From the NCBI GenBank assembly GCA_013336275.1, contig JAAXUA010000003.1:66698-130697 (forward strand): DNA of 64,000 nucleotides. The letters run 5' to 3'. The first letter of the stretch is position 1; each line of letters starts with the position of its first letter. The DNA is from Candidatus Falkowbacteria bacterium. GTDB taxonomy: Bacteria; Patescibacteriota; Patescibacteriia; Patescibacteriales; GWE2-39-37. The position numbers and the translations under genes were made by a program. Shown here in pieces: positions 1 through 64,000 of the stretch. The notes under the pieces were generated by a model, which did no database searches, was not told where the DNA came from, and worked only from the letters and a program-made list of their open reading frames with translations.

Positions 1-1
1 A

Positions 2-874
2 ATCTTTTTCTTGGCGCTAGCTGCGTTGCTCGTATTTCCTGCAGTTGCCCAGGCAGCTGAAGCCCGGATATTCTTATCCTCAGGAGCGGGCGCCTACCCT
101 GCCAACAAAGACCTGACCACCCGGCTCATGATTAATAGCGGGGGCGGGGCTGGTATCAACGCTGCCGAGGGCGTCATAAAATTCGACCCGAAAAAAATTA
201 AGGTCAAGAAAATAATAAAAGACGGCTCGATCTTCGACCTTTGGGCGAAGCAGCCGGCCATAGACAACCAAAAAGGGGAAATCACCTTCAGTGGCGGCAC
301 CACCAAGGCCTTTACCGGTTCGCTCGGCCTTATTTTTAAAGTTCAGTTCTCCGCGTTATCTTCAGGCAGCCATTCGCTCGAGATGTCCACTAGCACAACC
401 ATGGCCCTGGCAGCGAACGGGCTGGCTGAAAATATCACCAAGGACGTCGATGGCGGTGATTATATATTCGGCAACACAGCCGTCATCTCAGATGCGGAAA
501 AAATACGCAACAAGATGGTTGGGCGCATCCTTCTGCAAGTAGAGAAGTCCGGCCGCTCATGGTATGTCTTCCCAGGAGACCGCATGCGTTATTTCTTAGG
601 ACGTCCGGCTGACGCCTTCAATCTGATGCGGAAGCTGGGTCTTGGAGTTAATCACGCCTATATCAAAAAATACGAAAACGGAATCTTCCCCTCTGCAGTT
701 TCAGGCAAGATCTTGCTTGATGTTGAGGATAGCGGCAAAGCCTACTACATCAATCCGACCGACAAAAAAGCTTACTATCTTGGCCGGCCGGCCGACGCCT
801 TCCAGGTAATGAGAAAGCTCGGCTTGGGCATATCGAACGACTTGATAAAAAAGATTCCAGATTGGGCAATCTGA
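2..874 (+). CDS. Secreted cohesin-like domain protein with two C-terminal ~43-aa GRPADAF repeats; 5' end probably outside the window
   Basis: The frame is open to the window edge. The N-terminus is hydrophobic and signal-like, ending AVAQA. A beta-rich region resembles cohesin modules. Tandem repeats GRILLQVEKSGRSWYV..RYFLGRPADAFNLMRKLGLG lie at aa 171-213 and 232-274. Confidence 0.6.
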   Translation: MFFLALAALLVFPAVAQAAEARIFLSSGAGAYPANKDLTTRLMINSGGGAGINAAEGVIKFDPKKIKVKKIIKDGSIFDLWAKQPAIDNQKGEITFSGGTTKAFTGSLGLIFKVQFSALSSGSHSLEMSTSTTMALAANGLAENITKDVDGGDYIFGNTAVISDAEKIRNKMVGRILLQVEKSGRSWYVFPGDRMRYFLGRPADAFNLMRKLGLGVNHAYIKKYENGIFPSAVSGKILLDVEDSGKAYYINPTDKKAYYLGRPADAFQVMRKLGLGISNDLIKKIPDWAI

Positions 875-902
875 ATATTCATCACAAACACCAATTTTTA
901 TA

Positions 903-936
903 CCAAAAACACCCCGCGCAAGTGAGGTGTTTTTGG
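903..936 (+). terminator. Rho-independent terminator hairpin (CCAAAAACACC / GGTGTTTTTGG arms)
   Basis: An 11-bp stem (903-913 pairing with 926-936) carries A and T tracts and lies directly after the stop at 874. Confidence 0.6.
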
Positions 937-1069
937 TATAAAACTTAAGCCTTAGCCGCTAAGCGGCTTTGCTCTAAACAAACGCCTCATCTGAAACAGG
1001 CTCGCCTATGCTGTAAGCGGTCGATTATTCTTGCCATATTGTTTTGATTAGTGCATTAGCCGAGATGTT

Positions 1070-1085
1070 TGTTATAATGTCCGTA
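1070..1085 (+). promoter_or_regulatory. Extended -10 promoter (TGtTATAAT) giving a probably leaderless mRNA
   Basis: TATAAT lies at 1073-1078 with TG at 1070-1071. The ATG at 1085 lies 7 nt downstream of the hexamer and no SD is visible. Confidence 0.35.
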
Positions 1086-1855
1086 TGCAAAATGATCACC
1101 TGCGCCGAAAATTGTATTTTTTGATTATTTACAATTTGGCGGCAAATTCGATAGTCTATTTTTTAAAGCCTCTTTATCTCTGGTCACTGGTTATCGTAGT
1201 CGTGCTCCCCAGCTTGATTGCTTCCTACTGGCTCAAGCACAATCGAAAAAAAATCTTCTACTTCTCGCTCTTGAGCACTTTATTATTCGCTCCCCCGGCC
1301 GAGCTCATGGCCAGACTGGCGAATGCGTGGGATGTGCAATCAATATTCCCGAGGGTTTTTGGATACATTCCCCTTGAGAATATCTTTTTTGCATTTTTCA
1401 ATTTTCATTGGGTCCTGACATTTTACGAGCTTTTCGTAGTGAAAACTGGCGTCAGAAAAATGAGCAAAAGGTTTTTTTGGCTTTTTCTCATCTACGCGAT
1501 GCTTAGCATCGTGGTTTATTCGCTTTACTTCATTGACCCCAGCTACATTACCACTCCCTATCACATTTTGGCCATACCAATGCTATTGATACCATTCATG
1601 GCCATCATGAAATTGAGGCCCATCAGCCATGACAAGCTGATTTTGCCGACGATTTTTTTCGCTTATATCTTTTTCACCTTTGAGACAGTGGCCCTGCAAG
1701 TAGGCAACTGGTGGTGGCCGAGCAATTACCTGCTGCCGATCAATCTGTTCGGCAGAGTCTTCCCCTTGGACGACGTTATTATCTGGTATTTTCTCTCGAC
1801 GCCCACACTTATTCTCGGTTATGAGTATTTTTCCAATGACCAAGAGCAGGCCTAG
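1085..1855 (+). CDS. Polytopic membrane protein, lycopene-cyclase-domain-like
   Basis: Multiple hydrophobic helices. Two half-repeats carry PxE/D-type motifs (GYIPLENIFFAF and RVFPLDDVIIWYF), as in CrtYc/d-type cyclase domains. Confidence 0.45.
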   Translation: MQNDHLRRKLYFLIIYNLAANSIVYFLKPLYLWSLVIVVVLPSLIASYWLKHNRKKIFYFSLLSTLLFAPPAELMARLANAWDVQSIFPRVFGYIPLENIFFAFFNFHWVLTFYELFVVKTGVRKMSKRFFWLFLIYAMLSIVVYSLYFIDPSYITTPYHILAIPMLLIPFMAIMKLRPISHDKLILPTIFFAYIFFTFETVALQVGNWWWPSNYLLPINLFGRVFPLDDVIIWYFLSTPTLILGYEYFSNDQEQA

Positions 1856-1878
1856 CCTGCTCTTGGTCACGCTGTTTG

Positions 1879-2904
1879 CTAGTAGATAGGAGTTGCGATA
1901 TAGGTCAAGGTATTGTAGTAGTCACCTGCTTCCTGCAGGGGGCTCACCTGGATACGATAAGCGACTTCGGTGTAGCCTTTGTCAGGTGCGACGCCGTCAG
2001 ACGGACCGGAGTGGAACATGATTTCCACCGGGGTAGTGCTGGCGAAGCCCCTCCACAAATCAGTTCCGAAGGTATTGCCGGCGGCCAGGTCAGTATCCTC
2101 GGAAGTGAAGCCGAAATGACCATAGGTCCACTCGTTATCAAGAGCGTTGGCCGGAGACTGCCAAGCCTGAGGAGCTGTCGAGGTGCCGTCGAGGAAAGAA
2201 TCGATATCAGACCCGGTATTGCTAGTCAGATTCTGGTCCTGCTCGACCGTAACGGCATATCCGTTATCTGCATTAGTGATGACGCTCAATGATTGTCCCA
2301 TCACCGTAGAGGTGCCGACAGTCAAGACATCGAAAGCCAGAGAAGAAGTTGCCGAAGTCCTGGTCGTAGAAAAACCGTTAACGTCCGTGCCCGCGTCAAG
2401 CGGAGAAATGACGAATTGCAGGGTTGAAGCAACGGTTGCTGAAACGTCGACATTGTCAACGATAGCTACCATGGTATATGCCTGCTCAATAATGGCATTG
2501 CCAGAAGTCCTGGTTGTGACATTGATCAGGTATGAACCGATTGTCGCCGGATTTGAAACCGAAGCGATTGTGATGTTCTTAGTACCAGTGGCCACGCCGG
2601 CATTTGCAGTACAAATGACGGTCGAGGTACCGTTAACGCTGGAATCAGTATTTGCGGGGCAGGTCACGTTACCCACCAAGGCGCCGCTGGTAAAGGCTGC
2701 CGGCAGAACAACACTGATATAGTCGCCAGCCACCAAGGCGACATTGTTTGTAAAAGTAAGGTTGTGGGTGGCACTAACACTCTTGTCGGAGTCGCTTAGG
2801 CGATCCTTAATGAAAGTTAGCGAGGCTGCTTGTGCGGGGCTGATAAGCCCGTTGGTTGCGATCATTGACACGATTGCCATGACGCATAGGATTTTTTTTG
2901 TCAT
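1879..2904 (-). CDS. Secreted Thr/Ser/Asn-rich beta protein of unknown function, possibly a surface or fimbrial-type subunit
   Basis: Signal peptide MTKKILCVMAIVSMIATNGLISPAQA. The composition is low in charge and rich in beta-formers. The C-terminal motif AGDYYNTLTYIATPIY resembles surface or fimbrial subunit termini. It is the last gene of a three-gene minus-strand unit. Confidence 0.55.
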   Translation of the reverse strand: MTKKILCVMAIVSMIATNGLISPAQAASLTFIKDRLSDSDKSVSATHNLTFTNNVALVAGDYISVVLPAAFTSGALVGNVTCPANTDSSVNGTSTVICTANAGVATGTKNITIASVSNPATIGSYLINVTTRTSGNAIIEQAYTMVAIVDNVDVSATVASTLQFVISPLDAGTDVNGFSTTRTSATSSLAFDVLTVGTSTVMGQSLSVITNADNGYAVTVEQDQNLTSNTGSDIDSFLDGTSTAPQAWQSPANALDNEWTYGHFGFTSEDTDLAAGNTFGTDLWRGFASTTPVEIMFHSGPSDGVAPDKGYTEVAYRIQVSPLQEAGDYYNTLTYIATPIY

Positions 2905-2931
2905 ACGTTTGTTTTAGTTTTTGTTTTTATG

Positions 2932-4308
2932 TTAATTTTTTATAATAGGGAAGCTGATTGTGATCTGGGTACCGACTTTTTCTATCGAATCTATGGTTAT
3001 TTCACCTCCTTGCATGGTTATGAGCTGTTTGGTAATCCACAAGCCTAGTCCGGTTCCTGTAATATTGCTGGTTTCTTCAGTCTGAATCCTATAAAACTTC
3101 TCGAAGAGACGTTCCCTGGCCTTGGCCGACATGCCAAGTCCCGTGTCTTTTATCTTTATTTCTAGCCTTTGATTTTTTTCCTCGGTCATTACCTCAACCT
3201 GGCCCTTGGGAGTATACTTGATCGCGTTGCCAACCAGGTTAAATAGTATCTGTTTAAAACGTTCCGAATCTATACTGATCAATGGCAACTCTTCTTTGTG
3301 CGGCTGATAGACCATAGAGAGCCCCTTTTGCTCGGACTGGACTCTTAGCTCTGCCATCGTTTCCTTGATTACGCTGCTGACGTCGGTCGGTTTAGGCGAC
3401 ATCGCCATGCGTCCCTGCTCGATGCGGCTGACGTTCAATAAGTCATCAACCAGAACGGAAAGGCGATCGGCTGAGCTCTGAACTATGCCCAGGCTCTCTT
3501 TCGCCTTATCACTGATCGGGCCTAAGTCACCCGCCAGAATCATTGAGACGAAACCTCTAATGCCGGTCACCGGCGTGCGCAATTCATGTGAGGCCACGGA
3601 AATGAATTCATCTTTCATCTGGTCTATTTCCTTGATCTTGCGATATAGCGCGGCATATTCGAACAATCTGGTGTTGTTGGCTAGAAGCAAGATTATGATA
3701 AGCACGGTAATCAGAAGTATGACATAGGAACGGATCAAGATGTCTCTGGTCAGCTTATCCATGGCGGCCACTGATATTTTCATTGATAAGAGCATCTGCT
3801 TTGCTCCGGTTGCATCCTTCATCGGCATGATCACCGCCCAGTACCGTGCTGGCTGCTTATCAAACTTGACAACGTTATCAATCGAATTGTTGCTCCCAGA
3901 TGTTGTCAAAAGAGCCACGGGCTTATTTTCCCGCCAAGCCAAGACGTTCACGTTCTCCTTGGTCACTCGACCGACGACGTCCTTATTCAGGCTGGCGACG
4001 ACCTTGAAGTCTTCTCCAGACTGAGTAAGAATATCGGCCGAGACTATCTCATCGTTAAAACGGGAAACTGCCTCAATCTTATTCTGTAACTCGCCGATTT
4101 TATCGAAATTTCCGATCAGGCTGACATTGATTGCATCTCCGATCGAAATCGCCTTGCCTTGCAGATCTTGATCGATCGCCCGCTGGAAGGAGCGAGTGAA
4201 CACGACAGTATTCAAGATTATTGCCAAAGGAATGAACACTATCAGAATAATCGAATAGACGATCTGGTAATTTTTCTTGATGAATTGTAATTTTTCTTTG
4301 GCAGGCAT
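2932..4308 (-). CDS. Sensor histidine kinase (2 TM, extracytoplasmic sensor domain, HisKA, HATPase_c)
   Basis: H-box SHELRTP, N-box LVGNAIKYT, and G-boxes DTGLGM and GTGLGL. Two TM helices flank a ~170-aa loop. Confidence 0.88.
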   Translation of the reverse strand: MPAKEKLQFIKKNYQIVYSIILIVFIPLAIILNTVVFTRSFQRAIDQDLQGKAISIGDAINVSLIGNFDKIGELQNKIEAVSRFNDEIVSADILTQSGEDFKVVASLNKDVVGRVTKENVNVLAWRENKPVALLTTSGSNNSIDNVVKFDKQPARYWAVIMPMKDATGAKQMLLSMKISVAAMDKLTRDILIRSYVILLITVLIIILLLANNTRLFEYAALYRKIKEIDQMKDEFISVASHELRTPVTGIRGFVSMILAGDLGPISDKAKESLGIVQSSADRLSVLVDDLLNVSRIEQGRMAMSPKPTDVSSVIKETMAELRVQSEQKGLSMVYQPHKEELPLISIDSERFKQILFNLVGNAIKYTPKGQVEVMTEEKNQRLEIKIKDTGLGMSAKARERLFEKFYRIQTEETSNITGTGLGLWITKQLITMQGGEITIDSIEKVGTQITISFPIIKN

Positions 4309-4314
4309 ATTTTT

Positions 4315-7209
4315 TTAATTCAAGGCTGTAGCCCGCTTTCCTCTGATATAAAGAAAGAATAGCCCGGCAATAAACAGTATTAGGATCAAGCCAGCTGAAG
4401 CATACCACCACAGCATGGTGTCAGTCTGATTATAAACATTGACGTCGGCCTTCAATAAGTCGTCCTGGCTGACAGCACGAGCTTCGCTGACGAAGAATGA
4501 AAATGGCGCAGATTTAGACTCGATCTTGCCCTGCTCATCGTTCAAGACGACATATGCCTCATGTTTGCCGTCGGTCAAACTCTTATCCAGACTATATGAC
4601 CAGTTGCCCGCTTGGTCGGTCTTGACTGTCACAATTATCGGCAAAGAGCTATAGATAAACAAGCTGAAAACCTGGTTTGGCAGGGCTTTGCCCTCAAGCT
4701 TCACGACGCCCGAGCTGCTGGCATCGCTCTTGATTTCGACTTTCTCCACCTTCAGCAAGTCTGAATCGAACTTGCCTGCCGTCTTCGGCTGTTCGAAGGT
4801 GGCCTTATTCAGCAACGCTTGTTCTGCTGGCTGCAGTTTTCCCGCCAACATGCCGGTGCCAAGGGGGTTGTGCCCGGTTTTGACTTCGTCACCATCGCTG
4901 AAACTGTCGCCATCAGAATCTGCTTTGTCTGCGTCTGTTCCCAGCCGGCTCTCAATATCATCAGAGAGGCCGTCAGAATCTGAATCGATAGACAACACCG
5001 CACTGACGCCCGGTTCGGATTCTTGGCCGTCGCTGGCGGTGGCCAAGACTACCACCCCGACTTTGCCCTGCCTTTTGGAAAACGGGCTGACCGGTAGAAT
5101 AGCATCTTCCAATGCTCCTTCAAGCTGGGTGTAGCCGCCCTTTTCGCTGATGAAAATCTCCGACTTGCTGCTCGTGGCGGCTGGTGACTTTTGATCGCTC
5201 ACGAACTCTATGCTCTTGCCCACGAGCCCGCGGAGAGCTTGGCTGGCAAAATCCAGCTGTGCCTGCGGAATGAACTTATCTACGATCACATTGTTGAAAA
5301 GCTGGCTGCATTTTTCCGCAGTCATCTGTTTGCAAATTGCCGGTTCGCCGAATTTGCTGCGGATCATGGAAATACACTCCTCTTTAGAAGATAGTTTTTC
5401 ATCATGGCAAGCCTGGAGAGCGATGCGGGAGAATCTATAAAGGTCGCAATACTGGGCATCAAATATGCCTAGGTCCTGACATATCGCACTCGTATTCTGC
5501 TTGGCCTCGTAAATTGCTGGTTTTTCAATGACGGAAACCTGAGAAGTTGAAGTGTTGTTTTGGCGTGCCGGGGCCGAAGGTGCAACCGACTTTTCCGTAA
5601 CCGCAGTCGGCGCGGTAACCGGCTTAGCCGGAACAGTGACAGTCGGTTCAACCGGCACTTTGACTGCTTCAACCGGCTTGTTAACGGCTGTGGTGTCTAT
5701 TTTTATCTGCTCTTTCGCGACGATTTCAACTTTGTCGACGACCGGAGTTGCCGTGGCAACCTTGGGTGTGGCGGATGCCGTCACTTCGAAAGCCGCTTTA
5801 TTGATGATATAGATTTTTAATGTCGAGTTGCTATAAAATTTGTTTCCCTGCTCATCATAACCCACTGCCAAAATATTATACGATCCATTCGGCAATGCTG
5901 TCGTGTCCCATTTATACTGCCAATACGCCCTGACTTCATCGAATAGGGCCTGGCCCATGGTCTCCTGCTGGCCGAAACGATCCAGCAAGAATAATACTTT
6001 TTTGACATTGACCGTGGTTTTGGCGAATAAGGGTACGGTACCGGAAGCTATGCCGCCGATTGCTCCTGAACCGATGTTGACCTGGGTGACAACAGCGACT
6101 TCTGAGGTGGTTGCAGTTTTCGGGATGGAAGTCGTGGCCGTCTGTTCCGTAGGCGCGCTTGGCGGCAGAAGCTTAGCTATCATTATCGGCTCCGACAGCA
6201 CCGTCTTGCCGTCTTTTGCCGCTTCGGCTCTGATGGCATAATTATTGGGAGCGACATTCTGTGCGTTCCAAATGAATGAGTAGTTGAAATAGTTTGAACC
6301 CGTAGAAAATACTCCTGGGTATGTCTGGTGCAAACCGGGGCCGTCGACGATGAAACTGACCGAATCGGCAGCGATATTGGTCCTGGCCAATATAGTCCTT
6401 TGGCCCATGGTACTGGTCGGCGCCTCAAGCATCCAGACCTCCAGCCCCGGAACCGGAACCGGTTCGGTCTCAACAATCGGAGTAGTGGTCGGATTGTCGA
6501 CTTCCTGGACTGGCGGCTGGTTATACAGATTCAAAAACATTTCTTTAGTGGCTACGACCGCGCTATTCTTAAGCGCCTTGGCCGTTACCGAATACTGGCC
6601 GTTAGGCAAACCAGCCGTTGCAAACGAAGTCGTATAAACTCCGGATGTTTGCGGCGATACGGAATCCAGCGGCTCGTAAGTCTGGCTAGACACTAAATGA
6701 TAATAAAACTTTACCGATATTGATGTGTCATTTGATTGGACCGATAAAGAAATCGTCCCGCTGACCGTCGAATTGGCAGCGGGTGAGGTGAAATTAAGCG
6801 AGGTCGGCTGGGTTACGGTAAGTGTCTTGGTCGGGGTTACATATACTTCTTGCAGGCTCTCGTTCAATGCGGTCGCCTTAACGGTATACACTCCCGCATC
6901 AAGGGTGTTTACTTGCAAGTGGGCATAATAAGCCAGTGCCGACGATGTCGAGGTCAGGCTCCTTACTAGGACCGAAGAGGAATTAAAAACATCGAACCTA
7001 ACCTTAAAAACATTAACATTCGAATAGGACATCAAAGGGATCTGGCCCGATGTCTGCTCTCCGACATAAACCTGAGAAAGTATTATTTGCTGCTGAAAGC
7101 TTTGAGCATGAGCCCCGTTTGGCAACAAAAAAACCGCCTGACAAAATATCATGACAGCGGTTACTATTTTTTTTGCCAACACGAAGTCGACAACACTATT
7201 CTTGCGCAT
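4315..7209 (-). CDS. 964-aa cell-surface protein with repeated Ig-like modules, a Cys-rich region, acidic Ca-binding (thrombospondin-type-3-like) repeats and a C-terminal TM anchor
   Basis: N-terminal signal ending GAHAQ. Recurrent motifs such as GVYTVKATALNE, GQYSVTAKALKN, NNYAIRAEAAKDG and GSYNILAVGYDEQGN. Acidic repeats DSDSDGLSDDIE and DSDGDSFSDGDE. C-terminal helix WWYASAGLILILFIAGLFFLYIRGKR. Confidence 0.7.
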   Translation of the reverse strand: MRKNSVVDFVLAKKIVTAVMIFCQAVFLLPNGAHAQSFQQQIILSQVYVGEQTSGQIPLMSYSNVNVFKVRFDVFNSSSVLVRSLTSTSSALAYYAHLQVNTLDAGVYTVKATALNESLQEVYVTPTKTLTVTQPTSLNFTSPAANSTVSGTISLSVQSNDTSISVKFYYHLVSSQTYEPLDSVSPQTSGVYTTSFATAGLPNGQYSVTAKALKNSAVVATKEMFLNLYNQPPVQEVDNPTTTPIVETEPVPVPGLEVWMLEAPTSTMGQRTILARTNIAADSVSFIVDGPGLHQTYPGVFSTGSNYFNYSFIWNAQNVAPNNYAIRAEAAKDGKTVLSEPIMIAKLLPPSAPTEQTATTSIPKTATTSEVAVVTQVNIGSGAIGGIASGTVPLFAKTTVNVKKVLFLLDRFGQQETMGQALFDEVRAYWQYKWDTTALPNGSYNILAVGYDEQGNKFYSNSTLKIYIINKAAFEVTASATPKVATATPVVDKVEIVAKEQIKIDTTAVNKPVEAVKVPVEPTVTVPAKPVTAPTAVTEKSVAPSAPARQNNTSTSQVSVIEKPAIYEAKQNTSAICQDLGIFDAQYCDLYRFSRIALQACHDEKLSSKEECISMIRSKFGEPAICKQMTAEKCSQLFNNVIVDKFIPQAQLDFASQALRGLVGKSIEFVSDQKSPAATSSKSEIFISEKGGYTQLEGALEDAILPVSPFSKRQGKVGVVVLATASDGQESEPGVSAVLSIDSDSDGLSDDIESRLGTDADKADSDGDSFSDGDEVKTGHNPLGTGMLAGKLQPAEQALLNKATFEQPKTAGKFDSDLLKVEKVEIKSDASSSGVVKLEGKALPNQVFSLFIYSSLPIIVTVKTDQAGNWSYSLDKSLTDGKHEAYVVLNDEQGKIESKSAPFSFFVSEARAVSQDDLLKADVNVYNQTDTMLWWYASAGLILILFIAGLFFLYIRGKRATALN

Positions 7210-7345
7210 GGGTTTATTTTTATGTTTGTTTTTTGTTTTATATTACCAGTATAGCATAAATTTCGGAAAAAATCAAGACCTTATTTTTGCCAAAATTAGA
7301 GAAGTCTGTTAAATTCAAATTAATTAAACCTAATATAATTTCAAT

Positions 7346-8407
7346 ATGGCATTATCCATCGGAATCGTAGGTCTGCCCAACGTCGGCAAATCAACATTAT
7401 TCAACGCACTGACCAAAAAGGTGGCCGAAGCGGCTAACTACCCCTTTTGTACCATCGAACCCAATGTCGGACTGGTAAAGGTGCCTGATCCCCGCTTGGC
7501 CAAAATGGCTGAAATTTCACATTCAGAGAACATCATACCGACCATCATCGAGTTCGTCGACATCGCCGGAATTGTCAAAGATGCTCACAAAGGCGAGGGT
7601 CTTGGAAACCAATTTCTGTCCCACATCAGGGAATGTGATGCCATCTGCGAGGTTGTGCGCGGCTTCAAGGACGAAAACATCATCCATGTTGCCAATCAAG
7701 TCGACCCGGACGCCGACAAAGAGACGATAAATCTGGAACTGATATTCGCCGATCTGTCTACGGTTGAAAAGCGGCTGGACCGGGCTTCACGTGAGGCAAG
7801 AACTGGCAACAAAGAGATGCTTAAGCTTGCTGAAGTTCTGACCAAAATTAAAAACGCCCTCGACAAAGGTCTGGCGGCCAGGGAAATCGATCTTAACGAA
7901 GAAGAGCAGCTGCTTGTCCGGGAATTGAATCTTTTAACCATCAAGCCCCTTCTTTATGTCCTGAATGTCACTGACGTCTCAGAGGAGCCATTCAGCGTCC
8001 GCGGGGCCACTGTCATCAAGATCAACGCACAGGTTGAGGCCGAAATTGCCGCACTGCCAGAGGATGAGCAGCAGGAATATATGGAAGCTATGGGATTGTC
8101 CGAAAGCGGGCTTGACCGCCTAATCAGAGCGTCATATCAATTGCTAGACCTTCTCACTTTTTTCACCACCGGCCCGATGGAAACTAGGGCCTGGACAGTC
8201 AAGCAAAACAGTCGCGCGCCCCAAGCCGCTGGCGTCATCCATACCGACTTCGAGAAAGGCTTCATCCGAGCCGAAGTGATAGCTTATGACGATTTCATCA
8301 AGGCAGGCGGTGAAGGCAAGGCCAGGGAGCTTGGCGTTATGCGGACTGAAGGTAAAGACTACATAATCAAAGATGGGGATATCTGTCATTTTCTCTTTAA
8401 TCGTTAA
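7346..8407 (+). CDS. ychF: Ribosome-binding ATPase YchF
   Basis: P-loop GLPNVGKSTLFNALT and the YchF C-terminal TGS-like region (TFFTTGPMETRAWT, IHTDFEKGFIRAEV). Confidence 0.95.
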   Translation: MALSIGIVGLPNVGKSTLFNALTKKVAEAANYPFCTIEPNVGLVKVPDPRLAKMAEISHSENIIPTIIEFVDIAGIVKDAHKGEGLGNQFLSHIRECDAICEVVRGFKDENIIHVANQVDPDADKETINLELIFADLSTVEKRLDRASREARTGNKEMLKLAEVLTKIKNALDKGLAAREIDLNEEEQLLVRELNLLTIKPLLYVLNVTDVSEEPFSVRGATVIKINAQVEAEIAALPEDEQQEYMEAMGLSESGLDRLIRASYQLLDLLTFFTTGPMETRAWTVKQNSRAPQAAGVIHTDFEKGFIRAEVIAYDDFIKAGGEGKARELGVMRTEGKDYIIKDGDICHFLFNR

Positions 8408-8438
8408 AAATAGCCCGCGACTGCGGGCTATTTTTTTT
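8406..8438. terminator. Bidirectional terminator hairpin between ychF and the convergent methyltransferase gene
   Basis: TAGCCCGC-GACT-GCGGGCTA flanked by A5 and T8. The minus-strand gene's stop codon lies in the right arm. Confidence 0.7.
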
Positions 8439-9603
8439 CTAGTATAAGAATTTCTCTCCAGACTCGTTGATCGGAGCGACCGTACAAAAGGGTTCGCCGC
8501 TCAGTTAAGCGTAATTTTCCAGACAAAAATTCAGGCAAGGGAGGTATGATCATGTATCCAGAAGCAATTTCTGTGTTCAGCTTTACCGGCTCCTTCTTGT
8601 TCCAAAACACCGGCCAAAGCATCACGATCCTGCCGTCGGGCTTCAATATCTTATACATTTCAGCCAGGCTTGATTTATATAGTGACTCCAAATCTTTAAC
8701 TACGGCCCGAATATCATTGAGCCCTCGCTGCGGGCCAAGATAAGGCTCGGTCACTATGGCATCAACGCTCGCCGCCGGCAAAAACTGAGATACTTTATCG
8801 GCGCTAATATTAGATAATTTTAACTCGAAATTACTATCTGGCGCCTGTTTTTTCAACCAATCCAGGTTCGTTTGCGTATCTGCTATGGCTTTAGGCGAGA
8901 TGTCTGAACCGAACAGTCGCTTAACTCCGAATAACGCAGCTTCGGAAATAACCGTGCCTGAGCCGCAAAAAGGGTCCAAAATCACTGATTTTTCTGAAAC
9001 ATTAGCTAAATTTAACATAATTTGAGCTAATTTTGGTGGCAACATCCCTGAGTGGTCATCGCGTGCTGGGCGACCATAATCACGCCAAGAAAGCTCTTTA
9101 AATGCTTGGACGGCCAACGTCTTGCCTACGGAATATCCGGCACCATCTTTAAAGAACACCATCTCAACGCCCTTGGTTAACAGATCATTCTGCTCCACCA
9201 CGACGCTAGACAAAATCGGTTCCTGACTGACAACCCAACGGCAGGGTACGTCTTGTTCCTTAAGGAACTTTTTATACTCCATGGCCACCGCTTTCAAGCG
9301 GAGGTTGCCGGTGTGATCAGAAAAACCGAAATTATGCCTGGTGCCGGTATTTTTAAAATTACCCTTAAGTATAGACAAAAATTGGCTAGGCTTGGCCCCT
9401 TCTTCAATTACTAAGCCAATTTTAATCGTGCCCCCAAGACGGCGAATCAATTTTTCCGGCGCCATCGGCAAATCACCCTCAAACAAAAGCAAGGACTGCT
9501 CGGGGTATACTCTGACTTTATTGTCGCTAAAATTAGGCAATAACTTTGCTAATTCGGCGACTGAAATGCTGGGGTTGCTGCCCAGAAAGAAAAAATACTG
9601 CAT
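8428..9603 (-). CDS. SAM-dependent RNA/DNA methyltransferase (UPF0020 / Trm11-like)
   Basis: Motif I ILDPFCGSGT and motif IV-like TEPYLGP, with an N-terminal THUMP-like region. Confidence 0.6.
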   Translation of the reverse strand: MQYFFFLGSNPSISVAELAKLLPNFSDNKVRVYPEQSLLLFEGDLPMAPEKLIRRLGGTIKIGLVIEEGAKPSQFLSILKGNFKNTGTRHNFGFSDHTGNLRLKAVAMEYKKFLKEQDVPCRWVVSQEPILSSVVVEQNDLLTKGVEMVFFKDGAGYSVGKTLAVQAFKELSWRDYGRPARDDHSGMLPPKLAQIMLNLANVSEKSVILDPFCGSGTVISEAALFGVKRLFGSDISPKAIADTQTNLDWLKKQAPDSNFELKLSNISADKVSQFLPAASVDAIVTEPYLGPQRGLNDIRAVVKDLESLYKSSLAEMYKILKPDGRIVMLWPVFWNKKEPVKLNTEIASGYMIIPPLPEFLSGKLRLTERRTLLYGRSDQRVWREILILEKK

Positions 9604-9638
9604 AAATTCTTATCAACTCTACCACATTACTCTAGTGC

Positions 9639-9807
9639 TTGCAATTTCCAATCATTCATGTTAGGATATTTTTACAATTTCATACTAATAAACCTTTCCC
9701 ATTCGCTTTAAGCGAAACCATCCCTGGCTTCAAGACCAGGGAAAAGGTATTCTCATCCACCATCCCGGCAAGATTAGAATGCCTGGGATTTTTTAATTTT
9801 AAGAGCT
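9639..9807 (+). promoter_or_regulatory. rpsF promoter (TTGCAA-N17-TAGGAT) and structured leader ending in a terminator-like hairpin
   Basis: Hairpins TTCGC-TTTAA-GCGAA and CCCTGG-CTTCAAGA-CCAGGG. ATCCCGG..CCTGGGAT is followed by T6 about 20 nt before the ATG. Confidence 0.35.
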
Positions 9808-10281
9808 ATGGCAAAAAACAAATCCGCCGACACTCCGCATTACGAGCTCTTGTACATTATCGCTAACAAGTTTAGCGAAAATGAACTGGAACCGATAATC
9901 GCCAAAGTGTCCAAACTGATCGAAGAAGGTCAAGGCAAAATCACTCACACCGAGGACTGGGGCAAGAAAAAAATGGCCTACCAAATTGCAGGTTATTCCC
10001 ACGGTTATTACCGCTTGGTCGAATTCGACCTTGAAGCGGTGAACTTGGCCCGCATCGAAAGGAACTTGCGCATGATGCCTGAAGTCATTAGGCACCAGAT
10101 TGTCAGGAAGACCCCGTTTGACCCATCACAGGTCAGGCCCGCACCAGTCAAGCCGGTTTCAGAAAATGTCGAACCTGCAGTTGCTAAGGCTGTCGAAAAG
10201 CCGAAGGCTAAAGACAAAGCTGACCTCAAAGACCTTGACGAAAAGCTCGACAAAATCCTTGAGACCAACGATTTGCTCTAG
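9808..10281 (+). CDS. rpsF: 30S ribosomal protein S6 with a charged C-terminal tail
   Basis: HYELLYII...WGKKKMAYQI..YSHGYY signature; rpsF-ssb-rpsR synteny. Confidence 0.92.
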   Translation: MAKNKSADTPHYELLYIIANKFSENELEPIIAKVSKLIEEGQGKITHTEDWGKKKMAYQIAGYSHGYYRLVEFDLEAVNLARIERNLRMMPEVIRHQIVRKTPFDPSQVRPAPVKPVSENVEPAVAKAVEKPKAKDKADLKDLDEKLDKILETNDLL

Positions 10282-10311
10282 TCTTTAACTAAAAAATAAT
10301 CGATAACTTCT

Positions 10312-10773
10312 ATGAACCTTAATAAAGCTATGATTATCGGCAACCTGACCCGCGATCCGGAGGTGCGCAACACCCCGAGCGGCCAGATGGTTGCTACCTT
10401 TTCAGTCGCAACCAGCCAAGTCTGGAACGACCAGTCAGGTCAGAAGCAGGAAAAAGTCGAATACCACAACATCGTTGTCTGGCGACGCTTGGCCGAAATC
10501 TGCAGCCAATACCTGCGCAAGGGTTCCAAGGTCTATGTCGAAGGAAGACTCCAAACCAGGGAGTGGACCGGTCAAGACGGCGTCAAGCGTTACCGCACCG
10601 AGATAATCGGCGAGAACATGATCATGCTTGATCGTGCTGGCAGCGGCAGCGCTTCGACCGGCAACAATTTTCCTAGCTATGCCGAACAGCATTCCGCGCC
10701 TTCCGAACCGGTAATCGACATCAATTCCGGCGCTGACGAAGAGGAAATTAAGGTTGAGAATATCCCATTTTAA
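10312..10773 (+). CDS. ssb: Single-stranded DNA-binding protein
   Basis: OB-fold signature NKAMIIGNLTRDPE...YHNIVVWRRLAE and an acidic C-terminal tip EEEIKVENIPF. Confidence 0.93.
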   Translation: MNLNKAMIIGNLTRDPEVRNTPSGQMVATFSVATSQVWNDQSGQKQEKVEYHNIVVWRRLAEICSQYLRKGSKVYVEGRLQTREWTGQDGVKRYRTEIIGENMIMLDRAGSGSASTGNNFPSYAEQHSAPSEPVIDINSGADEEEIKVENIPF

Positions 10774-10784
10774 CCAATAAATTT

Positions 10785-11012
10785 ATGGAAACAACCATTA
10801 AACAAGAAAAGCAGTGCCACTTCTGCGTCAACAATATCAAAGAGGTCGACTATAAGGACGGGCACACGCTGAGGCGCTTCGTCGGATCCTACATGAAGAT
10901 CCTCTCTAGCAAGCGTACAGGTACTTGCGCTAAGCACCAGCGCAAACTTGCCACCGCTATCAAACGCGCTCGTATCATGGCCTTGATGCCATTCGTTAAC
11001 CAACCAAAATAA
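10785..11012 (+). CDS. rpsR: 30S ribosomal protein S18
   Basis: CHFC...VDYKD...LRRFV...RTGTCAKHQRKLATAIKRAR signature. Confidence 0.93.
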   Translation: METTIKQEKQCHFCVNNIKEVDYKDGHTLRRFVGSYMKILSSKRTGTCAKHQRKLATAIKRARIMALMPFVNQPK

Positions 11013-11018
11013 ACGACT

Positions 11019-11576
11019 ATGTACTCCATCAGTGAAATCAAGATTGGCAAATTGATCCAGATTGCCGAGGAGCCCTACGCCGTAATCAAGGCTGACCATC
11101 ATAAGATGGGCAGAGGCGGTGCGGTGTTGAAGACCAAGCTGCGCAACCTGATCAATGGCAATGTCCTGGAAAAAACCTACCAAGGCAACGACAAGGCCGA
11201 ACCGGCCATCACTGAAAAAGGCAAAGCCAACTTTCTTTACAAGGACGAAACCAATGCCTATTTCATGAACAATGATACTTTCGAACAATTCGAACTTCCC
11301 TTGGAACAGTTGGGTGATCGGATCAAATTCATGAAAGATAATACCGATGTCGATGTCCTTTATTTCAAGGGCAACGCAGTATCGATCGACCTGCCGATAA
11401 AGATGACCTTCAAGGTTATCAGCGCCCCTCCTGGCGTCAAAGGCAACTCTGCTGGCAACGTCAACAAGACCGTAACTATCGAGACTGGCGAAGAAATCAG
11501 CGTGCCGATGTTCATCAACGAGGGAGATGAAATACGCATCAATACAGATACCGGAGAATACGCAGAAAGAGCCTAG
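11019..11576 (+). CDS. efp: Elongation factor P
   Basis: Full-length EF-P pattern, including HHKMGRGGAVLKTKLRNL with the conserved loop Lys/Arg region. Confidence 0.95.
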   Translation: MYSISEIKIGKLIQIAEEPYAVIKADHHKMGRGGAVLKTKLRNLINGNVLEKTYQGNDKAEPAITEKGKANFLYKDETNAYFMNNDTFEQFELPLEQLGDRIKFMKDNTDVDVLYFKGNAVSIDLPIKMTFKVISAPPGVKGNSAGNVNKTVTIETGEEISVPMFINEGDEIRINTDTGEYAERA

Positions 11577-11585
11577 CTCACCAAT

Positions 11586-11620
11586 AAAAAAACAGACCGT
11601 CATTGACGGTCTGTTTTTTT
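11586..11620. terminator. Bidirectional terminator between efp and recA
   Basis: ACAGACCGTCA / TGACGGTCTGT arms flanked by A7 and T7. Confidence 0.75.
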
Positions 11621-11622
11621 AT

Positions 11623-12669
11623 TTAGGCTTCTTCTGACTGTTTTTTCTTCATCTCCACTTCTTCAAGAATCTTCTTTCTTATCTGTGACTGCAGCTTAGC
11701 GTCAGCCCTGAGAAAGCGCTTGGCGTTTTCCCGACCGACCCCGAGCTTAACCTCTTCAAATGAATAGCTGTTGCCATTCTTCTTGATGATGGCATACTCG
11801 ACGCCGATGTCCAGAAGATCGCCAGAAATAGAAATGCCTTCATTATACATGATGTCGAATTCGCAAGTTCGAAAAGGAGCGGCAACTTTGTTTTTCACGA
11901 TATTGACCTTTACACGATTGCCGATAATCTTTTCGTTCTGTTTGATCTGAGCCGCGCGCCTAACCTCAATCCTGACAGAGCTATAGAACTTCAAAGCCGT
12001 TCCGCCAGTGGTGGTTTCCGGGTTACCGAAGAATACTCCGATTTTCATGCGGGTTTGGTTAATGAATATGACCAAGGTTTTGCTCTTGGACACGATGCCG
12101 GTCAGCTTGCGCAGAGCTTGACTCATCAACCTGGCCTGAAGGCCCATGTGTGAATCGCCCATATCCCCCTCGATTTCTTTCTGCGGAACCAAGGCAGCCA
12201 CACTATCGATCACGATCACATCAATGGCATTGGACCTAACCAACGTCTCCACGATCTCAAGCGCCTGCTCGCCGGTATCTGGCTGCGAGATAAGCATCTC
12301 TTTGACGTTGACGCCGATCTTAACAGCATAATCAGGGTCTAACGCGTGCTCAGCGTCGACAAACGCCACCACGCCACCACGTTTTTGCGCCTCAGCAATG
12401 ATGTGTTGGGCTAGAGTCGTCTTGCCGCTGGCCTCTGGGCCAAAAATCTCGATTATTCTTCCGCGTGGAACGCCGCCCACCCCCAAGGCGATATCCAATG
12501 ATAGGCACCCGGTAGGAATTGCGTCCACCTTGGTTGACTTGGCTTCGCCCAAGCGCATAATCGAACCGTCTCCGAAACGGCTCTTGATCTGTTCAAGCGC
12601 CGCCTCAACGATTTTGCTTTTTTCGTCTTCGTTCTTACCCGGCTGTTTCAGCTTCTTTTCTTCTGCCAT
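11623..12669 (-). CDS. recA: Recombinase RecA
   Basis: Walker [20 protein letters not shown], and L1/L2 loop regions. Normal length (348 aa) with no intein. Confidence 0.97.
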
Positions 12670-12678
12670 AAATATGGT

Positions 12679-12701
12679 CCAATATTATCATCTAATATTG
12701 G
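12679..12701 (-). promoter_or_regulatory. Inverted repeat CCAATATT-N7-AATATTGG in the recA 5' region
   Basis: A perfect 8-bp inverted repeat begins 10 nt upstream of the recA ATG (12667-12669). Confidence 0.25.
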
Positions 12702-12794
12702 CTAATAAATAAATTAATACAAAAAACAAAGCGGTTTCCAAAACCCCCTTGCTTTATTCATTAACATTATAGCATACTCAGGAAATGTACGCCA

Positions 12795-13469
12795 TCATTC
12801 GACTAGGACTTGGCGCTTAACAACGGTCTTGCGGCCGAATTTCTTTTCTGCCGTAACTATTATCGTGTTTATTCCGACTTTCAACTCGACCTGCTTTTCA
12901 AAATTGCCCTGTACATCGAGTAATACCGCCTCCGAGTTTACCGTCAGTTCCGTTTCGCCCTCCGCCCAGCCCTTCACGGTTATCGACTTGTCTTTTGTTA
13001 TGATATTATTCTCCGGTGAAGCTAGGACTAACTGAGGTGGCGAGACTATCTTGCCCAATCGATACCCCAAGAACCATAAACACAGGAGGACAACCAAAGC
13101 AATCAGAAGATTTTTGATAATCTTGGGTGTGGCCCAAAAGTGCCTAGCCTTAACGACTTGCTTCGAGAAAAGTTCTTGCTTTGCTTTTTCCTTGGTGGCA
13201 GCCACTTCATTATCAAAAAGTTTCAACAGCGGTATGGGATCGAGTTTTAAAAAAATAGCGTACTCGCGCAAAAAATTCTTGCCATAAACGCCTGATGGCA
13301 GGGAATTAAAATCGCCCCTTTCTAGGGCTTCAAGGTATTTTATATTGATCCCCAAGTCTTTGGCTGCTTTGTCCAGCTTGTAGCCATAGCGCTGACGCTG
13401 GCTTCGTAGCTGTTCGGCCACCGTCTCGGAATCGAGAAATATCTTATTGATCTTGAATTGCGATGGCAT
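12795..13469 (-). CDS. RodZ-like helix-turn-helix membrane protein
   Basis: N-terminal HTH (LRSQRQRYGYKLDKAAKDLGINIKYLEALERGDF), one TM helix and a C-terminal beta domain. The ATG at 13469 is preferred over the track start at 13523 because it removes the overlap with the upstream gene. Confidence 0.6.
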   Translation of the reverse strand: MPSQFKINKIFLDSETVAEQLRSQRQRYGYKLDKAAKDLGINIKYLEALERGDFNSLPSGVYGKNFLREYAIFLKLDPIPLLKLFDNEVAATKEKAKQELFSKQVVKARHFWATPKIIKNLLIALVVLLCLWFLGYRLGKIVSPPQLVLASPENNIITKDKSITVKGWAEGETELTVNSEAVLLDVQGNFEKQVELKVGINTIIVTAEKKFGRKTVVKRQVLVE

Positions 13470-13473
13470 AATA

Positions 13474-14010
13474 CTATTTCGGCGAAATATTCCAACTTTC
13501 GCTTCCGCCAATGCCTTTGACAATCATATTGATTACCGCCCAGCTAGTGAAAACTATGACTAAGCCGATAACGGCGCCGACAATCACGGCCTTGCCCTTG
13601 GCAACCTTATCGCTCGATCCTTGAGAGAGCAAGAGTACGAAGCCGCCATATACGAACATCAGCAAGGCCAGAGAGCCGACGATGCGTTCAATCCATTTGG
13701 CAACATTGACCGCTAGTTGCAAAAAGTCGTTCAACTCATAATCTCCTGATGCTTTTTGTCCTCTTTCGTTGGGAATTATTTCAGTGCTAGCGCTATTGCT
13801 AGCTGGATTCTTGCAACACTCCTGATAGTTTGGGTCACTTGGCGACGAGCCAGGGCAAGCACCCCGTGAAACGCACGAGAGCCCATTTGCCGGCTTCATG
13901 CAGCTCTCGCCCGACAGACACGAAGCGGCGCCAGCAGTCTTTGCAAACATTGACACAAAAGACAATAATGCCAAGCCAATCACAAAGCTTTTGAATATTT
14001 TTTTTATCAT
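13474..14010 (-). CDS. Small secreted/membrane protein with a TrbC/VirB2-like (T4SS pilin-like) C-terminal two-helix domain and a Cys-rich N-terminal region
   Basis: Signal peptide, 8 Cys within ~45 aa, then IVGSLALLMFVYGGFVLLLSQGSSDKVAKGKAVIVGAVIGLVIVFTSWAVINMI. That segment is typical of CPR T4SS-pilin-like proteins. Confidence 0.6.
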   Translation of the reverse strand: MIKKIFKSFVIGLALLSFVSMFAKTAGAASCLSGESCMKPANGLSCVSRGACPGSSPSDPNYQECCKNPASNSASTEIIPNERGQKASGDYELNDFLQLAVNVAKWIERIVGSLALLMFVYGGFVLLLSQGSSDKVAKGKAVIVGAVIGLVIVFTSWAVINMIVKGIGGSESWNISPK

Positions 14011-14015
14011 AATAT

Positions 14016-15473
14016 TTAATTCACTGTCTGTTGGACCTTCTGCACGGCCCGATCCATCGTGCCGACGATGTCTTCTTGGTTGGCCACAGACTCATCAATC
14101 ATCTGATTAAAAATAGTTTCAGCCGCCAAGGCGTCCTTGCCGCGATACCAGCTTTTAGCTGTCAGCACCTGGCTGGCAAATATTCCCAGCTCAGGAATCT
14201 GGGTCTGCTGCTCAACCAAAGAACGCAGGGCCGTCGGGCGCTTGGACTTGGCGATATACACTTTGGCCTGGTCCTCCTTGGTAATGAACTGGACAAAATC
14301 CCAGGCCGCATCACGCTTCAAGCGGGGATAGTCACCGCCTTTTTTCAAATTTTCCGGGTTGGTCATTATCTTCTTGGATACAGTCTCCACCCAATAATTA
14401 GCATAATTGATCGATTGTCCGCCATTCTCTATCTGTGGCAGCTTGCTGATGGCGAAATTCAGTTTCGGCGCCTCAGCCTTGATGGTCGGAAGGTGGTATG
14501 AATATCCGAACATCATGGCCAACTGGTTATTTATGAATAACTTCAATGAGTCGTCCATTTCCTTGTTCCAGCTATAGACTTCTTTCGATGGATTGGCAAA
14601 GTCCGTGTAAAAACGCAAGGCCTCAAGCCCTGGATTGTACTTGATTCCTTTGTCAGGCGGCACCTGATTGAACAACGGCTGGCCTGAAGCCGACATCATA
14701 TCGGCACCGTTCTGCATCATCAAGGTGGAGAGGATGTCGAATGAACGCTGGACATTAACTGCTCCACCCAAGGCCACGCCTGACTGGATTATCTGGCCCT
14801 TGGTGTCCTGCTTGGTCAATTTCTTTACATACTGTTGGAAAGTACGATCCCAATAAATAGGCGGTTCGGCTATTCCGGCGTTATTAAAAAGATCTTTGTT
14901 GTAATAAAGCGCCAAAGTATCTATGAACAGAGGCAGGCCATAAACCTGTTCTTTCAAGCCTTTGTTACCAGCTTGCGGAACCTTTATCACCACGTCATCG
15001 TAAACCGTATCGACAAAAGCGGTCTTGATGTCTTTGGGCTTGATCGAATCGCTTGTCTTTACCACGTTGACCAGCTCCTTCTTGATGCTCCCCTGGGTCG
15101 TCTGATAAACCAGCGATGTCTTGTCCGGCATCGGTTCGATCTTGTTCTGATACTTTTTTATCCAGGTGCTCGGTATGGAAAAGATATCCGGTCCACGATC
15201 CTCGGCAAAAGCATTAAGCAGCTCGTTTTCATACTCTTCGTAACGGAACTTATGGTACTCGATCTTGATGTTAGAATGCATTTCCGAATACTTTTTCAAC
15301 TGTTCAGAGAATGTACTGGTATCATCCCAAACGCGCCAATAGGTCAAGGTTATGGGTTTCAGGCCGGCGGTCACGGTCGCGTCCTGGGTCTTGCAACCGA
15401 ACCCTGAAGTAACGATAAAGATGCCCAACAAAAAAATTATGCCTTTCTTTTTATTCATATGGTTATTTTTCAT
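14016..15473 (-). CDS. Lipoprotein, extracellular solute-binding protein (ABC sugar-type, family 1)
   Basis: Lipobox FGC after the signal peptide. Size and pattern fit a family-1 SBP. There are no adjacent permease or ATPase genes. Confidence 0.75.
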   Translation of the reverse strand: MKNNHMNKKKGIIFLLGIFIVTSGFGCKTQDATVTAGLKPITLTYWRVWDDTSTFSEQLKKYSEMHSNIKIEYHKFRYEEYENELLNAFAEDRGPDIFSIPSTWIKKYQNKIEPMPDKTSLVYQTTQGSIKKELVNVVKTSDSIKPKDIKTAFVDTVYDDVVIKVPQAGNKGLKEQVYGLPLFIDTLALYYNKDLFNNAGIAEPPIYWDRTFQQYVKKLTKQDTKGQIIQSGVALGGAVNVQRSFDILSTLMMQNGADMMSASGQPLFNQVPPDKGIKYNPGLEALRFYTDFANPSKEVYSWNKEMDDSLKLFINNQLAMMFGYSYHLPTIKAEAPKLNFAISKLPQIENGGQSINYANYWVETVSKKIMTNPENLKKGGDYPRLKRDAAWDFVQFITKEDQAKVYIAKSKRPTALRSLVEQQTQIPELGIFASQVLTAKSWYRGKDALAAETIFNQMIDESVANQEDIVGTMDRAVQKVQQTVN

Positions 15474-15503
15474 ATTATACCAGATTTATCACCACAAACA
15501 AAA

Positions 15504-17024
15504 CTAATCAGCTTTGGCACGATACTGCAGAGCTTCTGCGACGTGAAGCTGGCTGATTTCCTGATCTTCGGCGAGATCAGCGATGGTTCTTGCCAGCTTG
15601 ATTATGCGATAATAGCTTCTGGCGGATAAGTGCAACCGGTCTACCGCCTGATGCAGCAGGCTGAGAGTCGCCTGATCCAGCTTGTTCATCTCCTTGACCA
15701 TCTGGGTGGATATTTCAGCGTTGGTCAGAAAGCCCGATTTGGCATAGCGAGTCCGCTGGACCATCCTGGCCCTGGTCACCCGTTTCTTGATCGATTCCGA
15801 ACATTCTCCCGGCGTTCCTTGGCTTAATTTTTCAAATGAAACGCGCGGCACCTCCACGTGGATGTCTATCCTGTCCAAAATCGGTCCGGAAATCTTTTTC
15901 TGATACGCCAGCGTCTGTCCGGCCGAACAGATACAATGCCTTTCGTGATCATTAGCATAACCGCACGGACAAGGATTCATCGCCGCAACCAGCATAAATT
16001 TGGCAGGAAAAGCGATCGTGCCGGCAACGCGGGATATATTAACAATGCCGTCTTCAAGCGGTTGTCTTAAGTTTTCCAAAGTTTGCCTTGAAAATTCAGG
16101 AAACTCATCCAAAAACAGGACCCCTCGATGAGCCAAAGAAATCTCACCCGGCTTCGGCCAGGTACCTCCGCCCACCAAAGAGATGCCAGATGATGTATGG
16201 TGCGGCGAGCGGAAAGGCCGGGTTCTGACCAGCGAATTGTGTCCCGACAAGCAGCCGGCAACGCTATATATTTTTGTTATCTCCAACGCTTCTTCTAGTA
16301 TTAGGTCGGGCAAGATCGAAGTCATGGCCCGCGCCAGCATTGTTTTTCCTGAACCGGGCGGCCCGCTCATCAGCATATTGTGCCCGCCGGCGGCAGCTAT
16401 TTCCATGGCGCGTTTGACGTGCTCTTGGCCCTGGACCGAAGACATGTCGATGGGCGCTATGATCGTCCCAGCCTCGAACGGACCAGCCTCATGTTTCTGC
16501 AATGATTTTTTGCCGGTCAGATGCTCAAGCAGCTCAACTATGTTTTTCGGTCCATAAATATCCACATCTGGTGCCAAGCTGGCTTCCTTGATATTGTCTT
16601 GGGGCACGAACATCCGATCGATGCCCCATCTTTTAGCAGCAAGCGCTATCGGCAAGACTCCATGCACCGGCCTAATGTCCCCATTCAGTGCCAACTCACC
16701 CAAAAAAAGACTCTTTTGCGTCGCTTGAGCGAAGCTCGTCTTAGCCATCGACTGCAGGATGCTCATGGCGATCGGCAAATCATAACTTGGCCCCTGCTTC
16801 TTCAAATCTGCAGGTGCCAAATTGACCGTGATCTTGATTTTAGGAAACTCGATACCGGAGTTGCGTATCGCGCTCCGGACCCGTTCCTTCGCTTCTTGAA
16901 CTGCCAGGTCGGGCAAGCCGACGATAGAGAAAGAGCCGAGCTGGCCGCCGCCCGTATCGGCCTCGACCTCGATCGGCAATGCATCCAGTCCAAGACAAGC
17001 ACCTGACAAGATTTTTGCTGGCAT
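15504..17024 (-). CDS. comM: YifB/ComM family Mg-chelatase-like AAA+ ATPase
   Basis: Lon-like N-terminal domain, Walker A GPPGSGKT, Walker B LFLDE and a C-terminal ChlI-like region. Confidence 0.9.
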   Translation of the reverse strand: MPAKILSGACLGLDALPIEVEADTGGGQLGSFSIVGLPDLAVQEAKERVRSAIRNSGIEFPKIKITVNLAPADLKKQGPSYDLPIAMSILQSMAKTSFAQATQKSLFLGELALNGDIRPVHGVLPIALAAKRWGIDRMFVPQDNIKEASLAPDVDIYGPKNIVELLEHLTGKKSLQKHEAGPFEAGTIIAPIDMSSVQGQEHVKRAMEIAAAGGHNMLMSGPPGSGKTMLARAMTSILPDLILEEALEITKIYSVAGCLSGHNSLVRTRPFRSPHHTSSGISLVGGGTWPKPGEISLAHRGVLFLDEFPEFSRQTLENLRQPLEDGIVNISRVAGTIAFPAKFMLVAAMNPCPCGYANDHERHCICSAGQTLAYQKKISGPILDRIDIHVEVPRVSFEKLSQGTPGECSESIKKRVTRARMVQRTRYAKSGFLTNAEISTQMVKEMNKLDQATLSLLHQAVDRLHLSARSYYRIIKLARTIADLAEDQEISQLHVAEALQYRAKAD

Positions 17025-17043
17025 AATACAATCATTCTAACAT

Positions 17044-17080
17044 AAAAAACAGAACCGCCGTACAGGCGGTTCTGTTTTTT
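17044..17080 (-). terminator. Terminator after smc
   Basis: CAGAACCGCC-GTACA-GGCGGTTCTG with flanking A and T runs. Confidence 0.7.
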
Positions 17081-17091
17081 ATATAAACTTA

Positions 17092-19710
17092 TTACTTATC
17101 TATCGCCCGCGCTTCTTCCAGCTTGATGCTCAACAGTTTCGAAACGCCGTCATCGCCCATGGTTACGCCATAGAGCACGTTTGCCCTTCTCATACTGGCA
17201 CGATTATGGGTAATGACAATGAACTGGGTCTTATAGGAAAGATCGTCCAGAATCTTTGCCAGTCGTTCCGAGTTGGCCTCATCCAAGGCTGCATCGACCT
17301 CATCAAGCACGACGAATGGTGAAGGATTGACATTGATAATCGCGCAGATCAAAGCGATGGCGGTCAGAGCGCGCTCGCCGCCGGAAAGCATTGCGACCGA
17401 CTTGATCTTCTTGCCCGGCGGCGTGGCCTGGATCTCAATTCCAGCTAAGCCAGTCGCATTATATTTCTGCAAATATTTTATCTTCTTGATCTGCTCCTTG
17501 CGCTGCTCTTCCTGGGAAGACGGGGAAGTTTCATCATTGTCGGCGTCTTCGCTGCTCTCCATCACCTTGATTACCTTAGCCACGCCTCCGTTGAACAATA
17601 TCTTGAAGTACTCCTCGAACTTCAAGGCGATAACCTTGAATTTCTTATCGAATTTATCCTTTATCACCACGTCAAGCTCCTTAATGATCTTCTCCAAGGA
17701 TCCGATGGCATCAGCCAAATCCTTGATCTGATGCGATAAGAATTCAAATCTCTCTTTCGTCTGAAGATATTCTTTTTCCACCTCGGGATCGATGCCGCCT
17801 ATATGTTCTAGCTGGCGCTTGAGGCTATTGATCTTTTCACTTATCGGTTCGACCTCGACCACGCCTTCGATTCTTTCAGCCTTAACCTCCTTCAATCCGC
17901 CCAGGGCCTGCCTTATCTCTCCTTCAAGATCTTCCAATTTCGTACCATATCTAGTAGAGCCGATCTGCAAATCATTAAGCTGCCGGCTAAGATGGTTTAT
18001 TTCATTCTGCAGGGCCTGGAGACTGTTCTGCATTTCGAAAAGCATCGATCTTTCGGCTGCCTCCGATTTGCCCGCCTCGCCGATCTTTTCACGCAATCCT
18101 GCAAGCAGCTCTTCGATCGCTCCAGCTCTAGCCTTGAGCAATTCCTGCTCCTTGCTCAACTCGCCGAAATCAAGCTGATTCTGGTGCTGCTTCAATTTCT
18201 GCTCCAGCTGGCGCAGCTCCTGCTCTAGTTGGAGACGGTGCTGCTTGAGCATTTTAGCGCGCTCGATCTGAGGCCACGACTTAGAACTTTGCTCGCCCAA
18301 CCGCTGAGTCAATTCTTCACGTTCCTCGGTCAAGCGGATAAGCTCTATATGGATCTGCTCGAGCGTCTCGCCGCCCCCGACCTTGTTTGAAAGCTTCAAG
18401 ATCTCTTCAACGTCAGCTTTGATCTCCGAAAATATCAGCCGGGCCTGGTCGATGTCTTGAGCTTGTTCCGCTTGTTCAAGTTTGGTGAAAAGATTCTTCA
18501 GCTCCTGGTTTATCTTTTTGATCTCATCTTCATTCAAAGAACTGCTCGTCTTGACCAGATTGGCGTTAAGCTCCCTTATTTTTGAGGTCAGAGCATCCTT
18601 TTGCTGTAATAAGCTTTTTTCAGCACGTTCAAAGCTGGCAATGCTGTCAGAAAGGCTGGCAATTTCCTCATCAAGCTTTGATTTTTCAACTATCATTTCA
18701 CCCTGCTTGTTTTTCAGCCATGACAAATCAAATTGTCCGCTTGACTCCAATTTGACTTCTAGTTGGGCATCGATCCTGGCCAGCTGCCGATGGATTGACT
18801 CGCGCTCAGTCTCGAGCCGTGAGACTTCGGCGCGCCAACCGACAAGGTCCTGATTGACCAAGCTTTTCTGCTGTATCTGCGACAAGCGCTGCCTTAGCGA
18901 CTCTAGCTTCTTGTCTTTTTCCATTTTCTCCTTCTCCAGTTTCAGGTATTCCTGGTTATACCGTAGAAAATTGTCATTTATTTCATGCCAAAGCTTGCGG
19001 TAATAGATCAATTCCAAGCCTTTGAGCTCCAGCTCCAGCTCGCCGCGCCGTTGCAGCTTGCTTACCTGCTTGGTCAGACTTCTGAGACGCGGCTCGATTT
19101 CAGCCAATATCATCTCTGCCTGCCCCGAGTTCTCATAACTCGCCAGCAACTTGTTCAGCGCCTCATCGCGCTTGATCTGATATTGCTTGACGCCGGTAGC
19201 TTCATCAAAAAACTCTTTGCGCTCTGATAGGCTGGTATTCAAAAAACCTTCGACCATGCCCTGGCCGATTACGCTATAGGTCTTCTGGCCGAAGCTGGAC
19301 TTAGCCAGCAGCAGCTGGATATCGACCAGCCTGACGCGGCTATTGTTTATCAGATATTCACTATTGCCGTCGCGATAAAGACGGCGAGTCAGCACGACTT
19401 GCGAGTAGTCTATCGGCGCTTTCCGGTCTTCGTTGTTCAAAAATAGCGAAACCTCCGCCATACTGAGCTTGGACTTTTTATCTGAGCCGGAAAAAATCAC
19501 ATCTTCCGACTTCTTACCGCGCAACGTCTTCATACTTTGCTCGCCCAAAACCCAGCGTACAGCATCTGCCGTATTGGACTTGCCGGAGCCGTTCGGGCCG
19601 ACGATGGCCGTAATTCCTCTCTTTTCTTCGGTCACCATACCAGGAAAAACCAACAGATTCTTGCTGGCGAACGATTTGAAGCCCTGGATTTCCAATTTTT
19701 CCAAAAACAT
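17092..19710 (-). CDS. smc: SMC-family chromosome partition ATPase, short (872 aa) and without a recognisable hinge domain
   Basis: N-terminal head FKSF..GPNGSGKSN..DAVRWVLGEQS. C-terminal head LSGGERALTAIAL..VLDEVDAALD. The ATG at 19710 is preferred over the TTG at 19719. The entire middle is heptad-like charged helix. Confidence 0.85.
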   Translation of the reverse strand: MFLEKLEIQGFKSFASKNLLVFPGMVTEEKRGITAIVGPNGSGKSNTADAVRWVLGEQSMKTLRGKKSEDVIFSGSDKKSKLSMAEVSLFLNNEDRKAPIDYSQVVLTRRLYRDGNSEYLINNSRVRLVDIQLLLAKSSFGQKTYSVIGQGMVEGFLNTSLSERKEFFDEATGVKQYQIKRDEALNKLLASYENSGQAEMILAEIEPRLRSLTKQVSKLQRRGELELELKGLELIYYRKLWHEINDNFLRYNQEYLKLEKEKMEKDKKLESLRQRLSQIQQKSLVNQDLVGWRAEVSRLETERESIHRQLARIDAQLEVKLESSGQFDLSWLKNKQGEMIVEKSKLDEEIASLSDSIASFERAEKSLLQQKDALTSKIRELNANLVKTSSSLNEDEIKKINQELKNLFTKLEQAEQAQDIDQARLIFSEIKADVEEILKLSNKVGGGETLEQIHIELIRLTEEREELTQRLGEQSSKSWPQIERAKMLKQHRLQLEQELRQLEQKLKQHQNQLDFGELSKEQELLKARAGAIEELLAGLREKIGEAGKSEAAERSMLFEMQNSLQALQNEINHLSRQLNDLQIGSTRYGTKLEDLEGEIRQALGGLKEVKAERIEGVVEVEPISEKINSLKRQLEHIGGIDPEVEKEYLQTKERFEFLSHQIKDLADAIGSLEKIIKELDVVIKDKFDKKFKVIALKFEEYFKILFNGGVAKVIKVMESSEDADNDETSPSSQEEQRKEQIKKIKYLQKYNATGLAGIEIQATPPGKKIKSVAMLSGGERALTAIALICAIINVNPSPFVVLDEVDAALDEANSERLAKILDDLSYKTQFIVITHNRASMRRANVLYGVTMGDDGVSKLLSIKLEEARAIDK

Positions 19711-19775
19711 AATAATCAAAAAATAAAGCGAATTCCGCCTTTGTTATCCCCATTATACTACATATCCGACCAAAC

Positions 19776-19800
19776 AAAAACCGCCCTGCCGGGCGGTTTT
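19776..19800 (-). terminator. Terminator hairpin CCGCCC-TGCC-GGGCGG
   Basis: On the minus strand the stem is followed by TTTTTGTTTGG. It lies ~200 nt downstream of the stop at 19999. Confidence 0.6.
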
Positions 19801-19998
19801 CCCCATGCTTGTCTCACCTTAGGATATAAGATGACACAAGAAAGGGAGCCATGTTGGTTAACCAGTCTCATTTTTGGCTGTTAAATCAGCATGGCTTTCT
19901 TTGTTAAAGGTGTTCCCTTTGTTATTCGGTTTTAAAAGAGCGTTTTAGTTTGTTAATTTTATGTTTATTTTAAGTAGCGCTTTTTATCTTGGCTACTT

Positions 19999-20280
19999 TT
20001 AGCATAAATATGCAAATGAAAGCTTTTTGAATTCTTCCTGATTAAGCTGATTCTGTTTTGTTTCTTGATTCTGCAGCTGCTCGGCAGCCATGATGCCTTG
20101 ATAGGTCACCGATAACGCTTGAGCGCTCCCCAAGACAATAAAAAAAGCAATGGACAGACTAAGCGCGAGTCCAGACATGCTGAACTCCTGCTCCATTGCT
20201 TTCTTTTTGATCGAATTGTACGAGCGCCAGGTAATCAAGCCGAACTTGAACTCAACCGGACGCAAATTGCGAGTGGCCAT
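19999..20280 (-). CDS. Small single-TM protein with a Gln-rich coiled-coil tail (FtsL/DivIC-like topology, hypothetical)
   Basis: TM helix LALSLSIAFFIVLGSA followed by QLQNQETKQNQLNQEEFKKL. No diagnostic motif was found. Confidence 0.35.
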   Translation of the reverse strand: MATRNLRPVEFKFGLITWRSYNSIKKKAMEQEFSMSGLALSLSIAFFIVLGSAQALSVTYQGIMAAEQLQNQETKQNQLNQEEFKKLSFAYLC

Positions 20281-20353
20281 CTTTTTTTATTTTTGTTTTT
20301 ATTTGTTAATTTAAGTATAGCAAACAATCGAAATTTTGTCAATGTGTATAACT

Positions 20354-21802
20354 TTACATCTTACCTAAAGTTAGCGCTTTTTTGTATAATTTTATATATT
20401 GTTTAGCTGGTTTTTCCCAGGAAAAGTCCTGTAGCATCACCATTTTTTGCCGCTCTTTCCAGGCTGTCGGATCAGAATTATAGGACAAGATAGCCCGTTT
20501 CAAACACTTAAGCAGCTCTCCAGCTTCATATTTCTTAAAAACAAAGCCATTTCTGCCATTTACCGTGTCGGCCAACCCTCCGGTCTTGCGGACCAAGGGC
20601 AGGGTACCATAACGCATGGCAATCATTTGCCCCAAACCGCAGGGCTCATACTTCGAAGGCATTAGAAAAACATCTGCCCCGGCATAAATCTGCTGTGCCA
20701 GCTTGGCGTCAAAGCCGATTTTCGCAACGATTTTCTGAGGATGCTTTAAGGCCCAGCCAAGCAGCCGATCTTCTACTTCCTTCTGGCCAGAGCCTAAAAA
20801 AATAAACTGGGCATCCAGCTTGGCAATCTTTTCATCCAACAAATCCAGCCCTTTCTGATTGACCAGCCTAGAAACTAGGCCGAAGATGGGGGTTGTTGGG
20901 GACTCTGAAAGTCCCAGTTCCTTCTGTAACGCCACTTTGTTCTCATTTTTTCCCTGCAATCCATTAAAATCGTATTTCTTCTGCAAGTACTGGTCAGTTG
21001 CCGGATTAAAGAATACCGTGTCTATGCCATTGACCACCCCGAACAAAGAGTCCTTGCGATTAGCCAGAAGCTGTTGCATGCCTGCGCCCTGTTCGCTGGT
21101 AAGTATCTCTTTTGCATAAGTTTTACTCACCGTATTCACAATGTCCGCCCCGATTATGCCCATTGCCATGAAATTAACATCCTTGTTGTCTAGACAAGCG
21201 GCTTGCACCAGCTTGCTTGATGGCAACCGGAGATCGGCTAAACGATAGTTTCCCTGATTTGCCAGATTATGGATCGTGTAGACGGTCTTTGTTTCTGAAA
21301 AGAAACTAGACCCACTGCTCCTCTCGCTTTCCAAAAATGCCAAAAGCGGAGCCGTGTGCCAATCATTCAGATGAATAATGTCCGGCCGGAAGCCGATCGC
21401 CTTCATTGCCGCCAACGAAGCCTGGCAGAACATGATGAATTTTTCTACCTCAGAAATTTTCAAATCCTTGCCGACCAGCTGTTCGTGAGAATATATCTCT
21501 TCTCCGGAAAAATAAGGATGGTCCAATAAATAAAGCTTCGCATTGCTTCCCGGAATGACAGTTTGCCACACCGAGAGCTTGTGGTCCGGGTTCTGTTCTA
21601 CGACAACGCCTTCAAGGGCCAGCGAGGCTCGCAAGCTTGAGCGGTCAATCGACCCATAGAAGGGGAGAAAAGTAACGACGTCTACCCCTTGCGTGAAAAG
21701 GGTCTTGGGCAGAGCGCCAATAACGTCGCCTAGGCCGCCAACCTTGGCCAGCGGAGTCAATTCGGCACCCAAAAGCGCTACGGATATTTTTTTAGCCATC
21801 AT
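20354..21802 (-). CDS. glgA: Glycogen/starch synthase (GT5), paralog 1
   Basis: N-terminal KVGGLGDV motif, a HDWH-like NDWHTAP, and a C-terminal E..GL.Q region (PCGLGQMIAMRYG). Confidence 0.85.
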   Translation of the reverse strand: MMAKKISVALLGAELTPLAKVGGLGDVIGALPKTLFTQGVDVVTFLPFYGSIDRSSLRASLALEGVVVEQNPDHKLSVWQTVIPGSNAKLYLLDHPYFSGEEIYSHEQLVGKDLKISEVEKFIMFCQASLAAMKAIGFRPDIIHLNDWHTAPLLAFLESERSSGSSFFSETKTVYTIHNLANQGNYRLADLRLPSSKLVQAACLDNKDVNFMAMGIIGADIVNTVSKTYAKEILTSEQGAGMQQLLANRKDSLFGVVNGIDTVFFNPATDQYLQKKYDFNGLQGKNENKVALQKELGLSESPTTPIFGLVSRLVNQKGLDLLDEKIAKLDAQFIFLGSGQKEVEDRLLGWALKHPQKIVAKIGFDAKLAQQIYAGADVFLMPSKYEPCGLGQMIAMRYGTLPLVRKTGGLADTVNGRNGFVFKKYEAGELLKCLKRAILSYNSDPTAWKERQKMVMLQDFSWEKPAKQYIKLYKKALTLGKM

Positions 21803-21810
21803 TATGTGTT

Positions 21811-22389
21811 TTATTTTTTAAAAATCATCAGATTCTTACTTACCCACCAGACGACATCCGAGCTTACCATCTCTTCTTTTATAATTTCGGTTATTCTGGC
21901 GTCGTAAACAAGCCCTCTTTCAGAAAATTTATCTATCCAATATTCATGCGGCTGCTCATTTATATGGCCGATGCTTTCCGGGCCCTGTCCTGGCGTGGCG
22001 GCAGTAAAAACCAGAATGTCCCCCAACCGGCACAGGGTATCAACCAAGACATCGGCGAATTCTTTTTCCAGATGCTCGGCCACCTCGACACACAATACCA
22101 GGTCGAATTTCCGACTAAGGAGCAGCGGGGTTGTAAGGTCATGGATCTTTAGCCTGTCCCCAACCAGGGATTCTTCGGCTGCCGCGGGCGAACCGTCATA
22201 GCCCTCGATTGCGACTTCATGGCGCTCAAATTCCTGCAAATAGATTCCGGCTCCGCAGCCGATGTCAACGACTGACTTCGGATTGAAATGCCGCATCAAT
22301 ATATCGACAACCGCCTTGGCCGAAGGACCTTCAAACTTGATCGTATTTTCAAAAAAATGCTTATCGTAAATCCGGGTGTTTACCGCCAT
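21811..22389 (-). CDS. Class I SAM-dependent methyltransferase
   Basis: Motif I VVDIGCGAGIY, small size (192 aa), and a 9-nt gap to glgA. Confidence 0.75.
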   Translation of the reverse strand: MAVNTRIYDKHFFENTIKFEGPSAKAVVDILMRHFNPKSVVDIGCGAGIYLQEFERHEVAIEGYDGSPAAAEESLVGDRLKIHDLTTPLLLSRKFDLVLCVEVAEHLEKEFADVLVDTLCRLGDILVFTAATPGQGPESIGHINEQPHEYWIDKFSERGLVYDARITEIIKEEMVSSDVVWWVSKNLMIFKK

Positions 22390-22391
22390 GC

Positions 22392-23267
22392 TTATGTTTG
22401 TTTATTAATTATCTTTTCCACGCCCCTGAGATACTGGCCATCGATCTTGAAGTAATTCCAAGAGCTGGTAATGGAGCTTGGGCTATCGCACTCGAAGCGG
22501 TGAAAGTCCGATCCGCCAGTCATTATCAGCCCATGCTCTTCGGCCATAAATTGCGCATACATCATTGCCCCGATGGAATGATGAGGCGACAAAACCTCGA
22601 TACCATCGATTCCCATGGCCTTTAGGTCCTGGATGATCGGCTGCTTCAACTGGTTATATTTGCCGGGATGATTGAAAATGATTTGCCCTCCGATCTTCTT
22701 GCGCAGGGCAAAAATCCTTTTGATGTTGATATAGCTATTATCGAATTTCGGCAGTCGCGGGTTGTAAAAATAGTAACGGATAATCTCTTCTTCGCGAGGC
22801 TTCTTGTTATTCATATCCGCCTTGATCTTCTGGCGGTTGTGCGGAACCGCCCAAATGTCGTCAATAAGGTGATTTATCGAGACATAATGATTATATTTAT
22901 CCAAGACCTTGTTGATGTCTATCTTGAAGCCGCTGGCAACCATGCTTTCCAGAATCTTGCGAGCGCGGCTGCGGCGCCTTGCTTGGCTGTTGCGCAAGAT
23001 ATCGTGCAGCTCCGGGTCGGCGTGGTCGAAATTGAACCAAAGCAGGTTGAAGTGCTTGTGGTTAAGCTTGGTATATAGCTCGATTCCGACAATCGGCTTA
23101 ATCCTGTACTTCTTGCAGGCCTTCTGGAATTCCTCTATTCCGCCGACCGTGTTGTGGTCGGTCAATGCGGCGACCTTAACCCCCTGATTGGCCAAAAAAC
23201 CGGCCACTTCGGTCGGCGTCAAATATCCATCCGAATAAGTCGAGTGGACTTGCAAATCAATCAGCAT
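22392..23267 (-). CDS. PHP-domain metal-dependent phosphoesterase
   Basis: DLQVHSTYSDG, LTDHNTVGG, and later His/Asp motifs (NHPG, GGSDFH). Confidence 0.8.
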   Translation of the reverse strand: MLIDLQVHSTYSDGYLTPTEVAGFLANQGVKVAALTDHNTVGGIEEFQKACKKYRIKPIVGIELYTKLNHKHFNLLWFNFDHADPELHDILRNSQARRRSRARKILESMVASGFKIDINKVLDKYNHYVSINHLIDDIWAVPHNRQKIKADMNNKKPREEEIIRYYFYNPRLPKFDNSYINIKRIFALRKKIGGQIIFNHPGKYNQLKQPIIQDLKAMGIDGIEVLSPHHSIGAMMYAQFMAEEHGLIMTGGSDFHRFECDSPSSITSSWNYFKIDGQYLRGVEKIINKQT

Positions 23268-23276
23268 ATATTATAT

Positions 23277-24302
23277 TTAGGAAATTATTTTCAAATTCTT
23301 GGCCACGCTGGCGATCATGGGCTCGGCGCGCTCAGGCTGAGGATCATGCTTCAACAAGAAATAACTGGCCGTTCTGATGGTGGTCCAATTGTAATAGATA
23401 TCCATCCTTTCCTGAAGGTTGTCGGACATCTTCAGTCCGCTTTCCCGAAGGTAGCTGGACAAGAAGATGCCCATGGCTTTTTTTGCAAAGTCCGGATTAT
23501 CCATCTTCCTCTCCGTCATGAATTCCAACTGCTGCAAGAAGGTCCCGAGATCGCGCGCAACATCACCCAATGACATATCAGTGAAATCAACTACGCCGAT
23601 TCGCCCATCGTTCAGTCTTATCACGTTTTCCGGGTGCGCATCCCCATGGATAAGCCTAAGGTGTCGTTTTTCAGCAAAAATCTGGTTCTCGCTTTGCGTA
23701 AACCGTTGGTAAAATGCCTGATAAAGCCCATAGTTTTCCGGGCACCTGTTCTTTACTTCTGCCAACACATGTTCAGCTCCCGGAAATACGGTCGCGATGC
23801 GGCTGTTCGGCTGCAAAAAAAGCTTATTTTTTCTCACTGGCAATGAGTGAAGCTTGGCAAACCAGGCGGCAGTCAGCGGCAGTAAGCGCTCGACTTCCGC
23901 ATAATCGTTATTCTTGATGAAGTTATAGAGATTTACGCCGACCATGCCCTGATAGAACGCCGCATTGAACTTCTTGCTATAAAACAGCGGCTTAGGAATC
24001 GTCAGGTCACCCTCGGCAAAATCGCGACCCCAAAGATAACGCAAAACTTCATAGACAATCTTCCGCGGTTCAGAGCTATGGGCCGAGCAATAAATCTCGA
24101 TTTTCTCAGTCTGTCCTGATGATTTGGTTAGTGTCGCATCATATCTGAACACTACGTGATAAGTAGTGTGCCAGATCATCTTTTTTACCGGGCTGATCCT
24201 GTCCAGCCGTATGTCCGTTGCGCCCTCATACTGTGGCAGCACGTTCTTGTCGAACAGAGCTTGGACGTATTTTTCTTCCAACAAGCGTAAGATAACATTC
24301 AT
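23277..24302 (-). CDS. Aminoglycoside-phosphotransferase-fold kinase (APH/choline-kinase/maltokinase superfamily)
   Basis: Catalytic loop LIHGDAHPENVI and the Mg-binding VVDFTD motif. The substrate cannot be determined from the sequence. Confidence 0.7.
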   Translation of the reverse strand: MNVILRLLEEKYVQALFDKNVLPQYEGATDIRLDRISPVKKMIWHTTYHVVFRYDATLTKSSGQTEKIEIYCSAHSSEPRKIVYEVLRYLWGRDFAEGDLTIPKPLFYSKKFNAAFYQGMVGVNLYNFIKNNDYAEVERLLPLTAAWFAKLHSLPVRKNKLFLQPNSRIATVFPGAEHVLAEVKNRCPENYGLYQAFYQRFTQSENQIFAEKRHLRLIHGDAHPENVIRLNDGRIGVVDFTDMSLGDVARDLGTFLQQLEFMTERKMDNPDFAKKAMGIFLSSYLRESGLKMSDNLQERMDIYYNWTTIRTASYFLLKHDPQPERAEPMIASVAKNLKIIS

Positions 24303-24308
24303 ATTGGT

Positions 24309-25469
24309 TTAATTGGCTATTTTCTTTTTCCAATGGCGGGTCCAAATATCCCTTCGGATTTTTTCCGCTAACTTTTCCGCAGACACTTTAGTTTCCATGT
24401 CGGTTGATGACTCCAGGGCTCTTATGGAACGTATAAGCTCATTGACTCCTTTCTCCACTTCGTCTGGATTCCAGGCGACAGGACCGTAAACCTTGCGGAA
24501 GTCATGGGATGAAGCCCACCACCAGACGCAGCTTGCCAATCCTCTGACCAGATGCCAACGTGACCACCAAGCATTCTTGTCTTGGGCGAATTTGCGATTC
24601 AGCTCTTGAGCCAAATTGGCTAATTGCCAAAGCTCTTTGTGGATTTTGCTTTTCCGGTCATTCCAAAGCTTATAAGGATTACCGTTTGAGATATCCCTTT
24701 TGGTCGATTGCCACGAAGATGGCAACAGATCGACCGCCTCTTCGTTCTTTCTGCTATCCATGAATTCGGAGGCGGTCAGCGTCTTGATGCTTGGCAGCTT
24801 AAGTGCCTGCTCGAACTCCTCCAGAGGATCAAGATGACGCAAGCCATAAAGCTCCGCGTCAGAAGCGGAAACGATTACTTGCGGCCGTTTCGGCTCGTTC
24901 GCCAGCCGCAGTAAGGATGATGGCACGTAACTTTCTGAAAAGTTCCTTGAACGGAACAATATCTTTAGGCCGCTTGCTTGATCGACATACTGTTTGCTCC
25001 AATCAACTGAACCCGCAGACAGGCTGATCTCGTCAAGAACTAGCCATTCATAGCCTAATCTTTTTATGAGCTTAGCTACCTCGGCAGAATAAGAAAGCTC
25101 GGGCAAGAAAAAACCTCTCAAAGCTGTCGTGCCGAAATATTTTTGAAGCAAGGCAGCCTGTTCGATGATTTGCGCTTCAGCCTCCTCGATCGAAACCAAG
25201 GGAAGCAGTGCATGATAAGCCGCGCTTCCAGTCAATTCGACTTGTCCGCGCGCAACCAAGCTCTTGATCCTGAAAATCAAATCGTTATAATGGAATTCCT
25301 CATCCCAGCGCTTGACCAGGCAGCCAGCAATGTTCAAAGTTATTTTTTCTTCCGGATGTTCCTCAAGCGCTCTGATAATCCTTTCGTAACTACGCTGCGT
25401 CGCCTCAACCACCTTAGCCGACTCGAGATTGGCCGGCTGATACAAATGTAGTATATTTATCCATTCCAT
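24309..25469 (-). CDS. Glycoside hydrolase family 57 protein
   Basis: GH57 conserved regions are recognisable: HLYQP, GQVELTGSAAYHALLP, FFLPELSYS (candidate nucleophile Glu), SASDAELYG (candidate acid/base Asp) and SCVWWWAS. Confidence 0.75.
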   Translation of the reverse strand: MEWINILHLYQPANLESAKVVEATQRSYERIIRALEEHPEEKITLNIAGCLVKRWDEEFHYNDLIFRIKSLVARGQVELTGSAAYHALLPLVSIEEAEAQIIEQAALLQKYFGTTALRGFFLPELSYSAEVAKLIKRLGYEWLVLDEISLSAGSVDWSKQYVDQASGLKILFRSRNFSESYVPSSLLRLANEPKRPQVIVSASDAELYGLRHLDPLEEFEQALKLPSIKTLTASEFMDSRKNEEAVDLLPSSWQSTKRDISNGNPYKLWNDRKSKIHKELWQLANLAQELNRKFAQDKNAWWSRWHLVRGLASCVWWWASSHDFRKVYGPVAWNPDEVEKGVNELIRSIRALESSTDMETKVSAEKLAEKIRRDIWTRHWKKKIAN

Positions 25470-25478
25470 GATTATAAG

Positions 25479-26954
25479 TTATTTTTTACCGTTCAAAGTC
25501 AAAGCCTTCTTATACAACGCGATATATTTTTTTGCTGGCAACTCCCAGCTGTTCGATTCTTTCATGGCCCTCACGACCAAATTGCGCCACGAATCCTTGT
25601 GCCTATAATTTTCCAAGGCGCGCACCACTGTCGCGAATAAAGAAAATTGATTGAAGTTAGAAAAGCTGAATCCTGTGCCGCGACCTGTCCGTGGATTGAA
25701 ATTAGTAACGGTGTCGTGCAGTCCGCCAACGCGCCGGACGACCGGTATGCAGCCATAGCGCATAGCGATGAGCTGATTGATGCCGCAAGGCTCGTGATGC
25801 GAAGGCAACAGAAAGATATCAGAGGCTGCGTAAACCATCGTCTCCAACTGCTTGTTGCCGGTAAAGGGGATCCAGACCAGTTTTTTCGGGTGCTTCTTCT
25901 GTTGTTTCTTTAATTCGCTGATATACCGCTTGTCACCGTCACCCATGATGACTATCTGGACGTCTAGGCCAGTGAGCGGCTCCAGCAAAGGCAGGACCAA
26001 TTCGAAACCCTTCTGGAAAGTAACGCGTGACGTCAAGCTGATAATGGGCACTTCGCGATCAACCGGCAAGCCCAATCTTTTCTGCAGATTTTCCTTGTTC
26101 AATTTCTTACGATGGATCTTGCGATAATCGTAATTCTTGAAAAGATATTTATCATTGGATGGATTATAAGTGCGATAGTCTATGCCGTTGATTATCCCGA
26201 AAAGGCGGTCGTGGCGATGGCGCAGAATGCGGTGCAGGTCCTGTCCGAAACGGCTAGTCATGATTTCTTCCCGATACTGCTCACTGACCGTGTTGATCAC
26301 GTCTGCCGACAAGATGCCTCTTTTGGCAAAATTTATATATTCGAAATCAGGATTGTGGACATCCGGCAAAGCTTTCTTGCCATAGTCCTTTTTGGGCAGG
26401 GGAATTTCCCACCAGTTTCTGCCTAGCTGGAATACCAGATTATGAATAGTGTAAACCGTCTTTGCTTTGCTCAGCACCTTGGAATACCTGAAGTCGTTCT
26501 TAAGCAAGAAAGGTATCAACCCCGTCTGCCAATCATGGCAGTGGATGATGTCGGCCTCAAAGCGGATCAAAGAAATCAGCTTGAGGGCGGCGGCGTCGAA
26601 GACCATGAATCTGGCATTCTCATGATCGGAGCCGTAAAGAGCCTTGCGCTGGGAAAAGTATTTTTTCTGCTCGACAAAATAAACAGGCAAGCCCCTCATG
26701 AGGTAGGCCTGCCAATAGTTGACCAGCACATATTCAGCCGAGTTTAGATAAACCTTGACGTCACTATGGATAAGCCTTAGCCCATTCTCCTTTGCGTCTA
26801 TGGCCTTAGCGTAATACGGCATGATGATGATGACGTCGTGCCCTAGACGCTTCAAGGCCTTGGGCAAGCTGCGCGCGACATCAGCCAAGCCGCCCGTTTT
26901 GGCAAACGGAGCAACCTCGCTTGAAATGCTGACGATCTTCATTTTTTTTGTCAT
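25479..26954 (-). CDS. glgA: Glycogen/starch synthase (GT5), paralog 2
   Basis: KTGGLADV, HCHDWQTG and PCGINQLIAMRYG motifs. It overlaps the ruvC stop by 4 nt. Confidence 0.85.
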   Translation of the reverse strand: MTKKMKIVSISSEVAPFAKTGGLADVARSLPKALKRLGHDVIIIMPYYAKAIDAKENGLRLIHSDVKVYLNSAEYVLVNYWQAYLMRGLPVYFVEQKKYFSQRKALYGSDHENARFMVFDAAALKLISLIRFEADIIHCHDWQTGLIPFLLKNDFRYSKVLSKAKTVYTIHNLVFQLGRNWWEIPLPKKDYGKKALPDVHNPDFEYINFAKRGILSADVINTVSEQYREEIMTSRFGQDLHRILRHRHDRLFGIINGIDYRTYNPSNDKYLFKNYDYRKIHRKKLNKENLQKRLGLPVDREVPIISLTSRVTFQKGFELVLPLLEPLTGLDVQIVIMGDGDKRYISELKKQQKKHPKKLVWIPFTGNKQLETMVYAASDIFLLPSHHEPCGINQLIAMRYGCIPVVRRVGGLHDTVTNFNPRTGRGTGFSFSNFNQFSLFATVVRALENYRHKDSWRNLVVRAMKESNSWELPAKKYIALYKKALTLNGKK

Positions 26955-27451
26955 ATGGTCTTTTGCAATTTCTCATTGGCCGCGCAAATGGCTATCGCCA
27001 AGGCGTCGGCGGCATCATCCGGCCGTGGCAGTTCCTCCAACCGAAGCAACAGCTTCACCATTCTTTGGACTTGCGCTTTATCAGCCTTGCCATAAGTCGA
27101 TACGGCCTGCTTCACCTGCAACGGCGTAAACTCGTAAGTCGGGATGCTTGCTTGGCTAAGAGCCAAAAGCGCAACGCCCCGCGCCTGGCCGACAACAATA
27201 GCGGTCTTGGCATTGTTGCAAAAAAACAACTGCTCGATAGCTGCGATATCGGGCTGATATGCCTTTATCACTTGCGCGAGCTGGTGATGAAGCTGGACGA
27301 GCCTGGTGCTCAATGGTTCGGAGGACTTGGTTCGCAATGATTCGTAATGAAGGCAAGAGATGTTGCCGTTTCCGGCATCAATAATACCAATGCCCGTGTC
27401 GGCAATTCCCGGATCTATGCCGAGAATTATTTTTTTCTGGATTGCTACCAC
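26951..27451 (-). CDS. ruvC: Crossover junction endodeoxyribonuclease RuvC
   Basis: ILGIDPG..TG start, catalytic acidic residues, and a C-terminal DAADALAIA motif. Confidence 0.92.
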   Translation of the reverse strand: MVAIQKKIILGIDPGIADTGIGIIDAGNGNISCLHYESLRTKSSEPLSTRLVQLHHQLAQVIKAYQPDIAAIEQLFFCNNAKTAIVVGQARGVALLALSQASIPTYEFTPLQVKQAVSTYGKADKAQVQRMVKLLLRLEELPRPDDAADALAIAICAANEKLQKTI

Positions 27452-27470
27452 TTATTTTAAGGCGCCCGTA

Positions 27471-28193
27471 TTAAAAGTTGCTTAAGTTGTGATAATAATC
27501 TGCCACATCATCATTATCCTCCAAATCCTCGATAAACTTCTCGATCGCCGGCAGGTCCTCATCGTCAAGCTCTTGCGCCTCTTTCGGTACGTATTCGATT
27601 TGGGCCGAATCGGCGCCAATTTTTTCAGCGTCCAGCCACTCCTTCATTTTCTGCAAATCTGGCACGGATACGATTATGGTCATGCCTTCGTCGGCCTTTA
27701 TGATATCTTCTGCCCCGGCATCGATCAATCGAAGCTCAAGCTCATCCCAGTCGCGGTCACCGATCTTTTCCTCGCTGACTCGCAAAACTCCTTTCTGGCC
27801 GAAGTTCCAGGCCACTGTCCCCATGGAGCCGCCATGCTTGGAAAAGATATGCCTCATCTCCGAGGCGGTGCGGTTCTTGCTATTGGTCAGGCACTTGACG
27901 ATAAACTGGACGCGGGCCGGCCCGACTCCTTCGTAATACAGCTCTTCGATGCTTTCGCCGGCCAGCTCGCCCGTGCCTCGTTTGACCGCTCGCTCGATGT
28001 TGTCTTTTGGCATGTTGGCCTCGCGCGCCTTATCAATAGCAACGCGCAAAGCAAAATTGGTTATAGGATCGCCGCCCTTATCCCTGGCAGCAATCGTGAT
28101 CAGATTGGCCGCTTTGGTAAAAATAGAGCTGCGCTTGGCATCGGTCACTGCCTTTTGCCGCTTAGTAGTCGCCCACTTGCTGTGTCCTGACAT
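27471..28193 (-). CDS. yebC: YebC/PmpR family DNA-binding regulator
   Basis: MSGHSKWATTKRQKA start and the full-length family pattern. Confidence 0.95.
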   Translation of the reverse strand: MSGHSKWATTKRQKAVTDAKRSSIFTKAANLITIAARDKGGDPITNFALRVAIDKAREANMPKDNIERAVKRGTGELAGESIEELYYEGVGPARVQFIVKCLTNSKNRTASEMRHIFSKHGGSMGTVAWNFGQKGVLRVSEEKIGDRDWDELELRLIDAGAEDIIKADEGMTIIVSVPDLQKMKEWLDAEKIGADSAQIEYVPKEAQELDDEDLPAIEKFIEDLEDNDDVADYYHNLSNF

Positions 28194-28356
28194 ATTTGTT
28201 CTCGTTTAGTGTGATAAAAATAAAGCAGGCAAATGGCCTGATTATTCTTTATTGTACCACATAAACAAGCAAAAATCAAGGTTGATTTGCCGTAAACTAT
28301 GTTTCATTCCAGCCACAAATGATATAATTATTCCATATTAATATTTAAACAAGACT

Positions 28357-29430
28357 ATGCTTGACGACTTAAACCGCATAAAAAAATTCGATACCGGCAA
28401 GGTCGGGGAATCCATCAGCTCACTACCGCTGCAAATGGCCCAAGTTCTAAAGGAATCCAAGACCATCAAGGTTCCAGCCGAGTACAAAAAAATTAACCAA
28501 GTGGTAATCAAGGGGATGGGCGGCTCGAATCTCGGAGCGCACATCATCATGCATGCCATGGCCGACCAGATCAAGGTGCCGTTCAGCATTTCTCCGGACT
28601 ACATCCTGCCCGCGCACGTAAACAATAAAACCTTATTGGTTCTGTCATCGTATTCCGGCACCACCGAAGAGGTTCTCAGTGTTTACGCCGAGGCAAAAAA
28701 AAGGCAGGCCAAGATCGTGGCCATTGTTTCAAGCGGCAAAAGCCCGCTGGAAAAAATTGTTAAGCGCGACAAGCTCCCAGCCTATATTTTCATGCCTGAG
28801 GCTAATCCATCGAACCAGCCAAGGCTTGGCCTCGGTTATTCGATCCTGGGGATCGCCAGCTTGTTGTCAGCTGCAGGCCTGTTCAAGATCGACCAGGCAG
28901 AACTAAGTAAGACAATCGAACTTCTTAAAGACTGGGATAAACGTCTCAACCCTCAATCTCCTGCTAAAAGCAACGAGGCCAAAAGATTGGCGCTCGGCTG
29001 CTTCAAAAAACAGCCGATTTTGGTAGGTGCGGAGTTCTTGACTGGCAATCTGCACGCCATGCGCAATCAGATTTGCGAAAACAGCAAGAATTTTGCCTCA
29101 TACCTCCCACTCCCCGACTTGAACCATTTTGCCATGGAAGGCCTGGCCAACCCAACAACAAACCCAGGAGACCTCGCCTTCATTTTTTTCAATTCATCCT
29201 TATACTCGCCCCGAATCCAAAAACGTGCCAGGCTTACCAATGAGGTTGTAAAGAAAAATAAGATTGCGACCATGGAATACCTTATGAAAGGCGAGACTAA
29301 GCTAGAGCAAGCGTTTGAGCTATTGCAGTTAGGTGCCTGGTTCAGTCTCTACCTTGGCATACTCAACCAAGTCAATCCGGTAGAAATAAAATGGGTTGAC
29401 TGGTTTAAGCAAAAATTAGCAGAAAATTAA
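28357..29430 (+). CDS. SIS-domain bifunctional phosphoglucose/phosphomannose isomerase (archaeal-type PGI/PMI)
   Basis: GMGGSNLGAHII and SYSGTTEE motifs with a two-SIS-lobe architecture. Confidence 0.75.
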   Translation: MLDDLNRIKKFDTGKVGESISSLPLQMAQVLKESKTIKVPAEYKKINQVVIKGMGGSNLGAHIIMHAMADQIKVPFSISPDYILPAHVNNKTLLVLSSYSGTTEEVLSVYAEAKKRQAKIVAIVSSGKSPLEKIVKRDKLPAYIFMPEANPSNQPRLGLGYSILGIASLLSAAGLFKIDQAELSKTIELLKDWDKRLNPQSPAKSNEAKRLALGCFKKQPILVGAEFLTGNLHAMRNQICENSKNFASYLPLPDLNHFAMEGLANPTTNPGDLAFIFFNSSLYSPRIQKRARLTNEVVKKNKIATMEYLMKGETKLEQAFELLQLGAWFSLYLGILNQVNPVEIKWVDWFKQKLAEN

Positions 29431-29440
29431 ACCTATTTTT

Positions 29441-29475
29441 ACCAAAAACACCCCGCTGCGTGGGGTGTTTTTGGT
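29441..29475 (+). terminator. Terminator hairpin after PGI/PMI (ACCAAAAACACCCC / GGGGTGTTTTTGGT)
   Basis: A perfect 14-bp stem with a 7-nt loop. The arms are nearly identical to those of the hairpin at 903-936. Confidence 0.7.
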
Positions 29476-29553
29476 TTATTGACAATATTATGCATTTGTT
29501 TTATATTGTTAACAGTCAAAAACGCCCTTCACGGGGATTTTTTATTTAATCGA

Positions 29554-29628
29554 GGCGCTATCGTCTAGTGGTTAGGACACCAGGTTTTCATCCTGGTAAC
29601 CGGGGTTCGATTCCCCGTAGCGCTACCA
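29554..29628 (+). tRNA. tRNA-Glu (anticodon UUC), 3' CCA encoded
   Basis: Hand-folded cloverleaf. Acceptor GGCGCTA/TAGCGCT, anticodon arm CCAGG-TTTTCAT-CCTGG, T arm CGGGG-TTCGATT-CCCCG, then A-CCA. Confidence 0.9.
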
Positions 29629-29670
29629 TCAATGATTTAGCCGGGCTGACGCTCGGCTTAAATTATATTT

Positions 29671-30705
29671 ATGAGAATACTCGCCCTAGAATCTAGTTGT
29701 GATGACACCTCGGCGGCTGTAGTCGAATCTGACCACGGCTTGATTTCAGTCATTTCAAATGTAGTAAGCTCGCAAATTTCCCTTCATGAAAAGTTCGGCG
29801 GCGTCGTGCCCGAGTTAGCGGCCAGAGAACATGTTAGCAATATCCTGCCGGTAATAAACTCCGCACTGAAACAGGCCAATATTGCTCCAGACCAAATAAA
29901 GCACAACATTGATGCGATCGCTGTAACCTCGGGCCCGGGGCTGGTCACTTCCCTTATGGTCGGCGTCGAAACCGCCAAGGCTCTAGCGCATACGCTAGAC
30001 CTTCCACTGATTGGCATAAACCATATCGAAGGGCACATCCACGCCAACTTCATCGGCAACAACAAGGTAGTGCTTCCGGCTATTATTCTAACTGTTTCAG
30101 GCGGCCACACCAACCTTGTTAGTATGGATAAAGAAAAAAATTTGGTGATCGTCGGCCAGACTCGTGACGACGCTGCGGGAGAAGCCTTCGATAAAGCGGC
30201 CCAGCTAATGGGCTTAGGCTACCCAGGCGGCCCTATTGTTTCCAGGCTGGCCTCCGAACACTCGAGCTCTGGCGGGCAACAACACACGATTGACCTGCCT
30301 CGACCGATGATTGGCAGTCATGACCTTGATTTTTCCTTTTCCGGCTTAAAAACCGCTTTGCTCTACGCCCTAAAAAACGATCACGAATGGAAGCAAAAGA
30401 TTCCTGCATATTGCCATTCATTCGAGTCGGCCGTCGTCGATGTTTTGGTCTCGAAAACCATGTCCGCCGCTGAGAAATTCCATGTCAAAACCATCTTGCT
30501 GGCTGGCGGCGTTTCAGCGAACCAGAAACTGCGCTCGGTCCTGCAGTCATCGGCTGAAAGCAAAGGTTTTTTATTTTCCGCCCCAGAACTTACATATACT
30601 TCAGATAATGCCGCCATGATAGGGGCGGCGGCCTGCCATAAACTTTCCACTCTTCGGCTTGCAGACGCCTCGTTGCTTAAGGCCAGCCCTAACCAAGAAC
30701 TATAA
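29671..30705 (+). CDS. tsaD: tRNA N6-adenosine threonylcarbamoyltransferase TsaD
   Basis: ILALESSCDDTSAAVV start, HIEGHI metal motif and GGVSAN. Confidence 0.95.
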   Translation: MRILALESSCDDTSAAVVESDHGLISVISNVVSSQISLHEKFGGVVPELAAREHVSNILPVINSALKQANIAPDQIKHNIDAIAVTSGPGLVTSLMVGVETAKALAHTLDLPLIGINHIEGHIHANFIGNNKVVLPAIILTVSGGHTNLVSMDKEKNLVIVGQTRDDAAGEAFDKAAQLMGLGYPGGPIVSRLASEHSSSGGQQHTIDLPRPMIGSHDLDFSFSGLKTALLYALKNDHEWKQKIPAYCHSFESAVVDVLVSKTMSAAEKFHVKTILLAGGVSANQKLRSVLQSSAESKGFLFSAPELTYTSDNAAMIGAAACHKLSTLRLADASLLKASPNQEL

Positions 30706-30715
30706 CTACAACAAT

Positions 30716-30748
30716 AAAAAACGCCCCGCATAAAGCGGGGCGTTTTTT
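30716..30748. terminator. Bidirectional terminator between tsaD and the convergent YibE/F gene
   Basis: ACGCCCCGC-ATAAA-GCGGGGCGT flanked by A and T runs. Confidence 0.75.
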
Positions 30749-30757
30749 ATTATAAAC

Positions 30758-31888
30758 TCAAGCTCTTTTAACCCACCAAGCTGCCAGAAAAGTCGAAACC
30801 GGCACCGAAAGCACCAGGCCGACGCTGCCGGCCATGGTCCTGACTATCTCGGTTGCGATCAGCTCATTGTTCAAAGCCTGTCCCCAACCGACAAAGCCGC
30901 TCTGACCGCTGCCGAACAAAACCAGCAACGAAAGCGACGCACCGGCATATGCCAAAAACAAAGTATTGGTCATGGAGCTGATATGCGAAATACCGACGCT
31001 ATAAGTCCGCTTGAATATCTCCGTTCGGCTCAGATGGCTGTCTGTTTTATGGATTTCCATGGCGGTGGCGACTTGGGAAATAACTATATCATCCAGCACG
31101 CCGAGCGCGCCTATTATAATCCCGGCCATCAACAGCCCCTGAAAATTAATCGCTCCAGTCCCGACTCCGATCAAAAAGCTGCTTTCCTCGCTCGCCAAGC
31201 CGGACAATCTGGCCAAGTCCACAAATAGCCAAGACAGGGCGACGGTAATCAACAGACTGATAAATATGCTGACTACGCTTAGGTGAGAAAGCTTATTAAA
31301 CCCCTCTGTCATATATATGATGAGCATCAGTATCACGAAAGAGCCTATTACTGTGACGGTTATCGGATCGGCGCCACCGATAATTTGCGGCACGATATAT
31401 TTCATTATGACAACAAAGCTCAAGGTTAGCGACATGACCGAACGAACGCCCTTCCACCCCCCGACTGCTACCAGGCTCAGCAAGAATATAATACTAAGAA
31501 ACAACAGACTTCCAGTGCGGACGTAATCCGTCACATAATAAGTTACTTGACCCTGGTCATCGGAAGATGCGACCACCAAAACCTTGTCGCCTTGCTGATA
31601 AATATTTTTCTTAATCACGTCAACATCCCCGATGCCATAGTAGTTCACGACCCTGTCCTTAAATTCGCCCTCCAGGCCCTTGAGCCTCAGGTTCTGTTGT
31701 TCGACCTGCGCCCCGTCCGGCAAGGTCCTCAGCTGCTGTTCCGTTACTTCAAGCACGATTCCCTTAAAAGTCGTGTCGTCGGCTGTTTTCTCTTGCGCCG
31801 ACACGAAAAAAAACGGCAGCGCCAAGCTGCCGCAAATTACGACGAAAAGCAATAAGACTTTTTTTAGTACCATTGGATTAGCAGCCAT
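30758..31888 (-). CDS. YibE/F family membrane protein
   Basis: N-terminal extracytoplasmic domain plus a polytopic core with the family-typical GALGVLDDIVISQVATAMEI segment. Confidence 0.7.
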   Translation of the reverse strand: MAANPMVLKKVLLLFVVICGSLALPFFFVSAQEKTADDTTFKGIVLEVTEQQLRTLPDGAQVEQQNLRLKGLEGEFKDRVVNYYGIGDVDVIKKNIYQQGDKVLVVASSDDQGQVTYYVTDYVRTGSLLFLSIIFLLSLVAVGGWKGVRSVMSLTLSFVVIMKYIVPQIIGGADPITVTVIGSFVILMLIIYMTEGFNKLSHLSVVSIFISLLITVALSWLFVDLARLSGLASEESSFLIGVGTGAINFQGLLMAGIIIGALGVLDDIVISQVATAMEIHKTDSHLSRTEIFKRTYSVGISHISSMTNTLFLAYAGASLSLLVLFGSGQSGFVGWGQALNNELIATEIVRTMAGSVGLVLSVPVSTFLAAWWVKRA

Positions 31889-33063
31889 AGGCCTAAGAGA
31901 ATCATTATTATCCCGCCGAAAAGATTAGACCATTTAGTCACGCGCGAGCTGATGGCAGTGAGGCGCATAGAAAAAAAGGCGATCAGAAAAACAACGAGCT
32001 GGGGAAGCACATAAAAAAACACATACAAGAGCAGGTAAGAATAATACTGCCACTGAGGCAAGCCGGCTTGAGTCAAAACCGGTACATAAACAGCCGGTAA
32101 GCCGGCGCTGCAAAGCAGCTCGATAAGGTTTATTACCGAGGCCAAAGAAACCACGCCCACGAATGCTATCAGCAAGGAGTTGTGCTGTGCCACTTGACGA
32201 AGTCGCTGCATAATCGCTTGCCGCTTCGGCGCATCTTTGATTTCACAACCGCCTTTTCGATTGCGCCAATATTCTCGCAAATTATATGCACCAGCAATAA
32301 TCGCCACGGCGATTATTGCGACTTTGAGCCATCCCAGCAATCCGATAAGCTGATAAACATTGAGCCACGCCGACAGAAATAAAAAATAAGTAAGCGCCGA
32401 TGCCGTGACAAAGCCTCCTCCCAAAACCAGCATACGGTTGCGATCCCCCCCGACCAAAAGCAAGCTTAGCAGGAATAGCAGCACCCACATCGCGCAAGGA
32501 TTAAGACTATCCAACAACCCGATAACTGCTGTCAAGACGGGTAAGGATAGTTTTTTGATATCGATCTCACCGAAAAAACCCTGTATTTTTGATTCTTGCG
32601 CGCCGTTATTATCATCAACCTTGACTGGGTCCTCATCATTCGCGCTAGCATTGTCCAACAATTTTCCAACTACGTCGATTTGGGGTCCGACGCTTACCTC
32701 CTTAATCAACGAACTTATCTTAACCCCCGTCGTTTCCGTCTCATCAAAACCGACGACCGCCTTGCTGCCGATAATGGTGACTGGCACGCCGCCAAAATTT
32801 AAATCCAGCTGCTTAGCGACCTTTGCAAGCAAGGCCTGATTGTCTTTGTTTTTCCAAATTTCGTAACGGTAAATCTTCAAAGTGCTATCGGTCTTTTCCA
32901 GATAATCCAAAAACTTCTCCTCTTTGGCACAGTGAGGACAACCATCACCGTAAAAAAAATAAACATTAACCCCGGCAGCACTCGCAGGAAAAACCAAAGC
33001 AAGCGAAAAAATCACTATTCCTACAATCGACATCAACCGCTTAAGAATGTTTAATCTATTCAT
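31864..33063 (-). CDS. Membrane thiol:disulfide oxidoreductase: thioredoxin/glutaredoxin-fold domain (CPHC) fused to a Cys-containing polytopic membrane domain
   Basis: Signal/anchor, YGDGCPHCAKEE, then a 6-TM region with LNPCAMWVL and LLCSAGLP motifs reminiscent of CcdA/DsbD-type transmembrane reductant conduits. Confidence 0.6.
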   Translation of the reverse strand: MNRLNILKRLMSIVGIVIFSLALVFPASAAGVNVYFFYGDGCPHCAKEEKFLDYLEKTDSTLKIYRYEIWKNKDNQALLAKVAKQLDLNFGGVPVTIIGSKAVVGFDETETTGVKISSLIKEVSVGPQIDVVGKLLDNASANDEDPVKVDDNNGAQESKIQGFFGEIDIKKLSLPVLTAVIGLLDSLNPCAMWVLLFLLSLLLVGGDRNRMLVLGGGFVTASALTYFLFLSAWLNVYQLIGLLGWLKVAIIAVAIIAGAYNLREYWRNRKGGCEIKDAPKRQAIMQRLRQVAQHNSLLIAFVGVVSLASVINLIELLCSAGLPAVYVPVLTQAGLPQWQYYSYLLLYVFFYVLPQLVVFLIAFFSMRLTAISSRVTKWSNLFGGIIMILLGLWLLIQWY

Positions 33064-33109
33064 ATATAAAAATTATCCTATCATAAAACCATCAATAATC
33101 CAACCAGGC

Positions 33110-33484
33110 CTAGGAAATATCTTTGTAGTGCCGAATCTTCACCGTTCTTTTCTTGCGATCAGCATCGATCGCTATGAAATCAATTCTTATGGCCTCGAAT
33201 TTCGGTTTATGCCTAAGGACGTAGCTTATGGCGGCTTGCTTCAGGTTGAGAATTTTTTTCTCACCGATCATGTCTATGGCGGCGCCCAGACTGTCTCCGA
33301 TTCGAGTTTTAACCTCAACGAAAACTAAGATTTTTTCCTGCCAACAGACCAGATCAACTTCTTTGAAGCTGGCCCGAACATTATTAGCGATAATCGTATA
33401 CCCGCGCTTTCGCAGAAAGTTTCCAGCCAAAGCTTCACCCCAGCCTCCGACCGCTTTATTATATGAGTCCTCCATGTGTGCCAA
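33110..33484 (-). CDS. yraN: YraN family (UPF0102) endonuclease-like protein
   Basis: GE..A..FL...GY.I...N.R....E.DLV and VFVEVKTR pattern. Confidence 0.85.
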   Translation of the reverse strand: MAHMEDSYNKAVGGWGEALAGNFLRKRGYTIIANNVRASFKEVDLVCWQEKILVFVEVKTRIGDSLGAAIDMIGEKKILNLKQAAISYVLRHKPKFEAIRIDFIAIDADRKKRTVKIRHYKDIS

Positions 33485-33511
33485 AACAGCCTCTTTTTGA
33501 GGCTGTTTTGA

Positions 33512-33901
33512 TTAAGGTATATATTTCTTCAATTTTTTGTCTTCCGCTATCTGGCTTCTTATCTGTGGCATCTTCTGGATATCTCTTACAATCAGCCTCG
33601 CCCAGGCGACCATCGAAATGAGCCATATCAGCAGCCAAAGCCGCATAGACAAGATGGGCACCGCTTCATATTCGAAAAACAGCAGCAGTAAATTAATAGC
33701 TAAGTTGGTGAAGCCGAAAGACATGATCCTTCCATAAATCTTGCGGTACAAACCCTTTGGGTTCTGCTTGCGCCACCGCCAGGCATAAAAACCGATTGCT
33801 GCCAGCAAGGCCGCAAACACCAGCATTCCCGCCTGCGCCTGCGCAGTCAGGTCACCCGGTCTAGTACTGAACCAAAACTTCAAAGTCAAAAGATTTTTCA
33901 T
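33512..33901 (-). CDS. Hypothetical 4-TM membrane protein
   Basis: The ORF has four hydrophobic helices and sits 5 nt from the upstream gene. No diagnostic motif was found. Confidence 0.4.
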   Translation of the reverse strand: MKNLLTLKFWFSTRPGDLTAQAQAGMLVFAALLAAIGFYAWRWRKQNPKGLYRKIYGRIMSFGFTNLAINLLLLFFEYEAVPILSMRLWLLIWLISMVAWARLIVRDIQKMPQIRSQIAEDKKLKKYIP

Positions 33902-33906
33902 TTTTT

Positions 33907-34461
33907 CTACGCTTTAGTAAATACGATGCCGTAATGATATTCCCCGGCTTGGAATTCCTCCTCGACAACTAATCCTAATTTTTTTGCGGCCGTATGAAGC
34001 AGCTCCTCGTTTACCCGTTCCTCGACTGGCGGGCCAAGCGGCGAGCTGATGCTTTTCCATTCGACGACCAAAAGCCTGCTGTCCTTCTTCAGCATTCGAA
34101 TCGCCTCTCGCAAGATTTCTGCCCGATGCTGTGATTGGTATAATACATTAACTAAAAGTGCTGCGTCAAGCGAACCTGCCTCAATTTTTGTAGCATTAAA
34201 AATCTCCAAATTACTCCAAATCGTTTCAACATTGGGATAATTTTCTTGTTTCGCCCGCCGGGCGACCCTTTCCAGTACTGTTTTAAGAATATCAACCGCA
34301 TACACTCTTCCCTTCTTGCCGACCAGGTCAGCGACAGGAAACACGAAGTGTCCCGATGCGCCGCAACCAAGATTCGCGACCACCATCCGGTCGCCTATTT
34401 TTGTCTTTTTCAATATCAGATTAACATCCAATAAAACGCTTCCGCCTACGCCTGGTATCAT
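33907..34461 (-). CDS. Class I SAM-dependent methyltransferase
   Basis: Motif I VANLGCGASGHF with Rossmann-fold spacing. Confidence 0.7.
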   Translation of the reverse strand: MIPGVGGSVLLDVNLILKKTKIGDRMVVANLGCGASGHFVFPVADLVGKKGRVYAVDILKTVLERVARRAKQENYPNVETIWSNLEIFNATKIEAGSLDAALLVNVLYQSQHRAEILREAIRMLKKDSRLLVVEWKSISSPLGPPVEERVNEELLHTAAKKLGLVVEEEFQAGEYHYGIVFTKA

Positions 34462-34530
34462 ATTTTTATAATTATTGTTTTGTACTAATTATAAATAATT
34501 TTCCGGCTATTAACAAGCAAAACACTTATT

Positions 34531-35154
34531 TTAGATAAAATCCTTGATCGGAGCGAATGTTAAGCGATGAACTGGAGAGGGGCCGTGCTTGCGCAAAGCC
34601 GACAAGTGCTCGCGAGTGCCATAGCCCTTGTTTTTAGCAAAGCCGTACTGGGGGTACGCTTCATCCAATTCAAGCATTATCTTGTCTCTGACAACCTTAG
34701 CAACTATTGAAGCGGCCGCAATCGAAAATATTTTTGAATCACCCTTAACGTACGCTTCTTGCGGCAGGGACAGTCCGGGAATTTTTCGATTTCCATCTAC
34801 CAACAAGATGCTGCCACCCGGCTTATTCAGAGTATCTACGGAGTTTTTCATTGCCAGAAAAGTCGCCTGAAGTATATTGATCTCATCTATGTCACCTTGA
34901 TTCACTACTGCATAGCTGAAATGACCTTTAAAATCCTTAGTGAGCGTATCATATATATACTGCCTTTTTTTCTCTGTAACTCTTTTAGAATCGTCCACTC
35001 CCAATAAGCTCTTGAATTGTTCTGGTGGCAAAGAAAACAAAAAGCTGGCCGCCACCACCGGACCTGCCAATGGACCTCGACCAGCTTCATCAATTCCTAT
35101 AACCGCCTCAAATCCGTTTTCAAGATATCTATGTTCAGTCTTAAAAGAATACAT
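34531..35154 (-). CDS. rnhB: Ribonuclease HII
   Basis: GIDEAGRGPLAGPVV and DSK motifs, with a C-terminal HR..F.P. Confidence 0.95.
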   Translation of the reverse strand: MYSFKTEHRYLENGFEAVIGIDEAGRGPLAGPVVAASFLFSLPPEQFKSLLGVDDSKRVTEKKRQYIYDTLTKDFKGHFSYAVVNQGDIDEINILQATFLAMKNSVDTLNKPGGSILLVDGNRKIPGLSLPQEAYVKGDSKIFSIAAASIVAKVVRDKIMLELDEAYPQYGFAKNKGYGTREHLSALRKHGPSPVHRLTFAPIKDFI

Positions 35155-35168
35155 TTAGCTAATATTAG

Positions 35169-36116
35169 CTATTTTTTACTCAAATCTCTCACAACCACCT
35201 GCGGTTTTCCCAGCTTCAACTGTAAATACTGATAGGCCGCTAGGGCCGCAATCGTTCCCTGACCCGAGGCGATCGAAATTTGCTTGAACTCTCCGTTGGT
35301 CACATCGCCGGCCGCGAACATGCCGCTTAGGCTAGTGTTGCACTTTTCATCAATAATGATTTGATTTTTTTCATCCATCCTAACCAGCTCCTTCAGGACG
35401 TCGGTGTGCGCAATCCGGCCAATCTCGATAAATACTCCATCAACTTCAATGTCTGAAGTCTTGCCATCAGCTCGATCAATTTTAATACCAGAAACCTTTT
35501 CGTTTCCAACGATTTCTTTAACTACCGCATGGTCAACAATCTCAATATTGGGCCTTGCCTTAACCTCATCAACCAACATATCAAAGGCTCTGAACTTATC
35601 GCTACGATGGATCAGATAAACCTTGCTAGCGATTTTTGACAACACTTCAGCGGCATCTAGGGCGGCATTTCCTCCGCCGACAACCGCCACGGTCTTGTGT
35701 CTGAACAACGGTCCATCGCAATTAGCGCAATATGAAACCCCCTTGCCGTTAAATTGTTCTTCTCCTGAAATGGCCAATCGGCGGGGAACTAACCCCATAG
35801 TAACTATAACCGTCTTGGCCAAGTATTTGTCTTTCGAGGTCACCACCTCAAAGACATCATCCTGATTTTTTACGATCGCCTTAACCTCAGACAGAAGATG
35901 TTCAACTCCAGCGCTTTTCAAATGCTTTTCAAAAAGACCGACCAACTCATAATTCTTAATACTGGGAAACCCTGGATAATTTTCAATCTCACCGGCCCAG
36001 CCAACCTGGCCGCCTATATCCTTACTAATCAATAGAGTTTTCATTTCTCGTCTTACTGCATAAATTGCGGCAGAGACACCCGCCGGTCCAGCCCCAATAA
36101 TTATTGTGTCGTACAT
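35169..36116 (-). CDS. trxB: Thioredoxin-disulfide reductase
   Basis: FAD motif IIIGAGPAG, redox-active CANCDG, and NADPH motif VVGGGNAALDAA. Confidence 0.92.
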   Translation of the reverse strand: MYDTIIIGAGPAGVSAAIYAVRREMKTLLISKDIGGQVGWAGEIENYPGFPSIKNYELVGLFEKHLKSAGVEHLLSEVKAIVKNQDDVFEVVTSKDKYLAKTVIVTMGLVPRRLAISGEEQFNGKGVSYCANCDGPLFRHKTVAVVGGGNAALDAAEVLSKIASKVYLIHRSDKFRAFDMLVDEVKARPNIEIVDHAVVKEIVGNEKVSGIKIDRADGKTSDIEVDGVFIEIGRIAHTDVLKELVRMDEKNQIIIDEKCNTSLSGMFAAGDVTNGEFKQISIASGQGTIAALAAYQYLQLKLGKPQVVVRDLSKK

Positions 36117-36141
36117 AGTTTTTATGATAAATTACCCTCCT

Positions 36142-36170
36142 ATTATACTTTGCTTATTTACAATAAACAA
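36142..36170 (-). promoter_or_regulatory. Candidate trxB promoter (TTGTTT-N17-TATAAT on the minus strand)
   Basis: The -10 hexamer lies at 36142-36147 and the -35 at 36165-36170, read by eye. Confidence 0.4.
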
Positions 36171-36207
36171 TACCCTAAATTTATGTCCACATTATTATGG
36201 ACTTAAA

Positions 36208-36221
36208 GTTCCACGTGGAAC
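36208..36221. promoter_or_regulatory. 14-bp perfect palindrome GTTCCACGTGGAAC (copy 1)
   Basis: The sequence is self-complementary and centred 33 bp from the centre of copy 2. Confidence 0.5.
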
Positions 36222-36234
36222 ATTGTCTTATTTT

Positions 36235-36260
36235 GCAAATGTTCCACGTGGAACATTTGC
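36235..36260. promoter_or_regulatory. 26-bp perfect palindrome GCAAATGTTCCACGTGGAACATTTGC (copy 2)
   Basis: Self-complementarity was verified base by base. The core is the same 14-bp palindrome as copy 1. Confidence 0.55.
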
Positions 36261-36290
36261 TCAACTAGATTCAATGCTGTATCTTTGACA

Positions 36291-36321
36291 AAAAAAGGCG
36301 AGCTATTAAGCTCGCCTTTTT
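36291..36321 (-). terminator. Terminator of the tRNA-Arg/tRNA-Ala unit
   Basis: GGCGAGC-TATTAA-GCTCGCC flanked by A6 and T5, immediately 3' of tRNA-Ala on the minus strand. Confidence 0.7.
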
Positions 36322-36322
36322 G

Positions 36323-36396
<74 letters not shown>

Positions 36397-36420
36397 ATTT
36401 TTTTGCTAACATTAGCCAAG

Positions 36421-36492
36421 TGCCCCCGGGGGGAATCGAACCACCATCTAGACGTTAGGAGTGTCTTGTTTTATCCATTAAACTACAAGGGC
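36421..36492 (-). tRNA. tRNA-Arg (anticodon CCU), CCA not encoded
   Basis: Hand-folded. Acceptor GCCCTTG/CGGGGGC has two G:U pairs. Anticodon loop CTCCTAA and T loop TTCGATT. There is one U-C mismatch in the T stem. Confidence 0.75.
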
Positions 36493-36581
36493 TCAACTGA
36501 TCCCAGAGGTAAATAAAAAATAAAATATCTGTTTGATATTTTATCAATATTTCAAATATAGTCTACATCATATTTTTATTT

Positions 36582-36611
36582 TTGACAAATGCCATCTTAC
36601 TAAACTAGAAT
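36582..36611 (+). promoter_or_regulatory. Promoter of the bactofilin gene (TTGACA-N18-TAGAAT)
   Basis: A consensus -35 lies at 36582-36587 and the -10 at 36606-36611. The -10 overlaps the track's ATG at 36610, which argues for the downstream start. Confidence 0.5.
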
Positions 36612-36648
36612 GAAATTAATGATAAATAATAACCTAAGAGAAAAAACT

Positions 36649-37029
36649 ATGTTTTCCAAAGATGAGAAGCTGAAAGGTAAAGACATCGAAACAATTATCG
36701 GTCCTTCGGTAAAAGTCAAAGGCGAATTCAACGGCCAAGGCGATATAATAATCGATGGTTTTTTTGAAGGCACGCTAAAGACTGCCGGCAGTCTCTTTGT
36801 TGGCAACAAAGCCAAAGTACAGGCCAATATCGAAGCGAGGGATGGCAAAATCTCTGGTGAAATAATAGGGAATATCAAAATGAAGGGTTTTATGGAAATT
36901 ACCTCTACGGCAAAAATAAGCGGTGATATCGAGGTAAATCAGATTTCAGTCGAGCAAGGGGCGGTCATTAACGGATCATTAATAATGAAAAAGGGCACTG
37001 AAGGCACTCCTGCCGTTGCTGAAAAATAA
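36649..37029 (+). CDS. Bactofilin (polymer-forming cytoskeletal protein)
   Basis: Beta-helix repeats (VKGEFNGQGDIIIDGFFEGTLK..., ISGEIIGNIKMKG..., ISGDIEVNQISV...). The start MFSKDEK at 36649 is preferred over 36610. Confidence 0.85.
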   Translation: MFSKDEKLKGKDIETIIGPSVKVKGEFNGQGDIIIDGFFEGTLKTAGSLFVGNKAKVQANIEARDGKISGEIIGNIKMKGFMEITSTAKISGDIEVNQISVEQGAVINGSLIMKKGTEGTPAVAEK

Positions 37030-37048
37030 GCGCCCCCAACACAATTAA

Positions 37049-37801
37049 ATGCACGTATACATCTACGACGGTTTTTTGGGAAATAATAAATATTCGAAAA
37101 CCCTAGCAAAAATTGAAACACGCTTGACCGACCTCGGACTTAATGGAAAGATCTGCCGACTTGGCGTAATCAAAAACTACCAGGATTTGATACTGGGAGA
37201 AATTAGGCGTGGCGCAAAAACCATCGTCGCTGTCGGAAATGACGAAACTCTAAGCAAGGTCATCAACTCCCTTGGCGGGTACGACATTCCTGTGGGGTTT
37301 ATTCCTGTGGGCAAGGACAAAAACTCGATCGCAGAATACCTGGGCATAGACCATGAATTAGCCTCATGCGACATACTCTCTGCTCGCCGGCTGGCCAAGA
37401 TCGACCTGGCCCAAGCTAACCAATACTATTTTTTGACCGAGGCGACGATTTCTGGAAAAGACACCTTGGTCGCTCTTGAAAAAGGATATTCTATCGAAGC
37501 TCCGAATTCTGCCCTGATAAAAATCATAAATCTTCCGCTAACCCACGATAAGGGTGACTTGGCTCGCTTCAGCCCCAATGACGGGCAGCTTGAATTGTAT
37601 ATAAAAACAGAAGAAGACTCCGGTTTTTTAAAAAAGAAGTCTTTCGGTGAAAGTATTTTTACCGCTGAAAAATTTTTCATAGAAAACAAGAAGCAGCAAA
37701 CGCTGCTGTTAGATAACTCGGTCGGCATTATTCCTCCGGTGGAAATAAAGCTTGCCAAACAATCCGTTACCTTGATTGTGGGGAAGGGACGGTCATTTTA
37801 A
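37049..37801 (+). CDS. Diacylglycerol-kinase-catalytic-domain (YegS/NAD-kinase-like) protein with a degenerate GGDGT motif
   Basis: TIVAVGNDETLSKVINSL in place of GGDGT, plus PVGFIPVG. The architecture is DAGK_cat-like. Confidence 0.55.
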   Translation: MHVYIYDGFLGNNKYSKTLAKIETRLTDLGLNGKICRLGVIKNYQDLILGEIRRGAKTIVAVGNDETLSKVINSLGGYDIPVGFIPVGKDKNSIAEYLGIDHELASCDILSARRLAKIDLAQANQYYFLTEATISGKDTLVALEKGYSIEAPNSALIKIINLPLTHDKGDLARFSPNDGQLELYIKTEEDSGFLKKKSFGESIFTAEKFFIENKKQQTLLLDNSVGIIPPVEIKLAKQSVTLIVGKGRSF

Positions 37802-37809
37802 GGAATAAT

Positions 37810-37839
37810 AAAAGAGCCGCTCAAATGAGCGGCTCTTTT
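37810..37839. terminator. Bidirectional terminator
   Basis: AAAGAGCCGCTCA-AA-TGAGCGGCTCTTT, a perfect 13-bp stem between convergent genes. Confidence 0.7.
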
Positions 37840-37849
37840 ATTATTCCTG

Positions 37850-38575
37850 CTATGATGATTTTTTCATTCTGAAAACCAAAAACTGTTGAAGGACGGTCAA
37901 TAAAGTCATGACCAGCCAATAAAGCGAAAGGCCGGCCGGCAAAGTAATACCGATAAACACCGTTAAGGCTGGCATCATATATAACATCTGCTTGTTCATA
38001 ACCGCGGCGAAGTCCTCATCTTTTGCCCCTTCATCTTGGGTTGGTGGACGCTGGCTTGAAAGCATTTTCGCTTGCCAGAATTGAGCCAAACCAGCCGATA
38101 CGGCCAGTAAATAGCTTGGTTCGGCCAGATTGATCAAACCGAAAAAGCCCTGAGGATTTATTGATTCTGGTTTGCTGACAAAATTATACAAATATCCTAA
38201 AATCTGGCTGTTGGTGCTGATTTCTCGAAAAACCTGGAATACCGCGAAAAAAAATGGCAGCTGCACCAATAGCGGCAAACAAGAAGAGAAGGGATTTATC
38301 TTGTGCTCGCGGTACAGCGCCATAGTCGCCTTGGCCTGTTCTTCCTTGTTGCTTGAATAAGTTTTTTTTATCTCCTCTAGCTTAGGCTGAAGCTCTTGAA
38401 GCTCTTTTTGAGCCCGGATGGCCTGGCGGGAAAAAGGCCACAAAAACAGCTTAATCAAGATCGTAATAAGGATAATGGCAATGGCTAGGTCGTGGCCAGG
38501 TATGTTGTTATAAATAACCACCAAAAGGTTAAGTATCGGTTTGTAGCAGACTGCGTAAAAAAGCTCTTTAAACAT
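37850..38575 (-). CDS. yidC: Membrane protein insertase YidC (short, Gram-positive/CPR type)
   Basis: LWPF...Q..M..LQP....I......E......M.LY+E..INP pattern; rnpA-yidD-yidC synteny. Confidence 0.9.
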   Translation of the reverse strand: MFKELFYAVCYKPILNLLVVIYNNIPGHDLAIAIILITILIKLFLWPFSRQAIRAQKELQELQPKLEEIKKTYSSNKEEQAKATMALYREHKINPFSSCLPLLVQLPFFFAVFQVFREISTNSQILGYLYNFVSKPESINPQGFFGLINLAEPSYLLAVSAGLAQFWQAKMLSSQRPPTQDEGAKDEDFAAVMNKQMLYMMPALTVFIGITLPAGLSLYWLVMTLLTVLQQFLVFRMKKSS

Positions 38576-38590
38576 GTTTGTTTATTATTT

Positions 38591-38836
38591 TTAAACTGGG
38601 TCCATCCCGCCCTTGTTCCAGGGGTTGCACCTTAATATTCTCCAGGCCGCCTTAAAGCCGCCTTTTATGGCACCGTGCTTTTCAATGGCTTGTATCGCAT
38701 AATTGGAGCAGGTTGGATAAAAACGGCAATACCCGTGAGGGTGTCTATGCTTAAACCAGCCATGATCAAGCGAAAGAGTTTTTTGATAAAGCTTGATTAG
38801 GGATATGAGCAGATACTGCGGCAAAACTTTCCACAT
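38591..38836 (-). CDS. yidD: Membrane protein insertion efficiency factor YidD
   Basis: [12 protein letters not shown]....G and RILRCNPW motifs. Confidence 0.93.
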
Positions 38837-38839
38837 ACC

Positions 38840-39190
38840 TTAATTTTTAGCTCTTATGCGCCTCGAATTAAACAGATAAGATCTCTCCAAATCAGCAAAC
38901 GGCTGCCCAAGGGCAGCCGGCAGCACCAGGATTATTAAGTCGTTGCCAAATTTCGTATCGTCAGCATGCTTAGCGGCGATGTACCGAAGCTGCCTTCGCA
39001 GGCGGTTCCGAAATACAGCTTTTTTGCTAACCTTATTGCTAATCACTATACCAATCCTTAAATCAGGCAGGTTGTTGGGCATACACTTAATCCCTAAGAG
39101 CTGGTCATAACTCGATTTGCCTAACTTGAACACCGAATCGAAGTCTTTTTTCTTTCGCAAATGACCAATCAGCTTAGGCATATGCCCCAT
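38840..39190 (-). CDS. rnpA: Ribonuclease P protein component
   Basis: Basic protein with the RNR-like motif (VFRNRLRRQLR). Its position between rpmH and yidD supports the call. Confidence 0.88.
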   Translation of the reverse strand: MGHMPKLIGHLRKKKDFDSVFKLGKSSYDQLLGIKCMPNNLPDLRIGIVISNKVSKKAVFRNRLRRQLRYIAAKHADDTKFGNDLIILVLPAALGQPFADLERSYLFNSRRIRAKN

Positions 39191-39193
39191 TCT

Positions 39194-39331
39194 TTATTTT
39201 GTTAACCTTTTGCGGCCCTTGGCGCGACGACGCTTGATGACATTCCGACCATTCTTTGTGGCCACCCGTTTCAAAAAACCATGCTTCTTGCTCGCTCGTT
39301 TCTTGTTGGGCTGATAAGTTCTTTTTGGCAT
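39194..39331 (-). CDS. rpmH: 50S ribosomal protein L34
   Basis: [45 protein letters not shown]. The track ORF start at 39391 is an upstream extension; the ATG at 39331 is used here. Confidence 0.93.
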
Positions 39332-39448
39332 AACCTTTACATTATTATAAATATCCTTAAGATAAAAGAAGATTCTAAAAAATACTAACATCTTTAAAGC
39401 TTTTAGTCAATTGTCTTCCGCTGGCTTGTTTTCGGACATATCAACAGT

Positions 39449-39457
39449 TTATGCACA
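39449..39457 (+). promoter_or_regulatory. DnaA-box-like nonamer TTATGCACA (8/9 match to TTATCCACA)
   Basis: Located in the rpmH-dnaA intergenic region. Confidence 0.35.
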
Positions 39458-39547
39458 GGCTGGGCCCTTTCTTATAGTTGAACACCCTGATATACTTTCA
39501 TCATCAAACAGCACTCATCTTAAACTTTCAAAATAACCCCCTTGCTT

Positions 39548-40909
39548 ATGAACAATGAACAGCTTTGGCAGGCTGCCTTAGGTGAAATCGAACTCACCCT
39601 CTCGCGTGCGAATTTCACCACCTGGTTCAAGGACACCTTCATCTCGTCCTTTGAAAATAACCAAGCTGTTGTTTGCGTGCCAAACACCTTCACTAAAGCG
39701 TGGCTTGAAAAAAAGTATCATCAGGAAATTCTTAACGCTCTCAAAAGCGTAACCAGCCAAGCGGTTAAGGATATTTTTTACAAAGTCGAGGCCAGAAAAG
39801 CATCTCCTGTATCCGATATCGTCAAGCGCGTTCGGCCAAATAGCGAAACCGAGAGGCTTCACACTGAGGTGTTGCCGATCAACCGCTTCGGCCTGAACAA
39901 TAGGTACACCTTTGACAATTTTGTTGTCGGCAAAGGCAACGAGTTGGCGCACGCGGCGTGCCAGGCAGTTGCAGCCAATCCTGGGAACGCCTACAATCCG
40001 CTATTCATCTATGGCGGCGTTGGCCTTGGCAAGACCCACCTGCTTCAAGCGATCGGACACACTCTTTCAAAAAAGAGCGATAAGATAATGTACATAACTT
40101 CCGAGAAGTTTACGAACGACTACATTCAAGCAGTTAAGAGCGGCCAGGCTCGCGAATTCAAAGAAAGGTACCGGAACGTCGATTTGCTGCTCATTGATGA
40201 TATTCAATTCATGGCAGGAAAAGATGGAACCCAAGAGGAGTTTTTCCACACTTTCAACGAGCTTCACCAAAACAACAAGCAAATTGTCCTAACCTCAGAC
40301 CGTCCCCCAAAATCTATCCCCGCTCTTGAAAAAAGGCTTCTTTCACGCTTTGAGTGGGGGATGATTGCCGACGTAGGACAGCTTGATGTTGAAACTCGCA
40401 TGGCGATACTTGAGCGAAAGTGCCGAGAGAAAAACTACTCACTTGAAAATGAGATCTTGTCTTATGTTGCAGCCAACGTCCAAAACAACATCCGCGAGCT
40501 TGAAGGCGCGCTAAACCGCCTGATCGCCTACCACGAATTCAACAACTACAAACCGACAATGGAAACAGCTAAAAATATTTTAGCCAGCATCATAATCAAC
40601 TACCAGCAAAAGTCTACGAACGCTAAATCAGTTATCGATGCCGTGGCGCGTTTTTATGATGTTGCAGTAAAAGATATCACCGGTCAAAGCCGCAAAAAAG
40701 AGCTGGTTACCCCCCGGCAAATAATTATGTTTCTTTTAAGGGAAGAGGTTAACGCCTCGTTCCCAACCATCGGGCAAGAGCTTGGTGGTCGAGACCACAC
40801 GACTGCTATGCACGCCCACAACAAGATTTCAAAAGAGGTTCAAGAGAACGAGAGGCTGAAACAAGAACTAGAATCTATTAAACAACTTATCTACAGTGCC
40901 AGTGTATAA
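39548..40909 (+). CDS. dnaA: Chromosomal replication initiator DnaA
   Basis: Walker A GGVGLGKTHLLQAIG, sensor motifs, and a C-terminal DNA-binding helix (GGRDHTTAMHA). The ATG at 39548 is preferred over the TTG at 39542. Confidence 0.97.
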   Translation: MNNEQLWQAALGEIELTLSRANFTTWFKDTFISSFENNQAVVCVPNTFTKAWLEKKYHQEILNALKSVTSQAVKDIFYKVEARKASPVSDIVKRVRPNSETERLHTEVLPINRFGLNNRYTFDNFVVGKGNELAHAACQAVAANPGNAYNPLFIYGGVGLGKTHLLQAIGHTLSKKSDKIMYITSEKFTNDYIQAVKSGQAREFKERYRNVDLLLIDDIQFMAGKDGTQEEFFHTFNELHQNNKQIVLTSDRPPKSIPALEKRLLSRFEWGMIADVGQLDVETRMAILERKCREKNYSLENEILSYVAANVQNNIRELEGALNRLIAYHEFNNYKPTMETAKNILASIIINYQQKSTNAKSVIDAVARFYDVAVKDITGQSRKKELVTPRQIIMFLLREEVNASFPTIGQELGGRDHTTAMHAHNKISKEVQENERLKQELESIKQLIYSASV

Positions 40910-41172
40910 CTTTAAAGTTGTTTCTGAGTTGTAGTTTTGGCGGTGCAAAAAAACGAACAAACACGGGATAACTCAAAGCCCATCGGGCTTTTCCACTAAA
41001 ATAAAAAAGTAGCCCACCCATCCAAGCCTCGCCACACACAAGCTGGATAAAATAATTTAGGCTAAGCTCAAGACAAAAAAGCAGTTTTCAACTTATCCCG
41101 GTCCTTATTATCATTATTACTGTATCTTAAATTTATATTTATCTATTAATAAATAACTAGTGAAGAGTGTGT
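40910..41172. other. Putative oriC: dnaA terminator hairpin, degenerate DnaA boxes and an AT-rich unwinding region
   Basis: Boxes TTTTCCACT (40990-40998), GCTGGATAA (41043-41051) and TTATCCCGG (41094-41102). An almost pure A/T tract lies at 41106-41160, and the dnaA-dnaN synteny fits. Confidence 0.45.
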
Positions 41173-42297
41173 ATGAAATTTTCTAGTCTGCAAGAGAACT
41201 TAAAACAAGGGTTATTTATCGCGGGCCACCTTACAGGGAAAAACCAAAATCTCCCAATTCTTAATAATGTTTTAATTGAAGCCAAGCAAGGGAATATTAA
41301 ATTAGTCTCCACTAATCTGGAAATCGGCATCAGTTGCGTTGTGCGTGGTAAAATCGATCAGGAGGGCGCATTTACTGTTGATGCGAAAATATTGGCCGAC
41401 TACATCAGTTTGTTGCCAAATCAGAAGATAGACATCGGCCTGAACAATAATTCCCTCACCATATCTTGTGATAGTTATAATACAAAAATCAAGGGGCAGT
41501 CGGCTGAGGAGTTTCCGCTAATACCGATTGTTGAAAGGGGTAATTTTTGCAAGGTTCCTGTCCAGCTTCTGCGCAAGGCGCTCAATCAAGTAGTCTTTGC
41601 CGTTTCAACAAATGAAACAAGGGTGGAGTTGACCGGCGTATTGTTTAATCTGTCAAATAAAGAATTGATTTTGGCCGCAACGGATAGTTATCGGTTGGCT
41701 GAAAAGAAAATCGGTGTAAGTGAGAGCACCATAGAGAGCGCTAGCGTGATAGTCCCGGCCAAAACGATCCAGGAGGTGGTGCGAATAATTTCAGGAACTA
41801 AAGAAGATGTGGCCGGAGAACTTGAGGATGTGGAGGTATATATTTATGAGAATCAGATAATGTTCGTTTATGGTTCGACTGAAATAGTTTCTCGGTTGAT
41901 TGAGGGTCAGTATCCTGATTATAGGCAAATAATTCCAGGCCAAGCTAAGACCAAAGCAACGATTGAGCAGCAACAGATTATGCGAGCGGTGAAGGCCTCT
42001 TCGTTGTTTGCTAAAACTGGGATAAATGATATTAATTTAGACTTCCCCAAGAACAAGGGTGGCTTGATAGTTTCATCAGCCTCTGGGCAGACTGGTGAGA
42101 ATATCGTTGAGGTCCCAGGAAAAATAGAGGGAGAGGATAATTTCGTGGTTGTTAATTATAGGTATTTATTGGATGGTCTAAACACTATCGGTGGCGATGA
42201 GGTTGTGGTCGAGGTTGTGGATGGAAATACGCCCTGCTTACTGCGGCCAGCCAACAACTCGGATTACCTTTATATAGTGATGCCGATAAAACAATAA
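41173..42297 (+). CDS. dnaN: DNA polymerase III beta sliding clamp
   Basis: Three-domain length and pattern (LKLVSTNLEIG, ATDSYRLA, RLIEGQYPDY, and a MPIKQ-type end). Confidence 0.95.
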   Translation: MKFSSLQENLKQGLFIAGHLTGKNQNLPILNNVLIEAKQGNIKLVSTNLEIGISCVVRGKIDQEGAFTVDAKILADYISLLPNQKIDIGLNNNSLTISCDSYNTKIKGQSAEEFPLIPIVERGNFCKVPVQLLRKALNQVVFAVSTNETRVELTGVLFNLSNKELILAATDSYRLAEKKIGVSESTIESASVIVPAKTIQEVVRIISGTKEDVAGELEDVEVYIYENQIMFVYGSTEIVSRLIEGQYPDYRQIIPGQAKTKATIEQQQIMRAVKASSLFAKTGINDINLDFPKNKGGLIVSSASGQTGENIVEVPGKIEGEDNFVVVNYRYLLDGLNTIGGDEVVVEVVDGNTPCLLRPANNSDYLYIVMPIKQ

Positions 42298-42333
42298 AAA
42301 AAACACCGCCCACTTGAGGCGGTGTTTTTTTTA
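42294..42333. terminator. Bidirectional terminator between dnaN and the PBP gene
   Basis: ACACCGCC-CACTTGA-GGCGGTGT flanked by A8 and T8. Confidence 0.75.
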
Positions 42334-42338
42334 TTGTT

Positions 42339-45203
42339 TTATTTGACCTTAATAGTGACGGTTGGGGAGAGAATTTTATTATTACCCCAGGTTAGTCCCT
42401 CTAAAAGTAGGTTGTATTCTCCAGCTTGACTGGGGGCGGTCCAAGAGTAAGGCGTGATCGGCTGCAGGTCGACGCGTGAAAAGGTCTTAACCAAGCTATT
42501 ACTCGAAGATGAGGCGGAACCTTGCTTGATTTTAATAGCGCTGAAGGCCTCGATGTTTGAAGATGTGAAAGACATATTTAATACAGCCCCCCTATCAACC
42601 TCTGGCACTGACTGATTCCACAATAATGTCGGTTCAATGTTTTGGTCTGGCGAAAATCCTAAGTTGATATTAATGGATTTTTCCGAACAGTTATCAATAT
42701 CATCGCAGATGCGGACGCGTAAACCTTGGATGCCAGGCGTTAAAAAATTAATCAGCTGATCAAGGTTGAATGGGTAGTTTGAGACGGTTGCCAGGAGGTT
42801 GTCGTTGATATAATATTCTACACGGTTTACGCCCCGAGGCGCTGTTACGCCGCTTAAAGTTACTGAAAGTCTTGGCTCGGTGATGGTTTGTCCTTCGAGC
42901 GGCTGTTCAATGGTGAAAATTGGTTGATTTTCTGGCTTGTGGAGATTGTCTTTTTCAGTGGGAACGGTGCTGGTTGAAATAAGACCATTTTTCTTAGCCC
43001 AAGCTTGCACGGGCGCCTCCCAGAGCGCAAACTGTGAATCACTTGAAGGGTTGGTTGGCGCAGGACCGCGCGGATTATCCTTACTTACGTAGTATAGAAT
43101 ATCGTGAGGTTGGCCAAAGTTTATTTCCTCAATAAAAGAGGCGGGAGTATACTCTGTTGCTAATAGTCCTGATGCACGGTCAATCCTGATTATAAGACTG
43201 CTGCTAGCAGCACCATCAAGAACTGGTTTTCCGGTTTTTACCGATTCGGGAGCGGTGAAATTTTCTATTGGCGTTCCGGCGAGAACTTTTTTCATGTAGG
43301 CGTTCCAAATCGGCGCCGCCACAACGCTGCCGTCAGCCCCTCTTTTCATTGAAGTGGCGTCATTGTTTCCCACCCAAACACCAGTCACTAGCGAGGGGGT
43401 ATACCCAACCGTCCAGGCGTCTTTATAGTCGTTTGTGGTTCCGGTTTTCGCTGCGACAGGACGATCAGATAAGGTTAAGAAATTGCGCGAACCAAACACA
43501 TATGATCGGGCGTTGTTATCTGACAAGATGCTGGTTATTTGGCGAGCAACCTGGGGCTCAAAGGCTTTAGTGCTTTGATCTTGGTATTCTTCCAGGATTT
43601 TACCCGACTTGTCCTCAACCCTAAGCACAGGAGAAATCGCATGGACTAACCCGTCTTGAGAGAAGGCGCTATAGGCATTAACATGTTCAAGTAGTTGTAC
43701 CTCACCACCGCCCAACACCAAGGATAAACCGAAGCGGTCCTTGTCGTTAAGTGTTGAATAGCCCAGCTTTTTTGCAGCCTCCATTACACTGTTAACCCCA
43801 GCCAAATACATCGCCTTGACTGCAGGAATATTCAAGGATCCGGCGAGAGCCTTTCGGATGGTTACTGGGCCGTGCTCAGCACCATCATAATTATGAGGTT
43901 CGTATTTCTTGTCGGCGTCGGTTGAAAAGTTTGTGACCAAGTCATATAACACCGTGTCGGGCGTGTAGCCCTTGGCAAAGGCGGTGGCATATACTATTGG
44001 CTTGAATGAAGAGCCTGGTTGTCGGGGGCTGGTTGCGATATTGACCTGGCCGTCTATCTTATCACTGAAATAATCTTTAGAGCCCACCATGGCCAGGATT
44101 TGGCCGGTTTTGGGGTCTATGGAAACAAGAGCGGCGTTACTGGCTTGGTATTTGTCGTTTTTTTCAACCCTTTCCGCTATTGCTTCCTCGGCCGCCTTTT
44201 GTTTGTCGATGTCGATTGAGGAGATGATTTTCAAGCCGCCCTGTTCGATGGTTTTGTCACCATATTTCTCAGAGAGAACATTCTTTAAATACATTACGAA
44301 ATGAGGAGCTAAAATGTTTTCTTTGGGTTTGGTGAAGGTTATTTCAACTTTTTTTGCAGCCTCGGCCTCATCTTTAGAAATGTGCCCCTGTTCAGACATC
44401 ACATCCAACACATAACGCTGACGGCTTATTAGGAGGTCACGGTTGGGCCCATAAGGCGAATAGCGGGACGGAGCTTGCGGTAAGGCGGCAAGGATGGCGG
44501 CCTCAGCTAGGCTGACGTCCTGGACTCTTTTGCCAAAATATCTCTGACTGGCTGACTCAACGCCGTAGGCGGTTGAACCATAAGGGATTTCATTTAAGTA
44601 CATTTGAAGAATCTCATCCTTGGAGAAACGCTTCTCCATTTGATATGCCAAGATGAGCTCTTTAACTTTACGGACATAGCTTTTTTCGTTGGTCAAAATG
44701 GCATTCTTAACCAGCTGTTGCGTTAATGTCGATCCACCGGCCTTTTGGTTTTTTATCACATTCGTCACGACTGTGCGAAAAATGGCCCACAAACTGAAGC
44801 CGCCGTGCTTATAGAAGTTCTTATCTTCAATAGCAATGGTCGCATTGCGGACGTTTTGCGGGATATCGTTTAATCCGACCAGGGTCCTTTTTTGATCGCC
44901 ATAAATCTCGTATAAAACGGTTTTCCCGGTCCGGTCATATATTCTGGTGCTTTGGGCAACTTGCCGCTCAATTAGCTTATTAGGATCGGGCAACCCTTGT
45001 GAGAGATAAAAGAAACCGCCAAGTATTAGTAGTAAACCGATAAAAATGGCCAATATAACACCTTTTTTTGTAATATAGCGCAAAAACGAAAGCCTGGAAG
45101 CAATTTTTTTCCTTTTTGGCTCAGGGTTTTGCGGGCGAACGGGCGAGTAAATTTGCCTTGATGGTTCGGGCGTCTTCTTGTGTATAAACTGTGGAATAGG
45201 CAT
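42339..45203 (-). CDS. Class A penicillin-binding protein (glycosyltransferase 51 + transpeptidase) with a ~280-aa C-terminal beta-rich extension
   Basis: GT51 motifs (AIEDKNFYKHGG, GGSTLTQQL), transpeptidase motifs SxxK (GSSFKP), SLN and KTGT. The tail has Ig-like repeat character. Confidence 0.9.
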   Translation of the reverse strand: MPIPQFIHKKTPEPSRQIYSPVRPQNPEPKRKKIASRLSFLRYITKKGVILAIFIGLLLILGGFFYLSQGLPDPNKLIERQVAQSTRIYDRTGKTVLYEIYGDQKRTLVGLNDIPQNVRNATIAIEDKNFYKHGGFSLWAIFRTVVTNVIKNQKAGGSTLTQQLVKNAILTNEKSYVRKVKELILAYQMEKRFSKDEILQMYLNEIPYGSTAYGVESASQRYFGKRVQDVSLAEAAILAALPQAPSRYSPYGPNRDLLISRQRYVLDVMSEQGHISKDEAEAAKKVEITFTKPKENILAPHFVMYLKNVLSEKYGDKTIEQGGLKIISSIDIDKQKAAEEAIAERVEKNDKYQASNAALVSIDPKTGQILAMVGSKDYFSDKIDGQVNIATSPRQPGSSFKPIVYATAFAKGYTPDTVLYDLVTNFSTDADKKYEPHNYDGAEHGPVTIRKALAGSLNIPAVKAMYLAGVNSVMEAAKKLGYSTLNDKDRFGLSLVLGGGEVQLLEHVNAYSAFSQDGLVHAISPVLRVEDKSGKILEEYQDQSTKAFEPQVARQITSILSDNNARSYVFGSRNFLTLSDRPVAAKTGTTNDYKDAWTVGYTPSLVTGVWVGNNDATSMKRGADGSVVAAPIWNAYMKKVLAGTPIENFTAPESVKTGKPVLDGAASSSLIIRIDRASGLLATEYTPASFIEEINFGQPHDILYYVSKDNPRGPAPTNPSSDSQFALWEAPVQAWAKKNGLISTSTVPTEKDNLHKPENQPIFTIEQPLEGQTITEPRLSVTLSGVTAPRGVNRVEYYINDNLLATVSNYPFNLDQLINFLTPGIQGLRVRICDDIDNCSEKSININLGFSPDQNIEPTLLWNQSVPEVDRGAVLNMSFTSSNIEAFSAIKIKQGSASSSSNSLVKTFSRVDLQPITPYSWTAPSQAGEYNLLLEGLTWGNNKILSPTVTIKVK

Positions 45204-45295
45204 ATGGATAACTGTTTAAAAGGAGTTAATAACTGTTTATATTTTACTAATATTTGCAAATTTTTACAAACACCATAATTACTTGCTTATCTTAG

Positions 45296-45335
45296 AAAAA
45301 AAACACCCTAACGTCAATTGACGTTAGGGTGTTTT
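45296..45335 (-). terminator. Terminator: 30-nt perfect palindrome ACACCCTAACGTCAATTGACGTTAGGGTGT
   Basis: The palindrome spans 45302-45331 with flanking A and T runs, downstream of the GalT-like gene. Confidence 0.7.
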
Positions 45336-45346
45336 TGTGGTCGAAT

Positions 45347-46273
45347 TTATTTTTTATAGAATTTTGCCGCTTCTTCAGGCGAGACGGAATTAATAATCAA
45401 TCCGGAACTTATCTCAATGCCCGCCCAGACGGAGTCTCGCGGCTGAAGCTTAAGATAAAAATGCTGGTTAGGCTCAGAAATCGCTTGCTGGGTAAAAAAA
45501 TTATATGGGATGCCTAGGATGTGCAGTTTTATCAAAGCTCTTTTTAGGGCATAGGCCAATGATTTTATTTCAGCCTGATTAAGATCGGTCATATTGTCTA
45601 TGTGCCTTTTTGTCATGAACCATAGTTCATAGTGATATTCGCTGGCATAGGGTGCGAAAACAAATAGCTGGTTGTCTTCATAGACCAATCGCTTGCTTCG
45701 AGACTCCTTTTTGATGATATCGCAATAAGGGCAGGTGCCGTGCTCGCTTTTGTAGCGCTCAGCTTCAGACATTTCGGTTATCAGCAAAGGGGGTAGGATT
45801 TTGGTGGCAAATACTTGGGAGTGTGAATGTGCTAGCGAGGCGCCAGCCTTTGAGCCGCTGTTTTTAAAAATCAAGATGTAATCGAGTTTCTTGTTTTTGC
45901 TCAAAACAGTTATGCGGCTTCGATATGTTTGCAAGACTTTTTCAAGCTGGGTTAGAGAAAATTCATGCATTTCTTTTCCGTGTTCGGGAGTCTCGACGAT
46001 AACCTCTTGTGTGCCAAACGCTTTAGGGTTGCTGGTGGTTACGGCCGGGTACTTGTTTTTAAGTACCATAACTTCCCAAGCCTTCTGGCCACCGACCGCG
46101 TCGATGATTAATTTTTTTTCAATCCCCTCTGGACAAAGTCCGCACTTGACGTCCTTGTGAATAACCGAGCTTTCGCGGACATCTCGTGGACGCTTTGCGC
46201 GCCCCGGGGTGATGATTACATACTTGTCTAGAAAATAGTCTTTGCGAATTTCGGAGGAAGGTTTGATTATCAT
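45347..46273 (-). CDS. GalT-type (HIT superfamily) hexose-1-phosphate nucleotidyltransferase
   Basis: N-terminal Zn site CGLCPEG and active-site SLAHSHSQVFA (HxHxQ). The ATG at 46273 is preferred because the track start at 46315 lies inside a 23-bp hairpin arm. Confidence 0.7.
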   Translation of the reverse strand: MIIKPSSEIRKDYFLDKYVIITPGRAKRPRDVRESSVIHKDVKCGLCPEGIEKKLIIDAVGGQKAWEVMVLKNKYPAVTTSNPKAFGTQEVIVETPEHGKEMHEFSLTQLEKVLQTYRSRITVLSKNKKLDYILIFKNSGSKAGASLAHSHSQVFATKILPPLLITEMSEAERYKSEHGTCPYCDIIKKESRSKRLVYEDNQLFVFAPYASEYHYELWFMTKRHIDNMTDLNQAEIKSLAYALKRALIKLHILGIPYNFFTQQAISEPNQHFYLKLQPRDSVWAGIEISSGLIINSVSPEEAAKFYKK

Positions 46274-46312
46274 TTCTTTTGGTTTGAGTTTAATATTATC
46301 AGTATAGCAAAA

Positions 46313-46365
46313 CATCGCCCAACAAAAAAACAGCGAGGCTGCCGCTGTTTTTTTGTTGGGCGATG
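46313..46365 (-). terminator. 23-bp perfect inverted repeat (terminator after copA)
   Basis: CATCGCCCAACAAAAAAACAGCG-AGGCTGC-CGCTGTTTTTTTGTTGGGCGATG, verified base by base. Confidence 0.65.
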
Positions 46366-46370
46366 TAAGC

Positions 46371-49300
46371 TTATTTTTTTAGGACGAAACCTTGGCCCAC
46401 ATAATGCATCGAATCAAGAGCGGTTTGGGTTTCAGGCAGAATGCCAGCTACAATAATGTTATTACCGAAAAAGTTATCTATGGTATCGCCTGGCTTAGTG
46501 ATCAGTTTTGCTCTGATCATCATCTCGGCTTCAGAGCTGCCGACGTATATGGGCAGGAACTTCGTTTCACCTAGGGCGACTTCGTCAAAGCCTTTGATTG
46601 AAGTTTTTAATTTCTCTGGCGTGTTAGTCGCATTTACGAAGTAGAAGTTTTTGGTAATATCCTTTTCTGCCACAATCTTGATTTCGGCCGAATTGGTCAT
46701 ATTCAACAAAGTTTTGCCATTAACGAAATGGTAGTCATCGATTAGTGTGCCGGTCGGTTCTATGATGCCGACGATCTTGACGCTGGACAGGCCGAAGAAA
46801 TCCTTCAGTGAGTCGCCAGGGCCTTGGATCAACTTTTCCTCTTTCATCATCATGGCCTCTTTATAGCCGATGACCATTTCGTAATCACCTAAAGCCAAGG
46901 TGCCAGCGTTGGCCTTGAGGCTGCCGGGCAGGCTTTCGGCACCGAGGAATAGTTTTGGATTGCCTTCGGCGAAATTGATCTTAGTCTGGCCATTGGCCAA
47001 GAAGGTGTTCAAGGTGGTGGCGGTTTCAATGGAAACCGTTTTGTTCATCCCCTGGTTTTCCATGCCGGAACTGAATTTAGCGAACTCGAAGAAACCGAAG
47101 GTGAAGACGATGACCATTATCAGTGGCGCGACGAGCGAGGCATAGTTGCGCTTGCCGGGCCGGAAGTAGCGCAGTAACAAGGAGTTGGTAACCACGGAAA
47201 TCGAACTCATGGCCATGGCTAGGCCAGCCAGCTCGGGCTTGAGAATCAAGCCGAAACCGGCGAAGATGCGGGCTGCAATCGGGATGCCGATGACGTTGTA
47301 GAAGAGGGCGAAAAACATATTTTGCTTGATCTTGCCCATGGTTTCGCGGGCCAGCTCGAGAGAGGTGACAACGTCGTTCAGGTCGTTTTTCATGATGACG
47401 ATGCCGCCGGTTTCCATGGCCACGTCAGTGCCGGACCCCATGGCGATGCCCAGGTTGGCTTGGGCAAGGGCGGGGGCATCATTGATGCCATCGCCGACCA
47501 TGGCGACGCGCTTTCCGGTGTCCTGTAATTTTTTGACTTCATTAGCCTTGTCTTCGGGCAAAACCTCGGCCAAGACGTTGGTAATGCCGACTTCTCGGGC
47601 AATCGCTTGAGCGGTGCGCTGGTTGTCGCCGGTAATCATGTAGACTTCGATGCCCATGGCTTTGAGGCTGCTTATGGCCGCAGCAGTGGTTGGCTTGACC
47701 GTATCAGCTACGGCGATGGCACCGAGGATGGACTCTTTGGTGGCCAATATCATGGCAGTCTTACCTTGCTCCTCCAACTTGGCCAGTTTGCGATTAATCT
47801 TGTCGATTGGGTGGCCCAAGGTTTCGCTCACTAGCTTGCGATTGCCGAAGTAATAAACTGTGCCATTGATCGTGCCTTGGACGCCGTGTCCGGGGATGGC
47901 GGTGAAATCAAGGACTTCGTCGAGGCCGAAGTCTTCTTCTTGGGCGTGGGTGTAGATCGCTTCGGCCAAGGGATGTTCGGATAATTTTTCCAGACTGGCA
48001 GCGATAGTGAGCACCTCATCTTCGTCCAGATTGGCGAAATTCAAGACGTCGGTTACTTCCGGCTTGCCCTTGGTCAGGGTGCCGGTCTTGTCAAAGATGA
48101 CGGTATTTATCTTGCAGGCCGCCTCCAGCGGTTCGCCGCCCTTGATCAAGATGCCATATTCAGCACCTTTGCCGGTACCGACCATCAATGAAGTTGGGGT
48201 GGCTAGGCCAAGGGCGCAGGGGCAAGCAATGACGATAACTGCGGTAAAGGCCATGAGGGCGAAGGTGAGGGTCGAGCCGAGCAGGAAATACCAGACGCCG
48301 AAGGTGATGATGGCGATGCCGATGACGGCTGGGACGAACCAGGCAGAAATGCGGTCAGCCATATTTTGAATCGGCGCCTTAGACCCTTGGGCGTCTTCGA
48401 TCAGGCGGATGATTTGGGCCAAAGCGGTTTCGGAGCCGATGCGGGTGGCCTCGAATTCGAAGCTGCCAACCTTATTGACGGTACCCCCGATAACCGAGTC
48501 GCCAATATGCTTTTCGACCGGCAAGCTTTCACCGGTAATCATGGATTCGTCGATGGCTGAACCGCCCTTGGTAATCTTGCCGTCAACCGGCACTTTCTCG
48601 CCCGGACGCACCATAATGATGTCGCCATGGACCACTTCTTCGACCGGGATGTCCATGGTTTGGCCGTTGCGGATGACGCGGGCGGTTTTGGCTGACAAGT
48701 CCATCAGCTTCTTGATGGCGTCAGAGGTTTTGCCCTTGGTGCGGATTTCTAGCCACTTGCCCAAGATTACGAAGGTGATCAGGAAGGCGGCCGTTTCGAA
48801 GTATAAATCCGGAATCTTGCCATTAAGCCCGATAAGCGAGCGGGTGTTAAAGTAATATATGGCATAGTTGGCCAAGCTGTAGATGAAGGCGGTCGAAGTG
48901 CCGATGGCAATCAGGCTGTCCATGTTGAAGGTCTTCATCTTGAGCGAGGACCACATGCCCTTGTAGAAGCCAGCACCGATAACTAGCTGGATCGGTAGGG
49001 TGAAGAGCAGCGAGATGATGCCGATGTAGGGCGATAAGGCGATCTTGCCTGGGAGCCAAGCGAAGAAATCCAAAAACATGAAGTACAGCATGGGCAAGCT
49101 CAGGACGAAGCTGACCCAGAATCTGGTCTTGTAGGAGACAATCTCTTTCTCACGCTTTTTGCTTTCGTATTCGCTGTCCTTGGCGTCGACCTCTTCGGCT
49201 TTGTAGCCAGCTTTTTCCACGGCCTTGATGAGAGCTTGAAGGTTGGTGGAGGCCTCGTCGAAAACCACCGAAGCTTTTTCGGCAGCGAAATTGACGTTGG

Positions 49301-49949
49301 CCTGCTTGACGCCAGGAACTTTTTTGAGTGAGCGTTCGATCAGACCGGCGCAAGAAGAACAGTGCATGCCGTAAAGAGAGATGTTGGCTCGCTTGGCGTG
49401 GTTGGTCTGTGACATTGCGGATTCCATGACGGGGGCGGACACTTGCCTGGGCTCAGCCGACTTTGAGCCGCTTAAAAGCGAATCGAACAGACCCGCCAAG
49501 CTGGCGGTATTGCTTAGTTGATCGACAAATTCTTTAGCCCCTGGCTGATTGTCCGGAACGCTGAACTCGGCAAGCTTGTTGTTGTGGATCTTGCCTTCGA
49601 AGTAGGGTTTGCCGTCACTGCCGGAAAGGACGCGACCTTCGGCCTCGATGTTAGCTTCGAGCTTGATTTTCAGCGGTTGGCCATTTGATGTCTGGTTCTT
49701 TTTGATGGCCACACCCTTTTCGGCTGCCGGCAAATCGATAATAACTGCCTGGTAGCCAGCTCTCTCCACGGCAGCTAACACCTCATCTGTTGAAGTCAGA
49801 GAGGTGTCCAGCTCTAAGCTGGCTCGACCGGTTTTATGGTCAATGCTGATATTTGATACCCCGGCCAGTTCTTCAAGTTCAGCCGCGGTGATTTTTTCAC
49901 AGGATGCGCAATGCATGCCTGTAATCGATATCTTGATCGGTTGTTTCAT
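46371..49949 (-). CDS. copA: Heavy-metal (Cu-type) P1B ATPase with two N-terminal HMA domains and a 256-aa C-terminal extension
   Basis: GMHCASCE and [11 protein letters not shown] motifs, TGES, CPC ([11 protein letters not shown]), DKTGTLT and GDGINDAP. An extra TM helix and duplicated module follow the core. Confidence 0.92.
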
Positions 49950-49953
49950 AGGG

Positions 49954-50157
49954 CTATTTAATTGAGTAATCGGTACCGCTTAATGCGGCTTGTGCCTCTT
50001 TGATTTCGATCGGGCGCTCAGCCGTAATGGCAGTGTCGCCCGTTACAGGGTCAACAACCACGTTACTGACTCCTGGAATTTTTGCCAGCTTCATGGTGCA
50101 AAGCTTAGCACAAGCACTACAAGTTAGTCCTTGTATTGAAAACGATAAGGTGTTTAT
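49954..50157 (-). CDS. CopZ-like HMA (metal chaperone) domain ORF without a canonical start codon; not in the supplied ORF track
   Basis: Hand translation gives (I)[66 protein letters not shown]. It is in frame with, and 3 codons after, the TAA of the upstream gene. Its TAG lies 4 nt before the copA ATG. Confidence 0.5.
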
Positions 50158-50166
50158 ATGAGTAAG

Positions 50167-52002
50167 TTAATTAACAGTAATGTGTCCTCGGACCATGCCC
50201 ATGGCGCAGGTGATCTGGTAGGTGCCGGGTTCGGTGGGGGTGAACTTCATGGTGATTTTTTTGCCAGCCTCAAGAAGCTGCAGGTCTTCTGCAAGATCGG
50301 ATACCTTAATATAGTTCATGCAACCGGCGCCATCTTCTTGGGCGTCGATCTCGAAGCGGACTGGCTTGCCTGCCTTGACGGTAAATTCGCTCGGCTGAAT
50401 GTCGGTAGCTTGGGTATAAACGGTTTTGATGACCTGCTCATCAGTGGCTGCGTCGTTTGTCGTTATGGCAGGCTTGGCGTCGATCGGAGCGGTTTTTTTG
50501 CCGCCACAACCACAACCGCCGCCAGAGGAACCGCAAGAGCCGCCGCCATTGATTGCCGTAGCCGAGTCGTCAGCAGCGGCATTGGCCGAGGGGGCTTTTG
50601 AAGAAGAGGAGTCAACCACATTAAAGCTGCCAGTGTACATTCCCATAGAGCAGGAAAATTTGATAGTACCGGCATTTTCGGGCGTGAATTCTATGACATT
50701 GGGACCGGCCTTAAGCGTTCTGCTGATGTTGAGCTGGCGCACGACCAAGGCGCTGGCGCACGAATAGGGGGCCTGGGCGTCAATTTCCCAGCGCACGGGC
50801 ACTCCTGCCTTGATGGTAAAACGGTTCGGTTCGTATCCTCGATTCGTTTCGGTCATACTGACAACCTGGACCCCGTTTACCATTTTTACGTTGGGGTCGC
50901 TTGTGACAACGTCCCGAGAAGAGGCACTAGCCAGATCGGGAACCCAGCCCAGCAGTGTTAAGCCATTTTTCAGGTTGAACAATGAAAGCAGAACCACAAT
51001 CGTTCCGGCGAACTTGAAAAACTTTTTAGCCGACCCGCCCTTGAAGATCGAGGTAAGTCCACCCACCCCCAAAAGTCCAGGCGCGGTGCCTAGTGCGAAC
51101 AAGCCCATTATCAATGCTCCGTCACCTATGTTTCCGCTGGAAACCGCATAGAGCTGCATTGCCTGCGTAAACCCGCACGGCAAAAAGAAAGTGGCGGCAC
51201 CAAGAATCATTGAGTTCTTGTGGCTATACTCTTTGTTTTTCGAGTCAATCCCCAATTTTTTGGCCAGTCCTTTCGGTAGGGTTAATTTGACCGTGTTGAG
51301 TTTTGGTATCAATTCGGTAAGTTGTAAGCCCATAAGCAGCATGACCAGACCCACCAATACGGTAAGGAAGGCGCTGAGCTCTAGGGAAAGCTGGAAGGCT
51401 GACCCCAAGAGTCCTAAAAGGCCGCCAAAAAAGGCGTAGCCAAGTACCCGCCCCCCGTTAAAGTAGAGGTGTGGACGAAATTTTTGCTTAGAAGTCGCTT
51501 CTGGATGATTTTCAGAAAACTTGGCCGACATCCCGAGGGTCAATCCGCCAACCAGGGCCATGCAGGTTGAAAATCCGGCTACAAGCCCTACTAAAATGAC
51601 AACTCCAAGGCCCGATGGGTTGTCGGACGCACCGATATTCATGTCGGTTAGGCCGAAGAACTTCAAAATGCCGTAAATCAAGAAGGCAAGAAGCAGCGAT
51701 TTAATGACGGTTTGGTAGTCTTCCTTGTTAGTGCTGAACCAAGCTGTTTTTTCTGCTTGGCCGATAGAGTAGCCTGCCTCGTGGATGGCTTTTTCTAGTT
51801 TGTGGATTTGAGGCGAAGAATTTTCCTCAAAAAAGATATCAGCCTTTCCGGCTTTGAAACTTATTTCGGTTTTTTTTACATCCTCGACTGCCGAGAGCTT
51901 CTCTTCAAGCAAGAGTTCGCAGGATCGGCAATGCATGCCATTGATCGGCAACGTAATTTTGTGTAATTCGTTCATAGTTAAGTCAGTTAATGAAATAAAC
52001 AA
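50167..52002 (-). CDS. HMA domain + TauE/SafE-like (DsbD_2-type) polytopic membrane core + two cupredoxin-like Cys/Met domains
   Basis: N-terminal GMHCRSCE, about 6-7 TM helices, and two C-terminal repeats (YSCASALVV..FSCSMGMYTGSF and AGCMNYIKV..ITCAMGMVRGHI) separated by a Gly/Ser/Cys linker. Confidence 0.7.
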   Translation of the reverse strand: MFISLTDLTMNELHKITLPINGMHCRSCELLLEEKLSAVEDVKKTEISFKAGKADIFFEENSSPQIHKLEKAIHEAGYSIGQAEKTAWFSTNKEDYQTVIKSLLLAFLIYGILKFFGLTDMNIGASDNPSGLGVVILVGLVAGFSTCMALVGGLTLGMSAKFSENHPEATSKQKFRPHLYFNGGRVLGYAFFGGLLGLLGSAFQLSLELSAFLTVLVGLVMLLMGLQLTELIPKLNTVKLTLPKGLAKKLGIDSKNKEYSHKNSMILGAATFFLPCGFTQAMQLYAVSSGNIGDGALIMGLFALGTAPGLLGVGGLTSIFKGGSAKKFFKFAGTIVVLLSLFNLKNGLTLLGWVPDLASASSRDVVTSDPNVKMVNGVQVVSMTETNRGYEPNRFTIKAGVPVRWEIDAQAPYSCASALVVRQLNISRTLKAGPNVIEFTPENAGTIKFSCSMGMYTGSFNVVDSSSSKAPSANAAADDSATAINGGGSCGSSGGGCGCGGKKTAPIDAKPAITTNDAATDEQVIKTVYTQATDIQPSEFTVKAGKPVRFEIDAQEDGAGCMNYIKVSDLAEDLQLLEAGKKITMKFTPTEPGTYQITCAMGMVRGHITVN

Positions 52003-52035
52003 GCAGGCAAAAATGCCCGTTTAACTGAATCAACC

Positions 52036-52425
52036 CTAGATTCTTAATATGATGGTGTCGAGCGCGACCTGATTTGGTGGCGCCTGGAAGCTTTTTGGCT
52101 TCAAGGTCTCCTTGTCCGCCAACGGAACTTGGCTAAAGTACAAGGAAAAGAGATAAAGTGATTTGTTGAATTCAAAAACTGCAAGCAATGGCGCGGCGTC
52201 GCTGCTTTTCTTGTCGGCACAGCAAGGTAAAATATCCTTTTGCGCCCCGTTTTTCTTTTCGGCGCCGGCATTTTCATGAGCGTGGCAAGCTCCATGGATA
52301 TCATCCGTGGCCAGAGCGGGATCGATATTCATGAGAAAGGCGTGGAAAAAATTCGCCATAATCAAACCGAGAATGACGGAAATCATCCCGATGTGGTGCA
52401 AATTTTTTAGAATCCGCCTAGTCAT
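52036..52425 (-). CDS. Small membrane-anchored His/Cys-rich protein (hypothetical metal-binding)
   Basis: One TM helix, then HGACHAHE and LPCC motifs. Its start abuts the csoR stop with no gap (52425/52426). Confidence 0.45.
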   Translation of the reverse strand: MTRRILKNLHHIGMISVILGLIMANFFHAFLMNIDPALATDDIHGACHAHENAGAEKKNGAQKDILPCCADKKSSDAAPLLAVFEFNKSLYLFSLYFSQVPLADKETLKPKSFQAPPNQVALDTIILRI

Positions 52426-52695
52426 TCAGTTGAATTTCTTATAAACCTCTAAAAGCTCGGCTATCGTTTGCTGTTCGCGATTCCCCTTGATAGCATTTAC
52501 CACGCAGGTTTTGAGGTGGTTCGAAAGCAGCACCTCCTCAGCTTTTTTGATAGCTCCTCGGACGGCCGATGCTTGCTGTATCACGTCGAGACAATAAGCA
52601 TCTTGTTCGATCATTTTGATGATCTTGTTCAGATGGCCGGCAGTGATTTTAAGCCTTCTGGTAGCATCTTTCTTGGCGCAGGAAATTGGTGTCAT
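52426..52695 (-). CDS. csoR: CsoR/RcnR family metal-sensing repressor
   Basis: RLKITAGHLNKIIKMIEQDAYCLDVIQQASAVRGAI...HLKTCV (Cys-His-Cys ligand pattern). The ATG at 52695 is preferred over the track start at 52749. Confidence 0.88.
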   Translation of the reverse strand: MTPISCAKKDATRRLKITAGHLNKIIKMIEQDAYCLDVIQQASAVRGAIKKAEEVLLSNHLKTCVVNAIKGNREQQTIAELLEVYKKFN

Positions 52696-52704
52696 AGTTT
52701 TCTG

Positions 52705-52727
52705 ATTACCCTCCCCAGGGGGGTAAT
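52705..52727. promoter_or_regulatory. CsoR-type operator: ATTACCC-TCCCCAGGGG-GGTAAT G/C-tract palindrome
   Basis: An imperfect palindrome lies 10 nt upstream of the csoR ATG. A TATATT -10-like hexamer (52731-52736, minus strand) sits just upstream of it. Confidence 0.6.
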
Positions 52728-52765
52728 CTAAATATAGCGCTTGTGCCATGTGGTGTCAAGAAAAT

Positions 52766-52795
52766 AAAAAGGCGGCCTCTAGGGCCGCCTTTTTA
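52766..52795 (-). terminator. Terminator after the DsbA-like gene
   Basis: GGCGGCC-TCTAG-GGCCGCC with flanking A and T runs. Confidence 0.7.
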
Positions 52796-52808
52796 TTTTT
52801 TAAGAGGA

Positions 52809-53552
52809 TTATTTCAATTCGGCTTTGATCATGCCTTCAATTGTCGAGTATGGCACAGCGCCAGGGATGGATTTTCCATTAATGAAACTGCCAGGAGTTC
52901 CCCTTACTCCCAGACCCTGGCCTTCTTGCAAGTCCGCGCTTACCTTGGCGGCCATTTTACCAGAAGACAAACAGGCGTCGAATTTGCCAGTGTTAAGTCC
53001 GAGCTCTTTTGCAGCGGTCGCTAGGTATTCAGCGCTTAGACTGCTTTGATTGGCGTAAAGCTTGTCGGTGTACTCCCAGAACTTGCCTTGCTCGCCAGCG
53101 CACTCAGTCGCCTCGGCCGCTTTTCTGGCCATCGGATGGATGGAGTCAAGCGGGAAGTGGCGAAAGATCCAGCGCACGTCCTTTGAATAATTTTTCATGA
53201 CCTGAAGCATGGTATCGTGGTAGCGGGTACAGAAAGGGCACTGGATGTCGGAATATTCAACGATGGTTATTTTGGCATTCTTATTGCCGCGAATGTGGTC
53301 GTCCTTGGCAATCTTGATATCGACCTTAGCGCCAGCATCTGCGCTTGGCTGCGCTTTTGCGCCGGAGTCGTCATTCTTGACGATTGGAGCGGGGTCGTCA
53401 CTACCGGCATCGAAACTGCCGTCAGAAAATTGGGCTTTCAGATAAAGGCCCAAAAACAGCAAGAAGCCTATAAAGGAGATGGCGGCAGCGCCACTCACCA
53501 AACCGAGAATGAAGCTGGTTTTTGAACGGATGAGTTTTTCTTGGCCTAACAT
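52809..53552 (-). CDS. Membrane-anchored DsbA-family thiol:disulfide oxidoreductase
   Basis: N-terminal TM helix, a low-complexity linker, and a thioredoxin fold with CPFC. Confidence 0.8.
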   Translation of the reverse strand: MLGQEKLIRSKTSFILGLVSGAAAISFIGFLLFLGLYLKAQFSDGSFDAGSDDPAPIVKNDDSGAKAQPSADAGAKVDIKIAKDDHIRGNKNAKITIVEYSDIQCPFCTRYHDTMLQVMKNYSKDVRWIFRHFPLDSIHPMARKAAEATECAGEQGKFWEYTDKLYANQSSLSAEYLATAAKELGLNTGKFDACLSSGKMAAKVSADLQEGQGLGVRGTPGSFINGKSIPGAVPYSTIEGMIKAELK

Positions 53553-53571
53553 AATATGATGTTAATGATTT

Positions 53572-53916
53572 TTAAGCGTAGTAATGTGGCTTGTGGACGC
53601 AGCGGTCGCAGTATTCGATCCAGGGTTCGCGGCGCAAATCCTCTTCTTTTATTTCCGCACCGCACTCGATGCAGCGGCCATATGTTCCGTCCTTGAGACG
53701 GCCGATGGCGTCTTCGATGCGACCCAGGATTTCCCGGTGGACCTTGACCAAAGACTCTTCGATGATGTCTTCTGTGGCATCATGCGCCAGGTCTTCGGCG
53801 CTAGGGTTGTCCATGGTTTCTTCGGGAGTGGTTAATTTGGCGATTTCTTGTTCGACCGCAGCCCGTTCCTCCTCTAAGCGCTGGGTCAGTTCTCTGATAA
53901 GTGAATCACTGTACAT
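53572..53916 (-). CDS. DksA/TraR family C4 zinc-finger protein
   Basis: Coiled-coil N-terminus and CIECGAEI...YCDRC. Confidence 0.8.
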   Translation of the reverse strand: MYSDSLIRELTQRLEEERAAVEQEIAKLTTPEETMDNPSAEDLAHDATEDIIEESLVKVHREILGRIEDAIGRLKDGTYGRCIECGAEIKEEDLRREPWIEYCDRCVHKPHYYA

Positions 53917-53975
53917 GAGAAAAGCTTAGTTTTTAAGTGGTTTCATTTTAGCACAAGGTTTTTAATAAATAAACC

Positions 53976-54491
53976 CTAGCGTTTATACAGATAGATAGAT
54001 GCCTTTTGGGGTTCTGGCCGGCTTATTTTATCAGGAGTCCAGCCTTCAATGGCGAAGGCATATGAGATTACCCTAGCCCCGGCCTTGAGTTCGCGTTCGA
54101 GCTTCGGGCGCAGCTTGCTCTTGAGCTTGTCTGGTATTCCGAAGACATAGACAACATCGTAGCCAGCCAAAGAGTGCTTGAATAAATCCCCCCAAAGGTA
54201 GTTTATGTTCCGGCGGCCACCGAAAAACTGGGTGGTTAAGCACCAGAAGTAGAAAGGCAGCGCAAGCTCGATACCGTAAATGTCGGCTTGGCAGTTCGCG
54301 GCCGCATAGCGGGGCACGGTGCCGGTGCCGCAGCCGAGATCGATGAACCTATCACCAGGCTTCAGCTCAGCAAGCTCTAGAATCCTAGGAAGATCATGCT
54401 TGCGCGTAGGCACCCAAACAATCAAAGACAAGGACGCTGCGGCAACTGAAAGGAGTGGGATGAAAATCAGAAAAAAGATGAACCAGATCAT
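53976..54491 (-). CDS. Membrane-anchored class I SAM-dependent methyltransferase
   Basis: N-terminal TM helix, then motif I FIDLGCGTGTV. The ATG at 54491 is preferred because it avoids overlap with the upstream stop at 54497. Confidence 0.7.
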   Translation of the reverse strand: MIWFIFFLIFIPLLSVAAASLSLIVWVPTRKHDLPRILELAELKPGDRFIDLGCGTGTVPRYAAANCQADIYGIELALPFYFWCLTTQFFGGRRNINYLWGDLFKHSLAGYDVVYVFGIPDKLKSKLRPKLERELKAGARVISYAFAIEGWTPDKISRPEPQKASIYLYKR

Positions 54492-54496
54492 TTTAT

Positions 54497-55771
54497 TTAT
54501 TTGGGCACAGCCTCTGTGCAGAGAGTGTCTTCGTCGCAAGAGTAGGGCTCATAGCAGTAAAAGAACCGCTCATCTTTACAGCAGGCAGCATTGCGGTAGC
54601 CGCAGGGAGCCCGCTTGATGAAGACTTGGGTGATGATGAAATAATCCTTGATTTGGGCCACGCCCATGCCGGCTTCGTCATATTCTCCGTTAAGAATGTT
54701 GCGGCGGTGTCCGGGGCTGTTCATCCAGCCGGTAACGGCTTTTTGTTCAACTTCTTCGATGCTGTAATAGGTCGTTTCAAGGACCGTGATGACAGGAGAA
54801 TTTTCCAGCAGCCCCTCGCGGCGCTTAATTTCTGCCTTTAAGGTTTTGATTTTTTCTTCAGTGCTTGTGGCTTGATGGACCCTTTTATCATATTCGCTGT
54901 TGGACTGCACTTGTTCTCCTTGGCAGTCTTGTTCCTGGATACCAGTGCTTTCATAGGTCCCGTCCTTGATGTGGGGAGTCAGGGCGATGTTTTCGGCGCT
55001 GCCGCTGAAGTAATAGATTCCCTTGCTATTGAGCCGCTCACTTTGGTAAATGCCGAAATTCTGTCCCTCATGGTGGATGAAGGGGTAGCTGCAAAGGCGG
55101 ATGCTGCTGATAAGAAATTTGTTTTCATCGGCTTGATTCTGGCTGTGCTCACGTGCAACTGCGGCCACTTCATCGTTCCATGCAAGAGCAGACAAGCCGT
55201 TTTTTGTGCGCTCCTTGTTGATAAGCGCATGGATTTCCTTTTCCATTTTCCCAAGCAAATTTGATGGGTTCTGCGGAGTCGTAGTTCCTTGGGGTGGCTG
55301 TGGCGAGGTGGGTTGGGCAGTGAATCCCAGCGGGAGCTTGTTTATTTCACGATCGGTAATGCCAAGACCTAGACGGCGCATCACGTTGAAGGCATCGGCA
55401 GGACGGCCGAGGAAGTTGAGCGAAAGGTTGCCTGGGTAAACATAATAGGCCTCGCCTGATTTTTGTGTCCGTATAAGAATTCTGCCAGAAAGGCGTTTTT
55501 TTGAAACGGAGTTCAGTCCATTGAAATCTTTTTCACTGATACCCAGCCCCAGCTGGCGCATGACGGAAAAGGCATCAGCGGGGCGACCGAGAAAATATCG
55601 GCGGTCATCGACTGGGCTGACATACCAAGCCTCACCGTGTTGCTCGACCTGTATCAGAATACGGCCGCGAAGCCTGACGCTTGGCGCTTCAGCTTGAAGC
55701 AATGGCAAAGGCAGGCTTGTCAGCAGAATTATTGAAAGCAGCCATGAAAATTGTAAAAACGTTTTTTTCAT
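54497..55771 (-). CDS. Secreted protein: two GRPADAF repeats + CAP/SCP (YkwD-like) domain with a large insertion + Cys-rich C-terminus
   Basis: Signal peptide and repeats at aa 36-78 and 96-138. CAP motifs are LAWNDEVAAVAREHS and GWMNSPGHRRNIL. The tail is CGYRNAACCKDERFFYCYEPYSCDEDTLC. Confidence 0.75.
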   Translation of the reverse strand: MKKTFLQFSWLLSIILLTSLPLPLLQAEAPSVRLRGRILIQVEQHGEAWYVSPVDDRRYFLGRPADAFSVMRQLGLGISEKDFNGLNSVSKKRLSGRILIRTQKSGEAYYVYPGNLSLNFLGRPADAFNVMRRLGLGITDREINKLPLGFTAQPTSPQPPQGTTTPQNPSNLLGKMEKEIHALINKERTKNGLSALAWNDEVAAVAREHSQNQADENKFLISSIRLCSYPFIHHEGQNFGIYQSERLNSKGIYYFSGSAENIALTPHIKDGTYESTGIQEQDCQGEQVQSNSEYDKRVHQATSTEEKIKTLKAEIKRREGLLENSPVITVLETTYYSIEEVEQKAVTGWMNSPGHRRNILNGEYDEAGMGVAQIKDYFIITQVFIKRAPCGYRNAACCKDERFFYCYEPYSCDEDTLCTEAVPK

Positions 55772-56148
55772 ATATAATTTTCGAAAACGGACAGTCTTTA
55801 AAATTTATTCCAAGGCCGGGCGGATTTCGAGAATGACGAATTGTGGCGAGCGGATTTTTGAGAATACGGTGTTTTTGCCCAGATAGATAAGGCTCGTATA
55901 TTGATAGCGATTACGACACCCATGATCAGATAACAGCTTAGCGGTTGTAAGTTAGCTTCTAATATTAGCCAAAGAGATAAAAAAAGCAACAATAAACTAA
56001 GCGGTAGTTGGTTGGAAATGTTATTGACCAAGTCGCTGATCAGTCTGAAAAAAAACATAATCTTAGATTAAGGGCATATTCATTATATAGTATCTTTCGA
56101 ATTTTGACAGGATAGGTTAGAATTAACTTATTATTTTAAAGATATTGA

Positions 56149-56565
56149 ATGGCAAGCTGGATAAGCTTCGCCCCGGTTAAAAGAAAACCTCCTAGGCGTA
56201 AGCGGCGCGTTACAGCAACCGGTGCGGAATTAAAAAAATATAGGACGCACAGAGAAGAAGCGAGACGGAGGATTTCAGAGCTTTTGATTAGGGTGAGTAG
56301 CCACTACGGCCTCAAGTATGGGCGGGTGGCGATTAGGAATCAGCGCCGGTCGTGGGGCAGTTGTTCGCAGGCCGGAAACCTCAACTTCAACTATCGGATA
56401 CTTTTTTTGCCCGAGCATCTCCAAGAATATATTGTTGCTCATGAGTTGTGCCACCTTAAGGAGTTCAATCACGGTCCGTTCTTTTGGAAGCACGTCTCAT
56501 CGTATGTGCCGAGCTATAAGAAAATAAGAAAAGAATTAAAAACAATACCAATTTCTTCAATATGA
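56149..56565 (+). CDS. DUF45/YgjP-like (M48-related) zinc metallopeptidase
   Basis: HELCHLKEFNHGPFFW motif and a basic N-terminus. Confidence 0.8.
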   Translation: MASWISFAPVKRKPPRRKRRVTATGAELKKYRTHREEARRRISELLIRVSSHYGLKYGRVAIRNQRRSWGSCSQAGNLNFNYRILFLPEHLQEYIVAHELCHLKEFNHGPFFWKHVSSYVPSYKKIRKELKTIPISSI

Positions 56566-57203
56566 TCAAACTTTTACTAGAGCACATAGCGACGTGGGTT
56601 ACCGGCCTTATAAGCGCATACGGAGGCTGGTCCATTTTCGGATTGATGGCCGCCGAATCGGCAAATATACCGATTCCCTCGGAGGTTATTTTGACTTATG
56701 CGGGCTTTTTGGTGAGCAAGGGCGAATTAAACTTCCACTTGGCAGCTCTAAGTGGCGCGCTTGGCTGTCTTTTTGGGTCGGTTATCTCTTACATAATCGG
56801 TCTTAAGCTTGGTCGGCCGTTTCTGTGGAAGTATGGCAAATGGCTGCTTATCTCGCGGCACGACTTGGTTAAAGCGGAAAAATTTTTGGAAAAATATGGG
56901 ACAGCGACTTATTTTATTTCCAGGCTGCTGCCCGTAATCAGGACCTTTATCTCTTTGGTAATCGGCGTTTCTAAAGGGAGTTTCGTCAAATCAAATCTTT
57001 ATGGCTTTTTTGCTTCTTGGATATGGAGCTACCTCCTTGTTTATGTAGGAGTTAAGCTTGGCGACAACTGGGAGTCCCTAAGGCCTTGGTGGGATAAATT
57101 CAGTTTTGCTATCATTGGATTGATATTACTTGCCGTAGTTTGGCACGTGGTGCGAGTTTTCAGACACGAGCCAGAAGACTCGATTGGTAGTGATAATGTT
57201 TAA
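56562..57203 (+). CDS. DedA family membrane protein
   Basis: ESANIPIPSEVILTYAGFLV and the DedA/SNARE-associated core. It has a 4-nt overlap with the upstream gene. Confidence 0.85.
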   Translation: MIKLLLEHIATWVTGLISAYGGWSIFGLMAAESANIPIPSEVILTYAGFLVSKGELNFHLAALSGALGCLFGSVISYIIGLKLGRPFLWKYGKWLLISRHDLVKAEKFLEKYGTATYFISRLLPVIRTFISLVIGVSKGSFVKSNLYGFFASWIWSYLLVYVGVKLGDNWESLRPWWDKFSFAIIGLILLAVVWHVVRVFRHEPEDSIGSDNV

Positions 57204-57225
57204 TGATTGTTTTGAGTGTATAACA

Positions 57226-57250
57226 AAAACAGCCCATTGGGCTGTTTTTG
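57226..57250. terminator. Bidirectional terminator between DedA and the NRAMP gene
   Basis: AACAGCCCATTGGGCTGTT with flanking A and T runs. Confidence 0.6.
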
Positions 57251-57262
57251 TTAGGCTGCTAT

Positions 57263-58666
57263 TTAGAGGAATAAAGAGTAGATCGTCGCGAGTCCGGCCA
57301 ATACCATCAGGCTGACAACCGCCCAGCCTAGAAATTTATTAATGCCGCCATTGGCATGCTTGCCCATGACCTTTTTATTGCTGCTTATGATGACGATTGG
57401 CGCTAAAACCATCGGCGCCACCAGGCCGTTGGCGACAGCTGAATAAATCAAGGCCTTGATCGGATCGAGGTCGATAAAGTTTAGTGCTAAGCCGACAAAA
57501 ACCGAGATGATGATGACGCCGTAGAATGCCTGGGCGCGGTCCAGCTTGTTATATAGACCTTCCCGCCAGCGGAAGCTTTCAGAGAGAGCATAAGCGACCG
57601 AGCCAGCAAGGACTGGTATGGCCAATAGTCCGGTGCCGATGATGCCTAGCGTAAAAAGGAGGTAGGCGTTATCACCGGCCAAGGGCTTTAGGGCGGCGGC
57701 TGCATCGGCCGCGGTGTTGATGTTGGTGATGCCGCTAGCGAACAGAGTTGCCGAACAGGTAGCGATGATAAAGAACATGACCAGATTGGACAGGAACATG
57801 CCCGACCAGATATCGAGCCTCATCTCTTTGACTTCTTGGTCAGTGGCACCGACACGGTCCTTGATGCGCGTTTTGCCTTGAAGAATCTCTTCTTCGACTT
57901 CTTGGGAGGTCTGCCAAAAGAACAGGTATGGCGAAATGGTTGTTCCGAGGACACCGGTTATCAAAATGATCGATTCTTTGTCCCAGGAAAAAGTCGGCAT
58001 GAAAGTCGACTTCAAGACATCCAGCCAGTTGATTTCGACAAGCATGGCCGTAAAAACATAGGATAAGAGAATCAGTGCCAGCCACTTGAGGTAGCGGGCA
58101 TATTTTTGGTAGGTGGTGAATATTTGTAACCCCAGGGTCAGGCCAGCAAAGGCGAAAACCAATAATCCGAAATTCAGCTCTGGCAGCAAGAGTTGGGTGG
58201 CTTTAGCCATGGCACCTAGGTCGGCGCCGATATTGAAGGTATTGGCGGCAAAAAGCAGGGTCGTCGCAGTATAAAGTACCCAGGGCGGCAAAAATTGTTT
58301 GATATTTGAAGCCAATCCGCGGCCCGTAACCAGTCCGATTCGCGCGCACATCTCTTGGGCGACAGCCATCAAAGGAAAAGTGAATGTAGCCAGCCAAAGC
58401 CATTGGAAGCCATAACGGGCACCCGCCTGGGAGTAGGTGGCAATTCCTGAAGGATCATCATCAGCCGCTCCGGTTGTCAGACCTGGGCCGAGCAAGTGCC
58501 AATACTCAGCCGCTTTTTTTATCGGCTTCTGGTTCGCAAAAATAGAAGCGACTTTTTTTGATCCGTCGATAGTTTTTTCCAAAATGATGGCCGGTTCTTC
58601 AGCGATTCTTTCAACGAGCGGACGTGAGCGGACGATTCTTTTTTTCTTTGTTTCTGATTTTCCCAT
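57263..58666 (-). CDS. NRAMP-family divalent metal cation transporter
   Basis: LGPGLTTGAADDDPSGIATYSQAGA motif and about 11 TM helices. Confidence 0.8.
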   Translation of the reverse strand: MGKSETKKKRIVRSRPLVERIAEEPAIILEKTIDGSKKVASIFANQKPIKKAAEYWHLLGPGLTTGAADDDPSGIATYSQAGARYGFQWLWLATFTFPLMAVAQEMCARIGLVTGRGLASNIKQFLPPWVLYTATTLLFAANTFNIGADLGAMAKATQLLLPELNFGLLVFAFAGLTLGLQIFTTYQKYARYLKWLALILLSYVFTAMLVEINWLDVLKSTFMPTFSWDKESIILITGVLGTTISPYLFFWQTSQEVEEEILQGKTRIKDRVGATDQEVKEMRLDIWSGMFLSNLVMFFIIATCSATLFASGITNINTAADAAAALKPLAGDNAYLLFTLGIIGTGLLAIPVLAGSVAYALSESFRWREGLYNKLDRAQAFYGVIIISVFVGLALNFIDLDPIKALIYSAVANGLVAPMVLAPIVIISSNKKVMGKHANGGINKFLGWAVVSLMVLAGLATIYSLFL

Positions 58667-58752
58667 CCTTGATTTGTTACGGAGTAAGTGGTAACAATAT
58701 TGTACACTAAATCAATTAGCTTAGCCAACGGTTTTGTTCTATAATTATCAGT

Positions 58753-59874
58753 ATGACTAGAGTAATTATCGTCTTGCCATTCCTGTTATTCGCCATCGGC
58801 CTCATCTTCGGTGCGCACTATTTCGTTTATCGGTCAGCGGTGTTTTTTTTCAGGCCATCGCCCTCGGCAAAGCTTTATTTGTCGTGGGTTTTTGTTTTGG
58901 CCGGCTTAAGCTTTCCATTGGCAATGACAATGGTTCATTATTGGGAAAATAGAATCGTCAGATTGTATTATTATCTGTCTGGCGCTAGCCTAGGGCTGGT
59001 TTTGTATTTGATCTTGTCTTTTGCAGCAGTTTGGGCGGTCTATGCGATTTCACTTTATTTTAAAACGGGGATTCCTTTGAGCGTGTTCGGGGTTTCGGCC
59101 CTATTATTGTCATTGGTCATTGCCTTGGGTGGACTTTGGAATGCCTATAATCCTAAGGTGACGAATATCACCATCCCGATGAAGGACCTGCCCTCAGCAT
59201 GGCAGGGTAAGAAAGTTGTACAGCTTTCTGATGTCCATCTGGGGGCCATCTATGGACTTCACTATGTTGATCGGCTGGTCAGGCAGGTCAATGAGCTTGA
59301 CCCGGAGATGATATTTATTACCGGTGACCTTTTCGATGGCATGGATGGAAGATTGGATGAGCTTGGCAAAGGAATCGCCGGCCTCAAGGCAAACAAAGGA
59401 ATTTTCTTTATTACGGGAAATCATGAGACATATCTTGGCGTTGATAAGTCGTTGGAAGCGATTAAAGGTAGCCAGATTAGACATCTCGGAAACGAGGCTG
59501 TGAGCGTTGAAGGCTTGTCGATTGTCGGTATCGATTATCCACGTCGAGGAGAGGGTGATATTTTGGAAAAAGAATTGGAAAAGCTTAGGTTTGTTCGGCC
59601 GGCCATACTTTTGTATCACGAGCCAAGAAAAGTGCCGGAAGTCGCCGCTCTTAGTCTATTCGACCTGATGCTTTCCGGCCACACACACCGCGGCCAGCTT
59701 TGGCCGTTTGAATATATCGTTAAGGGTATTTATGGACCGTTTGCTTATGGTCTGAATCGGATCGGAGATTTTTATAGTTATACTTCTGTCGGCACGGGAA
59801 CATGGGGGCCTCCTATGAGAACCGAAGGAGGCTCTGAAATAACACTTATCACTCTTATTAAAGCCGAGGATTAA
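58753..59874 (+). CDS. Membrane-anchored calcineurin-like metallophosphoesterase
   Basis: Four N-terminal TM helices. Motifs DVHLG, GDLFDG, GNHE and GHTHRGQ. Confidence 0.85.
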   Translation: MTRVIIVLPFLLFAIGLIFGAHYFVYRSAVFFFRPSPSAKLYLSWVFVLAGLSFPLAMTMVHYWENRIVRLYYYLSGASLGLVLYLILSFAAVWAVYAISLYFKTGIPLSVFGVSALLLSLVIALGGLWNAYNPKVTNITIPMKDLPSAWQGKKVVQLSDVHLGAIYGLHYVDRLVRQVNELDPEMIFITGDLFDGMDGRLDELGKGIAGLKANKGIFFITGNHETYLGVDKSLEAIKGSQIRHLGNEAVSVEGLSIVGIDYPRRGEGDILEKELEKLRFVRPAILLYHEPRKVPEVAALSLFDLMLSGHTHRGQLWPFEYIVKGIYGPFAYGLNRIGDFYSYTSVGTGTWGPPMRTEGGSEITLITLIKAED

Positions 59875-59956
59875 CCCGCGGCTTTTTAGTTTGAACGGCT
59901 GCTTATTGCTTGAGCCTTAATTATTTAACTCAATCTAGATCCAGAATCTTGTCATA

Positions 59957-59990
59957 ACAAAAACGCCCATGAAGCCACAGGCGTTTTTGT
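59957..59990 (+). terminator. Terminator hairpin AAACGCC..GGCGTTT + T run
   Basis: A 7-bp stem with a 12-nt loop followed by TTTTTGTTT. Confidence 0.5.
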
Positions 59991-60081
59991 TTCAAATGAT
60001 CAATTTGTTCTGGTCTCCTGCCCGCCCTCCGCGCTAGAGAGCCGTTAGGCAACCGCGCTTGCTAATCATATACTAAGCACC

Positions 60082-60134
60082 CCTTATTAAGTCCTTATTA
60101 AGAGTATTTACATTTGACGCAAAAAGCTTAAGAT
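60082..60134 (+). promoter_or_regulatory. Tandem direct repeats CCTTATTAAG x2 (11-bp period) abutting a candidate promoter (TTTACA-N16-TAAGAT)
   Basis: Repeats lie at 60082-60091 and 60093-60102, the -35 at 60107-60112 and the -10 at 60129-60134. An AAAGAGG RBS precedes the ATG at 60155. Confidence 0.4.
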
Positions 60135-60154
60135 AGAGATAAAGAGGCTAATAT

Positions 60155-62386
60155 ATGCTGGAAAAAATCAACCTAACCAATAAATACCTGGCAGTCATCC
60201 AAATAGCGGTGGCGATGGCAGTGCTTTATCTCACAAGCTGGTATAGCTATGTTTTTTTTCATAGCTTGGTTGAGATATTCAGCATTGTGGTTGCAATAGG
60301 AATCTTTGTTGTCGGCTGGAATTCAAGGCGGTTCATTGATAATTATTATTTTCTCCTTATCGCCATTGCTTTTCTGTTCGTTGGGCTGTTTGATTTGCTG
60401 CACCTCTTCGCTTACGAAGGCGTCAGCGTACTAAAATTATCGTCGGTGAATTTATCCTCCCAGTTATGGCTAAGCGCTCGTTTTTTTGCCGGATTTTCTT
60501 TGCTTATAGCGCCGATATTTGTAAAAAGACCCTTTAATGGCAAGCTGGTATTTTTTTCCTACCTTCTTCTTTTTCTGGTGGTTTTATCTTCGATTATCCG
60601 TTGGCGTTTTTTTCCTGACGTATACATCGAAGGAGTCGGGGTTACGGCATTCTATGTATATATGGAATATTTGGTAGTCGCTTTTTATGCCGGAGCATTG
60701 ATTTTTTTGTCATTGAGAAGAAAATATTTCAATCAAGAAATATATCGTTGGCTTGCCCTTTCTCTTTGTTGCATGCTTATCATGGAGATGTTGCTCCTTA
60801 ATCGGCTAGCCCAGTCAGGCATAGCTAATTTATTGAGCCATTTATTCAAGACGGCCTCGTTCTATCTGCTATATCTCGGCGTCATCGAAATGGGGTTGAT
60901 GAAGCCGTACAGAGTGCTTTTTAAGAATTTGAAAGACAGTGAAAAGGCGCTTAAACAGAGCGAGGAGCGATACCGCTTGTTGGTTGAATTTTCTCCCGAC
61001 GCCATGATCGTCCACGACTTCGGCAAGATCCTTTTTGTAAATGCAGCCACCCTAGGATTGCTTGACGCCAAGTCGGAAAACGAACTGATCGGGAAGGATA
61101 TCATCCAATTTTTTCACCCGGATTTCAGTGAGACTATCGCCAGCCGGCTGGACCAGCTCCGTTTAGGCAAAAGCGTACTGCCCTCAAGGGAGGTGCAGAT
61201 GCTATCCTTGCGCGGTCGCGTGATCGACGTAGAAATCAAAGGCGTCGTTGTCACATACGAGGGCAAGCTTGCCGTACAGACTATGATCAGGGATATTACC
61301 ACCAGAAAGCTCGCTTTTGAAGATGCATCGGATCACGTCGTCATTACCGACCAAAAGGGCAGGATTATCTATGCCAACAAGGCCGCTGAGCGGATGACCG
61401 GTTTCGGGCGCTTGGAAATGATGGGCAAGGCCCCCAGTCTTTGGGGAAATTGTGCGGGCAAGAACCTTGATGCCGATATCGCCTCGTGTCAACGAGCTTG
61501 GGATCTTATTAAGCAAGGCAACGCCAGCTTCATCGGCGAGGTGGTCAACCAGCGGCGTAACGGAGAAAAATATGTGGCCGACCTTCACATCTCCCCGGTT
61601 TATGATGATGACAATGAGATCAGCGTTTATATTTGGATAGAAAGAGATGTCACTCGCTTGAAAGAAATCGATCGGGCCAAGACCGAGTTCGTTTCGTTGG
61701 CCTCCCATCAGCTTAGAACGCCGATTGCTAGCATCAGCCTCTCGGCCGAGTTGCTGCTTCGTGAGATCGGCGGCAAGCTAGAACCGAAGCAGCGCCAATA
61801 TATCGAAGAAATGTTCCAGCAAGCCAAACAGATGTCTGAACTCGTCGACACGCTTTTGAATGTCTCAAGGATAGAGCTAGGTACTTTTTTCGGAGAGAAG
61901 ACCGAATTCGACCTGATTGATCGGATCAAGAAGATCGCGTCGCCGCTCGTCAAACAGGCAAATAAAAAAAATATCAAACTCCAAGAGCGATATTTTGCAG
62001 AAAGGCTGGATGTCGATTTCGACAACAGCGCGCTTGCCATGATAGTGGAAAACTTATTGTCGAACGCCGTATATTATACTCCGGAAAAGGGGCTGATTAC
62101 TGTTGCTGTGAACATGAAAGATGATGAGCTGGTTATTTCGGTCAGTGACACCGGTCGAGGAATCGCCACTGCCGATCAGGCCAAGGTCTTCAGCAAATTT
62201 TTCCGCTCCGACAGCGCGCAGCAGAACAGGCGGAAGGGTACGGGCCTCGGGCTTTATATAGTCAAATCCTTGGTTGAAAAGACGAATGGCAGGATCTGGT
62301 TCGATTCGGTTGAGGGTCTCGGCTCGACCTTTTATGTGGCATTTCCAAAAAAAGAACTGGGACTTGGCAGTCCCAGTCGGAGTTAA
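60155..62386 (+). CDS. Sensor histidine kinase (MASE3-like 7-8 TM domain, two PAS domains, HisKA, HATPase_c)
   Basis: N-terminal FHSLVEIFSIVVAIGIF pattern, PAS blocks, H-box SHQLRTP, and N and G boxes (LLSNAVYYT, DTGRGI, GTGLGL). Confidence 0.88.
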   Translation: MLEKINLTNKYLAVIQIAVAMAVLYLTSWYSYVFFHSLVEIFSIVVAIGIFVVGWNSRRFIDNYYFLLIAIAFLFVGLFDLLHLFAYEGVSVLKLSSVNLSSQLWLSARFFAGFSLLIAPIFVKRPFNGKLVFFSYLLLFLVVLSSIIRWRFFPDVYIEGVGVTAFYVYMEYLVVAFYAGALIFLSLRRKYFNQEIYRWLALSLCCMLIMEMLLLNRLAQSGIANLLSHLFKTASFYLLYLGVIEMGLMKPYRVLFKNLKDSEKALKQSEERYRLLVEFSPDAMIVHDFGKILFVNAATLGLLDAKSENELIGKDIIQFFHPDFSETIASRLDQLRLGKSVLPSREVQMLSLRGRVIDVEIKGVVVTYEGKLAVQTMIRDITTRKLAFEDASDHVVITDQKGRIIYANKAAERMTGFGRLEMMGKAPSLWGNCAGKNLDADIASCQRAWDLIKQGNASFIGEVVNQRRNGEKYVADLHISPVYDDDNEISVYIWIERDVTRLKEIDRAKTEFVSLASHQLRTPIASISLSAELLLREIGGKLEPKQRQYIEEMFQQAKQMSELVDTLLNVSRIELGTFFGEKTEFDLIDRIKKIASPLVKQANKKNIKLQERYFAERLDVDFDNSALAMIVENLLSNAVYYTPEKGLITVAVNMKDDELVISVSDTGRGIATADQAKVFSKFFRSDSAQQNRRKGTGLGLYIVKSLVEKTNGRIWFDSVEGLGSTFYVAFPKKELGLGSPSRS

Positions 62387-62389
62387 CTT

Positions 62390-63058
62390 TCAGGCGTTCA
62401 GGCGATAACCTACTCCATGTACCGTTTCGACCAGCTGGCCATGGTCGTTTATTTTTTTACGGAGGTTGGTGATATGGACGTCCACGACGTTGCTGAAAGA
62501 GTCGAAAGCGAAATCCCATACGTTACTGAGTATCTGGTCGCGGGTCAGTACTTGGTTCGGATGACGCATCATATATTCCAGCAGGCTGAATTCTTTCAGG
62601 GTCAGCTTCACTTCTTGGCCGTTACGGAAAGCTTTTTTTGCCCCGGCATCAAGCTTGACGTCCTTGGCACGCATTTCGGTCGGCAAGACGGCGGTCGGCC
62701 GTCTCAGTATGGCTCGGATTCGAGCAAGCAGAACCTCGAAGGAAAAAGGCTTCACCAAGTAGTCGTCAGCCCCATAATTCAATCCGGTGATAATATCTTC
62801 CTGGCTGTCTTTGGCTGTCAGCATCAGTATTGGGGTGTGGATGTTCTGCTCCCTGATGTTTTTGCAAACAGTAAGCCCATCGCGCTTCGGAAGCATCAAG
62901 TCAAGCAGAACAAGGTCATAGTCTTCGTGATTCAGCTCAATCCTCAGCTGGGCCGATTCACCATCCTCTAGCCAGTCCACGGCGAATCCTTCGTTTTCAA
63001 GGCCGTCTTTTACCAGCTTGCCGATACTCGCCTGGTCTTCAATCAATAATATGCGCAT
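62390..63058 (-). CDS. OmpR/PhoB family response regulator
   Basis: Receiver domain (DLVLLDLMLP, phospho-acceptor Asp) and a winged-helix output domain (LTLKEFSLLEYMM...VDVHITNLRKK). Confidence 0.92.
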   Translation of the reverse strand: MRILLIEDQASIGKLVKDGLENEGFAVDWLEDGESAQLRIELNHEDYDLVLLDLMLPKRDGLTVCKNIREQNIHTPILMLTAKDSQEDIITGLNYGADDYLVKPFSFEVLLARIRAILRRPTAVLPTEMRAKDVKLDAGAKKAFRNGQEVKLTLKEFSLLEYMMRHPNQVLTRDQILSNVWDFAFDSFSNVVDVHITNLRKKINDHGQLVETVHGVGYRLNA

Positions 63059-63115
63059 AATTTTTGCTCTATGCTTTAAAGGTAGAATATCAGCTGCAAG
63101 ACGTCAATAGAAAGC

Positions 63116-63322
63116 TTACTTTCTGGCCAGATTCATGGCGATGGCTATAGTGTAGACAGACGAGACGCCGACAACCGTATAAATTATCCGGGACAGCATG
63201 GTCATGTCACCGAAAAGTGTTGCCACGAGATCGAATTTAAACAGTCCAATCAGTCCCCAGTTCAAGCCACCGACGATGATGAGTATAAGGGCTGTCCAAT
63301 CTAATGATGTTAGGCTTTTCAT
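63116..63322 (-). CDS. DUF378 family small membrane protein
   Basis: ILIIVGGLNWGLIGLFKFDLV signature. Confidence 0.8.
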   Translation of the reverse strand: MKSLTSLDWTALILIIVGGLNWGLIGLFKFDLVATLFGDMTMLSRIIYTVVGVSSVYTIAIAMNLARK

Positions 63323-63391
63323 ATGATCACCTCCCCTCAGTTGCGGATAATATTCATACTGTCAGTATCGTCGGGTAAGATGAAGCAAAAA

Positions 63392-64000
63392 TTAAGAGCC
63401 TTCCCGTTTATGGGCTGGCATGAATGCGGCGATTATGAGGACCACAAGCATTACTAGCCCTGAAAAAATCAGAGAATTTTTTGTTGCAGCCAGCGAAGCA
63501 TTGCTTTGGGCGCGCCTTATTGATATCTCTAAAGGTGAAAACTCTTGTGTTCCCGTTTCATTACCAGTAAGACTACGGATTTCGCCTTCGGAAACGCCTG
63601 AAGAAATGAAATATTTAGGAATCGGTGGAATCGTTGGGTCTTGTCTGATATTCTCAGCGAAGTTGAAAGTTAGGCTGGAGCTAAAAATCAGGCCGATTAA
63701 GGATATGCCGAAACTTGCGCCTAGCTGCCTGGCCGTAGCATTTATAGCTGAAGATTCTCCAGCCAAGGCCGCGGGAGCCGAAGATAAGATGAGGTTAGTC
63801 AGCTGTGCAGAGCTAGTGCCGATTCCGATTCCATAAATGATCAACGCCGGGGCTAGTGTCAGGCTAGTCATGTTCAACGATAAGGAGTCAATGAGAAGAA
63901 CTATGCCGCAAGTCAGAAACCCGATACCTAATAAGATCACTTTTTTGAGTGAGAGGCGGTTAGCAAGCAGCCCGGAAATCGAACCGGCTATGAACGAGCT
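63392..64000 (-). CDS. MFS transporter, C-terminal portion (5' end outside the window)
   Basis: The frame stays open to the window edge. TM helices are typical of 14-TM drug:H+ antiporter-type MFS proteins, with an unusually long hydrophilic loop. Confidence 0.6.
   Translation of the reverse strand, partial: SSFIAGSISGLLANRLSLKKVILLGIGFLTCGIVLLIDSLSLNMTSLTLAPALIIYGIGIGTSSAQLTNLILSSAPAALAGESSAINATARQLGASFGISLIGLIFSSSLTFNFAENIRQDPTIPPIPKYFISSGVSEGEIRSLTGNETGTQEFSPLEISIRRAQSNASLAATKNSLIFSGLVMLVVLIIAAFMPAHKREGS

Follow-up and report, generated by a model that had tools for sequence, protein, structure and literature searches.

A probable CsoR-controlled Cu(I) efflux operon with a proposed extracytoplasmic copper-handling branch in Candidatus Falkowbacteria

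Described systems and the Falkowbacteria locus

The closest described systems are the CsoR-CopZ-CopA operons (B. subtilis copZA, M. tuberculosis cso, S. aureus copAZ/copXL), which combine a CsoR-family repressor with a C-H-C site, a G/C-tract palindrome at the promoter, and an HMA chaperone gene beside a P1B-1 ATPase. In S. aureus, the CsoR site is ATACCctggGTGGGTAT, and the surface lipoprotein CopL (copXL/copBL) has been proposed to keep Cu from being taken up again by binding it outside the cell (PMC10233261). CupA and the N-terminal domain of CopA in Streptococcus pneumoniae (PDB 4F2E, 2MRY, 4F2F) have a cupredoxin fold; CupA, which consists of one domain attached to a single helix at its N-terminus and works on the cytoplasmic side with the cupredoxin-type CopA domain, has been said to occur in only a few streptococci (PMC7558416). 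COG2836 proteins (HMA-DsbD_2-DUF2318), labeled "heavy metal transport/detoxification," belong to the Firmicutes CsoR meta-regulon, and their control by CsoR was predicted earlier in gut Firmicutes (Hobbs et al., 2016, PMC4938975).

The locus described here lies in a 64,000-nt stretch of DNA (the window) from a groundwater MAG of Candidatus Falkowbacteria, a Patescibacterium. As the first-pass annotation had reported, five co-directional frames occupy the minus strand (46371–52749), in the order csoR, pcc, a fusion gene, a copZ-like HMA gene, and copA. They are separated by gaps of 0, 33 (60 with the ATG start of the fusion gene), 9, and 4 nt. The repressor family, the palindrome, and the HMA gene beside a P1B-1 ATPase are shared with the CsoR-CopZ-CopA operons; unlike those operons, csoR leads here, the genes for the PCC protein and a 602-aa fusion protein stand between csoR and copZ, and CopA carries a ninth helix and an outer domain. 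We place at roughly 0.6 the probability that this operon, derepressed through CsoR, serves Cu(I) efflux and includes a branch handling Cu(I) outside the cytoplasm. That it is a Cu(I)-responsive cop operon of the Falkowbacteria cell, repressed by CsoR and exporting through a P1B-1 ATPase, is highly probable. Feature coordinates are given in Table 1.

Table 1. Features of the operon and its products (window positions)
Feature	Position	Strand	Basis or remark
Putative promoter: −35 TTGACA (52759–52754), 17-nt spacer, −10 TATATT (52736–52731)	52731–52759	−	11/12 matches
CsoR operator-like G/C-tract palindrome, GATTACCCTCC-N3-GGGGGGTAATC	52704–52728		Directly downstream of −10
csoR, 89 aa from ATG 52695	52426–52695	−	PF02583, 9.2e-24
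PCC protein, 129 aa	52036–52425	−	Basic N-terminus, one hydrophobic helix, HGACHAHE, invariant LPCC
Weak hairpin with T-rich tail	51996–52023	−	pcc/fusion gap; 6–10 bp stem
Fusion protein, 602 aa: HMA-TM0-DsbD_2 core-CupA-like 1-Cys-rich linker-CupA-like 2	50167–51975	−	Pfam and AF2
HMA domain, fusion aa 5–70, GMHCRSCE	51766–51963	−	Predicted cytoplasmic (positive-inside counts)
TM0 and six-helix DsbD_2 core, fusion aa 84–341	50953–51726	−	Pfam, conservation, AF2
CupA-type cupredoxin 1, fusion aa 360–455 (C406, C442-S-M444-G-M446)	50611–50898	−	Predicted extracytoplasmic
Cys-rich linker GGSCGSSGGGCGCGG, fusion aa 472–492	50500–50562	−	C481, C488, C490 conserved in ≥90%
CupA-type cupredoxin 2, fusion aa 505–602 (C552, C590-A-M592-G-M)	50170–50463	−	CupA 1.7e-3, ligands aligned
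CopZ-like HMA gene, 67 codons, GLTCSAC	49954–50157	−	HMA 1.9e-9, 38.2 bits vs cutoff 24.8
CopA aa 1–930: HMA aa 4–70 and aa 190–253 (~115-aa linker), P1B-1 core	47160–49949	−	Pfam, NCBIfam
CopA additional ninth transmembrane helix, aa ~936–964	47058–47144	−	Helix 7–35 of extension model
CopA extracytoplasmic tandem domain, aa ~973–1192 (~220 aa)	46374–47033	−	Two repeats; placement predicted
Terminator hairpin	46312–46366	−	Perfect 24-bp stem, 7-nt loop; closes operon

Regulation, boundaries, and gene order

The mechanical ORF of csoR (52426–52749, 107 aa) contains both the promoter and the operator; the start is therefore most likely the internal ATG, giving the shorter product. The earlier assignment of this product to the CsoR family is borne out by its Pfam match and by the Cu(I) ligands Y-C...H-x3-C...E, visible in the translation as AYC...HLKTC...E(+16). 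The RicR, FrmR, and RcnR models all scored below cutoff.

The palindrome next to a −10-like hexamer, also noted previously, is real: its 11-nt arms (52704–52714 and 52718–52728) are 91% complementary, and it adjoins the best promoter-like site within 46200–53000. It resembles the S. aureus site; the pattern TACCC-N5-13-GGGTA occurs once in the window, as compared with 0.10 occurrences expected. Among related loci, 15 of 32 csoR genes have ACCC-N-GGGT in the 120 nt before them, where 0.17 sites would be expected, and the motif is ~90-fold enriched upstream of csoR; this conservation supports the reading of the palindrome as a CsoR-type operator. In two Kerfeldbacteria loci (L001 and L002) in which csoR is located elsewhere, a separate TATACCCTATAGGGGTAT site occurs 64 nt before the PCC-type gene.

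At the distal end, the closing hairpin described in the first-pass annotation is present, with a stem of 24 rather than 23 bp. Spacing, a single promoter, a single strong terminator, and synteny suggest that the five genes form one transcription unit. The weak hairpin between pcc and the fusion gene counts against co-transcription; matches of this kind are common in shuffled sequence (16 found vs 9.1 expected).

Relatives of the fusion protein allow gene order to be compared. The fusion gene has copA no more than 3.5 kb downstream in every one of the 64 Patescibacteria genome loci that are informative, with order and orientation kept across many classes; 54 of these loci also have a separate small HMA ORF between the two. 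The gene csoR is found just upstream of the fusion gene in 23/76 loci, and the flanks of the present locus are shared with L003, L007, and L090. The gene order is conserved rather than scattered.

The small HMA gene of this strain has ATA at the start position (50157–50155), where 68/69 relatives, including the nearest, have ATG; the same ATA is present in a second assembly, and the frame contains no ATG, GTG, or TTG before the CxxC motif. Judged from this start codon, the CopZ-like gene may be poorly expressed or not expressed at all. The lost start codon and the weak internal hairpin would also be compatible with chance neighbors or decaying genes that form no functional unit. That explanation is contradicted by the synteny described above, and the remaining frames are all intact with invariant ligand residues; we consider it hardly credible.

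The fusion protein, CopA extension, and PCC protein

The fusion protein is 100% identical to HGA34_03400; it may start at TTG 52002 (611 aa, 50167–52002) or at ATG 51975, as in the NCBI record. Pfam recovers HMA (2.6e-10), DsbD_2 (4.7e-33), and Cupredoxin_1 (2.3e-25, in two stretches), and the AF2 model (pLDDT 77) contains seven long helices. These helices and a clear positive-inside pattern (K+R per loop of 2.7, 5.9, and 1.4 on the inner side vs 0.1, 0.2, and 0.0 on the outer) predict a cytoplasmic HMA domain and cupredoxins exposed outside the cell, in agreement with the extracytoplasmic placement first proposed. The architecture resembles that of COG2836 proteins in the fusion of HMA to DsbD_2 and in predicted CsoR control; the Firmicutes proteins, however, end in DUF2318 rather than a pair of CupA-type cupredoxins. 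No experimental characterization of the fusions or of the extra copper-binding parts was found in the literature, nor was any found for the COG2836 proteins.

The cupredoxin-like domains pass profile, sequence, and fold tests and can be specified further as CupA-like. Both keep all four ligands of the binuclear CupA Cu(I) site (C...C-x-M-x-M): cupredoxin 1 matches CupA (2mry/4f2e) at 6e-10, with CupA C74, C111, M113, and M115 aligned, and superimposes on 4f2e with a TM-score of 0.88, an rmsd of 1.2 Å, and 31% identity. Among 59 homologs, HMA residues M14, H15, C16, and C19 and cupredoxin 2 residues C552, C590, and M592 are invariant, and all proposed ligands of the fusion are invariant or nearly so. 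The Cys-rich linker is disordered in the AF2 model; its tail, GGGCGCGG, also ends the stand-alone cupredoxin protein of a split version of the system (locus L006). Unlike CupA, the domains here occur as two copies after a seven-helix core and are predicted to lie outside the cell, and the accompanying CopA has ordinary HMA domains.

The membrane core was originally described as TauE/SafE-like, a description replaced by the DsbD_2 match and by two invariant transmembrane cysteines, C138 (STCMAL, TM1) and C267 (LPCGFTQAMQ, TM4). In the same 59 homologs, H169 is invariant and H157 and H252 are conserved in at least 90%. Pfam TauE was absent among the matches at E ≤ 0.01; relatives are labeled "TauE/SafE" by NCBI and JGI.

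CcdA and DsbD have one cysteine in TM1 and one in TM4. The core is related to CcdA/DsbD/ScsB and likewise has two helices that each hold a conserved Cys; an alternative is that it acts as a CcdA/ScsB-like electron conduit, which would keep the outer cysteines (both cupredoxins, the CGCG linker, and PCC) reduced so that they bind Cu(I) pumped by CopA, and through which Cu-catalyzed disulfides would be repaired. DsbD_TM matches the core below threshold here and above cutoff in a clostridial relative (L087, 36.7 vs 27.1); a DsbA-like gene adjoins the operon and lies within 8 kb in 27/80 loci, and a TlpA-like gene is near the Tsukamurella homolog. ScsB-ScsC, a Cu-induced system whose ScsC member binds Cu(I) (PMC10907172, PMC3322552, PMC8900818), offers a precedent, sharing the link to copper stress and the DsbA-like neighbor. 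However, the cytoplasmic partner here is an HMA domain with GMxCxxC rather than a thioredoxin fold; judged by sequence, the outer domains bind Cu(I) and are not thioredoxin-like oxidoreductases; and the cytoplasmic-loop His and the Met or Gln flanking both membrane cysteines resemble metal ligands. In L006, moreover, an HMA-fused, Met-rich membrane protein with two Cys replaces the DsbD_2 core, a substitution that fits metal passage better than disulfide exchange. We regard the electron conduit as somewhat less likely than metal passage.

The copA frame (46371–49949, minus strand, 1192 aa) encodes a P1B-1 ATPase with the signature motifs and DKTGT (read from the translation) and NCBIfam scores above cutoff (TIGR01511, 632.5 bits vs 397; TIGR01525, 665.9 vs 346). 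The extension noted earlier is present, and comprises a ninth helix, before which all solved CopA chains stop, and an outer tandem domain (extension model pLDDT 89.6). Each repeat of the latter carries E-A-x-M-M...GD...FFG...vvGIL..TgT..D..H; M215, T245, D250, and H253 are invariant and M106, T137, D142, and H145 nearly so, and on the basis of this conservation the Met, His, and Asp residues are candidate metal ligands. The best folds are the outer domains of MacB, YbbP, LolC/E, and HrtB (E 2.6e-3 to 0.1), and MacB_PCD is matched only weakly (Foldseek E 2.6e-3, TM 0.27; sub-threshold in Pfam in 2/27 relatives). As in MacB/LolC-E/FtsX/HrtB, one helix precedes an outer alpha/beta domain; unlike in the MacB/FtsX type, the tail lacks an FtsX four-helix domain or ABC ATPase and consists of tandem half-size repeats on a P-type ATPase.

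The PCC protein has a possible ALA|T cleavage site and a C-terminal PP-x5-LDTIILRI, and is predicted to be signal-anchored with its bulk outside the cell. It has no match in Pfam, NCBIfam, or PDB, and its profile returned only 7 matches in 1.84 billion representatives. In 33/80 genome loci, the gene immediately before the fusion gene encodes a positional counterpart (PCC with a PP...[RK][ILE] C-terminus). PacL (DUF1490), a mycobacterial P1B-ATPase partner, is likewise a small single-helix protein with a metal-binding motif encoded upstream of the ATPase (PMC13460109), but it is cytoplasmic with a His-rich tail, whereas PCC is predicted mostly outside with Cys-Cys. A DUF1490 match to PCC was absent. 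Because the CopA outer domain is missing from 34/59 related loci and a PCC counterpart from more than half of loci, neither is essential to the core system.

A proposed Cu(I) route and its distribution

At low Cu(I), CsoR would occupy the palindrome adjoining the −10 hexamer and block transcription; Cu(I) at its Cys-His-Cys site would then derepress csoR-pcc-fusion-copZ-copA. Cu(I) would reach the ATPase for export from the CopZ-like protein and from the pair of HMA domains at the N-terminus of CopA, and the ninth helix would place the Met/His/Asp-bearing tandem domain at the outer end of the pump. Sites on the outer face (two CupA-type binuclear Cys/Met sites, the CGCG linker, the Cys-Cys/His of PCC, and the CopA tandem domain) might bind Cu(I) as it leaves the pump and make its return into the cell harder, by analogy with the proposal for staphylococcal CopL. 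CopL, too, is an outer copper binder under CsoR control, encoded beside a copper ATPase in a bacterium with a single membrane (PMC10233261), though of unrelated fold and a separate lipoprotein without a transmembrane core or cytoplasmic domain.

The fusion protein itself could provide a second, ATP-independent Cu(I) route, from the cytoplasmic HMA domain through the conserved cytoplasmic His and the two membrane Cys of the core to the outer cupredoxins. Capture of exported Cu(I) outside and this second export route are together a tentative proposal, to which we give somewhat less than even odds. The characterized proteins nearest the core, CcdA/DsbD/ScsB, carry electrons rather than metals, and energy coupling for such Cu(I) export is not evident; both observations count against the route.

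Its logic would be that of the MerP-MerT-NmerA relay run outward. In the MerP-MerT-MerA (N-terminal HMA) relay and in MerTP fusions, HMA is similarly coupled to membrane Cys passing a thiophilic metal, and the locus might be imagined to handle Hg(II), Ag(I), or Au(I) in MerT/MerP style rather than copper. On a Tsukamurella plasmid, a single-cupredoxin DsbD_2 homolog has a P-type ATPase gene on one side and, on the other, an HMA gene with merA after it, under a MerR-type regulator; NCBIfam MerTP and MerP models match the HMA domains here. These matches are confined to HMA and far below cutoff (39.8 vs 180); merA and merR are missing from the locus; and the regulator (Cu(I) C-H-C), the ATPase (P1B-1 motifs), and the outer domains (CupA Cu(I) ligands) all point to copper. 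Another metal is very improbable, although systems of this kind are likely to accept Ag(I) as well, and to that extent the two readings overlap.

NirK-type or blue-copper proteins have been reported in some CPR genomes. CopA and the chaperone-like outer domains might instead supply copper to extracytoplasmic cuproproteins, as CcoI/CopA2-type ATPases do; ATPases of the CopA2 type are known to feed cuproenzymes (PMC8475189). A CsoR-repressed promoter, however, turns on at high Cu(I), fitting detoxification; no cuproenzyme gene occurs in the conserved cluster in 80 loci; and neither the CopA tail nor PCC is a constant part of the system. We consider this use improbable.

Efflux with outer copper binding is the reading we prefer, and its modules recur in other arrangements. 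In L006, the cupredoxin carries a signal anchor of its own, and a separate gene overlapping the copA start encodes the outer domain otherwise found on CopA; this split arrangement ties both modules to CopA. In L004, the gene after the fusion gene is FtrD-like (DUF2318), and single-cupredoxin versions adjoin P-type ATPases in cultured Clostridia and Actinobacteria. The fusions had been called unusual, a view that their distribution overturns: the homolog search returned 5415 matches, the best 120 of which are ~600 aa and nearly all contain HMA, DsbD_2, and Cupredoxin_1, and relatives are encoded in at least 589 genome loci. These data indicate that the fusions are common in this lineage.

Layout and probable control of the cop operon

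Five consecutive minus-strand frames occupy positions 46371-52749 of the window and encode, in order, CsoR, a small protein designated PCC, a multidomain fusion protein, a CopZ-like HMA protein, and CopA; the gaps between them are 0, 33 (or 60 with the ATG start of the fusion gene), 9, and 4 nt. The 602-aa form of the fusion protein and PCC match HGA34_03400 and HGA34_03405 of a Candidatus Falkowbacteria MAG at 100% identity; the taxon falls within the Parcubacteria/Patescibacteria group, for which a single-membrane, metabolically reduced cell is a reasonable expectation.

Features of the cop operon, with positions in the window
Feature	Position	Strand	Remark
csoR ORF, 107 aa	52426-52749	minus	reading frame
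PCC ORF, 129 aa	52036-52425	minus	reading frame
Fusion ORF, 611 aa from TTG	50167-52002	minus	reading frame
Fusion ORF, alternative start ATG, 602 aa	51975	minus	start in public record
copZ-like HMA frame	49954-50157	minus	reading frame
copA ORF, 1192 aa	46371-49949	minus	reading frame
Promoter-like site TTGACA-17-TATATT	52759-52731	minus	11/12 matches, best in the region
Operator-like palindrome, 11-nt arms	52704-52728		immediately downstream of the promoter-like site
Terminator-like hairpin, perfect 24-bp stem	46312-46366		downstream end of the cop unit

The regulator matches Pfam PF02583 at 84.1 bits (cutoff 22.8; E 9.2e-24), and its translation contains the ligand set DAYC...NHLKTC...E at +16 (Tyr-Cys...His-x3-Cys, then Glu). 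The x-C-H-C fingerprint, together with Tyr and Glu second-shell residues, characterizes the Cu(I)-sensing CsoR branch of the CsoR/RcnR family. A G/C-tract inverted repeat lies at csoR's own promoter, as the first-pass annotation had described; the pattern TACCC-N5-13-GGGTA occurs once in the 64-kb window, against 0.10 occurrences expected, and ACCC-N5-13-GGGT is found within 120 nt upstream of 15 of 32 csoR genes in related loci, against 0.17 sites expected from background density. Judged by these counts, the putative operator motif is conserved among relatives. In a Kerfeldbacteria genome where csoR lies outside the operon, one operator-type site precedes csoR and a second stands 64 nt ahead of the operon's first gene, which is of the PCC type. 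Because promoter and operator fall inside the 107-aa frame, csoR most likely begins at ATG 52695 and encodes an 89-aa product. The five frames and the copper-type assignments of CsoR and CopA made in the first-pass annotation stand, with two amendments: this relocated csoR start, and an HMA gene that lacks a start ATG.

The latter frame scores 38.2 bits against the HMA profile (cutoff 24.8), and its GLTCSAC fits the GxxCxxC motif; no ATG, GTG, or TTG precedes this motif. The gene reads ATA at 50155-50157 (minus strand); 68 of 69 relatives carry ATG in this position, 11-15 codons ahead of the first Cys. The closest relative (locus L090) has ATG at the aligned base, while a second assembly of the same organism (L089) likewise reads ATA. 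This may reflect loss of the start codon, weak initiation at AUA, or re-initiation 9 nt past the upstream stop. Read-through of the fusion gene's stop codon into the HMA frame, which is in frame with it, was considered and rejected, as the nearest relative has a frame-breaking indel and its own ATG.

Directly upstream of the operon, at 52809-53552, lies a gene for a membrane-anchored DsbA-like protein with a CPFC motif. It terminates in its own 17-bp hairpin (52761-52799, flanked on both sides by A- and T-runs), and only 2 nt separate the end of this hairpin from the cop -35 hexamer downstream; given this hairpin, the gene appears to form a separate transcription unit. Between the PCC and fusion genes, a weak hairpin with a T-rich tail (51996-52023, minus strand) could attenuate read-through or be meaningless. 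Some 5 kb upstream of the operon is a gene for an Nramp-family metal importer (L089:1310-2713, corresponding approximately to window 57263-58666), in the same arrangement in L090; it may constitute a small metal-homeostasis neighborhood together with the cop operon.

Domain architecture of the fusion protein, PCC, and CopA

Profile searches with the 602-aa fusion protein recovered an HMA domain (2.6e-10), a DsbD_2 membrane core (PF13386, 4.7e-33), and two Cupredoxin_1 stretches (PF13473, 2.3e-25). The core had been annotated as TauE/SafE-like, an assignment these searches do not sustain: it scores 115 bits against PF13386 (cutoff 24.9), Pfam TauE (PF01925) is absent from the hits at E<=0.01, and the label "sulfite exporter TauE/SafE family" attached to relatives by NCBI and JGI is a source label only. 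The score against DsbD_TM (PF02683), of the CcdA/DsbD family, is 21.1 bits, below the cutoff of 27.1. A PDB sequence search returned no match to the core, and fold searches with the whole model were dominated by the cupredoxins and therefore uninformative on it. Two cysteines, C138 and C267, are invariant among homologs, one in each of the helices spanning residues 123-156 and 252-280; this matches DsbD/CcdA transporters, in which two symmetry-related helices carry one essential Cys apiece.

The cupredoxin assignment held up under closer comparison. Searches with phmmer related these domains to CupA of S. pneumoniae (6e-10) and to the CopA cupredoxin domain of the same species (2e-9). The binuclear Cu(I) ligands of CupA (C74, C111, M113, M115) align in both fusion cupredoxins and are invariant across homologs, except for the last Met of domain 2; in the AlphaFold model of the fusion protein, one cupredoxin superposes on 4F2E with a TM-score of 0.88 and an rmsd of 1.2 Å (Foldseek). 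By alignment and predicted structure, the domains are specifically CupA-like. The linker between them contains a nearly invariant GGxCG...GGCGCGG stretch.

The model contains seven long helices, one after the HMA domain and six for the core. Across 59 homologs, the loops of one side average 2.7, 5.9, and 1.4 Lys+Arg and those of the opposite side 0.1, 0.2, and 0.0, and the HMA domain has no signal sequence. On account of these three features, a consistent reading of the predicted topology would place the HMA domain inside the cell and both cupredoxins and the Cys-rich linker outside. Streptococcal CupA, in comparison, has a single N-terminal anchor, faces the cytoplasm, where it has been described as a chaperone (PMC7558416), and is partnered by a CopA with a cupredoxin-type domain; the fusion cupredoxins follow seven helices and are predicted to lie outside, and the window CopA carries HMA domains.

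PCC has no relative among Pfam, NCBIfam, or PDB profiles, and a HMMER profile returned only 7 hits among 1.84 billion representatives, reflecting an overall identity of merely about 20% among proteins of this type. Nonetheless, 33 of 80 related loci encode a 97-187-aa protein of the same design directly upstream of the fusion gene, with an N-terminal helix, an invariant Cys-Cys (mostly LPCC), and the C-terminus PP-x5-8-hydrophobic-[RK][ILE]. From its basic N-terminus followed by one hydrophobic helix, the Cys/His part of PCC is predicted to lie outside. Nine loci (L014, L023, L026, L027, L030, L033, L038, L072, and L081) encode a different, 123-146-aa membrane protein in place of PCC, with Cys motifs near an N-terminal helix (CPF...CPM in Falkowbacteria-type members) and a conserved C-terminal GILHP[KR][IVL][YH]; the two members tested had no Pfam match.

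CopA matches TIGR01511 (632.5 bits, cutoff 397) and TIGR01525 (665.9, cutoff 346), and falls below the cutoff of the E. coli CopA equivalog NF007952 (701 vs 1316). Its translation contains CPC-x6-P, N-x6-YN-x4-P, and M-x2-SS-x5-N, the transmembrane motifs of P1B-1 Cu(I)/Ag(I) ATPases, as well as DKTGT and two N-terminal HMA domains. About 115 residues between the latter (aa ~71-189, window 49191-49740) look partly strand-rich and match no family. Together with the CsoR and HMA assignments and the comparison with related loci, these sequence features support well an operon that CsoR represses, that Cu(I) derepresses, and that provides CopZ-like and CopA efflux functions. The protein departs from the eight-helix architecture with a cytoplasmic end by an extra helix and a domain of about 220 aa, and all solved CopA chains stop about 260 residues short of its end; it is a CopA plus an added module and not a different pump.

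The ninth helix is predicted, by positive-inside-type topology logic, to place this tail outside the cell. An AlphaFold model based on 27 homologs (pLDDT 89.6) shows a long helix and, after it, two alpha/beta repeats that resemble each other and both carry E-A-x-M-M, GD..FFG, vvGIL, and T...D..H, in which the Met, Thr, Asp, and His are invariant. Its top fold matches are all outer domains of MacB-type ABC transporters (MacB, YbbP, LolC/E, and HrtB), though weak (best E 2.6e-3, TM ~0.27). PF12704 (MacB_PCD) matches 2 of the 27 tail relatives at E 5e-4 to 0.045, below cutoff, and does not match the window tail itself; a PDB sequence search recovered no homolog. CopA ends after the tail domain, without the FtsX helical domain or ABC ATPase pairing. 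"MacB-PCD-like" is accordingly a lead from modeling rather than a classification. In some relatives (L001:13248-15842 and L004:1-479), the copper cluster is adjoined by a second csoR-controlled P-type ATPase (691 aa, without HMA) and also by a MacB_PCD/FtsX permease gene, the latter worth noting because of the weak MacB-like fold of the tail. A stand-alone origin of the tail was rejected: most short hits are CopA fragments on short contigs or in frameshifted assemblies, such as L004, and only the related locus L006 is convincing as a separate tail gene.

Distribution and gene neighborhood

Homologs of the fusion protein are numerous (5415 hits); each of the best 120 is about 600 aa in length, and almost all combine HMA, DsbD_2, and Cupredoxin_1. 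A scan of one genome per species identified at least 589 loci encoding a relative, so that the description of these fusions as unusual, in the sense of rare, must be rejected. The best 80 of these loci were analyzed with our own profiles and span Falkow-, Moran-, Roizman-, Levy-, Gottesman-, Davies-, Berkel-, Peregrini-, Andersen-, WWE3-, and Saccharimonadia-type genomes. Many TPA_asm MAG contigs labeled "uncultured Gammaproteobacteria," "Bdellovibrionales," or "Pseudomonadales" carry this Patescibacteria-type locus at 50-54% identity; the taxon labels look doubtful for L009, L013, L017-L019, L022, L033, L040, L044, L045, L058, L059, L066, L075, L078, and L083.

The first-pass annotation had proposed conservation of the five-gene order as a check, and the neighborhoods bear it out: copA lies within 3.5 kb downstream of the fusion gene in all 64 loci with enough flank, a separate small HMA ORF stands between the two in 54 of the 64, and csoR lies within 1.2 kb upstream of the fusion gene in 23 of 76. 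The outer tail of CopA, scored with a profile of its soluble part only (a version including the last CopA helix over-called the tail), has two repeats in 16 of 59 loci, one repeat in 9, and is missing in 34; its presence does not correlate with that of PCC (7/23 vs 15/26).

At L006 (4192-8870), parts of the system are encoded as separate genes: copZ; an HMA-fused Met-rich membrane protein that is not DsbD_2; a signal-anchored CupA-like protein ending GGGCGCGG; a 39-aa ORF; and a homolog of the CopA tail in a gene of its own, the stop of which overlaps the start of a short copA (715 aa). Since these modules occur as separate genes beside copA, each appears functionally linked to CopA.

Outside Patescibacteria, versions of the fusion with a single cupredoxin adjoin P-type ATPases in Clostridia and Actinobacteria. 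The cultured Clostridium Acetoanaerobium noterae has an HMA-DsbD_2-cupredoxin gene directly upstream of copA. A mixed metal island on a Tsukamurella tyrosinosolvens plasmid (NZ_LR134469.1, 43685-54293) combines a single-cupredoxin DsbD_2 homolog with a MerR-type regulator, a P-type ATPase, an HMA protein, merA, and a multicopper oxidase, and a TlpA-like gene is nearby; judging from such gene content, the DsbD_2-cupredoxin family may not be copper-specific. For the operon of the window, matches to the mercury-transport models MerTP_fusion (39.8 vs 180) and MerP (33.3 vs 92.6) were below cutoff and covered the HMA part only.

The regulator, chaperone, and pump of the operon are ordinary members of known families. 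The families of the fusion protein, PCC, and the CopA tail carry only generic database labels. In gut Firmicutes, HMA-DsbD_2(-DUF2318) proteins (COG2836) had already been assigned to the CsoR regulon by computation (PMC4938975). The open-access literature searched contained no experimental or descriptive paper on the fusion protein, PCC, or the CopA tail, and nothing specific on a copper system in Patescibacteria, on TauE/DsbD_2-cupredoxin proteins, or on a CopA whose C-terminus forms an outer domain. What the window contains is a cop operon with three uncharacterized, lineage-wide accessory modules, not a rare oddity of one genome.

Proposed Cu(I) handling at the outer face of the membrane

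Putative Cu(I) sites on the outer face, namely the two CupA-type sites, the CGCG linker, the Cys-Cys/His part of PCC, and the Met/His-bearing CopA tail, would capture exported Cu(I) and limit its re-entry, paralleling a proposal for the staphylococcal lipoprotein CopL (PMC10233261).

Two readings of the DsbD_2 core were weighed. DsbD-type cores are members of the LysE superfamily, which also includes the metal exporters CadD and RcnA; RcnA is under the control of RcnR, a repressor of the CsoR family. We favor, with a probability of roughly 0.4, a core that would take Cu(I) from the cytoplasmic HMA domain fused to it and relay it to the outer domains, because every fused module is a predicted Cu(I) binder, because each of the two invariant membrane Cys has Met or Gln beside it and the cytoplasmic loops bear conserved His, and because a Met-rich membrane protein replaces the core in L006. 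Alternatively, and somewhat less probably, the core would move electrons, as do CcdA and ScsB, and keep the outer cysteines reduced under copper stress. Copper-linked electron systems of the ScsB type provide precedent (PMC10907172, PMC3322552, PMC8900818), and the DsbA-like neighbor gene supports this alternative, standing directly upstream in 13 of 76 loci and within 8 kb in 27 of 80; the thioredoxin-fold donor and acceptor partners of DsbD/CcdA are replaced in the fusion by HMA and cupredoxin domains.

Extending the Cu(I) relay, we consider it an ambitious and, as a whole, rather unlikely proposal that Patescibacteria, and in simpler form some Clostridia and Actinobacteria, possess a complete, undescribed Cu(I) hand-over chain across a single membrane, built from a DsbD_2-type permease and a tailed CopA. 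An ATP-independent, Cys/Met-lined permease would pass Cu(I) from its own HMA domain to its own outward CupA-type domains, and CopA, through its ninth helix and the MacB-like outer domain that this helix carries, would link its pump cycle mechanically to the transfer of Cu(I) onto those CupA-type domains and PCC.

The canonical CsoR-CopZ-CopA scheme is silent on the fate of Cu(I) beyond a single-membrane cell, and about 6.4 kb is retained for this operon in a lineage whose genomes are very small. The operon raises questions about CupA chemistry that faces outward, about a P1B pump bearing an outer domain, and about whether the DsbD_2 core serves metal or electron transport; these are experimentally approachable because the simpler arrangement occurs in cultured A. 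noterae. If Cu(I) does reach the outer CupA-type domains, PCC, and the CopA tail, CupA-type chemistry would extend far beyond streptococci and to the opposite side of the membrane, the system would make it possible to test directly whether metals or electrons move through DsbD_2-type cores, and monoderm bacteria would possess an extracytoplasmic copper-handling layer.

Follow-up and report, generated by a model that had tools for sequence, protein, structure and literature searches.

The window analysed here is a 64,000-nucleotide stretch of a contig from a Candidatus Falkowbacteria bacterium, and its minus strand carries a conserved gene cluster that runs in the order csoR, a hypothetical gene, a gene for a membrane protein with HMA, DsbD_2 and cupredoxin-like domains, a small copZ-like gene and copA (Table 1). 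The HMA domain of the membrane protein is N-terminal, and a crude hydropathy and positive-inside analysis predicts about seven transmembrane segments with the N-terminus inside and suggests that the C-terminus lies outside the cell. The original prediction had described this gene as a 611-aa ORF and had left its strand unstated; the longer figure is a TTG-to-stop reading, and all orthologues start at an ATG nine codons further on (MNELHKI..., 602 aa). Among the 79 ORFs of the window that reach 120 aa or more, 40 end in TAA, including most of the long ones. Rfam and ARAGORN searches returned three tRNAs only, all away from the junction between the membrane protein gene and the copZ-like gene, and no RNA element near it.

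Table 1. Features of the copZ-like gene and its cluster, in window coordinates.
Feature	Position	Strand	Remarks
DsbA-like thioredoxin	52809-53552		
CsoR-family metal-sensing repressor	52426..52749	minus	head of the conserved gene cluster
Conserved hypothetical protein, 129 aa, NTW22560.1	52036..52425	minus	no Pfam family; between csoR and the membrane protein gene
Upstream membrane protein, 602 aa, NTW22559.1 (HGA34_03400)	50167..51975	minus	HMA, DsbD_2 transmembrane region, two cupredoxin-like domains
Spacer CTTACTCAT, 9 nt	50158..50166	minus	between the upstream TAA and the ATA
copZ-like gene	49954..50157	minus	67 codons plus TAG stop (49956-49954); first codon ATA
ATA start codon	50155..50157	minus	ATG in six close relatives; third base G to A
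CxxC motif C13-S-A-C16	50110..50121	minus	metal-binding; beta1-alpha1 loop; C13 codon 50121-50119, C16 codon 50112-50110
Internal ATG (M22)	50092..50094	minus	middle of helix alpha1, 3' of CxxC; start of the 46-aa call
copA, Cu-exporting P1B-type ATPase, 1192 aa	46371..49949	minus	two N-terminal HMA domains

The membrane protein gene ends ...ATT ACT GTT AAT TAA (...GHITVN), with the TAA at 50169-50167 of the minus strand, and the same frame continues past this stop as CTT ACT CAT ATA AAC ACC TTA TCG TTT TCA ATA CAA GGA CTA ACT TGT AGT GCT TGT. It closes with ...TCA ATT AAA TAG (protein ...DYSIK), and a mere 4 nt (ccct) separate this TAG from the copA ATG at 49949-49947. In frame, the stretch from the upstream TAA to the CxxC motif contains none of the codons ATG, GTG, TTG, CTG, ATT and ATC, and the 9-nt spacer has no Shine-Dalgarno motif. 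M22 is the sole in-frame ATG of the HMA frame, for which the mechanical ORF list holds only a 46-aa ORF (49954..50094). All sequence statements of the original prediction, which had reported an HMA domain without a start codon in frame behind the TAA, were thus confirmed, on the minus strand. No canonical start yields an intact HMA domain in the window, and the ATA is the positional homologue of the ATG with which the orthologues begin.

Searched against Pfam, the 70-residue translation of this frame matched the HMA family (PF00403) with 38 bits (E = 2.2e-9; gathering cutoff 24.8) over profile positions 2-61 of 62, and because the match exceeds the cutoff and covers nearly the full profile, we conclude that the frame is not a chance ORF. 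An AF2 model of the product (mean pLDDT 88.5) has a predicted ferredoxin-like beta-alpha-beta-beta-alpha-beta fold, with beta1 at residues 2-9, alpha1 at residues 14-25 and the CxxC motif in between, which bears out the earlier description of a complete, ferredoxin-like HMA domain. The best Foldseek matches in the PDB were CsoZ (6ff1) and CopZ (6ff2 and 2qif), with TM-scores of 0.84-0.88. C13 and C16 of the CxxC motif are invariant in 6/6 orthologues, and codons 2-21 form the best-conserved stretch of the gene. Scores against the NCBIfam CopZ equivalogs NF033795, NF033794 and NF047957 amounted to 18-28 bits, below their cutoffs of 85-95, and for this reason we file the protein as HMA-domain and CopZ-like rather than claim equivalog status with the CopZ of B. 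subtilis or E. hirae. To judge from its sequence, the product is a CopZ-like, HMA-domain protein and a predicted Cu(I) chaperone, for which "CopZ-like" is as specific a label as is warranted. It resembles the CopZ/CsoZ chaperones (B. subtilis CopZ, 2qif; Streptomyces lividans CopZ and CsoZ, 6ff2 and 6ff1) in its length of about 67 aa, in its fold, in the placement of CxxC in the beta1-alpha1 loop and in the location of its gene immediately 5' of copA in a CsoR-headed cluster. Unlike these proteins, it carries the motif GLTCSAC(AKLC) in place of GMxCxxC, has a third conserved cysteine, C20, and is encoded by a gene whose start codon is ATA; its identity to the solved CopZs is only 15-20%.

Six distinct close relatives were available for comparison (L002, L003, which is the same contig as L008, L004, L005, L006 and L057). 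All six have the gene order of the window, a CopZ that is 70-88% identical to the window's, and a 67-codon copZ whose ATG occupies the exact position of the window ATA, and the upstream TAA is conserved in every one. Behind this TAA the spacer measures 9 nt in L004-L006, which keeps copZ in frame with the upstream ORF as in the window, and 8 nt in L002, L003/L008 and L057, which places copZ out of that frame. Scanning the species representatives of GTDB with the membrane protein as query gave 48 loci, nearly all of them from Patescibacteria. In the relatives' loci, every small HMA gene situated between the membrane protein gene and copA starts with ATG, also in the distant ones (L009, L010, L012, L013, L014, L017, L020, L031, L033, L036 and L038). 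At distant loci the spacers range from -1 to 124 nt and place the gene in frames 0, 1 and 2. A stand-alone gene of 67-68 codons with an ATG start sits directly 5' of copA at 17 loci (L003 and L008 being one contig), and many more distant loci have copA right after the membrane protein gene without a separate copZ (for example L011, L016, L022 and L024). Among the roughly 100 HMA-initial genes of these loci, the commonest start lies 12 codons before the first cysteine, which is the position of the ATA in the window. Neither the CopZ alignment nor an invariant 26-nt DNA pattern gave any match when metagenomes were scanned with them. Comparison of orthologous loci, which the original prediction had proposed as a check, thus found a separate copZ with ATG in the relatives and the HMA domain fused to the membrane protein in none of the 48 loci. 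Because ATG stands at the homologous codon in all of these relatives, the window carries a conserved, separate gene whose start codon has undergone a lineage-specific ATG-to-ATA substitution. That copZ is in frame with the upstream ORF is, on the same comparison, a coincidence, since the spacers of the relatives span all frames and no fusion was found.

A homology search with the 70-residue peptide retrieved NTW22558.1, a 67-aa protein of Candidatus Falkowbacteria bacterium (MNTLSFSIQ...) titled "heavy-metal-associated domain-containing protein", which is identical to the window frame if the ATA is read as fMet. The membrane protein and the 129-aa protein of the window are exact matches to NTW22559.1 (HGA34_03400) and NTW22560.1 (HGA34_03405), from the same 195,363-bp contig. 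As the accessions NTW22558.1-NTW22560.1 are consecutive and the proteins identical, it appears that GenBank already annotates the copZ CDS from the ATA. The description of the domain as hidden was therefore an overstatement, since it is missed only by callers limited to ATG, GTG and TTG and not by GenBank. The copZ of the window is an already-known CDS and ATA starts are a known rare phenomenon, so that the case is real but ordinary.

We found that the coding sequence behind the ATA is under clear constraint. Pairwise dN/dS between the window and its relatives is 0.06-0.17 at dS 0.6-1.1, and the codons private to the window comprise 14 changes of synonymous type against 2 of nonsynonymous type. 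Normalised, this private-codon ratio is 0.045 for copZ; the membrane protein stands at 0.18 and the N-terminal region of CopA at 0.10. No frameshift, stop or excess of amino-acid changes was found in the window copZ, and the gene is intact and constrained, not decaying. A simple Poisson model rejects a neutral phase of more than about 5-10% of the window branch (P ~0.05). The branch over which selection was measured is long, the nearest relative having about 80% nucleotide identity, and a mutation that arose within the final few percent of this branch would leave no trace, whether the gene still works or not. Because a longer neutral phase is rejected, either the change from ATG to ATA is recent or the gene stayed under selection with the ATA in place.

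The explanation that we favour, with a probability of about 0.62, is that this is a separate, conserved copZ-type gene whose start codon has mutated from ATG to ATA and which is most likely still translated, at a lower level, from AUA. The identity of the gene, its separateness, the ATG-to-ATA change, its intactness and its constraint are the observed part of this explanation. The use of AUA, the efficiency of that use and the contribution of coupling are the part that we infer. Initiator tRNA on the near-cognate AUA would give weak translation of copZ, and initiation there could be helped, through coupling or reinitiation, by ribosomes fresh from termination at the TAA 9 nt upstream. The genome does not use Shine-Dalgarno motifs: a Shine-Dalgarno-like 4-mer precedes 3/56 genes against a background of 8%, and the leaders are A/T-rich. 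A search of the literature for Shine-Dalgarno usage in Patescibacteria found no relevant report. Tight junctions are common in the window: of its 40 same-strand gene pairs, 11 are separated by -8 to +12 nt. Reinitiation is considered plausible where the spacer measures -8 to +10 nt (PMC10666635), and both the 9-nt junction between the membrane protein gene and copZ and the 4-nt junction between copZ and copA fall within this range.

Two of the possibilities offered in the original prediction, initiation at the ATA and a start-codon mutation, fit together, because the relatives have ATG at the homologous codon and the N-terminus of the orthologues begins at the ATA position. For ATA initiation, the N-terminus that it would give agrees with the orthologues and with NTW22558.1. 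For the mutation, the part that concerned the start codon holds, all relatives having ATG there, and the nonsense mutation proposed along with it is wrong, as all close relatives share the TAA stop. Termination-reinitiation, listed there as a further possibility, is plausible in view of the 9-nt spacer and the lack of a Shine-Dalgarno motif, and it is not a separate alternative because it too would use the ATA codon.

Natural precedents give a measure of what an AUA start might deliver. In E. coli, AUA initiation reaches 1-2% of AUG, with a range of 0.02-3% (bioRxiv 10.1101/063800). A natural or spontaneous ATG-to-ATA change in rpoS of E. coli O104:H4 lowered RpoS at most 5-fold (PMC12864459), and the native hopF2 gene of P. 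syringae DC3000 has an ATA start (PMC11641854). The window copZ resembles both of these genes in having a near-cognate ATA in place of ATG in an otherwise normal gene, and in both of them ATA lowers expression without abolishing it. It differs from them in that its genome lacks Shine-Dalgarno motifs and its ATA lies 9 nt past an upstream stop; hopF2 and rpoS were established by protein-level experiments in Shine-Dalgarno-using Proteobacteria. With its 9-nt and 4-nt spacers the locus is also comparable to translational coupling in tight operons (Huber et al. 2019, PMC6728339; PMC10666635), although the coupling cases studied have canonical starts and mostly overlaps of -4 or -1, and the start here is ATA. 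Against translation from AUA stand the poor performance of this codon as a start in the organisms tested and the many distant relatives without a separate copZ, which indicate that the gene may be dispensable.

That possible dispensability leads to the alternative that copZ is a nascent pseudogene, effectively silenced by a very recent ATG-to-ATA mutation that has left no time for decay, its function being covered by the two HMA domains of CopA and the HMA domain of the membrane protein. We regard this as possible if unlikely. In E. coli, AUA delivers no more than about 0.02-3% of AUG (bioRxiv 10.1101/063800), loss of copZ is tolerated at many loci such as L011, L016, L022 and L024, where copA directly follows the membrane protein gene, and the selection test leaves room for a neutral phase below about 5-10% of the branch. 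Against this, the gene has accumulated none of the lesions looked for and shows stronger constraint along the window branch than the genes beside it, and natural ATA-start genes give usable protein (PMC12864459, PMC11641854). The 4-nt distance from the copZ stop to copA may matter as well, in that copA expression might suffer from silencing of copZ if the two are coupled.

A further alternative is that the ATA is a sequencing or assembly artefact or a minority variant, with ATG as the true or prevailing sequence. Over window positions 45307-57975 (12,669 bp), the ATA included, the Logan assembly of SRR11449212 (L001) matches the window at 100% identity, so that two different assemblers arrived at the same base within 12.7 kb of full identity, and the site does not lie in a homopolymer. 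In favour of an error, the ATA is a single-base difference from all relatives, and the Logan and GenBank assemblies were probably made from the same reads, those of the one run SRR11449212. Consensus substitution errors are, however, rare in short-read assemblies, and counting this too against an artefact we consider it very unlikely.

Translation of the HMA frame by programmed readthrough or recoding of the TAA, which would extend the membrane protein C-terminally by a second HMA domain and which the original prediction had listed among its possibilities, is hardly credible. The window and L004-L006 do share a frame between the HMA domain and the upstream ORF, with the TAA and three codons between them, but the 8-nt spacer of L002, L003/L008 and L057 breaks that frame, and the more distant relatives, with copZ in all three frames and spacers of up to 124 nt, include no fusion. 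TAA is the predominant genuine stop in the window, and the sequence around this one offers no slippery or readthrough-type context. If the crude hydropathy analysis is right, a fused HMA domain would moreover be extracellular and separated from CopA's cytosolic domains. Reassignment of TAA throughout the genome was also considered and is ruled out, as TAA terminates most long ORFs of the window. A frameshift out of the upstream ORF was rejected on inspection of GTT AAT TAA CTT ACT, which has no slippery or prfB-like motif.

To the idea that the true product is the 46-aa peptide starting at M22, which Prodigal-type callers picked in the Logan contig of the window and in L004-L006, we give next to no credence, since L004-L006 do have the upstream ATG, which makes the call a caller artefact, and since M22 lies inside alpha1 past the CxxC motif, so that the product would lack beta1, the metal site and the most conserved part of the gene, and is replaced by Leu (TTG) in L002 and L057. 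P0008, a 412-aa protein that clustered with the 46-aa call and was considered as a fusion, turned out to be unrelated, its clustering being an artefact.

Returning to weak translation from AUA as the favoured explanation, one may ask how far it extends beyond this gene. In a wider reading, which is doubtful and which we hold with little confidence, AUA would be a genuinely used and tolerated start at tightly coupled junctions of Patescibacteria without Shine-Dalgarno motifs, where post-termination ribosomes close to a TAA might reinitiate with relaxed discrimination of start codons. If this were true, changes from ATG to ATA would persist under selection and would not be steps towards gene loss. 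Should ATA starts beside stop codons prove both recurrent and functional, they would bear on the fidelity of start-codon choice during reinitiation in the absence of Shine-Dalgarno pairing. For the locus itself the consequence is smaller: the ATA start of copZ is a minor oddity, and no hidden or recoded domain is involved.

The practical bearing is on annotation. What looks like a "domain without a start codon" can turn out to be an ordinary small gene that begins at a near-cognate codon, and callers limited to ATG, GTG and TTG truncate or miss such genes. In CPR/Patescibacteria genomes, small genes in tight operons without Shine-Dalgarno motifs are under-called; at L057, the automatic caller left copZ uncalled altogether despite its ATG.

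A second ATA at the start position was seen in copA of L024, where it overlaps the preceding TAA as ATAA (gaATAAca), a hint that the coupled junctions of these bacteria, which lack Shine-Dalgarno motifs, might tolerate such starts. Together with the window copZ this makes two cases of ATA at the start position among the approximately 100 HMA-initial genes, and the two are independent cases.

Shine-Dalgarno motifs are essentially absent from this genome, as they precede only 3 of the 56 genes represented by long ORFs in the window, against a background of 8%. Throughout the window, the leaders of these 56 ORFs are A/T-rich, and spacers of 2-9 nt are numerous between same-strand gene pairs. Among close relatives in which copZ, the small CopZ-like gene with an HMA domain, carries a proper ATG, automatic gene callers nonetheless cut it to 46 aa at an internal ATG in three (L004, L005 and L006) and missed it altogether in a fourth (L057). 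Small genes located 8-9 nt past an upstream stop and lacking Shine-Dalgarno motifs are systematically under-called. The start of csoR is also uncertain, because its called lengths differ widely between the window and its relatives (62, 89, 91, 107 and 119 aa across the window, L001, L003, L004 and L006).

Coordinates of the copper-related genes in the window and of copZ in four close relatives
Feature	Sequence	Position	Strand	Remarks
copA	window	46371-49949	-	1192 aa
membrane protein	window	50167-51975	-	602 aa
csoR	window	52426-52749	-	homologues in L001, L003, L004 and L006
copZ	L004	3938-4141
copZ	L005	1934-2137
copZ	L006	3938-4141
copZ	L057	2687-2890

The membrane protein encoded upstream of copA has an unusual architecture: an HMA domain in the cytosol is combined with a transmembrane region of the DsbD_2 type and with a pair of cupredoxin-like domains, which a Gly/Cys-rich linker (GGGSCGSSGGGCGCGG) connects. 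It is common beside copA in Patescibacteria (48 loci), and its only GenBank label is 'hypothetical protein'. CopA itself extends approximately 260 aa past the P-type ATPase core (residues ~930-1192, window 46371-47160, minus strand), and this C-terminal extension, which matches no Pfam family, is kept in the close relatives L057 and L003, whose CopA proteins are 1202-1209 aa long. The exact CopA sequence of the window is recorded from the Logan assembly only and not from NCBI, even though the three genes upstream of copA are NCBI proteins with consecutive accessions; copA may have a different start or a pseudogene annotation in GenBank.

In the more distant Patescibacteria locus L024 (CAYVHS010000016.1, 2044-2090), copA has an ATA at 2056-2058, a position occupied by ATG in two other distant loci, L016 and L011. 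The stretch from the previous stop to the Met of GMHC contains no ATG, GTG or TTG. Exactly 12 codons lead from this ATA to the first Cys of GMHCSSC, and the TAA stop of the upstream gene shares bases with it (gaATAAca). L024 copA is a second, independent case of ATA at a start position adjoining a stop codon.
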